From: a bacterium
GTDB lineage: Bacteria > Bacillota_I > Bacilli_A > RF39 > UBA660
Assembly (NCBI GenBank): GCA_022779465.1
Contig: JALFTB010000001.1
Location: 3,824 to 67,823 of the forward strand
DNA: 64,000 nt
Direction: 5' to 3'
Shown here: piece by piece, positions 1 to 64,000 of the stretch
Layout: every line of letters begins with the position of its first letter
Numbering within the stretch: position 1 is the first letter of the stretch
Program-made: the position numbers and the translations under genes
Notes under the pieces: model-generated
Told to the model about the DNA's origin: nothing
What the model saw: only the letters and a program-made list of their open reading frames with translations
Databases searched by the model: none

Positions 1-528
1 AGTATCTATTATACCGTAATTACCATCTTTTCTCTTGTATAAAACTGAAATGCATTCTTTATCTATATTTTTAAATACAAAGAAATCATGATCAAGTAAT
101 TCCATTTGAAGAATAGCTTCCTCTTCATCCATTGGTTTAATATCTAATGTTTTTCTTTTAACAATTTTATCTTCATTTTCTTCTTCTGTTTCAATTATTT
201 CAAATACCAATTCAGGTACTTCTTCTTTTTTGAAACGATTATTTAATCTTGTTTTATTCTTTCTAATTTGTCTTTCTAGTTTGTCTACAACTAGATCTGT
301 AGCAGCATATAAATCACTATGTTTTTCTTCTGCTCTTAAGGTAAATTTTTTAGTAGGAATAGTAACTTCGATAATTTGATCTTTATCTCTTACTTTTATT
401 AAGACGTTTGCATGTATTTCGTCTGATGAATCAAAGTATTTATTTAGTCGTCCTAATTTCTCCTCTATGTGTGCTCTTATGGCATCTGTAACCTTAAGTT
501 TGTCTCCACGTATTAAAATGTTCATTAT
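1..528 (-). CDS. hpf: ribosome hibernation promoting factor, long form (C-terminus cut by window edge)
   Basis: The minus-strand translation starts MNILIRGDKLKVTDAIRAHIEEKLGRLNKYF, a typical sigma-54 modulation/HPF N-terminus. The ATG is at 526-528 and the frame is open to the window edge. Confidence 0.75.
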   Translation of the reverse strand, partial: MMNILIRGDKLKVTDAIRAHIEEKLGRLNKYFDSSDEIHANVLIKVRDKDQIIEVTIPTKKFTLRAEEKHSDLYAATDLVVDKLERQIRKNKTRLNNRFKKEEVPELVFEIIETEEENEDKIVKRKTLDIKPMDEEEAILQMELLDHDFFVFKNIDKECISVLYKRKDGNYGIIDT

Positions 529-622
529 ATCATCTCCCAATTATATTATAACATATTTGATTTTAAATTTTAGAACATAATTAGCTTTTTTGTATAGTAA
601 ATGTATTTATAAAAAGAAAAAA

Positions 623-838
623 CTACAAAATTGTAGTTAATTGTACTTCGGTAACGTCAACTGCTTGTAGTCCTTTAGCAGTCTCTATTAATTTAAAGTC
701 AACAAGTTCTCCATCTTTTAGAGTCTTGTATCCATCTCTGTGTATTGAGGAATAATGAACAAAAATATCTTCTAAATCTGAACATTCAATGAATCCATAT
801 CCTTTTTCATTATTAAACCATTTTACTTTACCTCTCAA
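623..838 (-). CDS. cold-shock protein, CspA family
   Basis: The 71 aa product contains KWFNNEKGYGFI and FVHYSSI RNP-like motifs. A long AT-rich 5' leader lies upstream on the minus strand. Confidence 0.85.
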   Translation of the reverse strand: MRGKVKWFNNEKGYGFIECSDLEDIFVHYSSIHRDGYKTLKDGELVDFKLIETAKGLQAVDVTEVQLTTIL

Positions 839-1019
839 GCTAAACTCTCCTTCCTAATTTATTTGCAGCTCGATATCTTAGCCCTGCGTCAATTATATTC
901 TAACAAATAATTTAGGTGAAATAGCTTAACTTGTTTTAAAGGTCTTTTTCGATGTTTAAAGTAGATTAATAATTTTATTTTTTTATGTTTTTGGCTTTTT
1001 AAACACAAAATAATGCTTT

Positions 1020-1730
1020 TTATACATTTTCGACATTTTTTCGATAATTCTTTGAACATAATAATACTTCTTTGCCATTCTTTAATTTGAAATATCCTTT
1101 ATTCCAATTATATAGATTTACTTCGTCTGTATTAACTATACATGCACGATGAACTTGTTTAAACCTATTATCACATTTTTGTAATGCTTCTTTTAAGGTA
1201 GTATTTAAGTGAAAAATATTTTGATTTGTTACTACCATTACTTTTCTTGTAGGCGTATCACAATATAAGTATAAGATATCTTTTAGATATATTTGTAAAT
1301 CTTGAGAACAATTACTTAAAAAGAATTTCTTTTTATCAAAGTTTCTGCTTAATATTTTAGATAAATCTATTTCAAGTCTTTCTTCTAAATAATAGTATTT
1401 TTCAATAAAACTAAAGACTTTTAGTCCTTTTCTAAATACTGTTTCAAATAATTTATCATGATTGGTTATAAATAATATTTCACTATCCCAATCTTTAGTT
1501 CTAATTTCTCTGGCAATGTCTAATCCATTTTTTGAACCGGGTAAAACTGTTTCTGATAAATATATTTTAAAAATTGATCTATCATTTATAGTTTTACCTA
1601 ATTCTGGGGTATATTTATTGTATCTTTCTATTTCATAGTTTATGTCATTATTAAACATTAATTTATTAATAATAGATTCATATATATTATGATATTTTAA
1701 ATCGTTGTCTATTATTATAAACTTTATCAT
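1020..1730 (-). CDS. LytTR-family DNA-binding regulator with an atypical receiver domain
   Basis: The C-terminus has a LytTR-like fold (QVHRACIVNTDEVNLYNWNKGYFKLKNGKEVLL). The N-terminus is receiver-like, but the expected phospho-acceptor Asp aligns to Ser in YLSETVLPGSKNG. Confidence 0.55.
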   Translation of the reverse strand: MIKFIIIDNDLKYHNIYESIINKLMFNNDINYEIERYNKYTPELGKTINDRSIFKIYLSETVLPGSKNGLDIAREIRTKDWDSEILFITNHDKLFETVFRKGLKVFSFIEKYYYLEERLEIDLSKILSRNFDKKKFFLSNCSQDLQIYLKDILYLYCDTPTRKVMVVTNQNIFHLNTTLKEALQKCDNRFKQVHRACIVNTDEVNLYNWNKGYFKLKNGKEVLLCSKNYRKNVENV

Positions 1731-1771
1731 CTTTATTTTTCCATAACAGCTTTTAAAAACTTATGATGTTT

Positions 1772-3571
1772 CTATTTATGGTGTCTCCTCTTCTTTTTGG
1801 GTTTTAGTTTTTTTATTGCTGTTTTTGTTAATATTAATAGTATATAGATTATTAAAATTATAATTAATATAATTTTAAATATATTATACATTGTTGATAA
1901 TATGATGGTTATTATATAATTGGTATTTAATTTTTTTGATGAAGATGAATGGTCTTTTACATTATCATATTGTTTAAAGTATTTTTTCACTTTGTTTAAC
2001 CATTTTGTTTTTATAAAATTATTATCTTCTTCATTATTTAATTTTAAGTATTTTTTTACCAATTTTTGAGTTTGGTTATCAACACTATATAATGATGGGG
2101 CAATAGTTGGAGCATGTTTACTTTGGTTATTTATTTTTTCATAAACTCCAGCTATATTTAAAAGCAGATTGTCGTCTCCTTTTAGACTCATAAATTCAAT
2201 TCCATATGGTAAGTTGTCTTGATCAAAACCTAATGGCATGGTTATAGATGGATAGCCTACAGCAGGTGATGCATGAGCCGCTATATTAACAATACCACTT
2301 TTATCAACTTTTAACAATTGATTTTTGGTAGTTGGATAAATTATTGCATCTAAATCGTTGCTTTTATAGATATTATTTAAATATACATCATAGTTTGTTA
2401 TTATTGTTTTTTTATTATCTTTTAATTCATTTGAGGTTCCACAATATTTTAAATACGTATCAATGTTTGTTATTTTGCCGTTTGACTTAGCTAAATCTTC
2501 GAATGTTCTTATACTTCCAGTTGTTCCTTTTAAATAATTATTTACGGCATTACAAAACAAATATCCACTATAAGAATTGTTTACATAGTAGTTTTGAGTA
2601 TTTGTAAAATATTCATCTAAATAAACTATTTTTGCTCCATTTTTTTCTAACAAACTTATAACTTTTTTAGCCATTTTGGTAATTTCTGAATATCCTTTTT
2701 TATTTTCTGTTAAATCAGATGATTCCGATCCATCTAAAAATAAAGTTGGAACACCAATTGTAATTTCTTTTAAATTTGATAAATTTGTTTTTATTTTGGT
2801 GTTATTTGAGGACATTATATTAGTTAATATAATAGAATCATTTAAAGTTTTTGTTAACGTACCTACAGTATCTCTATTGGGATCATATGGTAAAACGCCT
2901 TGATTACTAAATAAACCATATGTAGGTCTGTAACCAACAAGATTGTTGGCAGCGGCTGGTAGTCTGACTGATGAATTGGTATCAGTTCCTAGTGCTGCTG
3001 ATGCTAATGAGGCAGCTACTGCTACTGCTGATCCTCCTGACGATCCATAAGGGCTATAATCTAAATTATAAGCATTTTTTACAGTACCATATGAACTTTT
3101 AGATGAACTAGCATAGAATGCTAATTCTGACATATTTGCTTTGGCAATTATAATAGCACCGGCATCAATTAATTTTTGAATCACATCAGCGTTTTGCTTA
3201 GGATAATTATCCTTTAAAGATTTAGTACCAGATGTAGTTGGCATACCTAGTACGTCAATATTATCTTTAACAATAATAGGAATACCGTGAATAGATGATC
3301 TTACTTTACCATTTGTTCTTTCTTTATCTAACTCCTCGGCTTGGGTTAAAGCATTTTCATTAATGGATATTATGGCATTATAGTCCTTGTAAGCTTCTAT
3401 TCTTTCTAAATAGATATTAACTAGTTGTTTACTTGTAATTATATTATTATCTAGTGCCGTAGATATTTCTTCCATACTCATGGTTGTTATATCTATTGGA
3501 GCAGTTGTTTGGGCATAAATATTTATTGGGATTGAAATTAATATTAGTAATATTAGTTTTCTAATACGCAT
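1772..3571 (-). CDS. secreted amidase-signature (GatA-like) amidase with a C-terminal membrane anchor
   Basis: It carries the amidase signature [33 protein letters not shown]. The N-terminal signal peptide is [22 protein letters not shown]-terminal hydrophobic helix is followed by a [13 protein letters not shown] tail. Confidence 0.7.
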
Positions 3572-3998
3572 CTTTAATTGCTTTCTTTAGTTCTTTTTCT
3601 TTTAATGAAGCTCTTTTATCATAATTATGTTTGCCTTTACAAACTCCAATTTTTACTTTAGCTTTATTATTTTTTAAATATACTTCTAAAGGGATTAATG
3701 TATATCCTTCTTTATCACTATCTTCTTTTAATCTTTTAATTTCATTTTTATGAAGAAGTAATTTTCTAGTTCTCCTTTCTTCGTGATTAAATCTATTACC
3801 TTCGTCATATTTTGCAATAAACATGTTTAAAAGATAAGCTTCATCATTTTTAATTTTGGCGTATGAATCTTTAATATTAGCACTACCTTTACGTAGGGAT
3901 TTGATTTCGGTTCCTGTTAATACAATTCCAGCTTCTATTTCTTTATCAATAAAATAATCATAACTTGCTTTGCGGTTTTTTATTTCCACGTTTATCAC
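3561..3998 (-). CDS. smpB: SsrA-binding protein SmpB
   Basis: The 145 aa product carries the SmpB signature ([34 protein letters not shown]). Confidence 0.9.
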
Positions 3999-6099
3999 CC
4001 TCTAATAATACAAAATCAATTGTTGCTGCGGCTTTACTTGCTCCTATGCATTTAACTTTAACTTTATCGCCTAAACGATATCTTACTTTGGTATTTTGAC
4101 CAACTATAGAAAATAATTCTGGTACATAACTATAGTAGTCACCCTCTAATGTATTTATATGAATTAATCCTTCAATTAAATTTGATAAGCAGACAAACAT
4201 ACCAAAGTTGGTAACTGTACTAATAGTTCCTTCAAATACTTCTCCGATATGGTTTTCCATAAATTCTGCCATTTTCATATCATCTACTTCACGTTCAGCG
4301 TCGATAGCTGCTTGTTCTCTTTCACTAGAATTTAAAGCAATGTAATCTAAATTACTATCCCAATAATTAATGGTTTGGTTATCCATATTATTTTCAAAAA
4401 AGTAAGTTCTTAATAATCTATGAACTGTTAAATCTGGGTAACGTCTAATTGGGCTGGTAAAATGAGTATAGCATTTACTTCCTAAGCCAAAGTGTCCAAT
4501 ATTATCTTTTGAATAAACTGCTTTTTGCATTGATCTTAATAACAATTCTGATAAAATAGGAGTTTCTGGTTTATCTTGTAATTGAGCAAGAATTTTTTGG
4601 AAGCTGGTTGGTTTGATATCTTTAAATTTACCAACTATTTTATATCCCATTAAACTTACTAAATGAAGATAGTCATCAACTTTTTCTTTTTTAGGTTCCC
4701 CGTGAACACGATAAATAAATGGGACCCCCATGTTATAAGCATGACTTGCAACTGTTTCATTGGCTGCTATCATAAAGTCCTCAATTAGTTTTTCACCATC
4801 TTCTCTTTCAACTTTAATAATGTCTGTACATACACCATCTTTATCACAAATTATTTTTGGTTCATCGATATTAAAATCAATATATCCTCTATTTTCTTTT
4901 GCTCTTCTTAATATGTGAGCTAAATTATTCATTTCTTTTAAAGTATCTGCATATGGTTCATAATCTTCAGCAATGATATCTCTCATGATAATGTCATTAA
5001 CTTTTTTATATGTCATTTGTTTTCTTGATTTGATATAACTTGGGAAAATATCATACTTTATAATATTGCCTTTGTGATCGATGTTCATAACACAAGATAA
5101 AGTTAATCTGATAACGTTAGGATTTAATGAACAAATTCCATTTGATAATAAATGAGGTAACATTGGAATTACTGAATATGCTAGATATGAACTTGTTCCT
5201 CTTCTAAAGGCATCTTGATCTAAAGGACTATCTTTGGTTACATAATGTGATACATCAGCAATGTGAACGCCTAATTCAAAAGTACCATCTTTTAGTTTTT
5301 TATAACTTATGGCATCGTCTATATCTTTTGTATCATCGCCATCAATTGTAAAAATCATTTCGTTTGTTAAATCTTTTCTTCCTCTTAGTTCTGATTCTTG
5401 AACTTCAGTTGGAAAGTGTTCTGCTTGTTCTATTGCTTCTTTACTAAATTCTTCATATATTTCATGTTTATAGGCAATGGTTTTAATATCGACACCTGGA
5501 TCGTCTTTATGGCCGATGATACTTATAACTTTACCAATATAATTGTTTCTAGATTTTTCTTTTACTAAATTTACGACTACTTTAGTACCATCTACACAAT
5601 TATTAGTTGTATTTGGATCTAGTTCTACGGTAATTTTTTTCTTTTTATCATCTAAGATTAAGGTTGGCTTTTTATCTTTAAACAAGATTTCACCAATAAT
5701 ATTTTTAGTGTTTCGATTTAAAATTTTGACTACGCGACCTTCTTCTTTGCCTTTATATTTTATTAATTCAACAAGAACTTCGTCTCCATCTATTGCACTA
5801 TTTAGATTACAATAATCGATGTAAATATCTTCTCCTTCTTGTAAAAGAAAACCATTTCCGGCTTTATTAACGCTTAATTTTCCGACTTTAATTCCTGGGG
5901 CATTATCATATAAGATATATTTGTCTTTTTTAGTTTTAAATACTTTATATTCATTTACTAATTCTTCTAGTGTTAATTCTAATTGTTTTAATTCTTCGGC
6001 ACTTGATAGTCCTAACAAATCATTAATTTGAATTAAAGTTTGAGCCTCATGTTTGTCTTTTAATACTTCTAATATATTATTTTTCATACTATTCACCAT
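3958..6099 (-). CDS. rnr: ribonuclease R
   Basis: The 713 aa product has an RNB catalytic core and a C-terminal S1 domain. It sits in the conserved secG-rnr-smpB arrangement. Confidence 0.85.
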
Positions 6100-6127
6100 T
6101 TTGATTATATCATATATTTATTTTAAT

Positions 6128-6158
6128 AATTAAAAAAATGCCTTTTGTAGGCATTTGA
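6128..6158 (-). terminator. rho-independent terminator after secG
   Basis: An aaatgcc/ggcattt hairpin is flanked by A/T runs just downstream of the secG stop. Confidence 0.5.
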
Positions 6159-6374
6159 TTAACTCATATAAATTATGAAAGAAATTACAAAGAAGGCTAA
6201 ACCTAATACTAAAGTAATTCTACTTAGTAATAATTCAGAACCTCTTTCTTTTTGATTAGAAAATAATTCAGTATTTCCACCAGAGATAATTTGACTGGCA
6301 TCGCTTGCCTTATTACTTTGTAATAATACTAATGCAATTAATAATACTGATATAATTAATAATGCTGTTTCCAT
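6159..6374 (-). CDS. secG: preprotein translocase subunit SecG
   Basis: The 71 aa product has two TM helices and a Gly-rich loop (ISGGNTELF), typical of SecG. Confidence 0.8.
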   Translation of the reverse strand: METALLIISVLLIALVLLQSNKASDASQIISGGNTELFSNQKERGSELLLSRITLVLGLAFFVISFIIYMS

Positions 6375-6474
6375 ATATAATCACCTGACATGTTATAATT
6401 TAACATAAAGTTTTAATTTTTGCAAGATAATATCTGTTTATATTCTAGACAACTTCTTATATTGCTCAGAAAAT

Positions 6475-7698
6475 TTAGCTATTGTTTAGTTTTTCTTCTA
6501 TTCTTAATAATTGATTATATTTAGCAATACGTTCTCCTCTAGACATAGATCCAGTTTTAATATATCCAAGATTTAATCCTACTGCTAGATCGGCAATAAA
6601 TGTGTCTTCTGTTTCTCCACTACGGTGAGAAATGATAGTTTTAAAGTTATTGTCTTTAGCTAATTTAATTGTTTCTAACATTTCGGTAATTGTTCCAATT
6701 TGATTAGCTTTAAGTAGAATTGCATTGTTATAATGTTCATCTATTCCTTTTTGTAAATATTCTATGTTGGTAACAAAATAATCATCACCTACTAATAAAA
6801 TATCTTTACCAACTTCTTTAGTTAATTCTTTGATTGATTCAATATCATTTTCAGCAAAGGCATCTTCAATACTCATTATTGGGTATTTTTTTATTAGTTC
6901 TTTATAATAATTAATTAATTGTTGTTTTGTAATTTTTTGTTTATTTATTGTATACATTTCACCATCATAGAACTCGGTAGCTGCACAATCGATAGCGATG
7001 CACACATCTTTTCCGGGAATGTATCCAGCTTGTTCAATGGCTTTAACAATAAAATTAAAGGCTTCATCTATTGTATTTAAATTAGGAGCAAAACCGCCTT
7101 CATCTCCTACAGCAGTGGAAAAGCCGGCTTCTTTCAACAATTTTTGCAAGTTGTGAAATACTTCGGAACCACATCTTATTCTTTCTTTAATAGTTGATTG
7201 TTTTGGAACAATCATAAATTCTTGAATTTCTAATCCAGAAGATGCATGAACTCCGCCATTAATTATATTCATCATTGGATAAGGAAGCGTATATGGTCCA
7301 TTAAATAGTTCGTATAATTCTTTGTTTTGAAGCAGTGCTTCAGCTTTCATTATACATAATGATACACTAAGAATAGCATTGGCTCCTAGATTACTCTTAT
7401 TTTTGGTACCATCTAATTTTATTAATAGTTCATCTATTTCTTTTTGGTTAATATCATGACCTATTAAAGCATCTTTTATTATTGTATTTACGTTATTTAC
7501 TGCTTTGGTTACACCTTTGCCTAGAAATCTATTAGGTTCTTTATCACGAAGTTCTAGAGCCTCATTGGTTCCGGTTGAAGCACCAGAAGGAACACTTGCT
7601 CTTACCATTTGACCATTTTCAAGATATAGGTCAGTTTCTACAGTTGGATTTCCTCTTGAGTCTAATATTTCTCTTGAAATAATATCTTTTATTTTCAT
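6475..7698 (-). CDS. eno: enolase
   Basis: The N-terminus reads IISREILDSRGNPTVE and the enolase fold runs throughout. The likely start is MKIK, two codons inside the ORF-track start. Confidence 0.9.
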   Translation of the reverse strand: MKIKDIISREILDSRGNPTVETDLYLENGQMVRASVPSGASTGTNEALELRDKEPNRFLGKGVTKAVNNVNTIIKDALIGHDINQKEIDELLIKLDGTKNKSNLGANAILSVSLCIMKAEALLQNKELYELFNGPYTLPYPMMNIINGGVHASSGLEIQEFMIVPKQSTIKERIRCGSEVFHNLQKLLKEAGFSTAVGDEGGFAPNLNTIDEAFNFIVKAIEQAGYIPGKDVCIAIDCAATEFYDGEMYTINKQKITKQQLINYYKELIKKYPIMSIEDAFAENDIESIKELTKEVGKDILLVGDDYFVTNIEYLQKGIDEHYNNAILLKANQIGTITEMLETIKLAKDNNFKTIISHRSGETEDTFIADLAVGLNLGYIKTGSMSRGERIAKYNQLLRIEEKLNNS

Positions 7699-7806
7699 TG
7701 TCATGTCTCCTACTTTCTAATAAAATTATAAATTAATTGTAAATCATTAGCAAGTTTATTAACGGAACTTTACATTGTATGATATAATTTTGATAGAGGT
7801 GTTTTT

Positions 7807-9063
7807 ATGAGAATAATTGAACTAAGTATGCTTGAATTTGATAATTTTGCATCAACTCATCCACTAAGAAATTATTGCCAAAATTCAAAGTTTGCAAGAT
7901 TAATGGGTGAAAAGGGATATTCTTATGAATATATAGGTTATCAAGATGATAGTAATAATTTAGTAGCTGCTTCACTAATAGCTAATAAAAAGATAGATGG
8001 TGGAGCTAAATTTGCATATGCACCTAAAGGTTTTTTAATAGACTATTATAATACTGAATTACTTAAACTTTTTGTTAAGGATTTATTTGTATATTACAAG
8101 AAAAAGGGAATGGCTTTTATTAAAATTAATCCAGAAATTATTATTGGAGAGATTAGTGCTGATAGAAATTATAGTCCAATGTATAATCAAAATGTTAAAA
8201 TTATAGACGTATTAAAAGAAATTGGTTTTAAAAGAAGAAGAGAAATTGTTCCTTTAGATTTTATTTATCCTAGAATTAGTCCTTATATTAATCTTAAAAC
8301 TTTTGATGTTAATAATTTGTCTGATAGTTGCTTGGAAAAAATAAATGCTGCAAGTAAAAATGGATTATCTATTGAAGAAGCTACTAATAAAGATGTCAAT
8401 ATTTTCTATGAATTTGTTAAGGATGATATTAAAGAGAACGCTAGCTTTTTTAGAAATTTATTGAATATATACCAAAATGGGGATGCTGAGTTGTTACTTG
8501 TTAAGGCTGATTATGAAGATTGTTTAATTAATGCTAGAGATAGATATGAAAAAGAGCTTGATATGAATAATTATTGGAATGAATTAATTCAAACTGATAA
8601 TAGTGAAGAAAATTTAAATAGTAAAATGCAATCTGATAAGAATTTAATTGCTTATAAAAATGAATTAGTTGCTGCAACTGACAATTTAAAAAAGAATAAA
8701 TATAAATATGTTGGTGGAGCTGTTATTATTAAATATAAAAATAGAATTAGTATTATAGCTAATGGTGTTGATAAAAATGAAGCTAATTTAAATGTTAATT
8801 ATTATTTATTTAAAGCTTTAATTGATAGATATAGAAATGATTTTGATTTTTTAGATTTAAATGGTGTTGCTAGTAATTTTAATCAAGCTTCTAAATATTG
8901 GAAATTTAATGAAGAAAAACTTGATTTTAAACCAACATTATATGAGTTTATCGGTGAGTTTGATTTAGTCATTAATGACAATGCTTTTAAAAGAATTCAA
9001 TCTAAAGGATTGTTATCTAAGGAATTTATTCCTTCTCATTCTTTTAAAGATGAAGAGATATAA
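7807..9063 (+). CDS. FemAB-family aminoacyl-tRNA-dependent peptidoglycan cross-bridge transferase
   Basis: The 418 aa product has the FemABX length and organisation, with a coiled-coil insert between two acyltransferase lobes. The N-terminus is MRIIELSMLEFDNFASTHP. Confidence 0.6.
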   Translation: MRIIELSMLEFDNFASTHPLRNYCQNSKFARLMGEKGYSYEYIGYQDDSNNLVAASLIANKKIDGGAKFAYAPKGFLIDYYNTELLKLFVKDLFVYYKKKGMAFIKINPEIIIGEISADRNYSPMYNQNVKIIDVLKEIGFKRRREIVPLDFIYPRISPYINLKTFDVNNLSDSCLEKINAASKNGLSIEEATNKDVNIFYEFVKDDIKENASFFRNLLNIYQNGDAELLLVKADYEDCLINARDRYEKELDMNNYWNELIQTDNSEENLNSKMQSDKNLIAYKNELVAATDNLKKNKYKYVGGAVIIKYKNRISIIANGVDKNEANLNVNYYLFKALIDRYRNDFDFLDLNGVASNFNQASKYWKFNEEKLDFKPTLYEFIGEFDLVINDNAFKRIQSKGLLSKEFIPSHSFKDEEI

Positions 9064-9096
9064 AAAAACTTCAGTTTTGACTGAAGTTTTTTTGTT
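9064..9096. terminator. bidirectional rho-independent terminator between femAB-like and rubrerythrin
   Basis: The stem acttcagt-tttg-actgaagt is flanked by an A-run on one side and a T-run on the other. Confidence 0.6.
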
Positions 9097-9634
9097 AATA
9101 ATTTTCTGCTTTCATTTCTTGATAAGATTGTGGATGTTTGCATACAGGGCAAATTATTGGAGCAGTTTCTCCATAATATACATGTCCACAATTTCTACAA
9201 ATCCATACTGTTTCTGTACCTTTATTAAATACAAGGTTATTTTCAATATTATCAACTAATTTTAAATATCTTTCTTCATGATTTTTTTCAATAGCTGCTA
9301 CTTGAGAAAATAATCCAGCGATTTGATCAAATCCTTCTTCTCTAGCAGTTTCAGCAAATTCTTTATACATTTCTGTCCATTCATAATTTTCACCATGAGC
9401 TGCATCTTTTAAATTTTCTAATGTATTAGGAACTTTACCTCCGTTTAATTCTTTAAACCATAATTTAGCATGTTCTTTTTCATTGTTTGCAGTCTCTTCA
9501 AATATTGCAGCTATTTGTTCATAGCCATCTTTTCTTGCTTGTGATGCATAATAAGTATATTTATTTCTAGCTTGACTTTCACCAGCGAAAGCTGCTAGTA
9601 GGTTAGCTTCTGTTTTACTACCTTTTAATTCCAT
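9095..9634 (-). CDS. rbr: rubrerythrin
   Basis: A ferritin-like diiron domain (EKNHEERY) is followed by a C-terminal rubredoxin-like CxxC...CxxC ([23 protein letters not shown]). Confidence 0.85.
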
Positions 9635-9704
9635 TTTGTACCTTCTTTCTTCTTTTAATTATATCATTTAAATATATGTTAGTCAAACAAGAAAAAAACA
9701 GATA

Positions 9705-11504
9705 TTATCTGTTTTCTCTAAAACGATCTTTAGGATCTAATGTCTTTTTACGTAATCTGATTACATCAGGAGTGATTTCAACATATTCATCATCTTCAAT
9801 AAATTCAAGAGCTTCTTCTAATGAGAATGTTCTAGGAGGTACTAAAGCAATAGCTTCATCACTACTCTTACTTCTTGTATTAGACATTTCTTTATTTTTA
9901 CATGGGTTTACATTTAAATCATTATCTCTATTATTAATACCAACAATCATTCCAACATATACATCAACTGCTGGGCCAATAATTAAAGTTCCTCTTTCTT
10001 GTAAGTTAAATAATGAATACCCTAAACTCTTACCAGTTTCCATACTTACAAGTACACCATTTTTACGACTTTGAACTACACCTGCATATGGTTTATATCC
10101 AGCGAAGCTTCTAATCATAATTCCTTCACCTTTAGTATCTGTTATAAATGCGCTTCTATAACCGATTAAACCTCTTGTAGGCGCTTCAAATTCTAAGTGA
10201 GTATAGTTTTCTTCTGTTTCCATCTTTTGTAGCATAGCTTTTCTTTCTTGCAATGCATTAATTACAGTACTTGCATAATCACTTGGAGTATTAACAATTA
10301 CTGTTTCGTATGGTTCACATTTTTGTCCATCAATTTCTTTAAATAAAACTTGAGGTTTACTTACACATAGTTCATATCCTTGTCTTCTCATGTTTTCAAG
10401 TAAAATTGATAAGTGAAGTTCACCTCTACCACTTACTTTAAAGCCATCTGATGATGGTAATTCTTCAACTTCTAGACCAACGTTTGTTTCTAATTCTCTT
10501 TGTAAACGTTCTCTTATATGTCTTGTTGTTAAGAATTTACCACTTTGTCCGGCAAATGGACCATTGTTAACTAAGAAATTCATTGATAGTGTTGGTTTTT
10601 CAATTTCAATTGGAGGTAATGGATCAATACAATTTAATTCATTAACTGTATCTCCAATAGATATATGTGAACAACCTGCTATTGTAACAATATCACCATA
10701 ATATGCTTCTTGTTTTTCTACTTTTTTAATTCCTTCATTAACAAATAATTTAGATATTTTAAAGTTTGTTATTTCACCATTATTTTTAACTAATGAAACT
10801 GTTTCTCCATTTTTAATTTTTCCTTTAGTAATTCTTCCGATACCTAATCTTCCAATATAATCATCATATGATAGATTTGAAATTTGTAGTTGTAATTTAT
10901 CATCAACTGATCCTTCATATGGTTTGCATTGTTTAAGAATTGTTTCTAATAATGGTTCTATTGTTGTACTGTCATCATCTAATGAGTACTTAGCAATTCC
11001 CTCTCTTGCTACACCATAGATAATTGGGAAATCTAATTGTTCATCTGAAGCATTTAATTCACAGAATAAATCAAATGTCATATTAACTACTTCTTCAGGT
11101 CTTGCATCTTTTTTATCTATTTTATTGATAAATAAGATTGGTCTTAAATTATGTTCTAGGGCTTTCTTTAAAACAAATCTAGTTTGAGGCATTGGACCTT
11201 CAGCTGAATCAACTAAAAGAATTACTGTATCAACAGTTTTAATAACACGTTCAACTTCTGATGAGAAATCTGCATGACCAGGAGTGTCTACAATATTAAT
11301 TTTATAATCTTTATATCTTATAGCACAGTTTTTAGAATAGATTGTGATTCCTCTTTCTCTTTCTAAATCATTGCTATCCATTACGCATTCTACTACTTCT
11401 TCATTGGCACGAAATGCTCCATTTTGTTCAAGTAAAGCATCAACTAAAGTACTTTTACCAGCATCTACGTGAGCAACTACTGCAATATTAATAATTTTAT
11501 CCAT
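9705..11504 (-). CDS. typA: translational GTPase TypA/BipA
   Basis: The N-terminus carries the G1 P-loop AHVDAGKSTL and the product is 599 aa with EF-G-like architecture. A terminator hairpin (aacagata/tatctgtt) overlaps its stop at about 9680-9716. Confidence 0.9.
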   Translation of the reverse strand: MDKIINIAVVAHVDAGKSTLVDALLEQNGAFRANEEVVECVMDSNDLERERGITIYSKNCAIRYKDYKINIVDTPGHADFSSEVERVIKTVDTVILLVDSAEGPMPQTRFVLKKALEHNLRPILFINKIDKKDARPEEVVNMTFDLFCELNASDEQLDFPIIYGVAREGIAKYSLDDDSTTIEPLLETILKQCKPYEGSVDDKLQLQISNLSYDDYIGRLGIGRITKGKIKNGETVSLVKNNGEITNFKISKLFVNEGIKKVEKQEAYYGDIVTIAGCSHISIGDTVNELNCIDPLPPIEIEKPTLSMNFLVNNGPFAGQSGKFLTTRHIRERLQRELETNVGLEVEELPSSDGFKVSGRGELHLSILLENMRRQGYELCVSKPQVLFKEIDGQKCEPYETVIVNTPSDYASTVINALQERKAMLQKMETEENYTHLEFEAPTRGLIGYRSAFITDTKGEGIMIRSFAGYKPYAGVVQSRKNGVLVSMETGKSLGYSLFNLQERGTLIIGPAVDVYVGMIVGINNRDNDLNVNPCKNKEMSNTRSKSSDEAIALVPPRTFSLEEALEFIEDDEYVEITPDVIRLRKKTLDPKDRFRENR

Positions 11505-11612
11505 ATAACCAACTTCTTTCGAACTCGATTAATAATACAACATTTAAAGGATTTTTGCAAGAAAAAGATATTATTTTAGTAGTTTTATTGTTATAATTTT
11601 TTTGGAGGACAT

Positions 11613-14192
11613 ATGAAAAAAGAAAATAAAGACCTATCTTTAATAAAAAGCTTTTTTAAAAAGCATGAATATTTATTACTTACCATTATTTCATCTTTGA
11701 TAGTTATTATTACTATATTTATATTACAAGGATTAGCTCCTTTTGGTGATAAATCAATGTTAACAATAGATTTTTTTCATCAGTATGGGCCTATGCTTGG
11801 AGAACTTTATGATAGAGTTAAGAATGGTAGTAGTTTAATATATTCTTTTAATACTGGAATGGGGCTTCCATTTTTTAGAAACTTTTTTAATTATTTATCT
11901 AGTCCATTTAATATTTTGATTTTTTTGTTTAAAAGAATTCATTTATTAACATCTTATTCTATAATTATTGGACTAAAATCAATATGTTCTTGTATAACTA
12001 TGAGTATATTTTTAAAAAATAAGTTTAATAAAGATTATAAAATGTTTATTCCTATTTCATTATTATATGGGTTTTGTGCATATTTTGTGGCATATTATTG
12101 GAATATAATGTGGTTAGATGGAATGGTATTACTTCCATTAATTACGTTAGGAATTGAGTATATTATTAATAAAGAAAAACCTTTTTTGTATATTGTTAGT
12201 TTAGTAATTATGTTATTTGCAAATTATTTTATTGCTTATATGATATGTATTTTTAGTGTTTTATATTTTTTGACATATTTGTTTATTAAAACTAATAAAT
12301 TTGACTTTAAAAAAATTGCTAAGAAATGTTTAATCTTTGGAGTAGCGTCATTAATTGCTGGTGGTATATGTGCAATTTTCTTAATTCCTATGTTTAAATC
12401 TATGTCTGGAATTAGTGCTACTGGAGATGTTTGGCCTACTTCTCAATATTATGATTTTACTTTTATTGAATTTATTTATAATCATTTAAGTGGTGTTGGT
12501 AGTACTGTTTTAAAATCTGGAGTTACTACTGCACCTAATGTGTCTTGTGGAATATTATCTGTTATGTTACTATTTGCTTTTTATTTTAATTCCGACATTA
12601 AATTAAAGGTTAAATTTGCTTATACTTTATTATTATTAATTATGATTTTAAGTTTTGTATTAGCTCCTTTAGATTATATATGGCATGCTTTTCATGTACC
12701 AAATGATTTGCCTTATAGATATTCATTCTTATATAGTTTTGTACTTATTATTATTAGTGCTTATTCACTATTTAAAATTAAAGGACTTAAATCTATTTAT
12801 GGATTTGTGTGTTATGGCTTAGCATTAATATTTATTTCATTAGTTTGGTTTTTACCATTTGAAAATATTTCAAGAGATATGATTTATTTAAATTATGGAT
12901 TAAGTACTATTTTCTTTTTATTATTTGTTATTTATAAGTATTTTGGTTCTTATAAAAAAATTGTTCCTTATATATGTATTGTTACGGTAATGCTTGAATG
13001 TTGTGTAGTTTTAAATAATAATTGGGACATGGCACATGTAGCTAGTACATTTTACAGTGATTATGATTCAATGAGAAAAGGAATAGATTTTGTTAATAAA
13101 AATGATAAAGAAATGCATAGAATGGAAAGAATAGATTTATTAACTTATAATGATCCTTCTTGGTATAATTATTATGGTCAAATGACTTTTAGTTCAATGG
13201 CTTATGAAAATATGGCAGTTATAAATCATGCTTTAGGGATGCCAGGAAATGAGATTAATAGTTATTATTATAAAAGTAATACACCAATTTATGATATGTT
13301 ATTTAATGTTAAATATATAATTGGAGATATCAATGATTTTATCCATTATTCTTTATATTTTGACAGTAATGATTTAGCTATTTATAAGAGTAAATATAAT
13401 TTAGGATTTATGTTTGGTGTTGATAATAATATTAAAAATTGGAACACAAATTATGATAATCCTTTTAATAATCAAAATGATTTTGTATTAAAGAGTTCTG
13501 GTATTGATAATGTTTTAAAAGAATTAAGTATTTATAAAAAAGAATTGTATTATGAAGATGATAATCATAAAATATTTAAGTATAGTGTAAAAGGTGATTC
13601 TAATAATTTCTATTTATACTTTAATAATTATTTATGTGATTTTATGGTTATTAATGGTTCAATGTATTATAACGAAAATGAGCATGATTATGTTTATAAT
13701 AGTGATTTAACTATTTATAGTAATTCATCTTATAGTGAAAACTATATTATAGATGCCTTGGGAGAAAATAACAATTTAGAATTTTATGTTGGATATACTA
13801 ATTATTATGATGATGAAGATGTTTGGATCTATGGTTTAGATGAGAATAAATTTAACGAGGCTTATACTTATTATCTTAATAATAAAGTTAGTATTGAAGA
13901 ATTTAAGGAAGATAAGATTACTGCTTTTGGTAGTTTTAATAAAGATATGAGTGTTTTCACTTCAATACCTTATGATAAGGGATGGAATGTATATATTGAC
14001 GGAATTAAGGTTAATACTTATGAAATAAATAATACTCTACTAGGATTTGATGTTGAAGCAGGAGAACATAATATTGTGATAAAATATAAAATTCCTTATG
14101 CTTTAGTTGGTGGATGCATCTCTTTATTGTCGTTATCATTATTAGGTTTTTGGATTTATACCAATAAAAAAAGTTTAAAAAACAAATTTTAA
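11613..14192 (+). CDS. YfhO-family polytopic membrane protein (putative glycosyltransferase or glycopolymer modification)
   Basis: The 859 aa product has more than ten predicted TM helices in the N-terminal two thirds and an Asn/Tyr-rich extracellular C-terminal domain, with YfhO-like size and topology. Confidence 0.5.
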   Translation: MKKENKDLSLIKSFFKKHEYLLLTIISSLIVIITIFILQGLAPFGDKSMLTIDFFHQYGPMLGELYDRVKNGSSLIYSFNTGMGLPFFRNFFNYLSSPFNILIFLFKRIHLLTSYSIIIGLKSICSCITMSIFLKNKFNKDYKMFIPISLLYGFCAYFVAYYWNIMWLDGMVLLPLITLGIEYIINKEKPFLYIVSLVIMLFANYFIAYMICIFSVLYFLTYLFIKTNKFDFKKIAKKCLIFGVASLIAGGICAIFLIPMFKSMSGISATGDVWPTSQYYDFTFIEFIYNHLSGVGSTVLKSGVTTAPNVSCGILSVMLLFAFYFNSDIKLKVKFAYTLLLLIMILSFVLAPLDYIWHAFHVPNDLPYRYSFLYSFVLIIISAYSLFKIKGLKSIYGFVCYGLALIFISLVWFLPFENISRDMIYLNYGLSTIFFLLFVIYKYFGSYKKIVPYICIVTVMLECCVVLNNNWDMAHVASTFYSDYDSMRKGIDFVNKNDKEMHRMERIDLLTYNDPSWYNYYGQMTFSSMAYENMAVINHALGMPGNEINSYYYKSNTPIYDMLFNVKYIIGDINDFIHYSLYFDSNDLAIYKSKYNLGFMFGVDNNIKNWNTNYDNPFNNQNDFVLKSSGIDNVLKELSIYKKELYYEDDNHKIFKYSVKGDSNNFYLYFNNYLCDFMVINGSMYYNENEHDYVYNSDLTIYSNSSYSENYIIDALGENNNLEFYVGYTNYYDDEDVWIYGLDENKFNEAYTYYLNNKVSIEEFKEDKITAFGSFNKDMSVFTSIPYDKGWNVYIDGIKVNTYEINNTLLGFDVEAGEHNIVIKYKIPYALVGGCISLLSLSLLGFWIYTNKKSLKNKF

Positions 14193-15124
14193 ACTTTTTT
14201 ATTTACAAAAATTTTATCAATATTCTTTTTAGGCATCATTATTTTGACATTTCTAACATTACTAATTTCATAGTTTAAGACTGCTCTATCTAATTTTTCA
14301 CCATCAATGCACCATGCTTTTTTGGGATAGTCAGCAAATTTAATTTCTAAATGATTTGTTTTATAAAATTCAACCCCAGATACTCTTTCTATATCTGTGG
14401 TCATTAAAATTGTAAATGTTTTTATGATATCAACACGTCTTTTAAAATTACAAAATAATACTTCGAATTGATCATCATCTAGTTTAACATCTTTATAAAA
14501 ATTATTAATTCCGGCAATGCGATTTGCATTTGAAATTAACATAAATGAATATAGTCCTCTTTTTTCGATACCATTTACTTTATAGGTAATATCATACATT
14601 TTAGTAGGATTAAAGAAGTCTTTTACTCCTTCAAGTAGATAAGCCATATAACCATACTTTTTCTTTAATTTTCGCGGTGTATTATATGGAATTTGCATAA
14701 ATTTACCAAAGCCTGCTACATAAACAAAGGGTCTTCCATTTATTACACATATGTCCATTCCTTTTATTGTACCATCTAAAAGTAACTTTAAATTCTTTTT
14801 GATGTCTTTTCCATAACCAAACATTACACCAACGTCATTAGTTGTGCCAACTGGTATATGAGCTAAAATTAATGGTTTCTTTCTTTCAAGATTACCTGAC
14901 ATAACTTCATTAAAAGTTCCATCTCCACCCATTGAGATAACTAGATCTGTTGGTTCTAAATGATTAACTATTTCTTTAGCATGTCCACTATATTGTGTTC
15001 CAATAAATTTTGGATTATATCCATTTTTAGTTAATATCTTTTTATATTCTTTTAAATATTTAGTTTTAAATACATGTCCACTATTAGGGTTATATATTAT
15101 TGTACAGCTTTTCATTTGTTTCAC
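14189..15124 (-). CDS. diacylglycerol/lipid kinase (DagK/YegS family)
   Basis: The catalytic-domain motif GGDGTFNEV is present in a 311 aa product. Confidence 0.8.
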   Translation of the reverse strand: MKQMKSCTIIYNPNSGHVFKTKYLKEYKKILTKNGYNPKFIGTQYSGHAKEIVNHLEPTDLVISMGGDGTFNEVMSGNLERKKPLILAHIPVGTTNDVGVMFGYGKDIKKNLKLLLDGTIKGMDICVINGRPFVYVAGFGKFMQIPYNTPRKLKKKYGYMAYLLEGVKDFFNPTKMYDITYKVNGIEKRGLYSFMLISNANRIAGINNFYKDVKLDDDQFEVLFCNFKRRVDIIKTFTILMTTDIERVSGVEFYKTNHLEIKFADYPKKAWCIDGEKLDRAVLNYEISNVRNVKIMMPKKNIDKIFVNKKV

Positions 15125-15246
15125 CCATTTAATTATATCTATGCTTAATTATATTGTCAATTTTTAAAATTCTTAAATAAACAAAAATTGTATTGTTGTA
15201 GTTTTAGTCATAAAAAAAGTACCATAAAATGATACTAATTTATTTA

Positions 15247-15320
15247 TGGAGGGGCCTACCGGATTTGAACCGGTGCTCAGGGAGTTGCAGTCCCTTGCCT
15301 TACCGCTTGGCTAAAGCCCC
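15247..15320 (-). tRNA. tRNA-Cys (anticodon GCA)
   Basis: The minus-strand sequence GGGGCTTTAGCCAAGCGGTAAGGCAAGGGACTGCAACTCCCTGAGCACCGGTTCAAATCCGGTAGGCCCCTCCA folds as a cloverleaf. It has a 7 bp acceptor stem, a GTTCAAATCC T-arm, a CT-GCA-AC anticodon loop and an encoded CCA. Confidence 0.85.
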
Positions 15321-15424
15321 ATAACAACACTTGCAAGTATTATTTTACATTATTATTTATTTGTTGTCAATTATTCTATTTAACTTATTATATAATATGC
15401 TTTAAGGTAAAGAAAAAATAACTC

Positions 15425-17038
15425 TTATGAGTTATTTTGACTAATTAAGTAATTGGTTTCTCTTGTTTTTATTTCTAAATTGTATGTTGATGTATTATTA
15501 ATAACATTAGTAACTTCTAGTAAAATTGTATTTGTTTGATTAGGTATGTTAATTGCGGTTACTGAAGAGCTTATATTATTTGCTGCTGTTTTATAGTTAA
15601 TATATGCAAAGCGATCAAAAAATCCTTTACTTAATTCATCTGATGATAATGAGTAATATAAATTTGTTTTATTATCTACTGTTAAATCAAAATTTACAAT
15701 TAAAAATGCTTGACTTGATGGATTAGAAGGTGTTAGAAAATCATATTTTGTTGTACAATTTTGATTATTTGAATCACATGAATCGTATGAGTATTCATAA
15801 GAATTAGCCTTTTTTATTGAGTTAATTTTAATTTTGGTATTACCATATAAATTACTGCCTAGAGATAAATCTTGATTTAATGATGCGGTTGTAATTGATG
15901 GTTTTTCTTGTAATTTTGTTGGATTTATTTTAACTTTTTTAAATACTTTTTCAATTGTATTATTCTTAATTTTTGAGGTGTCGTATACTTTTAAGTTATA
16001 TCTATGGGATGTTTGATCTTTAGGAATTTCAAAAACTAATAAATAATGATTATCTTTATTATCAATTTGATCTCCTTTATAAGTTACTCCTAAATCTGAG
16101 AATGAGTATGATAGTGATGTTTTATATTTTACAGTATTACCATCTTTTAATTTTAGATAAAAATTTTCGGGATATAATATTTCTTTTTTTGATGTTGTTG
16201 ATGATATAGTCATGTCTAAAATTAGATAAACTTTGTTTTCATGAATTACTTTTAATGATTTATCCATGTTAGTTAAATATGCTTTGTTAATCTTATATAT
16301 GAATGTATCAGTTTTAATTGTACTTCCAACTTTATATGTTTTATTTGTAAAGTTAAAATTTATGAATAGTATAATTAATAATACTACAACTAATGATCCT
16401 AATATTATTGTAACAAAGAATTTATTTTCAAGTATGTAGTATTTTAATTCTCTTAATATTCTTCTAGTTCTTCTTTTATATTTATATGTGTCAGTACCGA
16501 CAATAAATTCAAATTCTTCATTATCTTCATTTTTAATTTCTAATTCTTCTAGATCTTTGCTAAAATTAAATTTTTTAATATCGAACCCAATACCTCTTAT
16601 TAAACTTATTACAATGAAATAAACACTAGGTACGGTTAGGATCGTATAGATATCTCTTAATGCTCTTGATTCTTGTTGAGTTAAAGTTGAAAAAGATAAA
16701 TCATTTATTAAATTATAAGCAAATACAACTCCTATAAATAATAAAATATAGTAGATAATTGTTGCTAAGTAAAATGAACTTGGTTTATGCTTTTTCTTCA
16801 TTAAACGGTACATAATTATACCAAATATAATTACGATTATTATAGCTATAAATAAAATAAATGATATGTAATTATGAGCAGCATTTTCTGGCACTAGAAT
16901 ACTTGATTTGTTATATGAACTAAAAAAATCTAGGATTTTATTAAATCTATATGCTATGTAACTTGTGATTACCAATAAAATTAGATGAATTATTTTAAAA
17001 TGTTTTATTAAAAATGCATATGGTTTTTTTAATATCAT
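15425..17038 (-). CDS. hypothetical polytopic membrane protein with a large extracellular beta-rich C-terminal domain
   Basis: The 537 aa product has four or five N-terminal TM helices followed by an S/T/N-rich extracellular region. I do not recognise a family. Confidence 0.4.
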   Translation of the reverse strand: MILKKPYAFLIKHFKIIHLILLVITSYIAYRFNKILDFFSSYNKSSILVPENAAHNYISFILFIAIIIVIIFGIIMYRLMKKKHKPSSFYLATIIYYILLFIGVVFAYNLINDLSFSTLTQQESRALRDIYTILTVPSVYFIVISLIRGIGFDIKKFNFSKDLEELEIKNEDNEEFEFIVGTDTYKYKRRTRRILRELKYYILENKFFVTIILGSLVVVLLIILFINFNFTNKTYKVGSTIKTDTFIYKINKAYLTNMDKSLKVIHENKVYLILDMTISSTTSKKEILYPENFYLKLKDGNTVKYKTSLSYSFSDLGVTYKGDQIDNKDNHYLLVFEIPKDQTSHRYNLKVYDTSKIKNNTIEKVFKKVKINPTKLQEKPSITTASLNQDLSLGSNLYGNTKIKINSIKKANSYEYSYDSCDSNNQNCTTKYDFLTPSNPSSQAFLIVNFDLTVDNKTNLYYSLSSDELSKGFFDRFAYINYKTAANNISSSVTAINIPNQTNTILLEVTNVINNTSTYNLEIKTRETNYLISQNNS

Positions 17039-17092
17039 ACTAACACCCTATTCTTATTATCATTATATCATAAAAAAAATAAAATAAACTTT

Positions 17093-17437
17093 TTAGTTTA
17101 TTTTATTAACAATTAATTGTCCTTCTTGAAGATAAATTGTATCATTATACTTTAAAAGATTGGAAACATTGGTATTAAATGTGTCTGCTACGGTTTTTAA
17201 TGTGTCTCCTTCTTTTGTTATATAATAAGCAAAATCCTTTTTAGGTATCATTATACTTTGATCAGGATAAATATAATCTGTTGAATTTAACCCATTTAAT
17301 AAGGCTAGTAAAGTAGGATTTACTTTATAATCTCTTGCAATTTGATAAATGGTATCTCCTTTTTTTATAGTATAATAGTTGAAATATTCATTTTCTCTTT
17401 CTTCTGTTTCTTTATTAATATTATACATGTTAAACAT
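17093..17437 (-). CDS. tandem LysM-domain protein
   Basis: Two LysM repeats are present: YTIKKGDTIYQIARDYKVNPTLLALLNGL and YYITKEGDTLKTVADTFNTNVSNLLKYND. Confidence 0.75.
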   Translation of the reverse strand: MFNMYNINKETEERENEYFNYYTIKKGDTIYQIARDYKVNPTLLALLNGLNSTDYIYPDQSIMIPKKDFAYYITKEGDTLKTVADTFNTNVSNLLKYNDTIYLQEGQLIVNKIN

Positions 17438-17479
17438 TTTATCACTCCTAATATAAGATATTCATATTAGGCTTTTTGG

Positions 17480-18577
17480 TTAATTAAAAATAAATATTTG
17501 ATTTAAATAATTAAATTTCCATTCTTTATATTCTAAAAGAAGATTTTCGCCATTGGCGTTATAACAATATAATTTGGTCCCAACAAGATAAAATACTTGG
17601 TTTTCATTCGATGATATTATTGAAGTTATTTTTTGATTACTTATTTTTATGTTATGATTATCAATTATTTGATATAGGTTATCATCAATTATTTTATAGT
17701 TATATGATTGGGCAAAAGTGAATGAAATATTTTTATTAATAACATCTTTTATACTTTGATTATTCCATTCTCCGTTTTCATAAATATCAATTTTGTCATT
17801 TTTTATTTTTACTTTTTTAATTTCTAATTTTTTAAAATTTAAGTAATATTCATTTTTATTTTTTTTATCAATAAAATATAGTTTGTTTTTAACTTCACCT
17901 AAATATAATAAATCGTAAGAAATTTCATAATCAAAACTAATATCATTTAATAATTGTTTTTCTGTATCAAAGATATACATTTTAGTAAAGTAATATTTTG
18001 AATCATAATCTGGTATTATTAAATATTTATCAATTTGATATGTATTTAAAGTTGAATAATTTTCATTATTAAATATCTTTATATTTTCATTATTGTTTTT
18101 ATTTAAATTTATATAACCTTTATAATTCCAAATTAGATAATTATAAGTATTATTATAAATATTAATTTTTTCATAAGTTTTAATTACTTTTTCTTCTTTT
18201 TTAGATTTAAAGTTTTTAACATATAAATCATCATTAATTAAATGATAATCTTTTAAACCTTTTTTATCACTGCATAAAGTTTGTTTATTATTTTTGGATA
18301 AAATCATAAGACATGTATCTTTTTTGTCTTCTATTATTTTTACATCGGTTATTAATTTTCTTTTTTTAGAATATTCAGTTTTAATTATATATGGATATTC
18401 AATATTTTTATATTTTAATATAAAATGATAATCATTGGTTGCTTTTTGATATTTTTCAGTTATATCAACTTTATTTATAGTGTAATTAACTTGATAATCT
18501 TTTGGAGTAGATGTGAAAATTACGAAAGTAATTACAAGAGATAATATAATAAATATCATTATATATAATTTTTTCAT
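17480..18577 (-). CDS. hypothetical membrane-anchored protein, Asn/Lys/Tyr-rich
   Basis: The 365 aa product has an N-terminal signal anchor (LYIMIFIILSLVITFVIF) and an extracellular low-complexity domain. Confidence 0.4.
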   Translation of the reverse strand: MKKLYIMIFIILSLVITFVIFTSTPKDYQVNYTINKVDITEKYQKATNDYHFILKYKNIEYPYIIKTEYSKKRKLITDVKIIEDKKDTCLMILSKNNKQTLCSDKKGLKDYHLINDDLYVKNFKSKKEEKVIKTYEKINIYNNTYNYLIWNYKGYINLNKNNNENIKIFNNENYSTLNTYQIDKYLIIPDYDSKYYFTKMYIFDTEKQLLNDISFDYEISYDLLYLGEVKNKLYFIDKKNKNEYYLNFKKLEIKKVKIKNDKIDIYENGEWNNQSIKDVINKNISFTFAQSYNYKIIDDNLYQIIDNHNIKISNQKITSIISSNENQVFYLVGTKLYCYNANGENLLLEYKEWKFNYLNQIFIFN

Positions 18578-18621
18578 TTTATCACTACCTTTAAAAAAAA
18601 GAATTCGCTAAGAATTCTTTT

Positions 18622-19065
18622 TTATTGTTCTTCAGTTTTTGAATAGAATTTCTTTTTAGCTTCTATCATAAATGAGGATATATTAATTTGGATTTCGCTC
18701 AATGCTTTTTTTGAGATGTTTGAAAAAATAATAGTCTCTTTCATAGTATCTATAGTTACTGTCCCCCAGATAATTCCAGCTGATACTTGCATATCATTAT
18801 ATAAATCTGGAGTTATTGTATTTAACTTGTAACCAACTAGTATTCTATCTTGAGCTATCATAAGGCGATCCGTTGTTAATGCCAATACAGCTGTATCAAA
18901 AATAGCATCATGACTCGAATTGTTTTGAGCTGCGAATGCAAATAATACTTTTTCGTTGGGATTTAAATTTTGATCAATGATTGCACAATGTTTTTTTAAT
19001 CTCCAACCGATTGTATTAGGATATTTTTTTTTGAAATCTTTTACTAGTTCATATGTAGAAGCCAT
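18622..19065 (-). CDS. hypothetical protein, possibly a bacterial PH-like domain
   Basis: The product is 147 aa and soluble. Similarity to bacterial PH (YokE/DUF304-like) proteins is weak. A terminator (aagaattc/gaattctt) overlaps its stop. Confidence 0.3.
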   Translation of the reverse strand: MASTYELVKDFKKKYPNTIGWRLKKHCAIIDQNLNPNEKVLFAFAAQNNSSHDAIFDTAVLALTTDRLMIAQDRILVGYKLNTITPDLYNDMQVSAGIIWGTVTIDTMKETIIFSNISKKALSEIQINISSFMIEAKKKFYSKTEEQ

Positions 19066-19079
19066 TTAAATATTCCTTT

Positions 19080-19910
19080 CTATTTAATATTTCCAACTGA
19101 TTGTAATTTTTTAATTAAATTAGTTTTGTTTGTAAATCCTGAAATACATCCAGTAACTTTTCCTTTTTTAGTTAAAAGTGTTAATGGAGTACCAAATCCA
19201 TCAGAAAGTGATTGTTCACTACCAGTACTTGAACAAGATGCTGGAATTTTTAAATCTGATTTTAGAATTTTACTATATTCAGTTGAATCAAATGAATCTG
19301 AATCAATATAATAAATGTTTGCTTTATTTTCTGCAGCTACTTCATTATAGATAGGTTTAAATTTATTACACCAACTACATGTATTACGTCCTAAAACGAT
19401 CATTGCTGGTTCTTTACTATCAACCACTTTCATGAAAGCTTTATAAGTTGACACTGTTTTATAAGCTACTTCAGAATCATCTATTTTATTATTTACATAT
19501 TTATCAACATATTTATTAATATTTGATTCATTTACTGCATCTTTAGTTACATAACGAATTTCATTGTTAACAGCAAATACGTAAACTTCACCTTCTTCAA
19601 ATAATTTGTTAGTTTCTACTAATGCATCAATCTCTTCTCCAGATAACTTATCTACATTAACAGATGCTACTTCAATATCAGTTTCTTTCTTTAAATCAAT
19701 TAAAGTATCTTTTACTTTATCATATGAATCATTATCAGTATGACCAAAGTAAATTAATGTTAGATTTTGAGCTTCAGTAACAGCTTTTTTAAATTCTTCA
19801 TAATTATAAGTTGTTACTTTATGTCCATTAACAAAGTTAACTATAATTGGAATTAATAGAATAATAACAATTAGAACAGGTATAATCCAACTCTTAATTT
19901 TTTCTTTCAT
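19080..19910 (-). CDS. membrane-anchored thioredoxin-fold protein (putative thiol-disulfide oxidoreductase)
   Basis: An N-terminal TM anchor is followed by two thioredoxin-like segments. The second carries a CxxC active site (TCSWCNKFKP). Confidence 0.55.
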   Translation of the reverse strand: MKEKIKSWIIPVLIVIILLIPIIVNFVNGHKVTTYNYEEFKKAVTEAQNLTLIYFGHTDNDSYDKVKDTLIDLKKETDIEVASVNVDKLSGEEIDALVETNKLFEEGEVYVFAVNNEIRYVTKDAVNESNINKYVDKYVNNKIDDSEVAYKTVSTYKAFMKVVDSKEPAMIVLGRNTCSWCNKFKPIYNEVAAENKANIYYIDSDSFDSTEYSKILKSDLKIPASCSSTGSEQSLSDGFGTPLTLLTKKGKVTGCISGFTNKTNLIKKLQSVGNIK

Positions 19911-19979
19911 TATATTTACCTCCTTATGAATATTTTATCTTTTTTTTTAGCAATAATCAATTATTATTGAGTATTTTCT

Positions 19980-20828
19980 TTATTTTGTAAGGTATTTATT
20001 AATTGTTGAAATTATTTCTTTAGTATCATTTTGACCTAGGGTATATAATGAACTTAATTTCTTCTTATTTTTTTCAATATGTTTTACTTTTAGATCTTGT
20101 GATGGTCTTATAAATATAATCTCATGGTTATTAGCTTTCTTTTCGATATATTTGATTGTTTCATTGTACATTGATGGTCTATTAGAAAGTGCTTTAATAA
20201 ATTTAGGATATTTTTTATAAAATATTTTTGATGGTTGTGGTTTATATTGTTTTTTATATCCTTCTGGTCTAGTTCCAACTACAATTATTTTATTAAACCC
20301 CAATTTTTCCATGTATTTAATGGGAATGCTATCTCCGGTTGCTCCATCTAAATAGTAGTTATTATTAATTTTTACGGGTTTTGAAACATATTGCATTGAG
20401 CCTGATGCTCTTAAGTATTCCATTTGATTTTGGTCATTTAAATCAGTTAATTCTTGATATTCTGGAGTACCTGTTAATAAGTTTGTAACTACTACATAGA
20501 ATTTTGTTTTGTTATTTTTGAATGCTTGGTAGTCAAATTTATCTAATTCATTTACTAATTTATCGAAACAAAAGCTTTTATTCATGATATTGCCTGTAGT
20601 TAAATATGAATATAAACCAATATATTCTTTATCATTTATGTATTTCATATTATAACGATATGCTCTTCCTTTTTGATTTGATTTATAATTGATACCAAAT
20701 AATGCTCCGGCTGATACACCTATTATGGCGTCAAATTTTATGTTGTTTTGCATTAATGTATCTAGAACTCCAGCTGTATATATGCCACGCATTGCACCGC
20801 CTTCAAGTACTAAACATGTTTTATTCAT
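19980..20828 (-). CDS. patatin-like phospholipase
   Basis: It has the oxyanion-hole motif GGAMRG and the nucleophile elbow GVSAG (GxSxG) in a 282 aa product. Confidence 0.8.
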   Translation of the reverse strand: MNKTCLVLEGGAMRGIYTAGVLDTLMQNNIKFDAIIGVSAGALFGINYKSNQKGRAYRYNMKYINDKEYIGLYSYLTTGNIMNKSFCFDKLVNELDKFDYQAFKNNKTKFYVVVTNLLTGTPEYQELTDLNDQNQMEYLRASGSMQYVSKPVKINNNYYLDGATGDSIPIKYMEKLGFNKIIVVGTRPEGYKKQYKPQPSKIFYKKYPKFIKALSNRPSMYNETIKYIEKKANNHEIIFIRPSQDLKVKHIEKNKKKLSSLYTLGQNDTKEIISTINKYLTK

Positions 20829-20879
20829 ATTTACCCTTCTTTCTATAAAAAAAACTAGCTATGCTAGTTAATAACATTA

Positions 20880-21237
20880 TGGTGGAGCCGAGCAGAATTG
20901 AACTGCTGTCCAAAATACTTCCATAGTACAATCTACAAGTTTAGATAATTTGTTATTTCACTAGTAGGAAGAAAACTATCTAAATTACTACTAGCTAAGC
21001 TTTAAAATTTTCGTTAAACAAACTAAGCAATCTATTTAATATAATCTACTATTATGAACCAATTTAAAACTCTGTAGATTTAGTCTTAAACCAGTGCTCC
21101 GTGCCAACTATTAGGCAAATGCTAGAGCTGTATTATAATTTGTTTTGTCAGTTATTTTAACTGTTTTGCTATTTAGGATAGCAACCACTTGCATGTAAAA
21201 CAGAATATATATTTTGTCGAAACCAAAAAACGGCCCC
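20880..21237 (-). ncRNA. ssrA: tmRNA (SsrA)
   Basis: The 5' end reads GGGGCCGTTTTTTGGTTTCGAC and the 3' end GGACAGCAGTTCAATTCTGCTCGGCTCCACCA. The acceptor stem pairs with a G3-U wobble. The T-arm is CAGCAG-UUCAAUU-CUGCUG. An internal tag reading frame reads ...DKTNYNTALAFA and ends in tandem TAA TAG. No ORF is called across this 358 nt gap. Confidence 0.85.
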
Positions 21238-21271
21238 GTGTCTAATATATTAACATATTTGGAGTCGTTTA

Positions 21272-21574
21272 TCAATTATCTTTAAATTTTAAAATTATTT
21301 CGCCATCTTTAGATAGCATGAATTTTTCACGAGCGTATTTAGCAACATAGTTTGGATCTTGTAGTTTAGTTATTGCACTGTTTAGTTCTTCTTCTTCTTT
21401 TAGTAATGCTGTATATGAATCTTCTAATTCTTTAGTTTGTTTACGATTTGATAAAATGTCTGACCAGCAATTATAAGAAAATACAGCTAAGTAAGAAATA
21501 ACAATAACAATTAATAATGACCAAATCATGATACGTCTTTTATCTTTTTTTGTTAATTTACTCATGACAAACAC
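21272..21574 (-). CDS. divIC: septum formation initiator DivIC/FtsB family
   Basis: A single TM (IMIWSLLIVIVISYLAVF) is followed by a coiled coil. It sits in the yabP-yabQ-divIC synteny. Confidence 0.7.
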   Translation of the reverse strand: MFVMSKLTKKDKRRIMIWSLLIVIVISYLAVFSYNCWSDILSNRKQTKELEDSYTALLKEEEELNSAITKLQDPNYVAKYAREKFMLSKDGEIILKFKDN

Positions 21575-21618
21575 TCTCCGTATTATGATTATATCATTTT
21601 TTTGATTTTTTGAATTAA

Positions 21619-21861
21619 TTAATTTTTGACTTTACGCTTTTTTGGTAAAATTTTACACTTATTATTTAATAAGTATCCTAATATCAATGATATTTTTAAT
21701 ATATAATTTATAGTTCCATCATTTAATAAGTAAATTATATAAATATATAGAATTGTATGTATGACTGTTGTTATTAACATTTTAAAATTATTTAATTTTG
21801 ATATATATAAATAGAAATATCCAAATATAAAAGATATTAATATTAAAAATAACTGTTTCAT
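21619..21861 (-). CDS. yabQ: YabQ-like small membrane sporulation protein
   Basis: The 80 aa product has two TM helices and lies immediately downstream of yabP, overlapping it by 4 nt. Confidence 0.5.
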   Translation of the reverse strand: MKQLFLILISFIFGYFYLYISKLNNFKMLITTVIHTILYIYIIYLLNDGTINYILKISLILGYLLNNKCKILPKKRKVKN

Positions 21862-22139
21862 TTAAATAATTTTACTAATAAACTATTTTCTTTTTGAGAT
21901 ACCTCATTATATGAAAAACTATTTATTTTACCTTTTATAGATACATTACCATCTATTGTATCTAATTTTATTATTTCTAGGTTTTCACCTTTAATTATGA
22001 TATTGCCCATAATTGATTCCAGATTGAATTCTTTGTCATCAAAATTAATTATTTTTTTAATTCCACTTATAATAATATTTTTGCGATCATTTAATTTAAC
22101 AACATGTGTAAATGATGGTACATCGATTAGTTTATCCAT
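21858..22139 (-). CDS. yabP: sporulation protein YabP
   Basis: The 93 aa product shows the YabP pattern (IISGIKKIINFDDKEFNLESIMGNIIIKGENLEI). Confidence 0.7.
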   Translation of the reverse strand: MDKLIDVPSFTHVVKLNDRKNIIISGIKKIINFDDKEFNLESIMGNIIIKGENLEIIKLDTIDGNVSIKGKINSFSYNEVSQKENSLLVKLFK

Positions 22140-22191
22140 AAAAAAGCCTCCTATTAATTAATAATATGAGGCTAATCTATTAATATGACAA

Positions 22192-22449
22192 TTAAGCTGC
22201 TTTATTGTATTCTTCAATAATAGCGTCTTCAAATTGTTTACGAACATCTGGATTAATTGGATGAGCAATGTCTCTATATCCGCCTGTTGCAGTTTTTCTA
22301 CTAGGCATAGCTATAAACAAACCGTTGTCTCCTTCTATAACTCTAATGTCGTGTACAGCAAATGCATCGTCTAGTAATACAGAAGCAATTCCTTTCATAC
22401 GAGAGCCTTCTTTTTCAACTTTTCTAACGCTAACAGATGTAATTTTCAT
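22192..22449 (-). CDS. spoVG: septation/sporulation regulator SpoVG
   Basis: The sequence [12 protein letters not shown]...[24 protein letters not shown] is close to canonical SpoVG. The start is taken at MKIT. Confidence 0.9.
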
Positions 22450-22522
22450 AACATTCACTCCTTCTATTATACTGTCTTAGTTAATTTAATTTTAATCTAT
22501 TGTTCAACAAATTGCAATATAT

Positions 22523-22735
22523 TTATGATAAAAAGTTTATTATAATATCTTTACTTAAAATATCTGAGTACGAATAACTCTTTTTTTCTATACCATTAGA
22601 TACTATAAATACATGACTATAACATTCTGATATGTAGCCATAAAATATTTCATTTCTGTTTCTATTTTCTCTTGATGTAACTTTTATTTCTTGATTTAAA
22701 TGATTTCTTATATTTGTTTTAATTGATTCAATCAT
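22523..22735 (-). CDS. veg: Veg protein
   Basis: The 70 aa product shows the Veg signature (SRENRNRNEIFYGYISECYSHVFIV....SYSYSDILS). Confidence 0.8.
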   Translation of the reverse strand: MIESIKTNIRNHLNQEIKVTSRENRNRNEIFYGYISECYSHVFIVSNGIEKKSYSYSDILSKDIIINFLS

Positions 22736-23514
22736 CTTGGATACCCCACATACATAAGTCCATTACAAACAACTCCTCCCATTCCATCGGAACCATATTT
22801 GGTTTTATTTAAAAGTTCAATTAAATCTATTGTTTTCATTTTGTCGGTTAAAGCAATTGATGAAGCTATTATGGCAGGATCTAAAGCATGAATATTTACT
22901 CTTTTGGGACTAGATGCAAAATTTGCTCCACATTTAATTAATTCTTCATAATCGCTTTGACATGCACCAGCAATTATTATTAACTTGTCATGGTTTTTTT
23001 CATATTTTCTTGCTTTTTTAACTGATTCACAAAAATATTTTGAATTACGATAATTATTTAAATTTGTTTTAGAACCTTTCTTTGGATAATATGCATCATG
23101 ACCAGTTATTATGACAATGTCAGGATTACATTCTAATAAATATTTATTGATTTTATTTGGTAATTCTTCTTCACTTACAACTTTTCCAAAAGCTTTTAAA
23201 TTGTTTTGTTTATAATAATTTAGACATCTATTTAAATATTCTTCGTCACCATCGCAATGTAAAATTTTGGCTGGCATATAAAAGTATTCATTGCGATCTA
23301 AATTGTCATTATTGGTAACTTTGTATTCAAAATTATCTTTGCGATTTTCTGTATATAAAACTAAATCTTCAATCGGACTATCTGCATATAATCTGACATT
23401 TTCACCTTTTAAATAACAAACTCCATCTTTTATGTTTAAAATTTTAAATATTGTATCGTTATTATAACTTTTTCTTGTTACATAGTCGCCTTTTTTAAAG
23501 TTCATAGTTACCAC
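22732..23514 (-). CDS. yabG: sporulation-specific protease YabG
   Basis: The N-terminus FKKGDYVTRKSYNNDTIFKIL resembles the B. subtilis YabG start. It sits in the veg-yabG-ksgA synteny. Confidence 0.7.
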   Translation of the reverse strand: MVTMNFKKGDYVTRKSYNNDTIFKILNIKDGVCYLKGENVRLYADSPIEDLVLYTENRKDNFEYKVTNNDNLDRNEYFYMPAKILHCDGDEEYLNRCLNYYKQNNLKAFGKVVSEEELPNKINKYLLECNPDIVIITGHDAYYPKKGSKTNLNNYRNSKYFCESVKKARKYEKNHDKLIIIAGACQSDYEELIKCGANFASSPKRVNIHALDPAIIASSIALTDKMKTIDLIELLNKTKYGSDGMGGVVCNGLMYVGYPR

Positions 23515-23548
23515 CTTAATTAATATTTATGCAAAAAAAAAGCAAATA

Positions 23549-24340
23549 TTATTGCTTTAGTTTATTTGATATTTCAATATATACTTCTATTGGTATTTCT
23601 TCGGCACGATTATTTAGAGAATAGCCATTGGCTTCTAATACCGGAGAGATTATATCTAAATTAAAGTTTTTTAAATTGTTTCTTAAATTTTTTCTTTTAA
23701 ATTGGAATGCTGATTCAATTAAGTTATTAAAAATATTAAAATCTGTTTTCTCTTTATTATTTGGAGTTAATTTAATAATTGCACTGTCAACATTTGGTCT
23801 TGGATAAAAACAATTTTTACTTACATTAAATAATTTTTTTATGTCATAAAAATAATTAAGAAGTACGGTGATATAACCATAGTCCTTTGTTTTGGGCTTA
23901 GCTGATAATCGATCTGCTACTTCTTTTTGAACCATTAATACTAGTCCTTGAGGATTTATATTAGCAAAAGTAATCTTTTTTATAATCGGAGTGGTTATAT
24001 AATATGGGATGTTAGCTATTACATATAGATTTTCATATTTGATGGTAGATAAATCGGCTGTTAAATCAGCTTCTAAAAAGTCTTTAAAGAATATTTGGGT
24101 TTTCTCATTTTTAATGGATTCTAATTGTTCTTGAAGAGATTTATCTATTTCATAACAGATAATATTACAATTATATTTTTGAAGCCATTTTGTTAAATTA
24201 CCACTTCCGGGTCCCACTTCAATAATTAAATCATTTGGATTAGGACTTATTGATTTATATATTTTTTGTAATATGCCTTGATCATTTAAAAAATTTTGTC
24301 CATATTTCTTTTTAAAAATGTGTTCTTTCATATTAATCAC
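23549..24340 (-). CDS. rsmA: 16S rRNA (adenine1518/1519-N6) dimethyltransferase
   Basis: The N-terminus has KKYGQNFL and the SAM motif EVGPGSGNLT. Confidence 0.9.
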   Translation of the reverse strand: MINMKEHIFKKKYGQNFLNDQGILQKIYKSISPNPNDLIIEVGPGSGNLTKWLQKYNCNIICYEIDKSLQEQLESIKNEKTQIFFKDFLEADLTADLSTIKYENLYVIANIPYYITTPIIKKITFANINPQGLVLMVQKEVADRLSAKPKTKDYGYITVLLNYFYDIKKLFNVSKNCFYPRPNVDSAIIKLTPNNKEKTDFNIFNNLIESAFQFKRKNLRNNLKNFNLDIISPVLEANGYSLNNRAEEIPIEVYIEISNKLKQ

Positions 24341-24375
24341 ATTAATAGTTTATCATAAAAAAAAGATAGTTTAAA

Positions 24376-24903
24376 CTATCTTGTATATCCGAATCTTAAA
24401 ATATTGTATGATATGTCTCTTCTACCAACTGATGTTAATGCTTCTTGTTGTGATGCCACTAGTAAATCTAACGCCGTTCCGGTTACGCCTCTATCTAGAA
24501 CAATAGCGGTAACTGGTGCATTGTTTAAATTAAATTGAACTATTGAACCACATGGAAGGCTTCTTGATGAAGCGACGATTCTAACTGTACCATAATCTTT
24601 ATCATTATAGGTAGTAATTCTATCTGTTAAAACATTTTGTCCAGTGCATCCTAATGTACCACCACATAATGGGCAATCAGCTGCATAACCAGTTAAGACT
24701 CCATTATATGTATCTTTAGGAGCATATAAATCATTTTTTTGAATTTCTTCAATTTTAACTGACATTGCATGTAAATCAAGGGTTTTATTTAAATTGTCGT
24801 TTGTACTTTTTAATTCAGATTGTGGAATACAAACTGATGGAAAAGATAAAATTGTTATTGTTATAATAAATAGTCTAATATATTTGAAAATTTTTCTTTT
24901 CAT
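24376..24903 (-). CDS. 3D-domain (YabE/YuiC-like) cell-wall binding protein
   Basis: A signal peptide is followed by a C-terminal 3D/DPBB-like region (GYAADCPLCGGTLGCTGQNV...IVLDRGVTG). It sits at the yabE position next to ksgA. Confidence 0.55.
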   Translation of the reverse strand: MKRKIFKYIRLFIITITILSFPSVCIPQSELKSTNDNLNKTLDLHAMSVKIEEIQKNDLYAPKDTYNGVLTGYAADCPLCGGTLGCTGQNVLTDRITTYNDKDYGTVRIVASSRSLPCGSIVQFNLNNAPVTAIVLDRGVTGTALDLLVASQQEALTSVGRRDISYNILRFGYTR

Positions 24904-24933
24904 AACTTATGCTCCATATCTTTTTTCATTGTA

Positions 24934-25692
24934 TCATGTTTGGGTTTTTATGTCAAAAATATCATTGAAATTTGATTCTAAGATGTTTTCAACTTTTTCA
25001 GGAGATAAACTATATATTTCACATATTTTCTTTTCGATTATATTTAAATTCAAAGGTTCATTTATGGTTCCCCTCAATGGTGCTGGAGATAAATAAGGTG
25101 AATCGGTTTCTAAAAGAATGTTTTCTATGTTGATTTTAGATAAGGTTTGCGGCAAATTAGAATTTTTAAATGTTACTACTCCACCTATTCCTAATTTGAA
25201 TCCCAGTTTTATAAATTCTGTTGCTGTTTCAAGACTGCCAGAAAAACAATGAATTATTCCTTTATTATGATGTCGTTTTAATATCTTAAGTAAATCGTCA
25301 GTAGCATTACGATTGTGAATTATTACTGGCAAATTATTATTTTCTGCTAAAGTTAAAAAGTAATCTAATAATTTAATTTGTTCTTCTTTGTTTTGGTCAT
25401 TATGATAATAGTCTAAACCTATTTCTCCGATAGCAATTATACCTTTAGTATTGATGTTTTGGGTAATATAATCTAATTCTTTATCTAAATTTAAACTTAT
25501 ATTATCAGGATGAATTCCTAAGGCTCCATAAACATTTTGATTATTTATGAGTTTTAAAACTTCTTCGTTACTTATTTGATTGTATCCATTTATAATTATT
25601 CTTTTTATATTCGAAGATGATAAATTATCAATTATTGATTGAGGATTATAATATTCTGTAGAAAGAATATGACAATGTGTATCTGTTAACAT
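24934..25692 (-). CDS. tatD: TatD-family metal-dependent DNase/hydrolase
   Basis: An N-terminal TDTHCH motif is present in a 252 aa product placed downstream of metG, as in Bacillus yabD. Confidence 0.85.
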   Translation of the reverse strand: MLTDTHCHILSTEYYNPQSIIDNLSSSNIKRIIINGYNQISNEEVLKLINNQNVYGALGIHPDNISLNLDKELDYITQNINTKGIIAIGEIGLDYYHNDQNKEEQIKLLDYFLTLAENNNLPVIIHNRNATDDLLKILKRHHNKGIIHCFSGSLETATEFIKLGFKLGIGGVVTFKNSNLPQTLSKINIENILLETDSPYLSPAPLRGTINEPLNLNIIEKKICEIYSLSPEKVENILESNFNDIFDIKTQT

Positions 25693-25746
25693 TTAACATC
25701 ACCTTATTTTAGTATAAATTAAAAAGCATCTTATAACAAGATACTT

Positions 25747-27276
25747 TTATTTAGTTTCTATTCTGGCAAATAATACTTCTGGAGAGTTTACTTTTACTCC
25801 TGGTAATAATTTACCATATGTTAAATCATCGAATGTAGTAAATTCAGTATTAATTTGTTTTAAGGCTTTTTCAGCAGATGTTGGAATATATGCCTTTAAT
25901 AATATAGAAGAAATTCTTAATCCTTCTAATAGATTGTATAACACGGTTCCTAATCTTTCTTTTTTTGTTTCATCTTTTGCTAGGGTCCAAGGTGTTGTAT
26001 CATCAATGTATTTATTACATTTTGATAGTAAATCCATTATTTCAATAATTGCTTCATTTACTTTTAATTCATTCATTTTTCTAGTTACGATTTTTGGTAA
26101 TTTATTAATTGAATTTATTAAATCTTCATCGATTTTTTCTGGTTTACTATTTGGTTGAACTACACCATCAAAATATTTATTTAGCATTGAGATTGTTCTA
26201 TTTAGTAGATTACCATAGTTATTAGCTAAATCAGAGTTAGTTCTAGCTATTAATAATTCTTCAGAAAAGTTACCATCGTTTCCAAAAGGAACTTCTCTTA
26301 AAGCATAGTATCTTACTGCATCTACCCCATAATCTTCAATATATTCTCTTGGATCTTTATAGTTTCCTAAGGATTTAGAAATTTTGCCGCCATTAATAAT
26401 TAACCACCCATGACCAAATACTTTTTTAGGTAATTCTAATCCTAGTGCCATTAAAAGACATGGCCAAATAATAGTGTGAAATCTGATTATTTCTTTTCCT
26501 ACTAAGTGTAAATCTGCTGGCCAATATTTTTTGAACTTGGTATCATCGTCACTCATGTATCCTAGTGATGTAATATAGTTAGTTAAAGCATCAATCCAAA
26601 CATAAACTACATGATTAGGGTCAAAATCTACTGGTATACCCCATTTGAATGAAGTTCTTGAAACACATAAATCTTCTAAACCTGGCTTAATAAAGTTATT
26701 TATCATTTCATTTTTTCTAGATGTTGGTTGAATAAAATCTGGATGTTGTTCTAGGAAGTTTTCTAAGTTTTGTTGGTATTTTGATAGTTTAAAGAAATAT
26801 GCTTCTTCTGAAACTTCTTTTACTTCTCTACCACAATCAGGACACATACCATCTACAAGTTGGGTTTCAGTCCAGAAAGATTCACAAGGAGTACAATATA
26901 ATCCTTTATATTCACCTTTATAGATATCGCCTTGATCATATAATTTTTTAAATATTTTTTGAACAGCGGCTTCATGATCTTTGTCTGTTGTTCTGATGAA
27001 ATAATCATAACTAATTCCTAAAGATTTCCATAATTCTTTTGCATTGTCAACTATTTCATCTACATATTCTTTAGGTGTCTTACCAGCTTCTTTTGCCTTT
27101 AATTCAATCTTTTGGCCATGTTCATCTGTTCCTGTTTGAAAAAAGACATCATATCCTTCTAATCTTTTGAATCTTGCTATGGCATCGGCAATTATTGTTG
27201 TATAGCAATGACCAATATGAAAATTAGCACTTGGATAATAAATTGGGGTTGTTAAATAATATTTTTTCTTTTCCAT
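25747..27276 (-). CDS. metG: methionine--tRNA ligase (short form)
   Basis: The HIGH motif (ANFHIGHCYT) and KMSKS motif (KISKSLGN) are present, along with a zinc knuckle (CPDCGREV). Confidence 0.9.
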   Translation of the reverse strand: MEKKKYYLTTPIYYPSANFHIGHCYTTIIADAIARFKRLEGYDVFFQTGTDEHGQKIELKAKEAGKTPKEYVDEIVDNAKELWKSLGISYDYFIRTTDKDHEAAVQKIFKKLYDQGDIYKGEYKGLYCTPCESFWTETQLVDGMCPDCGREVKEVSEEAYFFKLSKYQQNLENFLEQHPDFIQPTSRKNEMINNFIKPGLEDLCVSRTSFKWGIPVDFDPNHVVYVWIDALTNYITSLGYMSDDDTKFKKYWPADLHLVGKEIIRFHTIIWPCLLMALGLELPKKVFGHGWLIINGGKISKSLGNYKDPREYIEDYGVDAVRYYALREVPFGNDGNFSEELLIARTNSDLANNYGNLLNRTISMLNKYFDGVVQPNSKPEKIDEDLINSINKLPKIVTRKMNELKVNEAIIEIMDLLSKCNKYIDDTTPWTLAKDETKKERLGTVLYNLLEGLRISSILLKAYIPTSAEKALKQINTEFTTFDDLTYGKLLPGVKVNSPEVLFARIETK

Positions 27277-27289
27277 TTTGTTTTTCCTT

Positions 27290-27520
27290 TCTAAAAAAAA
27301 TTCATAAACTAAAGGACGACTTAATGCCGTGGTACCACCTTAATTCATGAATTTCATGCACTTATATCTTAACGCGATTATTACGTTTGAACTCCAGAAC
27401 CATATTCATTATCAATAAATAATTCTCTTTCACCAAGCAAGAACTCTCTTTGTATTTACTAAATAATTACTCTTTCCTTCTTCGTTCAATATAGTTCATT
27501 CTAACATAATATGTTGATTT
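27290..27520 (-). promoter_or_regulatory. T-box riboswitch leader of metG
   Basis: The minus-strand leader contains the T-box sequence AATTAAGGTGGTACCACGGCATTAAG (plus coordinates 27321-27345). A terminator helix and a U-run (plus-strand A-run near 27291-27298) lie just upstream of the metG RBS. Confidence 0.75.
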
Positions 27521-27522
27521 TA

Positions 27523-27936
27523 TCAAGAATAATCAAAATAAGAAGATATTATTCTAGAAATTAATTTAAGAAATTTTTGATTTTCATCATTATTGTCTAT
27601 ATATATTTTAACCTTGCCAATTTCAATTGAATTCATTATTATTTCAGTTTCAATAAAATGATTACTTGGACTTATGGAAATAATCTTTTTATTTCGATCA
27701 GTTATTTCTATTCCATACTTATATATTTCATTTATATATTCCGCGATTGACTTGATGTAATTGTAATAATTTTCTAAATATGAATATTTAGATATAAGTA
27801 TTTTTGAATCGTCGGAAGTAATCATTATATTTTCATTTTCTTGTATTTTTAACTTGTGTCTTACTTCTTTAGGAATTACTATTCTTCCTAATTCATCTAT
27901 TTTTCTTATATAATTATTTGTTTTCACATATACCAC
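27523..27936 (-). CDS. SpoVT/AbrB-family transcriptional regulator (SpoVT-like by position and N-terminal domain)
   Basis: The N-terminal swapped-hairpin domain IRKIDELGRIVIPKEVRHKLKI...ILISKYS aligns with SpoVT/AbrB. It lies directly downstream of mfd. The C-terminal part is short (137 aa in total), with no clear GAF domain. Confidence 0.6.
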   Translation of the reverse strand: MVYVKTNNYIRKIDELGRIVIPKEVRHKLKIQENENIMITSDDSKILISKYSYLENYYNYIKSIAEYINEIYKYGIEITDRNKKIISISPSNHFIETEIIMNSIEIGKVKIYIDNNDENQKFLKLISRIISSYFDYS

Positions 27937-27965
27937 TAAATATAGTGTGGAAAATAATTTTCTTT

Positions 27966-30900
27966 TTATTCCATATCAGATATGATTTCTTGTAAAAGAT
28001 CAACTAAATAATAGATGTAATGTTTTTCTAAGTTAATTATTGGCAAATTAATAATTATTCTTTTTGCCATGTATTTTAGTTTAAATTTTGGATTAATATT
28101 ATATAATTTTAAGAATAATTTTTCTCCATTGATTTTTGAAGATATATCTTCTGGTAATGAAAATTCTATGTAAGTTTTGGTTTGTATAATATTCTTAATT
28201 TTTAATTGAAAAGCTAATTTTTCGAACCATTCTTCGTACATATATATTTCAAGTTTATCATTGATTTTACCAAATCTGTCTTCTATTTCAGCTTTAATTT
28301 TGGTTAATGTTGTATAGTCTTTTATTGAGTTTATTAACTGATGTATTTCTATTCTTACGCTTTCATCAGATACGTATGTTTCATCAATGTGGGTATCGAT
28401 ATCTATAAGTGATGTATCGTTTTCGTCTTCTACTTTAGGAATTCCTTTTATTTCATTTAAAGTTTCTTCTATCATTTTTGTATAAAGTTCTATTCCTACT
28501 GAATCAATAAATCCGGCTTGTTCACTACCTAAAAGATCACCTGCTCCTCTAATTGATAAATCTCTCATGGCTATTTTATAGCCACTACCTAACTCGGTAA
28601 ACTCTTTTATAGCATTTAATCTTTTAACAGCTATTTCATTAAGTATCTTGGAATTATTGTATGTTAGATATGCATAGGCAATTTTATTAGTTCTTCCAAC
28701 TCTACCTCTTAATTGGTATAACTGACTCAATCCATAATTTTGAGCATCAATTATAATTAATGTATTTACGTTAGATATATCTATACCTGTTTCTATAATT
28801 GTTGTACATACTAAAATATCATATTTTTTATCAATAAAATCTTCAATTATTTTTTCTAATTCTTGTTTACTCATTTGACCATGAGCATAGCAAATTTTGG
28901 CATCGGGTACTAATTTTGACAATTTTGATGCTTCTTGTTCTATTTTAGATACATTATTATATAAATAAAACACTTGTCCATTTCTGGATAATTCTTTGTA
29001 TATTGCTTCTTTAATTAATTCATTATTTTGTTCAACAACATAGGTTTGAACTGGATAACGGTCTTCTGGTGCTGTATCTAATATAGATAGATCTTTTAAA
29101 CCTGACATTGCCATTTTAAGTGTTCTTGGAATAGGTGTTGCTGATAATGTTAAGACATTTACGTTTTTACTAATTTCTTTGATTTTTTCTTTTTGGGTTA
29201 CACCAAATCTCTGTTCTTCATCGACAACTAATAATCCTAATTTTTTATATTCGATTTTTTCATTAAATAATTTATGAGTTCCGAAGATTAAATCTATTTT
29301 ACCATCTTTAAGATCATTTACAATTTTGTTAAATTCTTTGGCTGTGGTAAATCTATTTGTTATCGCAATATTTATTGGAAAATCTTTAAATCTTTTTAGA
29401 GCATTACTGTATTGTTGTTTTGATAAAATTGTTGTTGGGCAAAGATACGCAACTTGGTAGCCATTCATTATTGTATTAAATATTGCTCTAAATGCTACTT
29501 CAGTTTTACCAAATCCTACATCTCCACATAATAATCTATCCATTGGTTTGTCAGATTTTAAATCATTGAGAATATCATCAATACATCTCAATTGATCACG
29601 GGTTTCGGTATATTCAAACTTATCGGCAAAAATTAAATCTTCAGGATATTGAATATATTTTGGACTTTTTAGTTTTGAACGTTCCGCATATAATTTTAAC
29701 AATTCTTCAGATATATCTTTAATTTTTGATTTAACTGCTCTTTTTGTTTTTTCCCAAGAAGTAGAATTTAAGTGATTAATTTTAGGAGCATTACTTCCGG
29801 CATCTGAATATTTATATATTGTATTTATCTTTTCTACTGGAATATATACTTTATCATTTCCAGCATATTTGATTAAAATATAGTCTTTTTCGAAAGAATT
29901 TTTATTTAATGTAATTACTCCGCCATAGATACCAATACCATGGGCAGCATGAACAACATAATCTCCAATTTTAATATCATTAAAATCTTTTATTTTACGT
30001 CCAATTTTAACGGGATTATGATATCTGACGTTGGCTTCATTGTTTGAATCGATGTCATAATCTGTGATAACGATATATTTATCAACAATAAATCCCTGAT
30101 TTATTCTTTCATTTATAAAATATAGTTTATTTGCTTCATACGTTGTTCCGGTTGAAAAATGAAAAATTTTCTTTAAATATTCTTTTAAATTTTTGTTTTG
30201 AATAGCAAATAGTGTAGATTTTTTAGAATCGCGATGAGTAATAAAAAATTCCAAATTTTCAAAATTTGATTTGAAATTATCTATAGTTTGAGATTTAACA
30301 TCTAAATAACCTGAAATATTAAATGACGCTAAATTAACTTCGTTTTTAATGTTGAATTCTGACAAGCTATACATATATTTGTAATTAGAATCAATTTCTT
30401 TTTCTATTTTATAATTAAAGATTTGTTCTTCTAATTCTTGATTAGCTTTTTCAATTAATTCAGGATTAATTTTAATAACAGTTGGATCGTCTAATAGATT
30501 GTATAAAGAAGTATTGTCGTTTGATAAAATTTCTTTATATGGTAAAATTTGAATATTTGGAATTTCTTTAATTGTAAGCTGACTTTCGGCATCAAATTCT
30601 TTTATTTTTTCGATATCATTGCCAAATAATTCAATTCTGATTGGATTTTCACAATTATACGGAAATAAATCAATAACAAATCCTCTTACAGAATATTCAC
30701 CTGATGATGTTACAATAGATGTTTTTGTATAACCGAATTGATAAAGTAATTCTTCTAAATTTTCTCTATTTACAGTTGTATTTGATTTTAAATCTATCTT
30801 TAATTTATCGATACTTTTAGAATTAGGTACAAAACGTAAAAAACCAGTTAAATTGGCAATAATTATTTTTTGCCCTGGTTCATTTATTTTATTTAAAGTT

Positions 30901-31166
30901 TCTAAACGTTTAATCTTTAAATCTGGAGATACAGCAATAGCAACTGATGTTAAAAATTCATCCATTGGAAAAAGGAAGACATTGTCTTTATATGTCTTCA
31001 AATTATTATAATATTTAGTGGCTTCAAAAAGTGAACTTGTTAAAACAACTATGTTATTATTTGATTTATTGCTTAAATAATTTATATATAGTGTCTTTAA
31101 TTCATCAGTTAATCCACTAATATTATTTGTTTTAAATTGATCAAAAATGTTTGATAAAAATTTCAT
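27966..31166 (-). CDS. mfd: transcription-repair coupling factor
   Basis: The 1066 aa product has UvrB-homology N-terminal modules and a DEAD/DEAH superfamily-2 translocase core (GDVGFGKTEVA, DEEQRFG). Confidence 0.9.
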   Translation of the reverse strand: MKFLSNIFDQFKTNNISGLTDELKTLYINYLSNKSNNNIVVLTSSLFEATKYYNNLKTYKDNVFLFPMDEFLTSVAIAVSPDLKIKRLETLNKINEPGQKIIIANLTGFLRFVPNSKSIDKLKIDLKSNTTVNRENLEELLYQFGYTKTSIVTSSGEYSVRGFVIDLFPYNCENPIRIELFGNDIEKIKEFDAESQLTIKEIPNIQILPYKEILSNDNTSLYNLLDDPTVIKINPELIEKANQELEEQIFNYKIEKEIDSNYKYMYSLSEFNIKNEVNLASFNISGYLDVKSQTIDNFKSNFENLEFFITHRDSKKSTLFAIQNKNLKEYLKKIFHFSTGTTYEANKLYFINERINQGFIVDKYIVITDYDIDSNNEANVRYHNPVKIGRKIKDFNDIKIGDYVVHAAHGIGIYGGVITLNKNSFEKDYILIKYAGNDKVYIPVEKINTIYKYSDAGSNAPKINHLNSTSWEKTKRAVKSKIKDISEELLKLYAERSKLKSPKYIQYPEDLIFADKFEYTETRDQLRCIDDILNDLKSDKPMDRLLCGDVGFGKTEVAFRAIFNTIMNGYQVAYLCPTTILSKQQYSNALKRFKDFPINIAITNRFTTAKEFNKIVNDLKDGKIDLIFGTHKLFNEKIEYKKLGLLVVDEEQRFGVTQKEKIKEISKNVNVLTLSATPIPRTLKMAMSGLKDLSILDTAPEDRYPVQTYVVEQNNELIKEAIYKELSRNGQVFYLYNNVSKIEQEASKLSKLVPDAKICYAHGQMSKQELEKIIEDFIDKKYDILVCTTIIETGIDISNVNTLIIIDAQNYGLSQLYQLRGRVGRTNKIAYAYLTYNNSKILNEIAVKRLNAIKEFTELGSGYKIAMRDLSIRGAGDLLGSEQAGFIDSVGIELYTKMIEETLNEIKGIPKVEDENDTSLIDIDTHIDETYVSDESVRIEIHQLINSIKDYTTLTKIKAEIEDRFGKINDKLEIYMYEEWFEKLAFQLKIKNIIQTKTYIEFSLPEDISSKINGEKLFLKLYNINPKFKLKYMAKRIIINLPIINLEKHYIYYLVDLLQEIISDME

Positions 31167-31167
31167 T

Positions 31168-31725
31168 TTAATTATACCTATTCATTAATGTTTCTATTTT
31201 AGTATTATTTATAAAGTCAGTAATTATTTGGTTGTACGTATTCATATTATTTTTTAATATTTCTAAATCTGATTTAGGAAATTTACCAAGTACAAATTCT
31301 ATTGTGTCATTTGTAGGTTTAGAAATACCAATTTTCAATCTCAAGAATTCATCTGTTTTGATATTTTTAATAATATCTTTAATACCATTATGACCACCGG
31401 CAGAACTTTTAAGTTTTAATCTTACTTTACCAATATCTAAATCCATATCATCTTGAATAACTAATAAATCTTTTGTGTCTATTTTATAATAATTTAGATA
31501 ATATTGGACAGCTTGACCAGATAAATTCATATAAGTTGTTGGTTTAATAAATAATACGTTTTCATTATTAATTGTCAGTTTTAATACATATGCTAATGAT
31601 TCTTTTTTCCAATTATCACTATTTACAAAGTTATCTATAATCATATAACCAATGTTGTGTCTTGTATTTTCATATTCTTTTCCAGGATTACCTAATCCAA
31701 CTATTAATTTCATATTACTATTCAC
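31168..31725 (-). CDS. pth: peptidyl-tRNA hydrolase
   Basis: The N-terminus is MKLIVGLGNPGKEYENTRHNIG. Confidence 0.9.
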   Translation of the reverse strand: MNSNMKLIVGLGNPGKEYENTRHNIGYMIIDNFVNSDNWKKESLAYVLKLTINNENVLFIKPTTYMNLSGQAVQYYLNYYKIDTKDLLVIQDDMDLDIGKVRLKLKSSAGGHNGIKDIIKNIKTDEFLRLKIGISKPTNDTIEFVLGKFPKSDLEILKNNMNTYNQIITDFINNTKIETLMNRYN

Positions 31726-32404
31726 CTCTGTAATTTTTTGTTAATAATGGTGGTAAGATTTTTAAATCATCTTTACCATTTTTCATTGCTTCTACTAATA
31801 TTATAGAACAATTTTTATCAAAATCATCATAAGCACATTCAATTCTTTTAATTCCAAAATTATATTTTTTTAAATAATTTACTAATTCTATAAATCGATC
31901 AGGTCGATATACTATGTTTAATTTTCCTTTTGGTTTCAATAATTTTGAAGAAATTTCAATTATCTCTTCTAAGGTGATTTTAATTTCGTGTCTTGCAATT
32001 GATTTAATAATATTATCATTTATATTCGATGTCTCATTATATTTAAAATATGGAGGATTGCAAGTTATAATGTCAAAAGTGGATGGAGAAAAATAATTTT
32101 GCCAATTTTTAATATCATCGTTTATTAAAGAAATATTTGTTATATTATTTATATTTATGGATTCTTTAGCTAGATTGTATACTTCATTTTGAATTTCAAC
32201 ACAAGAAATTGATGAAATCTTTTTTGATAAAATAATTGGTAATGGAGCATTGCCTGTACACAAATCTAATAATTTTTTATCGGTATAGTTTACATTTACA
32301 AAATCTGCTAATAAAATTGAATCTAAAGAAAACTTAAAAAAAGATGGATTTTGTACAATTTTATATCCATAATCTAATAAATCATTAACAACATTCTGTT
32401 CCAT
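31718..32404 (-). CDS. SAM-dependent N6-adenine methyltransferase (tRNA m6A37 TrmN6/YabB-like)
   Basis: It has the SAM motif LDLCTGNA and an NPPY catalytic motif (ITCNPPYF). Confidence 0.55.
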   Translation of the reverse strand: MEQNVVNDLLDYGYKIVQNPSFFKFSLDSILLADFVNVNYTDKKLLDLCTGNAPLPIILSKKISSISCVEIQNEVYNLAKESININNITNISLINDDIKNWQNYFSPSTFDIITCNPPYFKYNETSNINDNIIKSIARHEIKITLEEIIEISSKLLKPKGKLNIVYRPDRFIELVNYLKKYNFGIKRIECAYDDFDKNCSIILVEAMKNGKDDLKILPPLLTKNYRGE

Positions 32405-33164
32405 CTTGATTAAATTCCTTTAATTCATCATCGACTTGTAAAGTGTATGTTCCTTTTAAAATGTTTAATGAAACAACTTTATATGTTTTACCATTATATT
32501 CTTTTTGTGAACCAACTGATGGTAATTCTTTCTTGTAACAACTATAGGTTTCGTCTTCATAAGAAAGACAGCAAAGTAATCTTCCACATGATCCATTTAT
32601 TTTTGATGGATTAAGTGCTATATTTTGATTTTTTGCCATATTAATAGTTATTGTTTCTAATTTATTTAAAAATGAATTGCAACATAATTGTCTTCCACAT
32701 GGACCAAGTCCACCAATTTCTTTAGCTTTATCTCTTACACCAATTTGATGAAGATCAATTCTTGCTTTATACTTAGCGGCTAGTAGTTTAACTAATTCTC
32801 TAAAGTCAATTCTTTCATCCGCTATAAAATTTATTATTAATTGTTTATGATCAAATGTAAATGATGCTTCTACAAATTGCATTTCTAGATTAAGTGAGTC
32901 AGACATTTTTTTTGCTTCTACTAGTACTTCTTTTGCTTCTTTTAAAGATTTAAGATACTTTTTATAATCTTCATTACTAGCTTTTCGAAGAATATTCTTT
33001 TGTGGTGTTTCTTTACTTTCAAGTTCAATAAAGGCAACTTTGCCAAATTGTTCTCCTTTTTCTGTTTCGACAATTACGTAATCATTTATATTTATTTCAA
33101 TATTATTTTTATTAAAATAATAATTTTTACCATTTTCTTTAAATATAATTCCACATACTTCCAT
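32385..33164 (-). CDS. ricT: PSP1-domain protein YaaT/RicT
   Basis: The N-terminus reads NGKNYYFNKNNIEININDYVIVETEKGEQFGKV, typical of YaaT. It is Cys-rich and sits in the holB-yaaT synteny. Confidence 0.7.
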   Translation of the reverse strand: MEVCGIIFKENGKNYYFNKNNIEININDYVIVETEKGEQFGKVAFIELESKETPQKNILRKASNEDYKKYLKSLKEAKEVLVEAKKMSDSLNLEMQFVEASFTFDHKQLIINFIADERIDFRELVKLLAAKYKARIDLHQIGVRDKAKEIGGLGPCGRQLCCNSFLNKLETITINMAKNQNIALNPSKINGSCGRLLCCLSYEDETYSCYKKELPSVGSQKEYNGKTYKVVSLNILKGTYTLQVDDELKEFNQDGTECC

Positions 33165-33166
33165 GT

Positions 33167-33895
33167 CTATTTCCTCATTTCTATAATCAATTTATCTATG
33201 CACATTTCGACATTTGTATTTGCATTTAATTTCTTAATTATATCGTCTATTAATTTATAATGTTTAGTAATTAAAAGGTAATTACTTTGATTTATATTTT
33301 TATCTAAAACTATTTTTATTTCAGATAATTTGTTTATTAGTTCAATTTTATCATATTTTAAAAAGTTTTGCTTTAATAAAATTGCCGTGTAATTATCACA
33401 ATTTTGCAATTTATAAAATGTGTCAATTAAATCATTTGTTTCAGTTTGTAATGATGTGTCATAAATATTTTCAAATAATTCGCAACGACTTTTAATCGTA
33501 TCCATAATGGAATTTATACTATCAGTGATTAAAAAGCCAATAACGTTGCTTGAAGGTTCCTCTAAAATTTTTAATAATTTATTGGCTGAGACTTGGTTCA
33601 TTTTTTCTGCATTGATGATGAAATATATTTTGTATGTATAATTAATAATTTTTGTAATTATAAAATTTTGAATATCTAAAATTTTGTTTTTATCGATATT
33701 GTTATTTTCCGGTCTAACTACTAGTGTTGATAAATTGTTTTCCAATGAAGATGGCGCTATTGTTTGGGTTTCTTTAAAAATTTCATATATATCGTTCATT
33801 GTCTGTTCACAATTATTTGTTTCAATCAAAAAAGCATGAGAAAGATTTTTCTCATTTATTCCAGATAATATAAATTGTTTTAATTTTTCATTCAT
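33167..33895 (-). CDS. holB: DNA polymerase III delta' subunit (short form)
   Basis: The N-terminus is AAA+-like (HAFLIETNNCEQ). The size and the position between yaaT and recR fit holB. Confidence 0.55.
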   Translation of the reverse strand: MNEKLKQFILSGINEKNLSHAFLIETNNCEQTMNDIYEIFKETQTIAPSSLENNLSTLVVRPENNNIDKNKILDIQNFIITKIINYTYKIYFIINAEKMNQVSANKLLKILEEPSSNVIGFLITDSINSIMDTIKSRCELFENIYDTSLQTETNDLIDTFYKLQNCDNYTAILLKQNFLKYDKIELINKLSEIKIVLDKNINQSNYLLITKHYKLIDDIIKKLNANTNVEMCIDKLIIEMRK

Positions 33896-33905
33896 ATTTA
33901 CCTCT

Positions 33906-34097
33906 TCATAGTAAGAAGAAGAAAGACAACGCTAATAATATTAGACCTGGGAATCCTAATAAAGTTACAATAATAACTGTATAATAATTTATTGGAACAA
34001 ATATATTAAAACCCTTTAATAATAAATCGAGACCATAAATTATTAAAAATGCAAATGTTACTCTTTTTATTAACCATAATATAATTTTTTTTATCAT
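33906..34097 (-). CDS. bofA: BofA-like small membrane protein (pro-sigma-K processing inhibitor family)
   Basis: The 63 aa product has two TM helices. The second, FVPINYYTVIIVTLLGFPGLILLAL, resembles BofA (HVPINLVTTAISGILGIPGIAAL). It sits next to recR as in Bacillus. Confidence 0.55.
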   Translation of the reverse strand: MIKKIILWLIKRVTFAFLIIYGLDLLLKGFNIFVPINYYTVIIVTLLGFPGLILLALSFFFLL

Positions 34098-34124
34098 AGT
34101 AAATTATATTATCTAATAATTATT

Positions 34125-34730
34125 TTATGCAATATTCTTTCTATCTTCAAAAGCTCTTTCAAGTGTTAGAGAATCAAGATAATCCAATTCTGTTCCTACT
34201 GGTAATCCATATGATAATCTAGAAACTTTTACACTTGTTTTATCTTCTAATACTTTTTTAATATATTGTGTTGTTGTTTCGCCTTCAATAGTTGGTTTTA
34301 ATGCTATAACTAATTCTATCTGATCATCTGAATTTTTACATCTTTTTATTAATGATGGAATATTAATATCATTTGGAGATATTCCATCAATTGGTGAAAT
34401 TAAACCGTTTAATACATGGTATACACCATTATATTTACCCATTTTTTCAAAAGCAAATATACTTTTATAATCTTCGACAATACAGATTAAATTTTTATTT
34501 CTATAATCATTATCGCAAATATTGCAAATCTTTTCTGATGTTAAGTTTCCACATATTTCACATTGATGAAGATTTTTCTTTGCTGATATCATTGTGTTTG
34601 AAAATAAATTTATATCTTCTTCTGAATAATCTAGTAATGATAAAGCAAGTCTTTCAGCGGTTTTTTCACCGATTCCAGGTAGTTTTTTAAAATATTCTAT
34701 TAATTCTTCTAATAATTTTGGGTATATCAT
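34125..34730 (-). CDS. recR: recombination protein RecR
   Basis: An HhH motif (LPGIGEKTAERLA) and a C4 zinc finger (CEICGNLTSEKICNIC) are followed by a Toprim domain. Confidence 0.9.
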   Translation of the reverse strand: MIYPKLLEELIEYFKKLPGIGEKTAERLALSLLDYSEEDINLFSNTMISAKKNLHQCEICGNLTSEKICNICDNDYRNKNLICIVEDYKSIFAFEKMGKYNGVYHVLNGLISPIDGISPNDINIPSLIKRCKNSDDQIELVIALKPTIEGETTTQYIKKVLEDKTSVKVSRLSYGLPVGTELDYLDSLTLERAFEDRKNIA

Positions 34731-34731
34731 A

Positions 34732-35031
34732 CTACATCAAACCATTTAAGCCTTTGGCAAATGCACCTAATTTTGCTTCAGTTTCAGCGTTAATTTTCTT
34801 GTGGGCATCATTAAAAGCAATTTTTATCATGTCTTCAAGAGCATCAAAATCATCAGCATCTTTAATAACATCACGATTTATTTCTAATTTAACAATGTCT
34901 TTTTTTCCATTCAATACTACAGTAAATCCTTCAGATTTTCCTTCAAATTCTGTATTATTAATTTCTTCTTGTTTTTTTTGGATGTCACGTTGCATTCTTT
35001 GTGCTTGTGCCATTAAATTTTGCATATTCAT
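34732..35031 (-). CDS. ybaB: nucleoid-associated protein YbaB/EbfC
   Basis: The 99 aa product starts MNMQNLMAQAQRMQRDIQKKQEE and ends FAKGLNGLM. Confidence 0.85.
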   Translation of the reverse strand: MNMQNLMAQAQRMQRDIQKKQEEINNTEFEGKSEGFTVVLNGKKDIVKLEINRDVIKDADDFDALEDMIKIAFNDAHKKINAETEAKLGAFAKGLNGLM

Positions 35032-35044
35032 ATTTCATTCTCCT

Positions 35045-36664
35045 TTAATTAACTTCTATTATATCATTTTCAAATATATCAAATGCTTCATTTATACTAT
35101 TATGATTATTTATTATTGTTTCTTCATCGATATATTTATATTCTTTTGTATTTTTGTTTTTTATATAATCTAATTTTTCTTCAGTCCATTTTTCTTGATC
35201 TAGACATATAAATTTATATTTACTTTTATTTTTTTTGTTAAATTCTTTTTCAATTTCATTAAGGTTTTCATTAAAAATTATCGTTCCAGATTTTGATGAA
35301 TTTGAAAAAATAACGTTTTTGGAAGAAGCAACTTCAATAGATGCATCTTCGATAATTGATAATAATTCTATTTTATTGTCAAGTTCAATTTTTTTCTTGA
35401 AATCATCCCAATTTTTTAAAAATTCTTGTTTTGATTCCTTACTAGCTTCTGCAAAAGCATTATTGATTCGGATTGCTTGTAAATTTAATAAATCTGTTGA
35501 ATTTTCAGGCTCTGATTCTATTTTTTCATTTTCATCTGAATTTTGACTTTTTTCTTCTTTTTTTATTATTGGTAACTCTTTTTTTATTATTTCTTGAGTT
35601 GGTTGGTTATTGTTACTATCAATTAATTCTGGTGATAAAGTTTCAGTTGTATTTTTATTTGGAAAGTAACTTAGTAAAATGATTTTAATTAAAATCAAAC
35701 CATCTTTTTTGTTATAACAATTAACTATTTCATTAGCTAATTTTTTTAAATTTTCTAGAGAAATAAAGGAATGATTTCCATTTTTAATTTTTATTTCTTC
35801 TAAATAAATTTGATTTAAAATCTTATTGATTAGAATGTTTGTATCTAGTCCTCTGTTTAAATAGTCATTAAAATAAGTATTAAATTCTTCTATTTTATTT
35901 TCATTTAATAACTCAAAAATGCGTGAAATATCTTGTAAACTAATAACTCCAAATGTTTGTTGAATTAAATCAACTGTTATTTTTTGTTTTTCTTTTGATA
36001 GCTGATCTAATACACTTAAAGCATCTCTCATTCCGCCATCTGCTAATTCTGCTATGTATTTAAGGGCAGCTTCTTCTATTTCTATATTTTCTTCTTTTGA
36101 TATTTTTTCTAAATTTTGATAAATAACTTGGGTATTAATTCGTTGAAAATTAAATCTTTGACATCTAGATAATATTGTAATTGGCACTTTTTGTATTTCT
36201 GTAGTAGCCAATATAAATATAACATGCTTTGGAGGTTCTTCTAATATCTTTAAAAATGCATTCCAAGCGCTTTGTGATAGCATGTGTACCTCATCTATTA
36301 TATATATTTTATATTTACTAAATGTTGGTAGTATTTTAGCATTGTTTCTTAATTCTCTTATTTCGTCAACACCATTGTTTGATGCGGCATCTATTTCTAT
36401 AATATCTGCTGATTGTTCATAATTATTACAAGCTGGACAATTGTTACATGGAATACCATCAATGGGATTTTCACAATTAATTGTCTTTGCAAATAGCTTA
36501 GCAGTACTGGTTTTTCCTGTTCCACGTGGGCCTGAAAATAAATATGCATGAGCTATTTGATTATTTTTTATTGATTCAATTAGTAGTTTTTTTATGTTAT
36601 CTTGACCATATAAACTATTAAAATCTTGTGGTCTATATTTTCTATAAAGTACTTTATATGCCAT
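35045..36664 (-). CDS. dnaX: DNA polymerase III subunit gamma/tau
   Basis: It has a Walker A (GPRGTGKTS), a zinc module (CNNCPACN) and an SRC motif. Confidence 0.9.
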   Translation of the reverse strand: MAYKVLYRKYRPQDFNSLYGQDNIKKLLIESIKNNQIAHAYLFSGPRGTGKTSTAKLFAKTINCENPIDGIPCNNCPACNNYEQSADIIEIDAASNNGVDEIRELRNNAKILPTFSKYKIYIIDEVHMLSQSAWNAFLKILEEPPKHVIFILATTEIQKVPITILSRCQRFNFQRINTQVIYQNLEKISKEENIEIEEAALKYIAELADGGMRDALSVLDQLSKEKQKITVDLIQQTFGVISLQDISRIFELLNENKIEEFNTYFNDYLNRGLDTNILINKILNQIYLEEIKIKNGNHSFISLENLKKLANEIVNCYNKKDGLILIKIILLSYFPNKNTTETLSPELIDSNNNQPTQEIIKKELPIIKKEEKSQNSDENEKIESEPENSTDLLNLQAIRINNAFAEASKESKQEFLKNWDDFKKKIELDNKIELLSIIEDASIEVASSKNVIFSNSSKSGTIIFNENLNEIEKEFNKKNKSKYKFICLDQEKWTEEKLDYIKNKNTKEYKYIDEETIINNHNSINEAFDIFENDIIEVN

Positions 36665-36703
36665 GATTTCCTCCTGTTTTAATTATAACATAATACTTAC
36701 TTA

Positions 36704-37126
36704 TTATCTTTTATTTTCCCAAAATTTTTCAATTATTTTTTTATATTTATCTATAGAATTTTCATTACTTTTTTCTTCGATTTGAAAAAAGTTAGTCTTA
36801 TTGTATATTTTTTTAGATTTTAAACGTGGAACTAAATAAAATACCTTGTCAATTCTACTTTCTTTTATAACATTTTTACACATTTCACATGGTTCAATTG
36901 TTACATATAACGTACAATTGTTCAATCTCCAATTTTTTAATTTTTGATTTGCTTTTGTAATTACTTTAATTTCAGCATGATCAATAGTTTTATTACTATG
37001 TTTTCTAGTATTATGGGCTTTGGCAATTATTTTATCGTTATGTACAATGATGGCGGCCACAGGTACTTCATCTTTTTTTAATGACTTATAGGATAGTTTT
37101 ATTAATTCATCTATATATTTTTCCAT
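36704..37126 (-). CDS. tadA: tRNA-specific adenosine deaminase
   Basis: The CDA-fold motifs HAEI and PCEMC are present. The true start is the internal MEKYIDEL with a GAGGAG RBS. The ORF-track N-terminal extension runs through the SRP RNA gene and is spurious. Confidence 0.8.
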   Translation of the reverse strand: MEKYIDELIKLSYKSLKKDEVPVAAIIVHNDKIIAKAHNTRKHSNKTIDHAEIKVITKANQKLKNWRLNNCTLYVTIEPCEMCKNVIKESRIDKVFYLVPRLKSKKIYNKTNFFQIEEKSNENSIDKYKKIIEKFWENKR

Positions 37127-37136
37127 TTTACTCCTC

Positions 37137-37216
37137 AAAAAAAGCGCACATACATAGAGGCAAATATGGCTGCTTTCTTCCGAATCTGACCAGGTTATTG
37201 CGTTTGTATTGCGCAT
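37137..37216 (-). ncRNA. ffs: small (4.5S-type) signal recognition particle RNA
   Basis: The minus-strand RNA reads GCGCAAUACAAACGCAAUAACCUGGUCAGAUUCGGAAGAAAGCAGCCAUAUUUGCCUCUAUGUAUGUGCGC plus a U7 run. It contains the conserved domain IV motif (GGUCAG...GGAAG.AAGCAGCC) inside a long closing helix. A TTGAAA-N17/18-TATATT promoter lies at about 37222-37258. Confidence 0.75.
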
Positions 37217-37295
37217 ATATAATATAGCATATTTTAATTACAGATTTCAATAATTGGATTTTTACTAATTTTAAAAATTTGTATTTTTTATTTTT

Positions 37296-37905
37296 TTATT
37301 GTTTCACGTGAAACATATGTGGATTTTTTTTGTAATTAAGTACTTATATAACTAAGTAATATTTTATAGGTTAATAAATAATAATTTTTTGATTGTAATG
37401 TATGGTATACAATGTTTCACGTGAAACATTGTTGACAACTTTAATATTAGATTTGATGTGAGTTATATATATTAAGTATGCTAATTTAGTTTTCTGCAAA
37501 TTAATTTCAATAATTTGCTCTTGTAGGCAAAAAATTATATGTTTCACGTGAAACATGTGTGGAAATAATTACTAATACATAAAATTTGTAAATGTTTATT
37601 TATTTTTTTACTTAAAATTATTTCCCGGGAAATAATTTTGTGTATATGTTTCACGTGAAACATATACTATTATTAATAAATTTTCAGTTTTTATAATAAA
37701 ATTGATGAAATAACGCTATTTTAAATAATTTAATAGCTTTGCAAATTAATTTCAATAATTTGCATTAGTAATTTTACTTATGTTTCACGTGAAACATTGT
37801 GGATATCTGTTTTTTTCTATTTTTTATTCAGATTTGGTTTTTCTGCAAATTAATTTTAATAATTTGTTTGTTTTTGTTGTGGATATGTTTCACGTGAAAC
37901 ATATC
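37296..37905. repeat. parS: array of six perfect parS centromere sites (TGTTTCACGTGAAACA)
   Basis: Identical 16-mers occur at 37300-37315, 37413-37428, 37540-37555, 37647-37662, 37781-37796 and 37886-37901, spaced 102-134 bp apart. The flanks are symmetric, which extends each palindrome to 18-24 bp. Confidence 0.85.
37620..37633. promoter_or_regulatory. Noc-binding-site-like palindrome ATTTCCCGGGAAAT
   Basis: This is a 14/14 match to the B. subtilis NBS consensus, embedded between parS copies 3 and 4. It is the only CCCGGG in the region. Confidence 0.6.
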
Positions 37906-37914
37906 TGTAACTAA

Positions 37915-37945
37915 AAAAGGTAGCTTTTATGCTACCTCTTCGATT
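37915..37945 (-). terminator. gyrA rho-independent terminator (overlaps stop codon)
   Basis: The minus-strand stem GGUAGC-AUAAAA-GCUACC is followed by a U-run. Confidence 0.65.
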
Positions 37946-40500
37946 TCTTCTGGTTCGTTTAGTACTAAACTAATTGTTGATACTATTTGATTATCTTTTA
38001 AATTAATTAATCTTGTACCTTGAGTTACTCGACCTAACTGCGAAATTTGATCCAAAGGTATTCTTATAATTATTCCGTTATTAGTTATGATCATTAAGTC
38101 ATTATTTTCTTCAAATCGTTTAATTGCAGCAATATTTCCGTTCTTTTCAGTAATATTTAATGCTTTTACACCTTTACTACCACGTTTAGTCTTGCGGTAC
38201 TCACTGATATGTGTTTTTTTACCATAGCCTTTTTCAGTAACAATAATAATGTTGTCGTCTGCTTTTGCTGTTTCTAAGCCTACACATTTACCATTTTCTA
38301 AGCTAATTCCTTTAACTCCGCTTGCAGTACGTCCCATTACTCTAACTTCTTCTTCATTAAATACTGCAATTCTTCCAGTAGATGATGCCATTATAACATC
38401 GCATTCACCATCAGTCTTTTTAACTCCGATTAATTCATCATTTTCTTTTAAACTAATGCAAAGTTTTCCACTCTTTCTAATATTATCAAATTCTGCGATT
38501 CTGGTACGTTTTACTAGACCACTCTTTGTAGCAAATAATAAATATTTGCTATCATCTGATGGAGAATAACTTAACATTGATGTAATATGTTCATCCTTGT
38601 CAATTTGAAGTAAGTTAATAATTGGTATTCCTTTTGATGTTCTACCAAATTCAGGAATTTCATATCCTTTTACTCTATAAACCTTACCTTTATTCGTAAA
38701 GAATGTTAAATAATCATGTGTATTTAAATTTAGCAAGTATTCAACAAAATCTTCTTCGTTGGTTGACATTCCCTTTACACCTACACCGCCTCTATTTTGA
38801 AGTTTGTAGTTATCAACATTATTTCTCTTAATATATCCTTTATTTGTTAATGAAACTATTATGTTTTCTTGTGGGATAAGGGATTCATCTTCAATAAAGT
38901 CAATTGCAGTCATATCTATTGTTGTTCTACGATCATCAGAATATTTATTTTTAATTTCTGTTAACTCATCTTTAATTATTTGTAATACTCTTGCCTCACT
39001 AGCTAAAATATCTTTTAAATCAGCTATTATTTTTAATAATGCTGCTAATTCTTCATCAATTTTGCTTCTTTCTAAGCCGGTTAATCGTCTTAATTTTAAT
39101 TCTAAGATACTTTCTGCTTGAATTAATGATAAGTTAAATCTTTCTATTAATGTATTTTTAGCAATTTCATCAGTTTCAGCGTTTTTAATTATTCTAATTA
39201 CTTCATCGATATTATCTAAAGCAATTTTATATCCCTCTAAAATATGAACTCTATTTTCAGATTTATTTAAATCAAATCTAGTTCTTCTGATTATTACTTC
39301 TTTTTGATAATCAATATATTTAGATATAATGTCTTTTAAAGGTAATGTTTTTGGTGTTAATCCATCTAACATTAAGAACATTATACTGAAATTTGTTTGA
39401 AACTGAGTATGTTTATATAATTGATTTAATATTACTTGTGGATTTGCATCTTTTTTTAGTGTTATTGTAATTGTTAATCCATTTTTTAAGTCTGTATGAT
39501 AATCTGAGATACCATCTATTGTCTTATTATGAACTAATTCAGCAACTTTTTCTTGTAATTCTTTAGTATTTACACCATAAGGAACTTCAGTAATAACAAT
39601 ATTATTATGGCCTTTTACTTCTTCGATTCTTGCCTTACTTCTAATTATTATTGTTCCTTTTCCAGTTTCATATGCTTGTTTAATTCCTGAATTTCCAAGG
39701 ATTATACCACCAGTTGGAAAATCTGGGCCTTTGATAAAATTCATTAATCCAATAGTATCAATATCTGGATTATCTATATAAGCTATACATCCATCTATTA
39801 CTTCTCCTAGGTTATGTGGAGGAATATTTGTTGCCATACCTACGGCAATACCCATGGTACCATTTACTAATATATTGGGAAATCTTGATGGTAAAACTCT
39901 TGGTTCTTTAGTGGAATCATCAAAGTTTGGATCAAAATCTACAGTATTTTTATTAATATCTCTTAACATTTCAAGGGATATTTTTGATAATCTACCTTCT
40001 GTATAACGATATGCAGCTGCTGAGTCACCTTCGATTGTACCAAAGTTTCCGTGTCCATCAACTAGCATATATCTTTCTGCAAATTTTTGAGCTAATCTTA
40101 CCATTGCATCATAAATTGATGAGTCTCCATGTGGATGATAATGTCCCATTACGTATCCGACTGTTGTTGCAGATTTTCTATGTGGTTTATCTGGAGTATA
40201 TCCACATTCATACATAGACCATAAAATACGGCGATGTACTGGCTTTAAACCATCTCTTAGGTCTGGTAATGCACGGGAAGCAATTACGCTTACAGAATAG
40301 TCTAAAAATGATGATTTTACTTCTTCTACAATATTATTTTCTGTTATTTTATCTTTTCCAGTTAATTCAGTATCAATTAAAGAATATTCTTCATCAAATT
40401 CTTCTTCAGTATTATCAATATTTTCATCAATAATCTCAGGATTTTTATTGCTATCTAACTCTGGATTGTTAATAATATTATTTTTTTCTTCTTCTGTCAT
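37927..40500 (-). CDS. gyrA: DNA gyrase subunit A
   Basis: The 857 aa product has the catalytic Tyr region (AAYRYTEGRL) and a beta-pinwheel C-terminal domain with a GyrA box. Confidence 0.95.
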   Translation of the reverse strand: MTEEEKNNIINNPELDSNKNPEIIDENIDNTEEEFDEEYSLIDTELTGKDKITENNIVEEVKSSFLDYSVSVIASRALPDLRDGLKPVHRRILWSMYECGYTPDKPHRKSATTVGYVMGHYHPHGDSSIYDAMVRLAQKFAERYMLVDGHGNFGTIEGDSAAAYRYTEGRLSKISLEMLRDINKNTVDFDPNFDDSTKEPRVLPSRFPNILVNGTMGIAVGMATNIPPHNLGEVIDGCIAYIDNPDIDTIGLMNFIKGPDFPTGGIILGNSGIKQAYETGKGTIIIRSKARIEEVKGHNNIVITEVPYGVNTKELQEKVAELVHNKTIDGISDYHTDLKNGLTITITLKKDANPQVILNQLYKHTQFQTNFSIMFLMLDGLTPKTLPLKDIISKYIDYQKEVIIRRTRFDLNKSENRVHILEGYKIALDNIDEVIRIIKNAETDEIAKNTLIERFNLSLIQAESILELKLRRLTGLERSKIDEELAALLKIIADLKDILASEARVLQIIKDELTEIKNKYSDDRRTTIDMTAIDFIEDESLIPQENIIVSLTNKGYIKRNNVDNYKLQNRGGVGVKGMSTNEEDFVEYLLNLNTHDYLTFFTNKGKVYRVKGYEIPEFGRTSKGIPIINLLQIDKDEHITSMLSYSPSDDSKYLLFATKSGLVKRTRIAEFDNIRKSGKLCISLKENDELIGVKKTDGECDVIMASSTGRIAVFNEEEVRVMGRTASGVKGISLENGKCVGLETAKADDNIIIVTEKGYGKKTHISEYRKTKRGSKGVKALNITEKNGNIAAIKRFEENNDLMIITNNGIIIRIPLDQISQLGRVTQGTRLINLKDNQIVSTISLVLNEPEEIEEVA

Positions 40501-40510
40501 CGTTTACCTC

Positions 40511-42439
40511 CTAAATATCAAGATTTTGTGTAAATCCAGCATTAGCTTCGATAAATTTTCTTCTTGGCTCTACTTCTTCTCCCATTAATTGTGAGAATAC
40601 TTCATCTGCTGCTATACAATCATCTACAGTAATTCTTCTTAAAACTCTTTTATTTATATCCATTGTTGTTTCATTTAATTCATCTGGGTCCATTTCACCT
40701 AAACCTTTATTTCTAGTTATTTCAACTCTAGAACGTATATTTTCTGGTAAACTTGATATATATTTTTCTCTTTCTTCTTCAGTAAGAACATATTTTCTTG
40801 TTTTACCATGAGTTATTCTATATAAAGGTGGTTGTGCTGCATAAACATGGCCTTGTTGAACAATTGGTTTAAATAAGCGATAAAATAATGTTAATAATAA
40901 TACTCTAATATGAGCACCATCGACATCGGCATCGGTCATAATTATAATTTTGTTATATCTTAATTTAGAAATATCAAATTCTTGTCCTATTCCAGTACCA
41001 AATGCAGTGATAATAGAACGTATTTCTTCATTACTTAAGGCACGATCTAATCTATTTTTTTCAACATTTAATATTTTACCTTTTAATGGAAGAATAGCTT
41101 GAGTCATTGCGTCTCTACCTTCTTTAGCAGAGCCACCGGCTGAATCTCCCTCGACTATAAATATTTCGGTTTCTAATGGATCTTTACTTTTACAATCTGA
41201 TAATTTACCAAATGTATTTATTCTTTGTAAATCGCCTTTTCTTTCTATTTCTCTAGCTTTTTTAGCGGCATTTCTTGCACGAGAAGCAAGTAAAGCTTTA
41301 TCGATGATAATTTTAGCATCAGTTGGATTTTCCATTAAGAATCTATCGAATCCTTTAGAGAATACACTATCAGCTAGTTTTCTAACTTCTGAATTACCTA
41401 ATCTACCTTTGGTTTGTCCTTCAAATTGTGGATTTGGATGTTTACAAGAGATAATCATTGTTAAACCTTCTTTAACGTCATCTCCTGTTAATGATTCATC
41501 TTTTTCTTTTAATATATTATTTTTGCGGGCATAATTATTAATAATTCTTGTTAATGCTCTTCTTACACCCTCTTCATGAGTTCCACCATCGTGGGTATTA
41601 ATGTTATTAACAAATGAATAAATATTATCTGTATAACCATTATTGTATTGCATTGCAACTTCAAAGAAAATACCATCTTCTGATCCTTCTACATGTATAA
41701 TATCATCATGAATAGGTGTTTTATTTTGATTTAAATATTTTACATATTCCTTTATTCCACCTTCATATAAGAATGTTTCACCTGTAGTATCTTTTTCGTC
41801 ACGATCATCTCTTAGGGTTAATCTTAAGCCTTTATTTAAAAATGCTAATTCTCTAATACGAACTCTTAAAGTATCATAATCATAGATTTCTGTATCAAAT
41901 ATTTCTGGATCCGGTTTAAATGTTACAGTTGTTCCAGTTCTATTTTCTTCACATGTACCTATTTCAGTTAATTTTTGAACAGTTTTTCCACCATTTGCAA
42001 ATTTTGCTTCATAAATTTTACAATCTTTATAAACATTAACATTAACCCATTTTGATAATGCGTTAACTACTGAGGCACCTACTCCGTGAAGACCACCTGA
42101 TACTTTATATCCGCCGCCACCGAATTTACCTCCAGCATGTAGTACTGTGTATACTGTTTCTACTGTGGAAATACCTGTTTTTGGATGAATTCCAACTGGA
42201 ATACCTCTACCATCGTCTTTGACAGTTACAGAATTGTCTTTGTTAATAATTATTTCTATATTATTACAATAACCAGCTAAAGCTTCATCTATAGAGTTAT
42301 CTACAATTTCCCATACTAGATGATGTAAGCCTTTAACATCAGTAGTACCAATGTACATACCAGGGCGTTTTCTTACGGCTTCAAGACCTTCTAAAACCTG
42401 AATATCACTTTCTGAATAATGTTCTTTTTGTTCATTCAT
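40511..42439 (-). CDS. gyrB: DNA gyrase subunit B
   Basis: It has a GHKL ATPase, Toprim motifs EGDSAGG and [10 protein letters not shown], and is 642 aa. Confidence 0.95.
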
Positions 42440-43532
42440 ATTTCTTTACCTCTACTTTCTTGTTGGATATTTTTATTACACTACAATCTTTTAAAAGTTT
42501 TTTATTTACTTTATCAATATCAGTTGTAGTTATAAATATTTGAAAACTTTTTTTAAAATTAGCAATTAAGGTATTAATTTTTTTATTATCTAATTCACTA
42601 AATAAATCATCTAAAATTAAAATTGGAGTTTTACCAGTATTGTTAATACAATATTTTATTTCTGCTAATTTAAATGATATAATGGCATTTTTTTGTTCTC
42701 CTTCAGATAAATAATTTTTTGCTTCTTTGCCGTTTTCTAGTTCAAAGATAAAATCATCTAAGTGAATTCCAACGTGGGTCATACCATAATTTAAATCTCT
42801 TTTAAAACTTCTAGTGTATTCTTTTATTAAATCATCTTTGGTTTTATCATTATAATGAGATACATAATTAATTTTAAGATTTGATTTTTTTACTGATTTA
42901 TAAAATATTGGTTCTAAATATTCATTTATTTCATCAATATATTGTTTTCTGATATGATTTATTTTTAATCCGATATCAATTAATTTATCCGTCATTATAT
43001 CTAAATAATCTTTTGGTATAGTACTGTTAATAAGCATCGATTTTAAATACATATTACGTTGTTTCATGATTTTGTTGTAAATACTTAATAATTTTAAATA
43101 TTCATTATTAAATTCTGATAACTCCATATTTATTAGTTTACGATGAGTACTAGGATTGTCTTTAATCAATTTTGAGTCTTCTCTATTAAATAACACAACA
43201 TTTAATTTAGATATATAATCACTAATTTTAGTTACTGAAGAATTATCAATTTTAATATTTTTACCCTTTTTGTTAATGACAATTTTATAATTATTATAAA
43301 TTTTATCTTTAATTCTTCCTTCAATAACGGCAAATTCGTTATTATCTTTAATTAAATTTTGATCTTCATTAGTTCTAAATGATTTTGTTAAAGCTAAATA
43401 ATAGATTGCTTCAACTATATTTGTTTTTCCGACTCCATTGTTACCTATTATAATATTTTTATAATCTGAAAAATTTAAATCTAATTTATCATATGAACGA
43501 AAATTTGTAAGTTTTAGATTAGTGATTTTCAT
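42432..43532 (-). CDS. recF: DNA replication and repair protein RecF
   Basis: The N-terminus [14 protein letters not shown] has a Walker A (GNNGVGKTN). It overlaps gyrB by 8 nt. Confidence 0.9.
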
Positions 43533-43629
43533 TTTAAACCCTCTTTTAAAGTCATATATTAATAAAATAGGTATATCTGTGTCCCTATACCTATTTAATT
43601 ATATCATAAAATAAACTATGTTTAAACAA

Positions 43630-44079
43630 TTATTTACCCTTTTTTCGGTTTTTAAAAGCTGTTTCTAATGATAAAGATTTTAAATATTGATTTTGAATAA
43701 TTCTATATGAAGTATCTATTTCTATACATTCATTATTTAAAAATTCGATTATGCTTTTTTCGGATTTAGAATGAACTTTTTTGATGTTATTTACGTTGAT
43801 CCACGCACAATCTTTTAGTCTTGGTGAACAAGTTGGAAAAAATATAATGCTTTTATCTTCTTCAACTATAATTGGCGCTTTATAGTTAAAACCAGTTAAT
43901 GAATATGTGCCTTGAATTCGTCCAGAAATACTACTTCCGTAATATTTACAGTTAGAATCCATTATTTTTAGGATTTTTTCATCAACAATATAACATTCAT
44001 GGTCTTCATAAATTACAGTTTTCTTTTTTCCAATTGGTATTAATGCAAGCGTATTTTTGTTAATTTCATAATCTTTCAT
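43630..44079 (-). CDS. comK: ComK-family transcription factor
   Basis: The product aligns along its length with B. subtilis ComK. Matching segments include YEINKNTLALIPIG, NCKYYGSSISGRIQGTYSLTGFNYKAPIIVEEDKSIIFFPTCSPRLKDCAWINVNN and SYRIIQNQYLKSLSLETAFKNR. It is 149 aa, shorter at the C-terminus than ComK (192 aa). Confidence 0.8.
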   Translation of the reverse strand: MKDYEINKNTLALIPIGKKKTVIYEDHECYIVDEKILKIMDSNCKYYGSSISGRIQGTYSLTGFNYKAPIIVEEDKSIIFFPTCSPRLKDCAWINVNNIKKVHSKSEKSIIEFLNNECIEIDTSYRIIQNQYLKSLSLETAFKNRKKGK

Positions 44080-44117
44080 AACTTCACCCCCTGTTGGGAT
44101 ACAATTAAAACACTTTT

Positions 44118-44150
44118 TTTTGTCGAAATTTGTCGAATTTTGTCGAAAAT
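44118..44150 (-). promoter_or_regulatory. three tandem Spo0A-box repeats (TGTCGAA) at 10 bp phasing in the comK-like promoter region
   Basis: TTTGTCGAAA repeats sit at 44121-27, 44131-37 and 44141-47. All are perfect 0A-box heptamers in direct orientation, 40-70 bp upstream of the comK-like ATG. Confidence 0.6.
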
Positions 44151-44160
44151 TATGATTTTT

Positions 44161-44190
44161 TGCAAAAAAAAATGAGTTTTTGGCTCATTT
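44161..44190 (-). terminator. dnaN rho-independent terminator
   Basis: The minus-strand stem AAUGAG-CCAAAAA-CUCAUU is followed by a U9 run and abuts the dnaN stop. Confidence 0.65.
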
Positions 44191-45305
44191 TAATATGTTT
44201 TGATAGGTAAAATTAATTGAATTAGTGTTTCATCTTTAGCAGATTTTAAAATTATTGGACTTGAATCATTATTTAAGAAGATAATTAATTCTTCATCTTC
44301 AAAAGTTTTTAAAGCGTCAATCATATATTTTGAACTAAATGATATTGAAATATCTTGTTCATTTGATTTATTTATTAAAATACTTTCTTCTGATTTACCA
44401 ATTTCACTAGCATAAGAAGAAATTAATAATTCTGTGTTATTTGTTTCCATTTTAATGATATTTTTATCTTTATTTTGTGTTAATAAAGCTGCTCTATCTA
44501 TAGCATTGTAATAATCATTTAATGATGTTGTTATAACAAATTCAAATTTTGTTGGGATTAAATTGTTAGTATTTGGATAACTACCACTTAATAAACTAGA
44601 TTGGAAGATATAATTCATGTATTTAAATACTATTTTGTTATTAAATACATGGATTTCCACATCAGATTCATCTGTGATTAATTTATCTAATTCATTAATA
44701 TTTTTTCCTGGAATTACAATATCACGTGAATCATATGCATTATCTAATGTAATTGTTTTTTTAGCTAAACGATATGAGTCAGTTGCAACACATTCCATAA
44801 CATTTCCATTAATTTTTAAGTTAATTCCCGTTAAAATAGGTCTTGATTCTTGAGTTGAAACTGCAAATAATGTTTTATTAATTGCTTGTTTTAATGTAGT
44901 ACTGTTAATAACTATTGGGTTTTCCACTTCTTCTAAATTAATATCAGGATAATCAGCAGTATCTAAACAATTTAAATTATATATAGTTTTATCAGTACTA
45001 ATTATAATTTTTAATCCGTCTATAACTTCAATGTTGATATCTCCATTTGGTAATTTTCTAATTATCTCTAATAAATATTTACTTTGAATAACTATTTTTC
45101 CAGGAATAGCTATATTTTTGATTTTTTCTTTTGGGATAAAGTTTCTAATAGTTAAATCACTATCACTTGCTGTTAAGTATAAGCCCTCTTCTCTTAAATC
45201 AAACATAACTCCATTTAATATAGGAATAATATTCTTAGGAGAAATGGCTCTCATTACATTTGTTAAACTTTCTAATAAAACGTTTTTTTCAATTAATAAT
45301 TTCAT
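44190..45305 (-). CDS. dnaN: DNA polymerase III beta sliding clamp
   Basis: The N-terminus is MKLLIEKNVLLESLTNVMRAI and the 371 aa product has the three-domain clamp length. Confidence 0.95.
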   Translation of the reverse strand: MKLLIEKNVLLESLTNVMRAISPKNIIPILNGVMFDLREEGLYLTASDSDLTIRNFIPKEKIKNIAIPGKIVIQSKYLLEIIRKLPNGDINIEVIDGLKIIISTDKTIYNLNCLDTADYPDINLEEVENPIVINSTTLKQAINKTLFAVSTQESRPILTGINLKINGNVMECVATDSYRLAKKTITLDNAYDSRDIVIPGKNINELDKLITDESDVEIHVFNNKIVFKYMNYIFQSSLLSGSYPNTNNLIPTKFEFVITTSLNDYYNAIDRAALLTQNKDKNIIKMETNNTELLISSYASEIGKSEESILINKSNEQDISISFSSKYMIDALKTFEDEELIIFLNNDSSPIILKSAKDETLIQLILPIKTY

Positions 45306-45418
45306 TTTTATTCCTTCTTTCTAATTATTATTATTATTACAGTTGAAAATGTGGAAAACTAAATTAACCTCCCTATTTATAAGGATTATTTGATGTTTAT
45401 TATTTTTAGTTATTAGAA
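45306..45418. promoter_or_regulatory. oriC segment between dnaA and dnaN (DnaA box plus AT-rich spacer)
   Basis: A DnaA box variant TGTGGAAAA sits at 45350-45358. The region is AT-rich with ATT repeats (ttattattattattac). Confidence 0.5.
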
Positions 45419-46789
45419 CTAATTAACAATTTTATTTTTAATTTCTTCTAATGTTTCTTTAAGTTCCATATTTGTTTTTAATTCAGTACTGATTTTTTCA
45501 TAAGCGTGTAATACAGTTGAATGATCTCGATTACCAAATTCTAATCCTATTTTAACGATTGTTTCTTCTGTTGTCATTCGGCAAAGATATATGGCAATTT
45601 GTCTAGGATAATTAATATTTGCAGTTCTTTTTTTACTTTTTAAGTCCTCTACCGTTATTTTGTAGTGGTCTGCTACTGCTTTTTGAATTCTTTGAATATC
45701 ATTTGTTATATATATTGATTTTCCTAAATAATCTTTTAAAGCTTCAACTGCAAATTCCAAGTTAATTTCTTTAGGTCCCATCATTGCTGCATATGCATAA
45801 AGTCTTGTTATAGCACCTTCTAAATGTCTTACATCGTTTTCACAATTAGATGCAATATATTCTATAACGTCGTTTTTAACTAGTCTTGCAACTTCATGAC
45901 CAGTCATTTTTGCTTTTAAAATCTTACATCTTAGTTCAAAATCTGGTGGATCAATATTAACTGTTAATCCCCATCTAAATCTTGTTAATAACCTGTCTTC
46001 TAAATATTTAAGGTCATCTGGTGATTTATCCGAACTTATAATAATTTGTTTATTTGAATCATATAATGTTGTAAAAGTGTGGAAAAATTCTTGTTGAGAT
46101 TTTGCAGCTCCTGATAGGAATTGAATATCATCTATCATTAAAATGTCGATATTTCGGTATTTTTCCTTAAAGTGATCAATTATATCATTATTATTATCAT
46201 TTTCATCTTTAATATCTTTACGATTTATTCCAATAAAATCTGAAATAAATTCTTCACTTGTTACGTATAAAACTGTTTTATTTGTATGACTTTCAATATA
46301 ATTACCGATTGCATGCATTAAATGGGTTTTACCTAGTCCACTTTTTCCGTATATAAATAATGGATTATAGATTTTTCCGGGTTGTTCTGCGACTGCAAGT
46401 GCTGCAGTTTGTGCAAATCTGTTACTATCCCCTATTACAAAGTTTTCAAAAGTATATTTTTCGTTTAAATTTGAATTTATTTTTTTATATTGTTTATCAA
46501 CTATGTTAAGATTATTGTTTATTTCTGGGCTTTCTTCCACATTTTTTTTAGTAGTAAAATTAAGATTATAATTTTCTCCTGTGATAGCAAATACAATTTC
46601 ATGAATAAAATCGTAATAATATTGATTTAAATAGTCTGACGTAAATACTGAATCTGCTTCAATATTCATTGTGATACCTTCAATAGATTTTAATTTAGTT
46701 TCTGCAAACCAGGAATTAAATGATATATCAGGTACTTTACTTTGAATAACATTTAAAACATTAGTCCATAGTTCATCATAATTCTGCAT
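45419..46789 (-). CDS. dnaA: chromosomal replication initiator DnaA
   Basis: An AAA+ core (GKSGLGKTHL) is followed by a C-terminal DnaA-box binding domain. The start is taken at the internal MQNYDELWTNVL, which has a GGGTGAGGAA RBS. The ORF-track N-terminal extension is spurious. Confidence 0.95.
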   Translation of the reverse strand: MQNYDELWTNVLNVIQSKVPDISFNSWFAETKLKSIEGITMNIEADSVFTSDYLNQYYYDFIHEIVFAITGENYNLNFTTKKNVEESPEINNNLNIVDKQYKKINSNLNEKYTFENFVIGDSNRFAQTAALAVAEQPGKIYNPLFIYGKSGLGKTHLMHAIGNYIESHTNKTVLYVTSEEFISDFIGINRKDIKDENDNNNDIIDHFKEKYRNIDILMIDDIQFLSGAAKSQQEFFHTFTTLYDSNKQIIISSDKSPDDLKYLEDRLLTRFRWGLTVNIDPPDFELRCKILKAKMTGHEVARLVKNDVIEYIASNCENDVRHLEGAITRLYAYAAMMGPKEINLEFAVEALKDYLGKSIYITNDIQRIQKAVADHYKITVEDLKSKKRTANINYPRQIAIYLCRMTTEETIVKIGLEFGNRDHSTVLHAYEKISTELKTNMELKETLEEIKNKIVN

Positions 46790-47030
46790 TTCCTCACCCA
46801 CCTTAGTTTGCTTTCTTAAGTTAATTTTAAAACAATCCTGTGGAAAAATAAAGAATAAAAATGAAAAATTTGTTTTTCCAAAGTTTTTCCACAGCTTTAT
46901 CAACAAAACTCACCCTATTTTATCGCACTAAAAACACTTTTTCAACATTTTCCACAAAATAAAATTAACATTAATTTTTGAAATCCACATTTTCCAATTT
47001 TTGTAAAAAATGTGGAAAAATATTTGGCTG
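46790..47030. promoter_or_regulatory. oriC DnaA-box cluster upstream of dnaA
   Basis: TGTGGAAAA or TTTTCCACA-type boxes lie at 46839-47, 46885-93, 46948-56, 46981-89 and 47011-19. Confidence 0.65.
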
Positions 47031-47075
47031 AAATAAAATTATTATTTTTTGACTCAGTGAATATGATATTTATGG

Positions 47076-47109
47076 TTGACTTAAAAAAATTTATATAATA
47101 TAATAAGAG
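47076..47109 (+). promoter_or_regulatory. rpmH promoter
   Basis: It reads TTGACT-N17-TATAAT, 26 bp upstream of the rpmH ATG. Confidence 0.55.
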
Positions 47110-47134
47110 CGCCGATTGAAATGGAGGTGTGAAT

Positions 47135-47257
47135 ATGAAAAGAACATTTCAACCAAATAATCGTAAAGCAAAGAAAAAACAAGGATTTTTTGCTAGAGTG
47201 AAAACTAAAATTTTAAATAATCGTAGAAGAAAAGGACGCAAAAGATTAAGTAAATAG
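47135..47257 (+). CDS. rpmH: 50S ribosomal protein L34
   Basis: The product MKRTFQPNNRKAKKKQGFFARVKTKILNNRRRKGRKRLSK has a GGAGG RBS. It is below the ORF-track size cutoff. Confidence 0.9.
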   Translation: MKRTFQPNNRKAKKKQGFFARVKTKILNNRRRKGRKRLSK

Positions 47258-47294
47258 GCCACGTTAAGTGGTTTTTATTCTAATTGGAGGAAAT

Positions 47295-47621
47295 ATGAAT
47301 AATAACATTAGAGTAAAAGATAAAAGAGAATTTGAAGATATTTTATTTAATAGCAAGAAAATAAAAAATAATTATTATATTATATATTATAAGGAAAGAA
47401 AAAATGATTCTTCAAGATATGGAATTACTTTTGAAAAAAAATTTGGTAAAGCTTATAAACGTAATTTATTTAAAAGAAGATTAAGGGAAATTATTAGAAT
47501 TAATCAAAATATGTTTTCAAAAGAGTTTGATTATATTATAATAATAAGGAAATATTGTGATGTTTTGAATTATCAAGAAATGAATAATTTCTTTGTTAAC
47601 TTGATGAAAGAGGCGAAATAA
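47295..47621 (+). CDS. rnpA: ribonuclease P protein component
   Basis: The RnpA pattern (FGITFEKKFGKAYKRNLFKRRLREI) is present. The start is taken at MNNNIRV, which has a GGAGG RBS. Confidence 0.85.
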   Translation: MNNNIRVKDKREFEDILFNSKKIKNNYYIIYYKERKNDSSRYGITFEKKFGKAYKRNLFKRRLREIIRINQNMFSKEFDYIIIIRKYCDVLNYQEMNNFFVNLMKEAK

Positions 47622-48550
47622 TGAAAATAAAAAAAATAATATTAATCTTCATAGCTTGTTTTTGTTTAACTGGTTGTACTAAGTATATAAGTGATGACAA
47701 TAATAAAAGAATTATTAATGAAGAAACAGGACAAAGTTTACCATCAAATATATTATGTAAACCAACAACTAGTGAATTAGATGAAATTTATAACAAATAT
47801 AAAGATAAATTAGAAGTAGATTTAGATAAGCTTCCAGAATGTGAAAATTTAAAATATTATGATTCTAATAATTACAATGGTTTATGGGTACAATTAATTG
47901 TTATGCCACTTGCTTGGTTAATTATTAAAATTGGTAATTTTTTAGGTAACTATGGTTTATCTGTTATGGCTGTAGGATTACTTATAAGAATTATATTAAT
48001 TCCATTTACTAGAAAAACAATTAAACAATCAGAAAATATGAAAAAAGCTCAACCAGAAATGGAAAGACTTGAAAAGAAATATGCCAATAAAAATGATCAA
48101 GAATCATTAATGATGAAGAGTCAAGAAATGCTGATGATTTATAAAAAATATAATATTAGTCCTTTTGGTAGTTGCTTAATCTCATTTATTCAACTTCCTT
48201 TATTCTTTGGATTCTTAGAAGCCATAAATAGAATACCAGCAATATTTGAAGGTGATTTAGGTGCTTATCAATTAGGAACTACGCCTTTAATTGGTATTAA
48301 AATGGGTAATTATTTCTATATTGTATTAATCTTATTAATTATTTTAACAACATATTTATCATTTAAATTTAGTATGAGTTCTATGGGTAATGCAGATCAA
48401 CAAAAACAAATGAAAATGATGACTGGATTTATGTTAGTATTTATTTCAATTGCATCATTTAGCTTACCAACTGCCATTGCTTTATATTGGGTAGTAACTA
48501 ATGGATTCAGTGTTGTTCAAAATTTAATTATGAAAAGAGGTAAAATGTAG
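47621..48550 (+). CDS. yidC: membrane protein insertase YidC/SpoIIIJ (lipoprotein type)
   Basis: It has a lipobox (LTGC) and five TM helices. It lies downstream of rnpA. Confidence 0.85.
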   Translation: MKIKKIILIFIACFCLTGCTKYISDDNNKRIINEETGQSLPSNILCKPTTSELDEIYNKYKDKLEVDLDKLPECENLKYYDSNNYNGLWVQLIVMPLAWLIIKIGNFLGNYGLSVMAVGLLIRIILIPFTRKTIKQSENMKKAQPEMERLEKKYANKNDQESLMMKSQEMLMIYKKYNISPFGSCLISFIQLPLFFGFLEAINRIPAIFEGDLGAYQLGTTPLIGIKMGNYFYIVLILLIILTTYLSFKFSMSSMGNADQQKQMKMMTGFMLVFISIASFSLPTAIALYWVVTNGFSVVQNLIMKRGKM

Positions 48551-48551
48551 T

Positions 48552-49163
48552 ATGGAAGTATATGTTTATGAAGGAAAAAAAGAAGAAGAGGTTTTAACAA
48601 AGGCTTTAACTGATTTAAATGTCACTGAAAATGATATTTTGTTAAAGAAAGAAAAAAATAAAGGTGGATTATTTAAATCAGAAACATATAAATTAACTAT
48701 TGTTAAAATAACTGATATACAAGAAGAAATAAAAACATTTTTAAAAGATTTATTAAATAAAATGGATATTGATGTAACATTTGAATCTAATATAAGAGAA
48801 AAACAAATTACAATTAAAATGTTTTCTGATAATAATGCAATTTTAATTGGTAAAAACGGTCAAACTTTAAGTGCTTTATCAACTATAGTTAAACAATATA
48901 TTTATAATCAAATTGGCCAATATCCATATATAAATTTAGATGTTGAAAACTATAAAGATAAACAAATTATGCATTTAGAAAGACTAGCTAAGAATATCGC
49001 TAGAGAAGTTAGAAATACTAAACAACCAGTAACTATGGAAAATATGAATTCTTATGAAAGAAGAATTGTTCATAATGTATTAACTAACTTTAAGGGTGTT
49101 ATTACTGAAAGTGAAGGCGAGGAGCCTAATAGACATGTCGTTGTAAAACCAAAGGAGGATTAA
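48552..49163 (+). CDS. jag: Jag/KhpB RNA-binding protein (KH plus R3H domains)
   Basis: A Jag N-terminal domain, a KH-like middle and a C-terminal R3H (YERRIVHNVL) are present. Confidence 0.8.
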   Translation: MEVYVYEGKKEEEVLTKALTDLNVTENDILLKKEKNKGGLFKSETYKLTIVKITDIQEEIKTFLKDLLNKMDIDVTFESNIREKQITIKMFSDNNAILIGKNGQTLSALSTIVKQYIYNQIGQYPYINLDVENYKDKQIMHLERLAKNIAREVRNTKQPVTMENMNSYERRIVHNVLTNFKGVITESEGEEPNRHVVVKPKED

Positions 49164-49225
49164 CTCCTTTTTTATTTTCATTAAAATCAATGTGTGTTAT
49201 AATACGTGCGAAAGAAGGAAATATT

Positions 49226-50581
49226 ATGAATTCAACAATATGTGCAATCTCAACTGCAACAGGAGTTGGAGCAATCTCAATAATAAGATGCAGTGGGCCA
49301 AATGCGATTGAAATTGTAAACTCAGTTTTTAAAGGAAAAGATTTAACTAAAGTTTTATCACATACTATTAATTATGGACATATCATTTATAATGATGAAA
49401 TAATAGATGAAGTATTAGTTTCAGTGATGAGAGCTCCGAAAACTTTTACAACTGAAGATATTGTTGAAATAAATAGTCATGGTGGGCCAGCAACTACCAA
49501 TAAAATTTTAGAAGTTTTATTACTTTCTGGGTGTAAGTTAGCTGAACCAGGAGAATTTACTAAAAGAGCATTTTTAAATGGAAGAATTGATTTATTAGAA
49601 GCAGAAGCAGTAGGTGATTTAATAAATGCTGAAACTGATAAATCAAGAAAATTAGCAATTAATCAATTAAATGGATCTTTAACTTCTAAAATCCAAGAAC
49701 TAAGAAAAGATATAATTGATTTACAAGCAAATATTGAAGTAAATATAGATTTTCCAGAATATGAAGAGGGCGAAGACTATACTAAAGAAAGTATAAAACC
49801 TAAACTTATAAGTTTAAGTGATTCAATAAATGATTTATTAAAAAATGCTGAAAATAGTAAACTGATAAAACAAGGAATCGACATTGCGTTAGTTGGAAAA
49901 CCGAATGTAGGTAAGAGTAGTATTTTAAATGCATTTTTAGAAGAAGAAAAGGCTATTGTAACTTCTATACCTGGAACAACAAGAGATATAGTTGAGGGCA
50001 GAGTAGTTCTTAATGGAATTATTTTAAATTTAATAGATACAGCTGGTATTAGACAAACCGATGATGTTGTGGAAAAAATTGGCGTAGAAAAGAGTATTAA
50101 TATTTCTGAAAATGCTGATTTGAATATTTTTGTTTGTGATAATTCAACTAAACTTACAAATGAAGAAATTGAAATTTTAAATAAATTAGATTCAAAAAAA
50201 TTGATTATTTTTATTAATAAATCAGATTTAGATTCAAAAATCGATTTAAAAAAGATAGATGGATATAACATTGTTTTTGGTAATACTAAAGATAAGGATG
50301 GACTTAATCAATTAAAGAAAAAAATTACTGAATTGTTTAATTTAAATGTGATTGAGCAGTCAGATTATACTTTCTTATCTAATGCTAGACAAATATCTTT
50401 AATTAAAAGAGTTAAATTAATAGTTAATAATATAATTGATTCATTAAATAATGATTTACCTATAGATGTTTTTACAATTGATTTAAGGGATGCATATGAT
50501 CTTTTAGGTGAAATAATCGGTGAAACGTATAAAGATGATTTATTAGATGAATTATTTTCAAAGTTTTGCTTAGGAAAGTAG
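49226..50581 (+). CDS. mnmE: tRNA modification GTPase MnmE
   Basis: It has a G-domain (GKPNVGKSS, DTAGIR) and the C-terminal CxGK motif (FCLGK). The start is taken at MNSTICAI, which has a GAAGGAAA RBS. Confidence 0.9.
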   Translation: MNSTICAISTATGVGAISIIRCSGPNAIEIVNSVFKGKDLTKVLSHTINYGHIIYNDEIIDEVLVSVMRAPKTFTTEDIVEINSHGGPATTNKILEVLLLSGCKLAEPGEFTKRAFLNGRIDLLEAEAVGDLINAETDKSRKLAINQLNGSLTSKIQELRKDIIDLQANIEVNIDFPEYEEGEDYTKESIKPKLISLSDSINDLLKNAENSKLIKQGIDIALVGKPNVGKSSILNAFLEEEKAIVTSIPGTTRDIVEGRVVLNGIILNLIDTAGIRQTDDVVEKIGVEKSINISENADLNIFVCDNSTKLTNEEIEILNKLDSKKLIIFINKSDLDSKIDLKKIDGYNIVFGNTKDKDGLNQLKKKITELFNLNVIEQSDYTFLSNARQISLIKRVKLIVNNIIDSLNNDLPIDVFTIDLRDAYDLLGEIIGETYKDDLLDELFSKFCLGK

Positions 50582-50589
50582 TGATATAA

Positions 50590-52458
50590 ATGAAATTTGA
50601 TATTATTGTCGTAGGTGGTGGACATGCTGGATGTGAAGCTTCTAATGCTAGTGCAAAAATGGGACTTAAAACAGCTTTAGTGACTGCCAATATAAAGAAT
50701 ATTGCTGATATGCCTTGTAATCCTTCAATAGGTGGTACTGCCAAAGGTATTGTAGTAAGAGAAATTGATGCGATGGGTGGATTGATGGGTAAAGTCGCTG
50801 ATAAAACTCATATTCAAATTAAAATGTTAAATAATGCTAAGGGTCCAGCTGTAAGATCATTAAGAGCTCAAGCAGATAAGATTACTTATCCAAAAGAAAT
50901 GTTAAAAGAGTTACAAGCTTTAGATAATTTAACAATAATTGAGGGCATGGTAGAAAATTTAATTGTTGAAAATAACACTATAGAAGGTATTATTTTAGAA
51001 AATGGTACGGAAATTTATTGTAAGGCTTTAATTCTTACGACAGGAACATATTTAAAGAGTAAAATTTTAATTGGAGCTGAACATAAAGATGAAGGTCCCC
51101 ATGGTGAAAGAAGATCTAACTTTTTAAGTGATAAATTAAAACAATTAGGATTTGAAATTCAAAGATTAAAAACTGGTACTCCACAAAGAATTGAAAGAAG
51201 TTCAATTGATTTTAGTGTGTTAAAACCTGAGTGTGGTGATGATTGTTATTGGACTTTTAGTTTTGATAATCCTCCTTATTATGATAAAGATAAACAAGAA
51301 AAATGTTATATTGTTTATACTAATGAAAAAACTCATCAAATTATAAGGGATAATCTTTCAAAATCTGCTATGTATGGTGGGTATGCTGAAGGTATAGGTC
51401 CAAGATATTGTCCTTCAATTGAAGATAAAGTTGTTAGATTTGCTGATAAAGAAAGACATCAATTATTTTTAGAACCAGAAAGTTTATATTATGATGATAT
51501 ATATTTACAGGGATTTTCAACTAGTATGCCTTATGATGTTCAAGAATTAATGGTTCATAGTTTACATGGATTAGAACATGCAATTATAAAAAAATATGCT
51601 TATGCAATAGAATACGATGCTATAAATCCATTACAGTTAAAACCATCTTTGGAAACTAAAGTAATTAATAATTTATTTACAGCTGGACAAATTAATGGTA
51701 CTTCTGGTTATGAAGAAGCTGCTGGTCAAGGATTAATAGCTGGAATTAATGCTGGATTAAAGATTCAAGGTAAAAATCCTTTAATTTTAAAAAGAAATGA
51801 ATCTTATATTGGGGTTTTAATTGATGATTTAGTTACAAAGGGTACAAAAGAACCTTATAGATTATTAACTTCTCGTGCAGAATATAGATTACTTTTACGT
51901 CATGATAATGCTGATTTAAGATTAAGAAGATATGGATATGAAGCGGGTACAATAAGTAAAGAACAAATTGAAGTATTAGATAAAAAAATAGCTGATATAA
52001 ATGAATTAAGTGATTACTTAAAGAGTATTAGAGTTACTCAAAATAGTTTGCCTGATAATTTAAAAAATAAGTATTCTATAGAACTTAAAAATGGGGTAAC
52101 TTTATATGATTTACTTAGAAGACCAGAAATCAAATTACAAGATTTAATTGATAATAATATGCTTAATAAAGAATATTCTCCTTTAGTTTATGAACAAGTG
52201 GAATTTGCTGTAAAGTATGAAGGATATATAAAGAAAGAAGAACTTGAGGTACAAAAGTTATTAAAATTAGAAGAAAAACAAATTCCTCAAGATATAGATT
52301 ATGATAATGTGAAAAATTTAGCTTCTGAAGCAAAACAAAAATTAAAACTTGTAAAACCATTAACTTTAGCTCAAGCTTCAAGAATAAGTGGTGTTAATCC
52401 TGTTGATATTTCAATATTAGCTATATATTTAAAAAAGGAATATAATCAAAATGACTAA
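50590..52458 (+). CDS. mnmG: tRNA uridine 5-carboxymethylaminomethyl modification enzyme MnmG
   Basis: The N-terminus has an FAD-binding GxGxxG motif (VVGGGHAGCEAS) and the product is 622 aa. Confidence 0.9.
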   Translation: MKFDIIVVGGGHAGCEASNASAKMGLKTALVTANIKNIADMPCNPSIGGTAKGIVVREIDAMGGLMGKVADKTHIQIKMLNNAKGPAVRSLRAQADKITYPKEMLKELQALDNLTIIEGMVENLIVENNTIEGIILENGTEIYCKALILTTGTYLKSKILIGAEHKDEGPHGERRSNFLSDKLKQLGFEIQRLKTGTPQRIERSSIDFSVLKPECGDDCYWTFSFDNPPYYDKDKQEKCYIVYTNEKTHQIIRDNLSKSAMYGGYAEGIGPRYCPSIEDKVVRFADKERHQLFLEPESLYYDDIYLQGFSTSMPYDVQELMVHSLHGLEHAIIKKYAYAIEYDAINPLQLKPSLETKVINNLFTAGQINGTSGYEEAAGQGLIAGINAGLKIQGKNPLILKRNESYIGVLIDDLVTKGTKEPYRLLTSRAEYRLLLRHDNADLRLRRYGYEAGTISKEQIEVLDKKIADINELSDYLKSIRVTQNSLPDNLKNKYSIELKNGVTLYDLLRRPEIKLQDLIDNNMLNKEYSPLVYEQVEFAVKYEGYIKKEELEVQKLLKLEEKQIPQDIDYDNVKNLASEAKQKLKLVKPLTLAQASRISGVNPVDISILAIYLKKEYNQND

Positions 52459-53155
52459 AGAAGAATTTTTTAATTTAATAAATGAATTAAATATTGTATT
52501 AAATGATGTGCAAAAACAACAATTTGAGTTATATTGTAAATTATTATTAGAATATAATACTCATACTAATATTACAGCAATTAGAGAGGAATCTGGGGTT
52601 TATTTAAAACATTTCTATGATTCTTTAACATTAGTAAAAGTTTTTGATTTTAATCATGAATATTCAGTTTTAGATGTAGGATCTGGAGGTGGATTTCCAG
52701 GTTTAGTCTTAGCAATAGCTTTTCCAAATTTAAAATTAACACTTTTAGATAGTAACCATAAAAAATCTGATTTTCAAAAATATATTGTTTCTGAATTAAA
52801 TCTTAATAATGTAACAATTGTTAATGATAGAGCAGAATCTTTCTTTAAAGAAAATATAAAATATGATGTAGTTGTGGCGAGAGCTGTTGCTAATCTTTCA
52901 GTATTATCTGAATTATGTATTCCTTTTGTTAAAAATTCTGGATATTTTTTAGCCATGAAAGGTGATTTTGCAGAGGAATATCAAAATGCATTTAATGCTA
53001 TTACTAAATTGGGTGGTACAATTGAATCTAAATTTGATTTTAAATTACCGATTTCTGAAGATTTAAGAAGTATTATAAAGATTAAAAAAATAAAAGAAAC
53101 CCCTAAAGAGTTTCCGAGAATGTATGACAAAATAATTAAAAGACCATTGAAATAA
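52451..53155 (+). CDS. rsmG: 16S rRNA m7G527 methyltransferase RsmG
   Basis: The SAM motif LDVGSGGGFPG is present. Confidence 0.9.
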   Translation: MTKEEFFNLINELNIVLNDVQKQQFELYCKLLLEYNTHTNITAIREESGVYLKHFYDSLTLVKVFDFNHEYSVLDVGSGGGFPGLVLAIAFPNLKLTLLDSNHKKSDFQKYIVSELNLNNVTIVNDRAESFFKENIKYDVVVARAVANLSVLSELCIPFVKNSGYFLAMKGDFAEEYQNAFNAITKLGGTIESKFDFKLPISEDLRSIIKIKKIKETPKEFPRMYDKIIKRPLK

Positions 53156-53204
53156 GTTTTAAAATAATGTATTATTATATTAGAATAGGAAGGGTGTTTT
53201 TAAT

Positions 53205-54407
53205 ATGGAGTCACAAGTTCAAAATATAAATATTGATTTAATTATACCAAATAGATTTCAACCACGCCTTTCTTTTGACGAAAAAGCTTTAAATGAATTA
53301 GCTGAGTCTATTAAACAACATGGTATTATTCAACCTTTAATTGTAAGGCAACTTGCTGATAAATATGAAATTATAGCTGGTGAAAGAAGATATAAAGCAG
53401 CTACTTTGGCTGGGTTATCAACTGTTCCTGTTATTGTAACTAATTTGTCTGATGCTAAGAGCGCTGAAGTTGCTCTTGTTGAAAATATTCAACGTAAAAA
53501 TTTAAGTTCAATAGAAGAAGCACTTTCATATAAGAGAAAAATAGATAAAGATAATTTAACTCAAGAACAATTAGCTAAATTATTGGGATTATCTCAATCA
53601 ACAGTTGCTAATCGTTTAAGATTGTTAAATTTAAGTAATGAAGTTCAAGATGCCTTATTAAAAGAAAAAATAAGTGAGCGTCATGCAAGAAGTTTATTAC
53701 AAATAAGTGATAAAAATAAACAAACCGAATTATTAAATCGTATAATAACTGAAAGATTAACAGTTAGACAGTTAGATGAAATAATAAAAAAAGAATTATC
53801 TTCACCTAGCACTTATGCAGAGGAAATACCTAGTAATTTAGAACAGCCTTTATCTTCAGAACCGGAAGCTGAACCAATTCCAGAACAAATTCCTTCAACT
53901 CAAATTGAAAGTTTGGATGTTTTAGGTGATGATAATACTTTAGATAATTCAAATAATATATTTGATACTGAAATAGATGCTTCAATGCCATCAGAGACTT
54001 TAGAGGAAATAGATAAAGAACCACAACATGAAGAACCTATGAGTAATATTTTAAATTTCTTACAAAGTTTTAATAATTCAGCGCCTTCACTTGATGATGA
54101 ACCAACTAATATGCAAACTTTTGATGATGATGTATTTAATGATGTTCATAGCGCTTATGATTTAATCGATGATGCAAATAAAGATCCAGATATTGTAAAT
54201 TTAGATACTGTTAATGAATCAAGTGTAACATCTGATAATCAAGTTTTAGACGATGTTGTTCCTAGAATAAAATCTGGAGATATGAGTTCATTAAAGAAAG
54301 CATATCATGATTTACAAGATGAAGCAGAAAAAGCAGGCTTTAAAATAAGCATGGAAGATTTTGATTTTGAAGATTTATATCAAATGATAATTAAAGTTGA
54401 TAAGTAA
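53205..54407 (+). CDS. ParB/Noc-family CTPase with a long acidic disordered C-terminal tail
   Basis: It has the ParB N-terminal domain with the GERRxRA CTP-binding motif (IAGERRYKAATLAGLSTVPVIV) and an HTH (GLSQSTVANRLRLL). The last 200 residues are D/E/S/P-rich low complexity. No ParA/Soj gene is adjacent. Confidence 0.75.
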   Translation: MESQVQNINIDLIIPNRFQPRLSFDEKALNELAESIKQHGIIQPLIVRQLADKYEIIAGERRYKAATLAGLSTVPVIVTNLSDAKSAEVALVENIQRKNLSSIEEALSYKRKIDKDNLTQEQLAKLLGLSQSTVANRLRLLNLSNEVQDALLKEKISERHARSLLQISDKNKQTELLNRIITERLTVRQLDEIIKKELSSPSTYAEEIPSNLEQPLSSEPEAEPIPEQIPSTQIESLDVLGDDNTLDNSNNIFDTEIDASMPSETLEEIDKEPQHEEPMSNILNFLQSFNNSAPSLDDEPTNMQTFDDDVFNDVHSAYDLIDDANKDPDIVNLDTVNESSVTSDNQVLDDVVPRIKSGDMSSLKKAYHDLQDEAEKAGFKISMEDFDFEDLYQMIIKVDK

Positions 54408-54425
54408 GTTTAATACTTACTTTTT

Positions 54426-56333
54426 TTATTGGGGTTCTGAACCTTTTTTAAAGTAGAAAATAACATTTTTTTCATTTGAAGATTTATTTCCTGTAATAGC
54501 ATTCAAAGGTACTCCAACAATATTTTCAGGAATTTCGTACCAAGATTCTGGTTTATCTTTTTCATATGTTTCAACAGTATCAACCCATATATTTTTGATT
54601 TTTTTAGAGTAACTAGAATCTACATTTTTATTCATGTCATTACCAGCCCAGACCATCATTAAAATATCAGGATTATATCCAACAATCCAATAATCACTTT
54701 CGGTAGTACCACTTTTTAAGGCATATTTACGACTAATCTTACTATTTAAATATAAGACAGTAGGAGATAGATAATCTATAAAATTAGGGTTATATGTGTT
54801 AGTTAACATTTCATTTATAATATACACTGAATCTTTATTTAGAACTTGTTCAGTTTCTTCCTTATATTTATACAAAGTATGTCCATTAAAATCTTCAACC
54901 TTTTTTATTAAATGAACATCAGTTTTATTGCCATAATTAGCTAATGTGGAATAACTTTGAGCATAATCTAACATATTGATTTCTTGTGCACCAAGCGCTA
55001 AAGAAGGAATTGGCTTTAAATTTGCTTTTAATCCTGCAATTTTTAAAGTATTTACTAATTGTTCTTCACCTAGAAATAGATGGGTTTTAACAGCATAAAC
55101 ATTATCTGAATAAGCTAGAGCAGCTGCCATTGTTATTTCTTTATTTCCATATTTATTTGAGTGATTTTTAGGAGAATAAGTTTGATTATTAGCAAAAACA
55201 AAACTAGTTTTTTCACTTAAGAAAGTTGATGCCTCTGTCATATTGTTTTCAAGAGCAGCATAGTAAAGAAATGGTTTTATAGTTGAACCAACTTGTCTTT
55301 TAGCAGCAATTGCACGGTTATATTGACTCTTTGAATAATCAACTCCACCAGTTAAAGCCATTATTCCTCCTGTTTTAGGATCAACAACAATACTTGATAA
55401 TTGCACGTTTTTATCTGTTGCATTTTTAATAATAGATTCATCCATGCTTTTTTGAACACTAGTATCTAATTCTGTATATATTTTTAAACCACCAGATTTT
55501 ATTAGTGATTTAGGAATTTCATTTAAATTATTAAGTTCATTAATAACCGCATCATGATAATACATTAGAGTTTGCATATTATTGCTTTTTCTTTTACCAT
55601 ATATTTCTATTTTATTTTTAAATAATAAATCATACTCATCTTTGGTTATATAATCATTATCTAACATTGATTTAGCTACTATTTTAGCTCTTTTAATCGA
55701 ATTATCATAATTACTAATAGGATTGTAATTTTCGGGACTTTTAGGAATTCCTGCTAAAATGATGGCTTCTTCTAAGTTAAGTTCACTGGCTTTTTTGTTA
55801 AAATAAAAATTACTAGCATTTTCAATACCATAGTTTCCTTGGCCATAATTAATAGTATTTAAGTATCCTTCTAAAATATCATCTTTAGAATAATGTACTT
55901 CAAGTTTTAAGGTTAAGAAAGCTTCTTCAATTTTTCTTTTCCAAGTTTGATTAAAATCTAAATATAAGTTTTTAACATATTGTTGAGAAATAGTTGATGC
56001 ACCTTGCATAATAGTTTTATTTTTAATATTAATATACATGGCTTTAGCAATTCTTAAATAGTCAAAGCCTTGATGGTTATAGAAATTTTTATCTTCAGTA
56101 CTGATTGTTGCATTTATTAAATTTTGAGAAATGTCTTTTATATTAACCCAACTATTATTATTACTTGTTTGAAATATTAATTCATCTTTATTGTCATATA
56201 AATAAATAGCGTTTGCAGAGTTAAGAGTTATCTTAGGTGATAAGTAGGCATATATATATAAAGTTGTTAATATGGTCATAAAAGTAATTGTACAAAATAA
56301 AGTAAATTTATATATTAATTTAATTTTTTTCAT
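54426..56333 (-). CDS. class A penicillin-binding protein (bifunctional transglycosylase/transpeptidase)
   Basis: GT51 motifs (EDKNFYNHQGFD, GASTISQQ) and a transpeptidase SxxK (STIKPF) are present, with an N-terminal TM anchor. Confidence 0.85.
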   Translation of the reverse strand: MKKIKLIYKFTLFCTITFMTILTTLYIYAYLSPKITLNSANAIYLYDNKDELIFQTSNNNSWVNIKDISQNLINATISTEDKNFYNHQGFDYLRIAKAMYINIKNKTIMQGASTISQQYVKNLYLDFNQTWKRKIEEAFLTLKLEVHYSKDDILEGYLNTINYGQGNYGIENASNFYFNKKASELNLEEAIILAGIPKSPENYNPISNYDNSIKRAKIVAKSMLDNDYITKDEYDLLFKNKIEIYGKRKSNNMQTLMYYHDAVINELNNLNEIPKSLIKSGGLKIYTELDTSVQKSMDESIIKNATDKNVQLSSIVVDPKTGGIMALTGGVDYSKSQYNRAIAAKRQVGSTIKPFLYYAALENNMTEASTFLSEKTSFVFANNQTYSPKNHSNKYGNKEITMAAALAYSDNVYAVKTHLFLGEEQLVNTLKIAGLKANLKPIPSLALGAQEINMLDYAQSYSTLANYGNKTDVHLIKKVEDFNGHTLYKYKEETEQVLNKDSVYIINEMLTNTYNPNFIDYLSPTVLYLNSKISRKYALKSGTTESDYWIVGYNPDILMMVWAGNDMNKNVDSSYSKKIKNIWVDTVETYEKDKPESWYEIPENIVGVPLNAITGNKSSNEKNVIFYFKKGSEPQ

Positions 56334-56397
56334 AATTCACCAGTTATATTATGGATTTTATAATTGTTTTTATGCTAGAATAAAAAAAGTGATGTAA

Positions 56398-56715
56398 ATG
56401 GCAAAAATAAAATTATATAAAAATGATAACTTAGTTTTAGAACATGATGGAGATATACAAGATAATAATCTTTTAGTGTTTGAAAATATTGTTTATGATC
56501 CAGAAAAATTTATTTTAATTAGAGAAAATGATGATTTTAAATTTGAGTTAGATTTTAAATGTTCTTTAGCTATAATTACGTTAAAAAAAGAAGGACATAG
56601 TTTAGATTTAAATTTATCTAATGTAAAAAAAGAAATAGGGAATGATAGTCATAAAATATACTATAATATAGAAAGTGAAGAAGTCATAAGTAATGTACTA
56701 GAAATCACTTTCTAA
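56398..56715 (+). CDS. hypothetical small beta-rich protein (possibly DUF1934/YwiB-like)
   Basis: The product is 105 aa. The family assignment is weak. Confidence 0.3.
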   Translation: MAKIKLYKNDNLVLEHDGDIQDNNLLVFENIVYDPEKFILIRENDDFKFELDFKCSLAIITLKKEGHSLDLNLSNVKKEIGNDSHKIYYNIESEEVISNVLEITF

Positions 56716-56831
56716 TTAAAGTATATTTTTTTTGTTGACAATGAAAAAGAATATGATAAAATTATGTATGTTTAATGAGCAGATGTCATATTTTATAACG
56801 TGACATATTATGGTAATTAGGAGGACAATAT

Positions 56832-57266
56832 ATGAAATTAAAATTAACTGATGAGCAAAAAGATACTTTGTCTTATGATGATGTTGCTTATCTTATATTG
56901 AAAGAAACTAACAAAAAAGCAAAAATACAAGATTTATTCAAAGAAGTTGTTAAATTATTAGATTTACCTGAATCAGTTTATGAAAATAATATTGGTGAAT
57001 TCTTTGAATTAATTGTTACTGATAAAAGATTTATTATGTTAGATAATGGTTATTGTGATTTAAAGATAAATCATAGTTCTAAAGTTATTATAGATGATGA
57101 AGATGAAGATTTTGATATTCAACCTGAAGATCAAGATGATATCAACGAGATTGAAGAAGAGGATAATTATGATGAGGATGCTAATCCTGATGACGATACT
57201 GATAATGACTTACAAGATTTAGTTATTATTGATGATTTAGATGAATTAGATAGTGATATGATGTAG
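56832..57266 (+). CDS. rpoE: DNA-directed RNA polymerase delta subunit
   Basis: The N-terminal HARE-HTH-like domain (DVAYLILKE...IGEFFELIVTDKRFIMLDNGYCDLK) is followed by an extremely acidic D/E tail, the hallmark of Firmicute RpoE. Confidence 0.7.
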   Translation: MKLKLTDEQKDTLSYDDVAYLILKETNKKAKIQDLFKEVVKLLDLPESVYENNIGEFFELIVTDKRFIMLDNGYCDLKINHSSKVIIDDEDEDFDIQPEDQDDINEIEEEDNYDEDANPDDDTDNDLQDLVIIDDLDELDSDMM

Positions 57267-57312
57267 ATTAACTTTCTTTTATAATTATTTTAAATAAAGA
57301 AAGGTGATATAT

Positions 57313-58368
57313 ATGATAGAAAGATTAGAATTATTAGAAAAAAGATATAATGAAATAAATGAAGAATTATTAAAACCAGAAATATTAAGTGATTTTAGTA
57401 AACAAAAGAAGCTTTCTAAGGAGAAAGGTTCTATTGAGGAAGCTGTAATTAAATATGGTGAATATAAAGCTTTAAATGAGGAAATAAGTGAATTAAAGAC
57501 TTTAGTAAATGATCCAGAAATGCATGATATGGTTATGATGGAATTAGATGAAAAACATGCTGCTTTAGACGCTTTAGTTGAACATATTAAAGTTTTACTT
57601 TTACCTAAGGATGAAAATGATGGTAAAGATATAATCATGGAAATTCGTGGAGCAGCTGGTGGAGATGAAGCTAATATTTTTGCTGGTGATTTATTTAGAA
57701 TGTATTCTAAATATGCTGAAAAAGTAGGTTGGAAAATTGATGTTTCTCATGTGATTGAAGGAGAAGCAGGAGGTTTTTCTACTATAGAATTTGCTATTAA
57801 AGGTGATAATGTTTATTCTAAATTAAAATTTGAAAGTGGTGTTCATAGAGTTCAAAGAGTTCCGGAAACTGAAACTCAAGGAAGAATTCATACATCTACA
57901 GCAACTGTACTTGTTATGCCAGAGGTTGAAGATGTAGATATTGATATTAGACCTGAAGATATTAGAGTAGATGTATATAGAAGTAGTGGAAAAGGTGGAC
58001 AAGGAGTTAATACAACTGATTCAGCAGTAAGACTTACTCATATTCCAACTGGTATTGTAGTAACATGTCAAAATGAAAGAAGTCAAATTAAAAATAAAGA
58101 ACGTGCTATGGTAGTTTTAAAATCTAAGATTTATGATCAAGCTCAACAAAAACAAGATGCGGAAACAGGAAGTGTTAGAAAGAGTATGATTGGTACAGGT
58201 GATAGATCTGAGAAAATTAGAACATATAACTATCCACAAAATAGAGTTACTGACCATCGTATTAATTTTAGTATTATGGAATTAGATAGAGTAATGGAAG
58301 GTAATATTGATCCTATTATAGAAGCTTTAATTACTGAAGATCAAAGAAGAAAAATGGAAGAATCATGA
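57313..58368 (+). CDS. prfA: peptide chain release factor 1
   Basis: The GGQ motif (GKGGQGVNTTDSAVR) and a PxT-type region are present. The start is taken at MIERLEL, which has an AAAGGTGA RBS. Confidence 0.9.
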   Translation: MIERLELLEKRYNEINEELLKPEILSDFSKQKKLSKEKGSIEEAVIKYGEYKALNEEISELKTLVNDPEMHDMVMMELDEKHAALDALVEHIKVLLLPKDENDGKDIIMEIRGAAGGDEANIFAGDLFRMYSKYAEKVGWKIDVSHVIEGEAGGFSTIEFAIKGDNVYSKLKFESGVHRVQRVPETETQGRIHTSTATVLVMPEVEDVDIDIRPEDIRVDVYRSSGKGGQGVNTTDSAVRLTHIPTGIVVTCQNERSQIKNKERAMVVLKSKIYDQAQQKQDAETGSVRKSMIGTGDRSEKIRTYNYPQNRVTDHRINFSIMELDRVMEGNIDPIIEALITEDQRRKMEES

Positions 58369-59102
58369 AAAGACCTAGTAATATAAATTTATCTGATTGG
58401 CAATTATTACAAAAAAAATATCGTAATTTAGAACCAATTGTTAATAAAATAAATAATAACTATCCTATTCAATATTTAATTGGAAATGTAGATTTTTATG
58501 GTTATACTATTAAAGTAAATGAAGATGTTTTAATTCCTAGATTTGAAACCGAAACTTTAGTAGAAAAAACTATTGATTTAATTAATAAATTAAAATTAGA
58601 AAAAGCTTCTGTATTAGATGTTGGAACAGGTTCAGGTTGTATTAGTATTGCTTTAAAATGTGAAATTCCAACATTAGAGATAACTGCAATAGATAAAAGT
58701 AGAAAAGCTTTAAATATTGCCAGAAAGAATGCTAAATTTAATAAGGTAAAGATTAACTTTATTTGTAAAGATTTATTTAAATATAATTTAGTTAATGATT
58801 ATGATGTTATTATTAGTAATCCTCCATATATAGAAGAAGATAGTGATGTTAGTCCTCACATTAAATATGAACCTAGAGAGGCTATATTTGTTAAAAAGGA
58901 TAATCCACTTATATACTATGAAGAAGTTCTTAAAATAGCTTTAAAAGCAGTAAATAAGAAACATTTAATTGCCTTTGAAATTGATGAAGATCATGGTAAA
59001 GATTTAAAAGAACTAGCTAAAAAATATTTTAAAGCAGATAAAATTACAATAGAAAAAGATTTATCTGGTAAAGATAGATATTTATTTATATATAGTAAAT
59101 GA
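58365..59102 (+). CDS. prmC: release factor glutamine N5-methyltransferase PrmC/HemK
   Basis: It has the SAM motif LDVGTGSGCI and an NPPY motif (ISNPPYIEE). It overlaps prfA by 4 nt. Confidence 0.85.
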   Translation: MKRPSNINLSDWQLLQKKYRNLEPIVNKINNNYPIQYLIGNVDFYGYTIKVNEDVLIPRFETETLVEKTIDLINKLKLEKASVLDVGTGSGCISIALKCEIPTLEITAIDKSRKALNIARKNAKFNKVKINFICKDLFKYNLVNDYDVIISNPPYIEEDSDVSPHIKYEPREAIFVKKDNPLIYYEEVLKIALKAVNKKHLIAFEIDEDHGKDLKELAKKYFKADKITIEKDLSGKDRYLFIYSK

Positions 59103-59111
59103 ATAAATAAT

Positions 59112-59150
59112 TAAAACACTACCCATTATGTTTTAGAAAGGTAGTGTTTT
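59112..59150 (+). terminator. terminator after prmC
   Basis: The stem aacactaccc-attatgttttagaaa-ggtagtgtt is followed by a T-run. Confidence 0.6.
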
Positions 59151-59153
59151 TTA

Positions 59154-59666
59154 TTGAAAAAAATACTAGTTATTATAGGAGTAATATTATTTTTATTAAG
59201 CATAAATTATAATAATAAAGAAGAAGTATTTATTCCTAAAGATTCTATTAGATTTAGAATAGTAAGTAATAGTATGAATGAAGTTGATTTAAAAACTAAA
59301 CAAGAGTTAAAAAGTTATATAGAAGATTATGTTTATGATATAGTAAGTGATGCTAAAAGTAGTGAAGAAGCGGATGAATTATTGGTTAATAATTTAGAAA
59401 AAATTAGCAAACATATTAATCAATATTTGAATTCTAACAACTATAAAATAGATTACGGTATAAATTATTTTCCAAGAAAGGTATATAAAGGAGTTGTATA
59501 TGAAGAAGGTATGTATAAATCTTTAGTAATAACTTTAGGAGATGGAAAAGGTTCTAATTGGTGGTGTGTTTTATTTCCACCATTATGTTTATTAGATGAA
59601 AATGAAACAACAGCAGATGTTGATTATCAATTATATGTTGCTAGAATAATTAAAGTATTTAATTAA
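59154..59666 (+). CDS. spoIIR: stage II sporulation protein R
   Basis: A signal anchor, RFRIVSNSMNEVDLK and the near-invariant NWWCVLFPPLC motif are present. The ORF uses a TTG start. Confidence 0.7.
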   Translation: MKKILVIIGVILFLLSINYNNKEEVFIPKDSIRFRIVSNSMNEVDLKTKQELKSYIEDYVYDIVSDAKSSEEADELLVNNLEKISKHINQYLNSNNYKIDYGINYFPRKVYKGVVYEEGMYKSLVITLGDGKGSNWWCVLFPPLCLLDENETTADVDYQLYVARIIKVFN

Positions 59667-59687
59667 TATACTTAACTAGGTGGTCCA

Positions 59688-60221
59688 ATGTTAAGTATTT
59701 TTTTTATTGGAATTGCACTATCAATGGATGCGTTTTCAATTGCTTTATCTATAGGTACTAATAATTTATCTAAAAAAAGTATTGGTTTAAGTATTACTTT
59801 AGTTGGCTTAATGCATTTTATAATGCCTCAATTAGGACTTATGTTGGGAAATCAAGTATATAATTTTATAAATATAAATCCCAAATTTATTATATCTGTA
59901 ATACTTTATTATTTAATAATAGTTATGTATTTTGATAAATCTAGTAAGAATGTGAATATTGAATCCTTTATTAACATTTTTTTATTTGCTTTTAGTGTTA
60001 GTATTGATAGTTTTTCAGTAGGAATTGGACTTAAAGGATTAACTGAACATTATATATTAGCATCAATTGTATTTTCCTTATGTGCTTTTTGTATTACTTA
60101 TATTGGATTAGTGCTTGGAAAGTATTCTTTAAAGATTTTAAAAAACAAAACTAAGTATGTTGGGATGATATTGCTTTTTATTACTGCAACTGTCAATTTA
60201 TGTCAATTATTTATTGATTAA
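59688..60221 (+). CDS. MntP/YtaF (UPF0059) family membrane protein, putative Mn efflux or sporulation membrane protein
   Basis: Two repeated SMDAFS/SIDSFS motifs are present, with six TM helices in a 177 aa product. Confidence 0.55.
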   Translation: MLSIFFIGIALSMDAFSIALSIGTNNLSKKSIGLSITLVGLMHFIMPQLGLMLGNQVYNFININPKFIISVILYYLIIVMYFDKSSKNVNIESFINIFLFAFSVSIDSFSVGIGLKGLTEHYILASIVFSLCAFCITYIGLVLGKYSLKILKNKTKYVGMILLFITATVNLCQLFID

Positions 60222-60284
60222 GTTGACTTAACTTTTTTTTCAATATATATTAAAAATGGAAAGGTATCTTTAAAAAGGTAACAT

Positions 60285-61541
60285 ATGAAAAAACTTATAA
60301 TTGAGGGGAATAAGAAGTTAAGTGGTAGTATTAAAATAAGTGGTGCTAAGAATAGTGTTGTTGCACTTATACCAGCTGCTATGTTAACTGATGGCAAGTG
60401 TACTATATATAATGTTCCTAATATTAGTGATGTAAGATTATTAATTGAAATGATGAAAATATTAGGTTCTGATATTAAATTTGAAGATGATGTTTTAACT
60501 ATTGATAATAGTCATTCTCATAATGGTAAAATTACTGAAGAATATGCGTCTAAAATGCGTGCTTCTTATTATTTTATGGGTGTGTTGTTAGCTAAGTATG
60601 GTTATGCAGAAATTTCTTATCCAGGTGGTTGTACAATTGGTGCAAGACCAATAAATTTTCATGTTAATGGATTTAAAAAGTTAGGGGCTAAGGTAGATAT
60701 AGTTGATGGTAATAATTATATTATTCAAGCCCAAAAATTAGTTGGTACTGATATCTTTTTAGATATTGCTAGTGTAGGTGCTACTTTAAATATAATGTTT
60801 GCTGCTGTTAAAGCAAAGGGTATAACTCATATTTATAATGCAGCCAAAGAACCAGAAATTGTTAATATTGCATCATTTTTAACAACTATGGGTGCTAAGA
60901 TTTATGGAGCAGGTACTAGTGAAATAACTATTGAAGGTGTTACTACACTTGGTGATGGAATAGTTGAGGTAATTCCAGATCGTATTGAAGCGGGAACTTA
61001 TATAATGATAGGATCTTTATTAGGTGAAAATTTAAAAATTGAGGGTATTATTAGAGAACATTTAGATGCAGTTTTAACTAAATTAAAAGAAGCAGGTAGT
61101 GATTTTCAAATTAATGGTACTTCAATTACAGTTAATAAAGTTGAACATTTAAATCCGGTAAATGTTAAGACTCTTGTTTATCCAGGATTTCCAACAGATT
61201 TAGGACAACCTATGAGTACTTTACTTACTCAATGTGATGGTGATTCTATTTTTGAAGAAACTATTTATGAAAATAGAATGAGACATATTAAATACTTGAA
61301 TCAAATGGGAGCTAAAATTGATTTAGATAATAAGATTGCTATTATTCATGGTAAAACAAATTTAAAAGGTGAAAAAGTTGAAGCAACCGATTTAAGAGCT
61401 GGTGCGGCTATGATGCTTGCTGGAATGATTGCCGATGGAGTAACAGAAATTTCTAATATTGAACATATATTAAGAGGATATGAAAATATTGTGGAAAAAC
61501 TATCTGCGGTTGGTGCAAGTATTAAAATAATTGAAGAATAA
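60285..61541 (+). CDS. murA: UDP-N-acetylglucosamine 1-carboxyvinyltransferase
   Basis: The 418 aa product has MurA/EPSP-fold repeats, an active-site Cys region (GCTIGARPI) and the N-terminus KISGAKNS. Confidence 0.9.
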   Translation: MKKLIIEGNKKLSGSIKISGAKNSVVALIPAAMLTDGKCTIYNVPNISDVRLLIEMMKILGSDIKFEDDVLTIDNSHSHNGKITEEYASKMRASYYFMGVLLAKYGYAEISYPGGCTIGARPINFHVNGFKKLGAKVDIVDGNNYIIQAQKLVGTDIFLDIASVGATLNIMFAAVKAKGITHIYNAAKEPEIVNIASFLTTMGAKIYGAGTSEITIEGVTTLGDGIVEVIPDRIEAGTYIMIGSLLGENLKIEGIIREHLDAVLTKLKEAGSDFQINGTSITVNKVEHLNPVNVKTLVYPGFPTDLGQPMSTLLTQCDGDSIFEETIYENRMRHIKYLNQMGAKIDLDNKIAIIHGKTNLKGEKVEATDLRAGAAMMLAGMIADGVTEISNIEHILRGYENIVEKLSAVGASIKIIEE

Positions 61542-61630
61542 TGTTGAAATTTAAAAATTATATGTTATAATATCGAAGTAACGAATTTCTATGGTTCGAT
61601 TTATGAACTATGGCGGAAGGAGAATATTAA

Positions 61631-61840
61631 ATGAAAAAAGGAATACATCCAACTCAACAAGAATGTGTTATTACTTGTGCTTGTGGAAATACTTTTACTA
61701 CTATGTCAAATAAAAGTAGTCATTTTGTAGAAGTTTGCAGCAGTTGTAGTCCAGCATATACTGGTAAAAAGGTAAAAACACAAAAAGCTGGTAAGGTTGA
61801 TCAATTTATCAAAAAATATAATTTAGACAAAAATAACTAA
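61631..61840 (+). CDS. rpmE: 50S ribosomal protein L31 (zinc-binding type)
   Basis: The N-terminus is MKKGIHP and a C4 motif (CxC...CSSC) is present. A terminator hairpin ctaagaa/ttcttag plus a T-run lies at 61838-61870. Confidence 0.85.
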   Translation: MKKGIHPTQQECVITCACGNTFTTMSNKSSHFVEVCSSCSPAYTGKKVKTQKAGKVDQFIKKYNLDKNN

Positions 61841-61894
61841 GAATTTCTTAGTTATTTTTTTTATTTTGTGATAGAATAATACATGGTGATTAAG

Positions 61895-62344
61895 ATGAAA
61901 GTTGTAATTGGAACAGACCATAATGGTACTAATATTAAAAAAGAAATAATTAGATTTTTAAATAATAGAAATATAGAAGTAGTAGATGTAAGTGAGCATA
62001 ATAGTGCAATTGATGATTATCCATTATATGCATTTGCGGCTGCTAAAAAAGTAGTAGATAAAGAATGCGAATATGGTATTTTATTATGTGGAACTGGAAT
62101 TGGAATGAGTATTGCTGCTAATAAAGTAAAAGGAATAAGATGTGCTCATGTTACTAGTAAGAATGATGCTATTTTAGCTAGACAACATAATAATGCTAAT
62201 ATGATTGCTTTAGGTGTTAATTCAAATAAAGTTAATGATTTAATTAAAATGATAGATTTATTCTTAACAACTGATTTTAAGAATGAAGAAAGACATGTAA
62301 GAAGAAATAATCAAATTCATGATTATGAAATGGAAAATAATTAA
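61895..62344 (+). CDS. rpiB: ribose-5-phosphate isomerase B
   Basis: RpiB/LacAB motifs are present (VVIGTDHNG, LLCGTGIGMSIAANK). The start is taken at MKVVIG, which has a GGTGA RBS. Confidence 0.85.
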   Translation: MKVVIGTDHNGTNIKKEIIRFLNNRNIEVVDVSEHNSAIDDYPLYAFAAAKKVVDKECEYGILLCGTGIGMSIAANKVKGIRCAHVTSKNDAILARQHNNANMIALGVNSNKVNDLIKMIDLFLTTDFKNEERHVRRNNQIHDYEMENN

Positions 62345-62538
62345 TGTATAAAACTATAGTTTATTTTTTATCAGTATTATTATCAGTTTTTATTATTTCT
62401 GGAATAAATTTTAATAATTTTTTTAAAAAAAATCATGTTTGGGAAGCAAGATTATTTGTTTTAGTCATAAGCTGTATTATGGGATATTTATTTGGAAGTT
62501 TTATAATTGAGTTTTTAAATGTTAGTGCCATTTTATAG
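62344..62538 (+). CDS. hypothetical small membrane protein
   Basis: The 64 aa product has two TM helices and no recognisable family. Confidence 0.35.
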   Translation: MYKTIVYFLSVLLSVFIISGINFNNFFKKNHVWEARLFVLVISCIMGYLFGSFIIEFLNVSAIL

Positions 62539-62720
62539 AGGGTGATAATATCAAAAAAATTGTATTATTAATATTATTTTTAATACCAATATATATAAGT
62601 AGTTTTAATAAAACTACTTTTTTTAATAATGAAGAACAATATGGTTTAGATGTAAATTATAAGACTAATAAAATTATTTATTTAAAAGATAAAGATATTT
62701 ATTTAGATTTAGATGATTAC

Positions 62721-63425
62721 TTGTTAGGAGTTGTGTCTGCAGAAATGCCTGCTTTGTTTAATATTGAAGCATTAAAAGCGCAAGTAGTTGCTTCTAGAAG
62801 TTTTATTTTAAGTCAAAGCAATGATAGAATTCTTAATACTACAAGTGGAGCTCAAGCTTATCAAGATTTATATGAACTAAGTAATAAGTGGAATGATAAA
62901 TATTATGAATATTTATCTAAAATGCAAAAAGCAATTGAGGAAACAAAAAATGAAGTAATAAAAAGAGATAATAAAATATTAAGGACATATTATTTTGCTA
63001 TGAGTAATGGATATACTGAAAATTCTCAAACTGTTTTTAAACAAGAACTATTTGAAAGTGTAAAATCTGATGAAGGAAGAGATACTAAATATAAAATAAC
63101 TTTAACTTTAGATGAATTTAAAAATAAATTAAATGTAGGTACAGTAAACATAGGTGAAATAAAAAGAAATAATACTAATCATGTAGATTATATTATGATT
63201 AATAATAATAAATATAGTGGGATTGATTTTAGAAAAAAGCTTAATTTAAGATCAACTGATTTTAATATTGAAATAAATAATAATAATGTTGTGATTGAAA
63301 CTAATGGTTATGGACATGGGGTTGGTATGAGTCAATATGGAGCTAATGCCATGGCAAAAAAAGGTTATAATTATAAAGAAATTCTTGAATATTATTATCA
63401 AAATATTGATATTTTAAAAATATAG
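62721..63425 (+). CDS. spoIID: stage II sporulation protein D (SpoIID/LytB domain); 5' end probably extends to about 62550
   Basis: The product has SpoIID signatures (LLGVVSAEMPALFNIEALKAQVVASRS, NGYGHGVGMSQYGA). The same frame stays open upstream to 62526 and encodes a signal anchor (KKIVLLILFLIPIYISSF) with no canonical start codon. Confidence 0.7.
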   Translation: MLGVVSAEMPALFNIEALKAQVVASRSFILSQSNDRILNTTSGAQAYQDLYELSNKWNDKYYEYLSKMQKAIEETKNEVIKRDNKILRTYYFAMSNGYTENSQTVFKQELFESVKSDEGRDTKYKITLTLDEFKNKLNVGTVNIGEIKRNNTNHVDYIMINNNKYSGIDFRKKLNLRSTDFNIEINNNNVVIETNGYGHGVGMSQYGANAMAKKGYNYKEILEYYYQNIDILKI

Positions 63426-63472
63426 GTATAATTTAAATAAAACCATCCAAACTTTTACTAGAGAGGTGTAAG

Positions 63473-64000
63473 ATGAAACCAAAATATAGATTAAAAGGTT
63501 GGGTAGTAGCTTGTATTTATGTAATTTCAATAGGAGCAATTGTTTCAAGTATGGTTTTACTTGGTAAAACTTTGAAAGGTTCTTTTTATACTGAAGACAA
63601 TTTGTCTTATGTATATCATGGAATATTTGAAGATCCAGTACCAGTAGTAAAATATAAAGATGATAAAATTATAAAACCATTTAATAGTGAAGATGTAAAT
63701 GTATTAAAAAAATATTATGATAAAGATGCCGAAAGTAATGTTCAAGAAGAATCTTTATTATTTTATCAAAATACATATATGCCAAATACAGGAATACTTT
63801 ATAGTAACAAAGAAAGTTTTGATGTAGTTTCTGTATTAGATGGAACTGTTGAATCAGTTGTAGCTGATGAAATAATGGGTAATATTGTTACTGTAAAACA
63901 TTCAAATAACTTAACAACAGTTTATCAATGTTTAAATGAAGTACATGTTATGACTGGAGATTTAATTAAACAAGGTGATGTAATTGGAACAAGTGGTATA
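63473..64000 (+). CDS. membrane-anchored M23/LytM-family peptidase (SpoIIQ-like), C-terminus beyond the window
   Basis: An N-terminal TM (GWVVACIYVISIGAIVSSMVLL) is followed by an M23 fold (GILYSNKESFDVVSVLDGTVESV...GNIVTVKHSNNLTTVYQCLNEVHV). It lies directly after spoIID. Confidence 0.6.
   Translation, partial: MKPKYRLKGWVVACIYVISIGAIVSSMVLLGKTLKGSFYTEDNLSYVYHGIFEDPVPVVKYKDDKIIKPFNSEDVNVLKKYYDKDAESNVQEESLLFYQNTYMPNTGILYSNKESFDVVSVLDGTVESVVADEIMGNIVTVKHSNNLTTVYQCLNEVHVMTGDLIKQGDVIGTSGI

Follow-up and report, generated by a model that had tools for sequence, protein, structure and literature searches.

Spo0A recognizes the 0A box, whose core motif is TGTCGAA, and paired boxes 3 bp apart give a 25-30-bp Spo0A footprint at A2c of phages phi29 and Nf, overlapping part of the core promoter (PMC2731898). 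Base-specific contacts are made to G2, C4, and G5 of the motif, and even in Clostridioides difficile binding can be predicted from a perfect box (PMC3485338). The closest described system to the locus reported here is the comK promoter of Bacillus subtilis, which Spo0A~P binds directly, as a preliminary description of this DNA had stated, at five imperfect sites (A1 to A3, R1, and R2; Mirouze et al. 2012, PMC3297582). These sites are dispersed, carry one or two mismatches each, and are interspersed with ComK boxes and a Rok site, and one of them, R1, overlaps the core promoter. A tandem arrangement is found at abrB and at A2c, where two heptamers lie head to tail with a 3-bp spacer and a 10-bp period and serve as repressor sites (PMC2731898). 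The same motif recurs in the autoregulatory 0A boxes upstream of spo0A in B. subtilis (PMC12090719) and C. difficile (PMC3485338), and 0A boxes that overlap DnaA boxes in oriC have also been mentioned (PMC2731898).

In a 64-kb stretch of DNA (the window) from an uncultured lineage of small-genome gut Bacilli, we found three perfect 0A boxes in strict 10-bp phase, extending from -50 to -24 of the predicted promoter of a comK gene that lies between dnaN and recF. The regulator-target pair gating competence would be the same as in B. subtilis, and the array overlaps the core promoter as R1 does, but the boxes are perfect and phased rather than degenerate and scattered, and there are no recognizable ComK boxes. 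Compared with the pairs at abrB and A2c, the comK array is a triplet of perfect boxes. The Spo0A-activated promoters spoIIG and spoIIE have no properly spaced -35 element; instead, a 0A box of theirs contains a hexamer resembling TTGACA, placed 21-22 bp from the -10. The comK promoter has perfect boxes where theirs are weak, and it has one more box within the spacer (-30 to -24). It differs also from the spo0A arrays of AT-rich Bacilli, which lie at least about 45 nt upstream of the -10, the typical position of an upstream activator, whereas the comK array abuts the -10. With the 0A boxes of oriC it shares the proximity to the origin and, in relatives, an abutting DnaA-box-like element and some hybrid boxes, yet its place is the promoter of a gene, with the DnaA-box cluster about 3 kb away. 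Thus, while the regulator, the motif, the tandem binding mode, and the Spo0A-comK link are already known, the new elements are the host lineage, the clean triple-box architecture on the core promoter, the conservation of the array across dozens of species, and the fixed position of comK between dnaN and recF.

Three phased 0A boxes upstream of comK

The gene previously described as comK-like (43630..44079, minus strand, 149 aa) is a real comK, matching the Pfam ComK family over its full length (PF06338, E=4.1e-37, profile positions 2-151 of 152), and more than 120 homologues of it were retrieved. It belongs to a run of genes, all on the minus strand, in the order dnaA, dnaN, comK, recF, gyrB, and gyrA. 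Its direct upstream neighbor, dnaN (44190..45305, minus strand), is the same-strand upstream neighbor in all 80 related species, and recF (42432..43532, minus strand) follows directly downstream in 75 of the 80, the contigs of the other five ending early. The seat of comK within the dnaA-dnaN-recF-gyrB-gyrA cluster, between dnaN and recF, was seen across loci L011-L090; in B. subtilis this position is taken by yaaA/rlbA.

On the plus strand, positions 44119-44148 read TTTGTCGAAA TTTGTCGAAT TTTGTCGAAA, with TGTCGAA starting at 44121, 44131, and 44141. The period is exactly 10 bp, and Tandem Repeats Finder reports 3.0 copies of a 10-bp unit. The boxes lie 42-68 nt upstream of the comK ATG (44079), so that the preliminary description was right in both the three heptamers at 10-bp spacing and their distance of 40-70 bp from the start of the gene. 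Since the genes here are on the minus strand, the boxes read TTCGACA in gene orientation. Relative to a transcription start predicted near 44097, the distal box 1 (44141..44147, minus strand) spans about -50 to -44 and is kept in relatives; the middle box 2 (44131..44137, minus strand) occupies about -40 to -34, its TCGACA lying 21 bp upstream of the -10 hexamer; and the promoter-proximal box 3 (44121..44127, minus strand), at about -30 to -24, is the best conserved. All three are perfect 7-bp 0A boxes (TGTCGAA, fitting TGNCGAA) with A/T flanks (TTTGTCGAAA), and their head-to-tail order with a 3-bp spacer is the arrangement that has been footprinted for Spo0A (PMC2731898).

TGTCGAA occurs eight times on the two strands of the window, against 2.93 expected from shuffled sequence, and the five copies outside the array fall inside genes or the tmRNA gene. 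Of 20 occurrences of the looser TGNCGAA, only four are intergenic, namely, the three array boxes and one at 63727. The phased three-box array is unique to the comK upstream region within the window. With the shuffle rate of about 2.3e-5 per position and strand, the chance of three boxes in exact phase, if they were independent, is on the order of 1e-9.

Downstream of the boxes we predict an extended -10 element, TG-T-TTTAAT (44104..44112, minus strand), which matches the consensus and, in relatives farther off, becomes TGnTATAAG. Profiling of 30 distinct arrays likewise shows a TG dinucleotide and a T-W-T-A-A-K hexamer at a fixed distance after the boxes, and the end of box 3 is separated from the -10 hexamer by 11 nt in nearly all relatives, one small group having 12 nt instead. 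The positions 16-18 bp upstream of the predicted -10 hold no -35 hexamer. The array is thus intergenic and holds a fixed position relative to the core elements of the predicted promoter, which is followed by a comK ribosome-binding site, GGGGGTGA (44084..44091, minus strand), kept in relatives. On the far side of the array, the dnaN terminator named in the preliminary description corresponds to a weak hairpin with a U9 tract (44164..44191, minus strand; -5.5 kcal/mol, z=-1.6). It consists of an 8-bp A/U-rich stem followed by nine U, relatives keep a hairpin there with different stems, and it is a plausible, though not strong, intrinsic terminator of dnaN. No Rfam family matches the comK upstream region. 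Downstream of the gene, a strong hairpin lies between comK and recF (43560-43601; -13.4 kcal/mol and z=-2.4 for the 76-nt stretch 43560-43635), itself downstream of a promoter-like TTTAAA-17-TGnTATAAT, and could be a comK terminator or a recF leader structure.

Conservation of the array and arrays upstream of spo0A

Within the species, exactly three copies are present in all 11 assemblies. To the comK loci of 80 species-level genomes, with ComK identities of 94-42%, we applied a definition of the array as TTCGACA-like boxes with at most one mismatch each, in exact 10-bp phase, within 120 nt upstream of comK. At least three phased boxes were found in 27 of the 80 loci and two in another eight, so that 35 loci carry two to four, every one of these arrays being on the comK strand and none on the opposite strand. 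In the remaining 401 kb of the same loci, read on both strands as control DNA, there is one array of at least two boxes and none of at least three. In roughly half of the related species, one box at most is present, and the control is therefore not universal in the lineage.

The profile of the 30 distinct arrays places the conservation in the heptamers, with peaks at C3, G4, and C6 of TTCGACA. In TGTCGAA they are G5, C4, and G2, which Spo0A contacts, and they are 80-100% conserved; in box 3 the three positions reach 97%, 97%, and 100%. Box 2 is the least conserved and in relatives often reads TTCGGCA, which still fits TGNCGAA, its A5 (the N of that motif) being among the weakest positions (A in 24 of 30 arrays, G in four). 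Of the 3-bp spacers, only the A/T character is retained. As judged from this pattern of conservation, the array is a selected cis-element.

The statement that this organism carries many sporulation genes holds for the window, where we found yabG (22732-23514; 297 bits against an NCBIfam cut-off of 270), yabP (21858-22139; 83.6 bits against 75.4), spoIIR (59154-59666; E=6e-34), a gene for a SpoIID-domain protein after murA (62721-63425), and a short SpoVT/AbrB-like gene after mfd (in the region 27523-27936). The gene divIC is also present, with yabG and yabP in 21272-23514, spoIIR is followed by a gene for an MntP/YtaF-like membrane protein (59154-60221), and these sporulation-related genes stand in a B. 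subtilis-like order. In related uncultured orders, sporulating families are reported to encode spo0A and families without spo0A to be nonsporulating (PMC10868615). In the portion of this genome available, about 84 kb, the gene itself was found neither in the 64-kb window nor in the 10 kb beyond its left end, and the assignment of spo0A to this genome, which we consider very likely, is based on the sporulation genes of the window together with that literature.

Metagenome contigs were scanned with RAIRHAIE, a part of the Spo0A recognition helix, in a back-translation biased toward AT, and all 120 matches proved to be real spo0A genes, none of which could be linked to the species of the window. 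They include a large clade of 22-30% GC whose proteins are annotated at NCBI as Spo0A of "Bacilli bacterium" metagenome-assembled genomes (MAGs). Spo0A of this AT-rich clade reads LHELG-PSHIKGY-YIREG ... SRVERAIRHAIEVSW with the recognition helix SRVERAIRHAIE unchanged; since part of the helix served as the search pattern, the conservation of RAIRHAIE is by construction, and only the flanking residues are independent. TTCGACA occurs on the coding strand in about 30 of the 39 distinct spo0A upstream regions of the clade, often in tandem as TTCGACA-N3-TTCGACA and in the orientation of the comK array. Across 945 kb of spo0A loci, the phased arrays of AT-rich Bacilli lie directly upstream of spo0A in 13 of 13 distinct loci, where they would be the expected autoregulatory site. 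The presence of tandem arrays at both comK and spo0A suggests that in these lineages the TTCGACA array marks Spo0A control, its strongest version being the one at comK.

Tandem boxes about 45-95 nt before the spo0A start codon were seen in L097, L113, L126, L128, L173, L174, L208, L211, L226, and L232. A further motif, TGCGTGGTAG or GCGTGCAGT, stands 5-25 nt before the spo0A start in L095, L102, L138, L165, L171, L186, L190, and L193, and in several AT-rich species spo0A is inserted in a glycolytic cluster, between tpiA and gpmI. A BLAST comparison of all spo0A loci with the window and its 10-kb extension gave a single match, a 70%-identical hpf in L116, and no synteny; by this similarity to the hpf at the left end of the window, L116 belongs to a relative. 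Tetranucleotide composition did not discriminate between species.

Predicted control of comK and competing readings

From these findings we consider it likely that the three heptamers are a high-affinity operator for phosphorylated Spo0A on the comK core promoter. Three perfect phased boxes at this promoter, kept in dozens of species, further point to a probable direct link between DNA uptake and the sporulation switch in the host lineage. Spo0A~P would bind head to tail, one molecule per box, on a single face of the helix, the 7-bp boxes and 3-bp A/T spacers permitting the binding mode of the abrB and phi29/Nf A2c pairs. Bound protein would extend over about -50 to -24 of a sigma-A promoter with an extended -10 (TGnTTTAAT) but without a -35 hexamer, and the level of Spo0A~P would thereby directly gate comK transcription and hence competence.

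As to the direction of control, we lean slightly toward activation over repression, given the absence of a -35, the imperfect -10 (TTTAAT), and the distance of 21 bp between TCGACA of box 2 and the -10 hexamer. Spo0A-activated promoters such as spoIIE and spoIIG have a geometry of 21-22 bp to the -10. The alternative, by analogy with R1 of B. subtilis PcomK and A2c of phi29, is repression by occlusion, since occupancy would reach -24 and the core-promoter sites at R1 (PMC3297582) and A2c (PMC2731898) repress. Spo0A-activated promoters do not usually carry a box within the -35/-10 spacer, as this one does at -30 to -24, which counts against a firm choice of direction, and a biphasic gate by Spo0A~P is possible. 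Species that lost boxes offer a comparison: among loci with a placeable -10 anchor, none has a -35 at 16-18 bp, whatever the number of boxes, and the few matches of at least 4/6 occur only in loci with a misplaced anchor. Box-losing species thus gained no -35, and the comparison is neutral between the two directions.

If the Spo0A reading is correct, the competence regulator is a direct, high-affinity Spo0A target in uncultured small-genome gut Bacilli with sporulation genes, and the array is computational evidence for an active Spo0A in organisms known only from metagenomes. The architecture, simpler than that of B. subtilis, would offer a compact model promoter for Spo0A acting across -50 to -24, and the dnaN-comK-recF order would put competence control beside the replication origin. 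Given that the Spo0A-comK link is already established, known biology is extended rather than overturned.

Among other readings, the direct repeats could be an operator of ComK itself, with changed specificity and positive autoregulation, or of another response regulator that recognizes 10-bp direct repeats. ComK autoregulates in B. subtilis (PMC3297582), and the ComK proteins of this lineage, short at 149 aa, have diverged and may differ in DNA specificity. On the other hand, heptamer, flanks, and spacing match the Spo0A site exactly, and arrays upstream of spo0A in related Bacilli are expected for Spo0A autoregulation and not for ComK. Direct-repeat geometry alone is common to many response regulators. 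The LytTR family, represented in the window by one response regulator (1020-1730), binds 9-bp repeats spaced 12 bp apart, a spacing that does not fit. With the exact match to Spo0A on the other side, we rate an operator of ComK or of another regulator as rather unlikely. B. subtilis-type ComK boxes (AAAA-N5-TTTT pairs at 8, 18, or 31 bp) were also sought and rejected, as they are not conserved upstream of comK anywhere in the lineage. With any spacer of 5-35 bp allowed, AT-box pairs are absent from the window and from 78 of the 80 related loci; the exceptions, a same-species assembly (L001; 8, 9, and 27 bp) and L021 (5 bp), are not conserved, and the pairs in L001 involve AAAA...TTTT of the dnaN hairpin.

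The neighborhood of the origin brings DnaA into consideration. The GC skew of the window turns near 47,000, marking the origin, and a cluster of TTTTCCACA DnaA boxes lies upstream of dnaA (46839-47020), with one more in the dnaA-dnaN spacer (45350). The mechanical dnaA open reading frame (45419-46906, TTG start, 495 aa) overruns some of these boxes, whereas gene callers give a protein of 456 aa starting at about 46789. In about 25 of the 80 relatives, box 1 is immediately adjoined by a DnaA-box-like TGTGNATAA, an element whose background frequency is 0.03 per 130 nt; these loci include L026-L029, L034, L053, L054, L084, and about 15 others, the element lies at -75 to -80 from the comK ATG, and nine of the copies are perfect at this fixed place. 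Four relatives have hybrid boxes, TTATCGACA. The comK promoter may be imagined as a composite DnaA/Spo0A switch within the dnaA-dnaN-recF cluster, whose ancestral layout would have been a consensus DnaA box, TGTGNATAA, abutting three 0A boxes, with the replication initiator and the sporulation regulator acting together or against each other within about 40 bp. Replication status would then be coupled to competence, and perhaps also to the expression of recF-gyrB or to the titration of DnaA beside oriC, and descendant lineages would have kept one input each, perfect 0A boxes here and DnaA-box palindromes in others. We judge such a switch unlikely. One clade has a decayed box 3 and a palindrome made up of TGTGNATAA and, placed 8 nt downstream of it, TTATCAACA/TTATTAACA.

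In another reading, the array is a cluster of weak DnaA boxes downstream of dnaN, through which DnaA would regulate comK, recF, and gyrB or be titrated near oriC. Besides the abutting and hybrid elements of relatives, the location within the dnaA-dnaN cluster speaks for it, and so does the 9-mer of box 1, TTTTCGACA, which differs from the local DnaA box by one base. However, compared with the local box, the three array 9-mers have 1, 3, and 2 mismatches, and boxes 2 and 3 show 2-3 differences from it and 3-4 from the DnaA consensus TTATNCACA. Between 87% and 97% of array boxes retain the G by which TTCGACA differs from TTCCACA, and TTCCACA itself was seen once in 90 boxes. Close-packed DnaA 9-mers repeat every 11 bp, unlike the array, whose 10-bp period (7+3) is the spacing of Spo0A. 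In the species of the window, moreover, the abutting DnaA-like element has decayed to AAATCATAA (44150-44158). With the distinguishing G kept, a 10-bp period, and two poor boxes out of three, DnaA boxes were rejected as the main explanation, which we regard as highly unlikely. A replication-proximal or oriC role for the 0A boxes, which the preliminary description had also raised, found no support in the window, where the oriC intergenic regions contain no TGNCGAA.

That the repeat has no sequence-specific function, being a slipped-strand 10-bp repeat or phased, DNA-bending A and T tracts of the UP-element kind, is hardly credible even for a short tandem unit in helical phase in DNA of 25% GC, because copy number is invariant within the species, the boxes persist where ComK is only 42-60% identical, with altered spacers and with conservation strongest at the G/C positions, and such repeats, which the earlier account allowed might be common outside promoters, occur nowhere else in the window and as one two-box array in the 401 kb of related DNA. 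A variable-number slipped-strand repeat is strongly disfavored by the stable copy number and by boxes kept while spacers vary, and conservation in the heptamers at a fixed promoter distance rules out a neutral one.

Other features of the window and its relatives

The exact proteins of the window are deposited at NCBI under MCI6763256-98. The exact ComK sequence is indexed in about 700 blocks of a public assembly collection, including pig-gut samples and the MAG GCA_902491265.1, and the relatives are MAGs labelled as uncultured Bacilli, Tenericutes, or Erysipelotrichaceae. A Spo0A (P0291, in a cluster of the L113 type) that lies on bacterial contigs of up to 1.3 Mb has been deposited as "Caudoviricetes sp." (DAX11913.1), probably a bacterial contig misfiled as viral.

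The gene for the LytTR-type response regulator has no adjacent histidine kinase; its neighbors are an amidase gene on one side and a gene for a cold-shock protein on the other, and a TGTCGAA at 1029 falls within its last codons. The window further contains a T-box leader before metG (27309-27491), a small SRP RNA (37129-37225) overlapping a mechanical open reading frame (36704-37216), and a tmRNA (20880-21237) with the tag peptide DKTNYNTALAFA.
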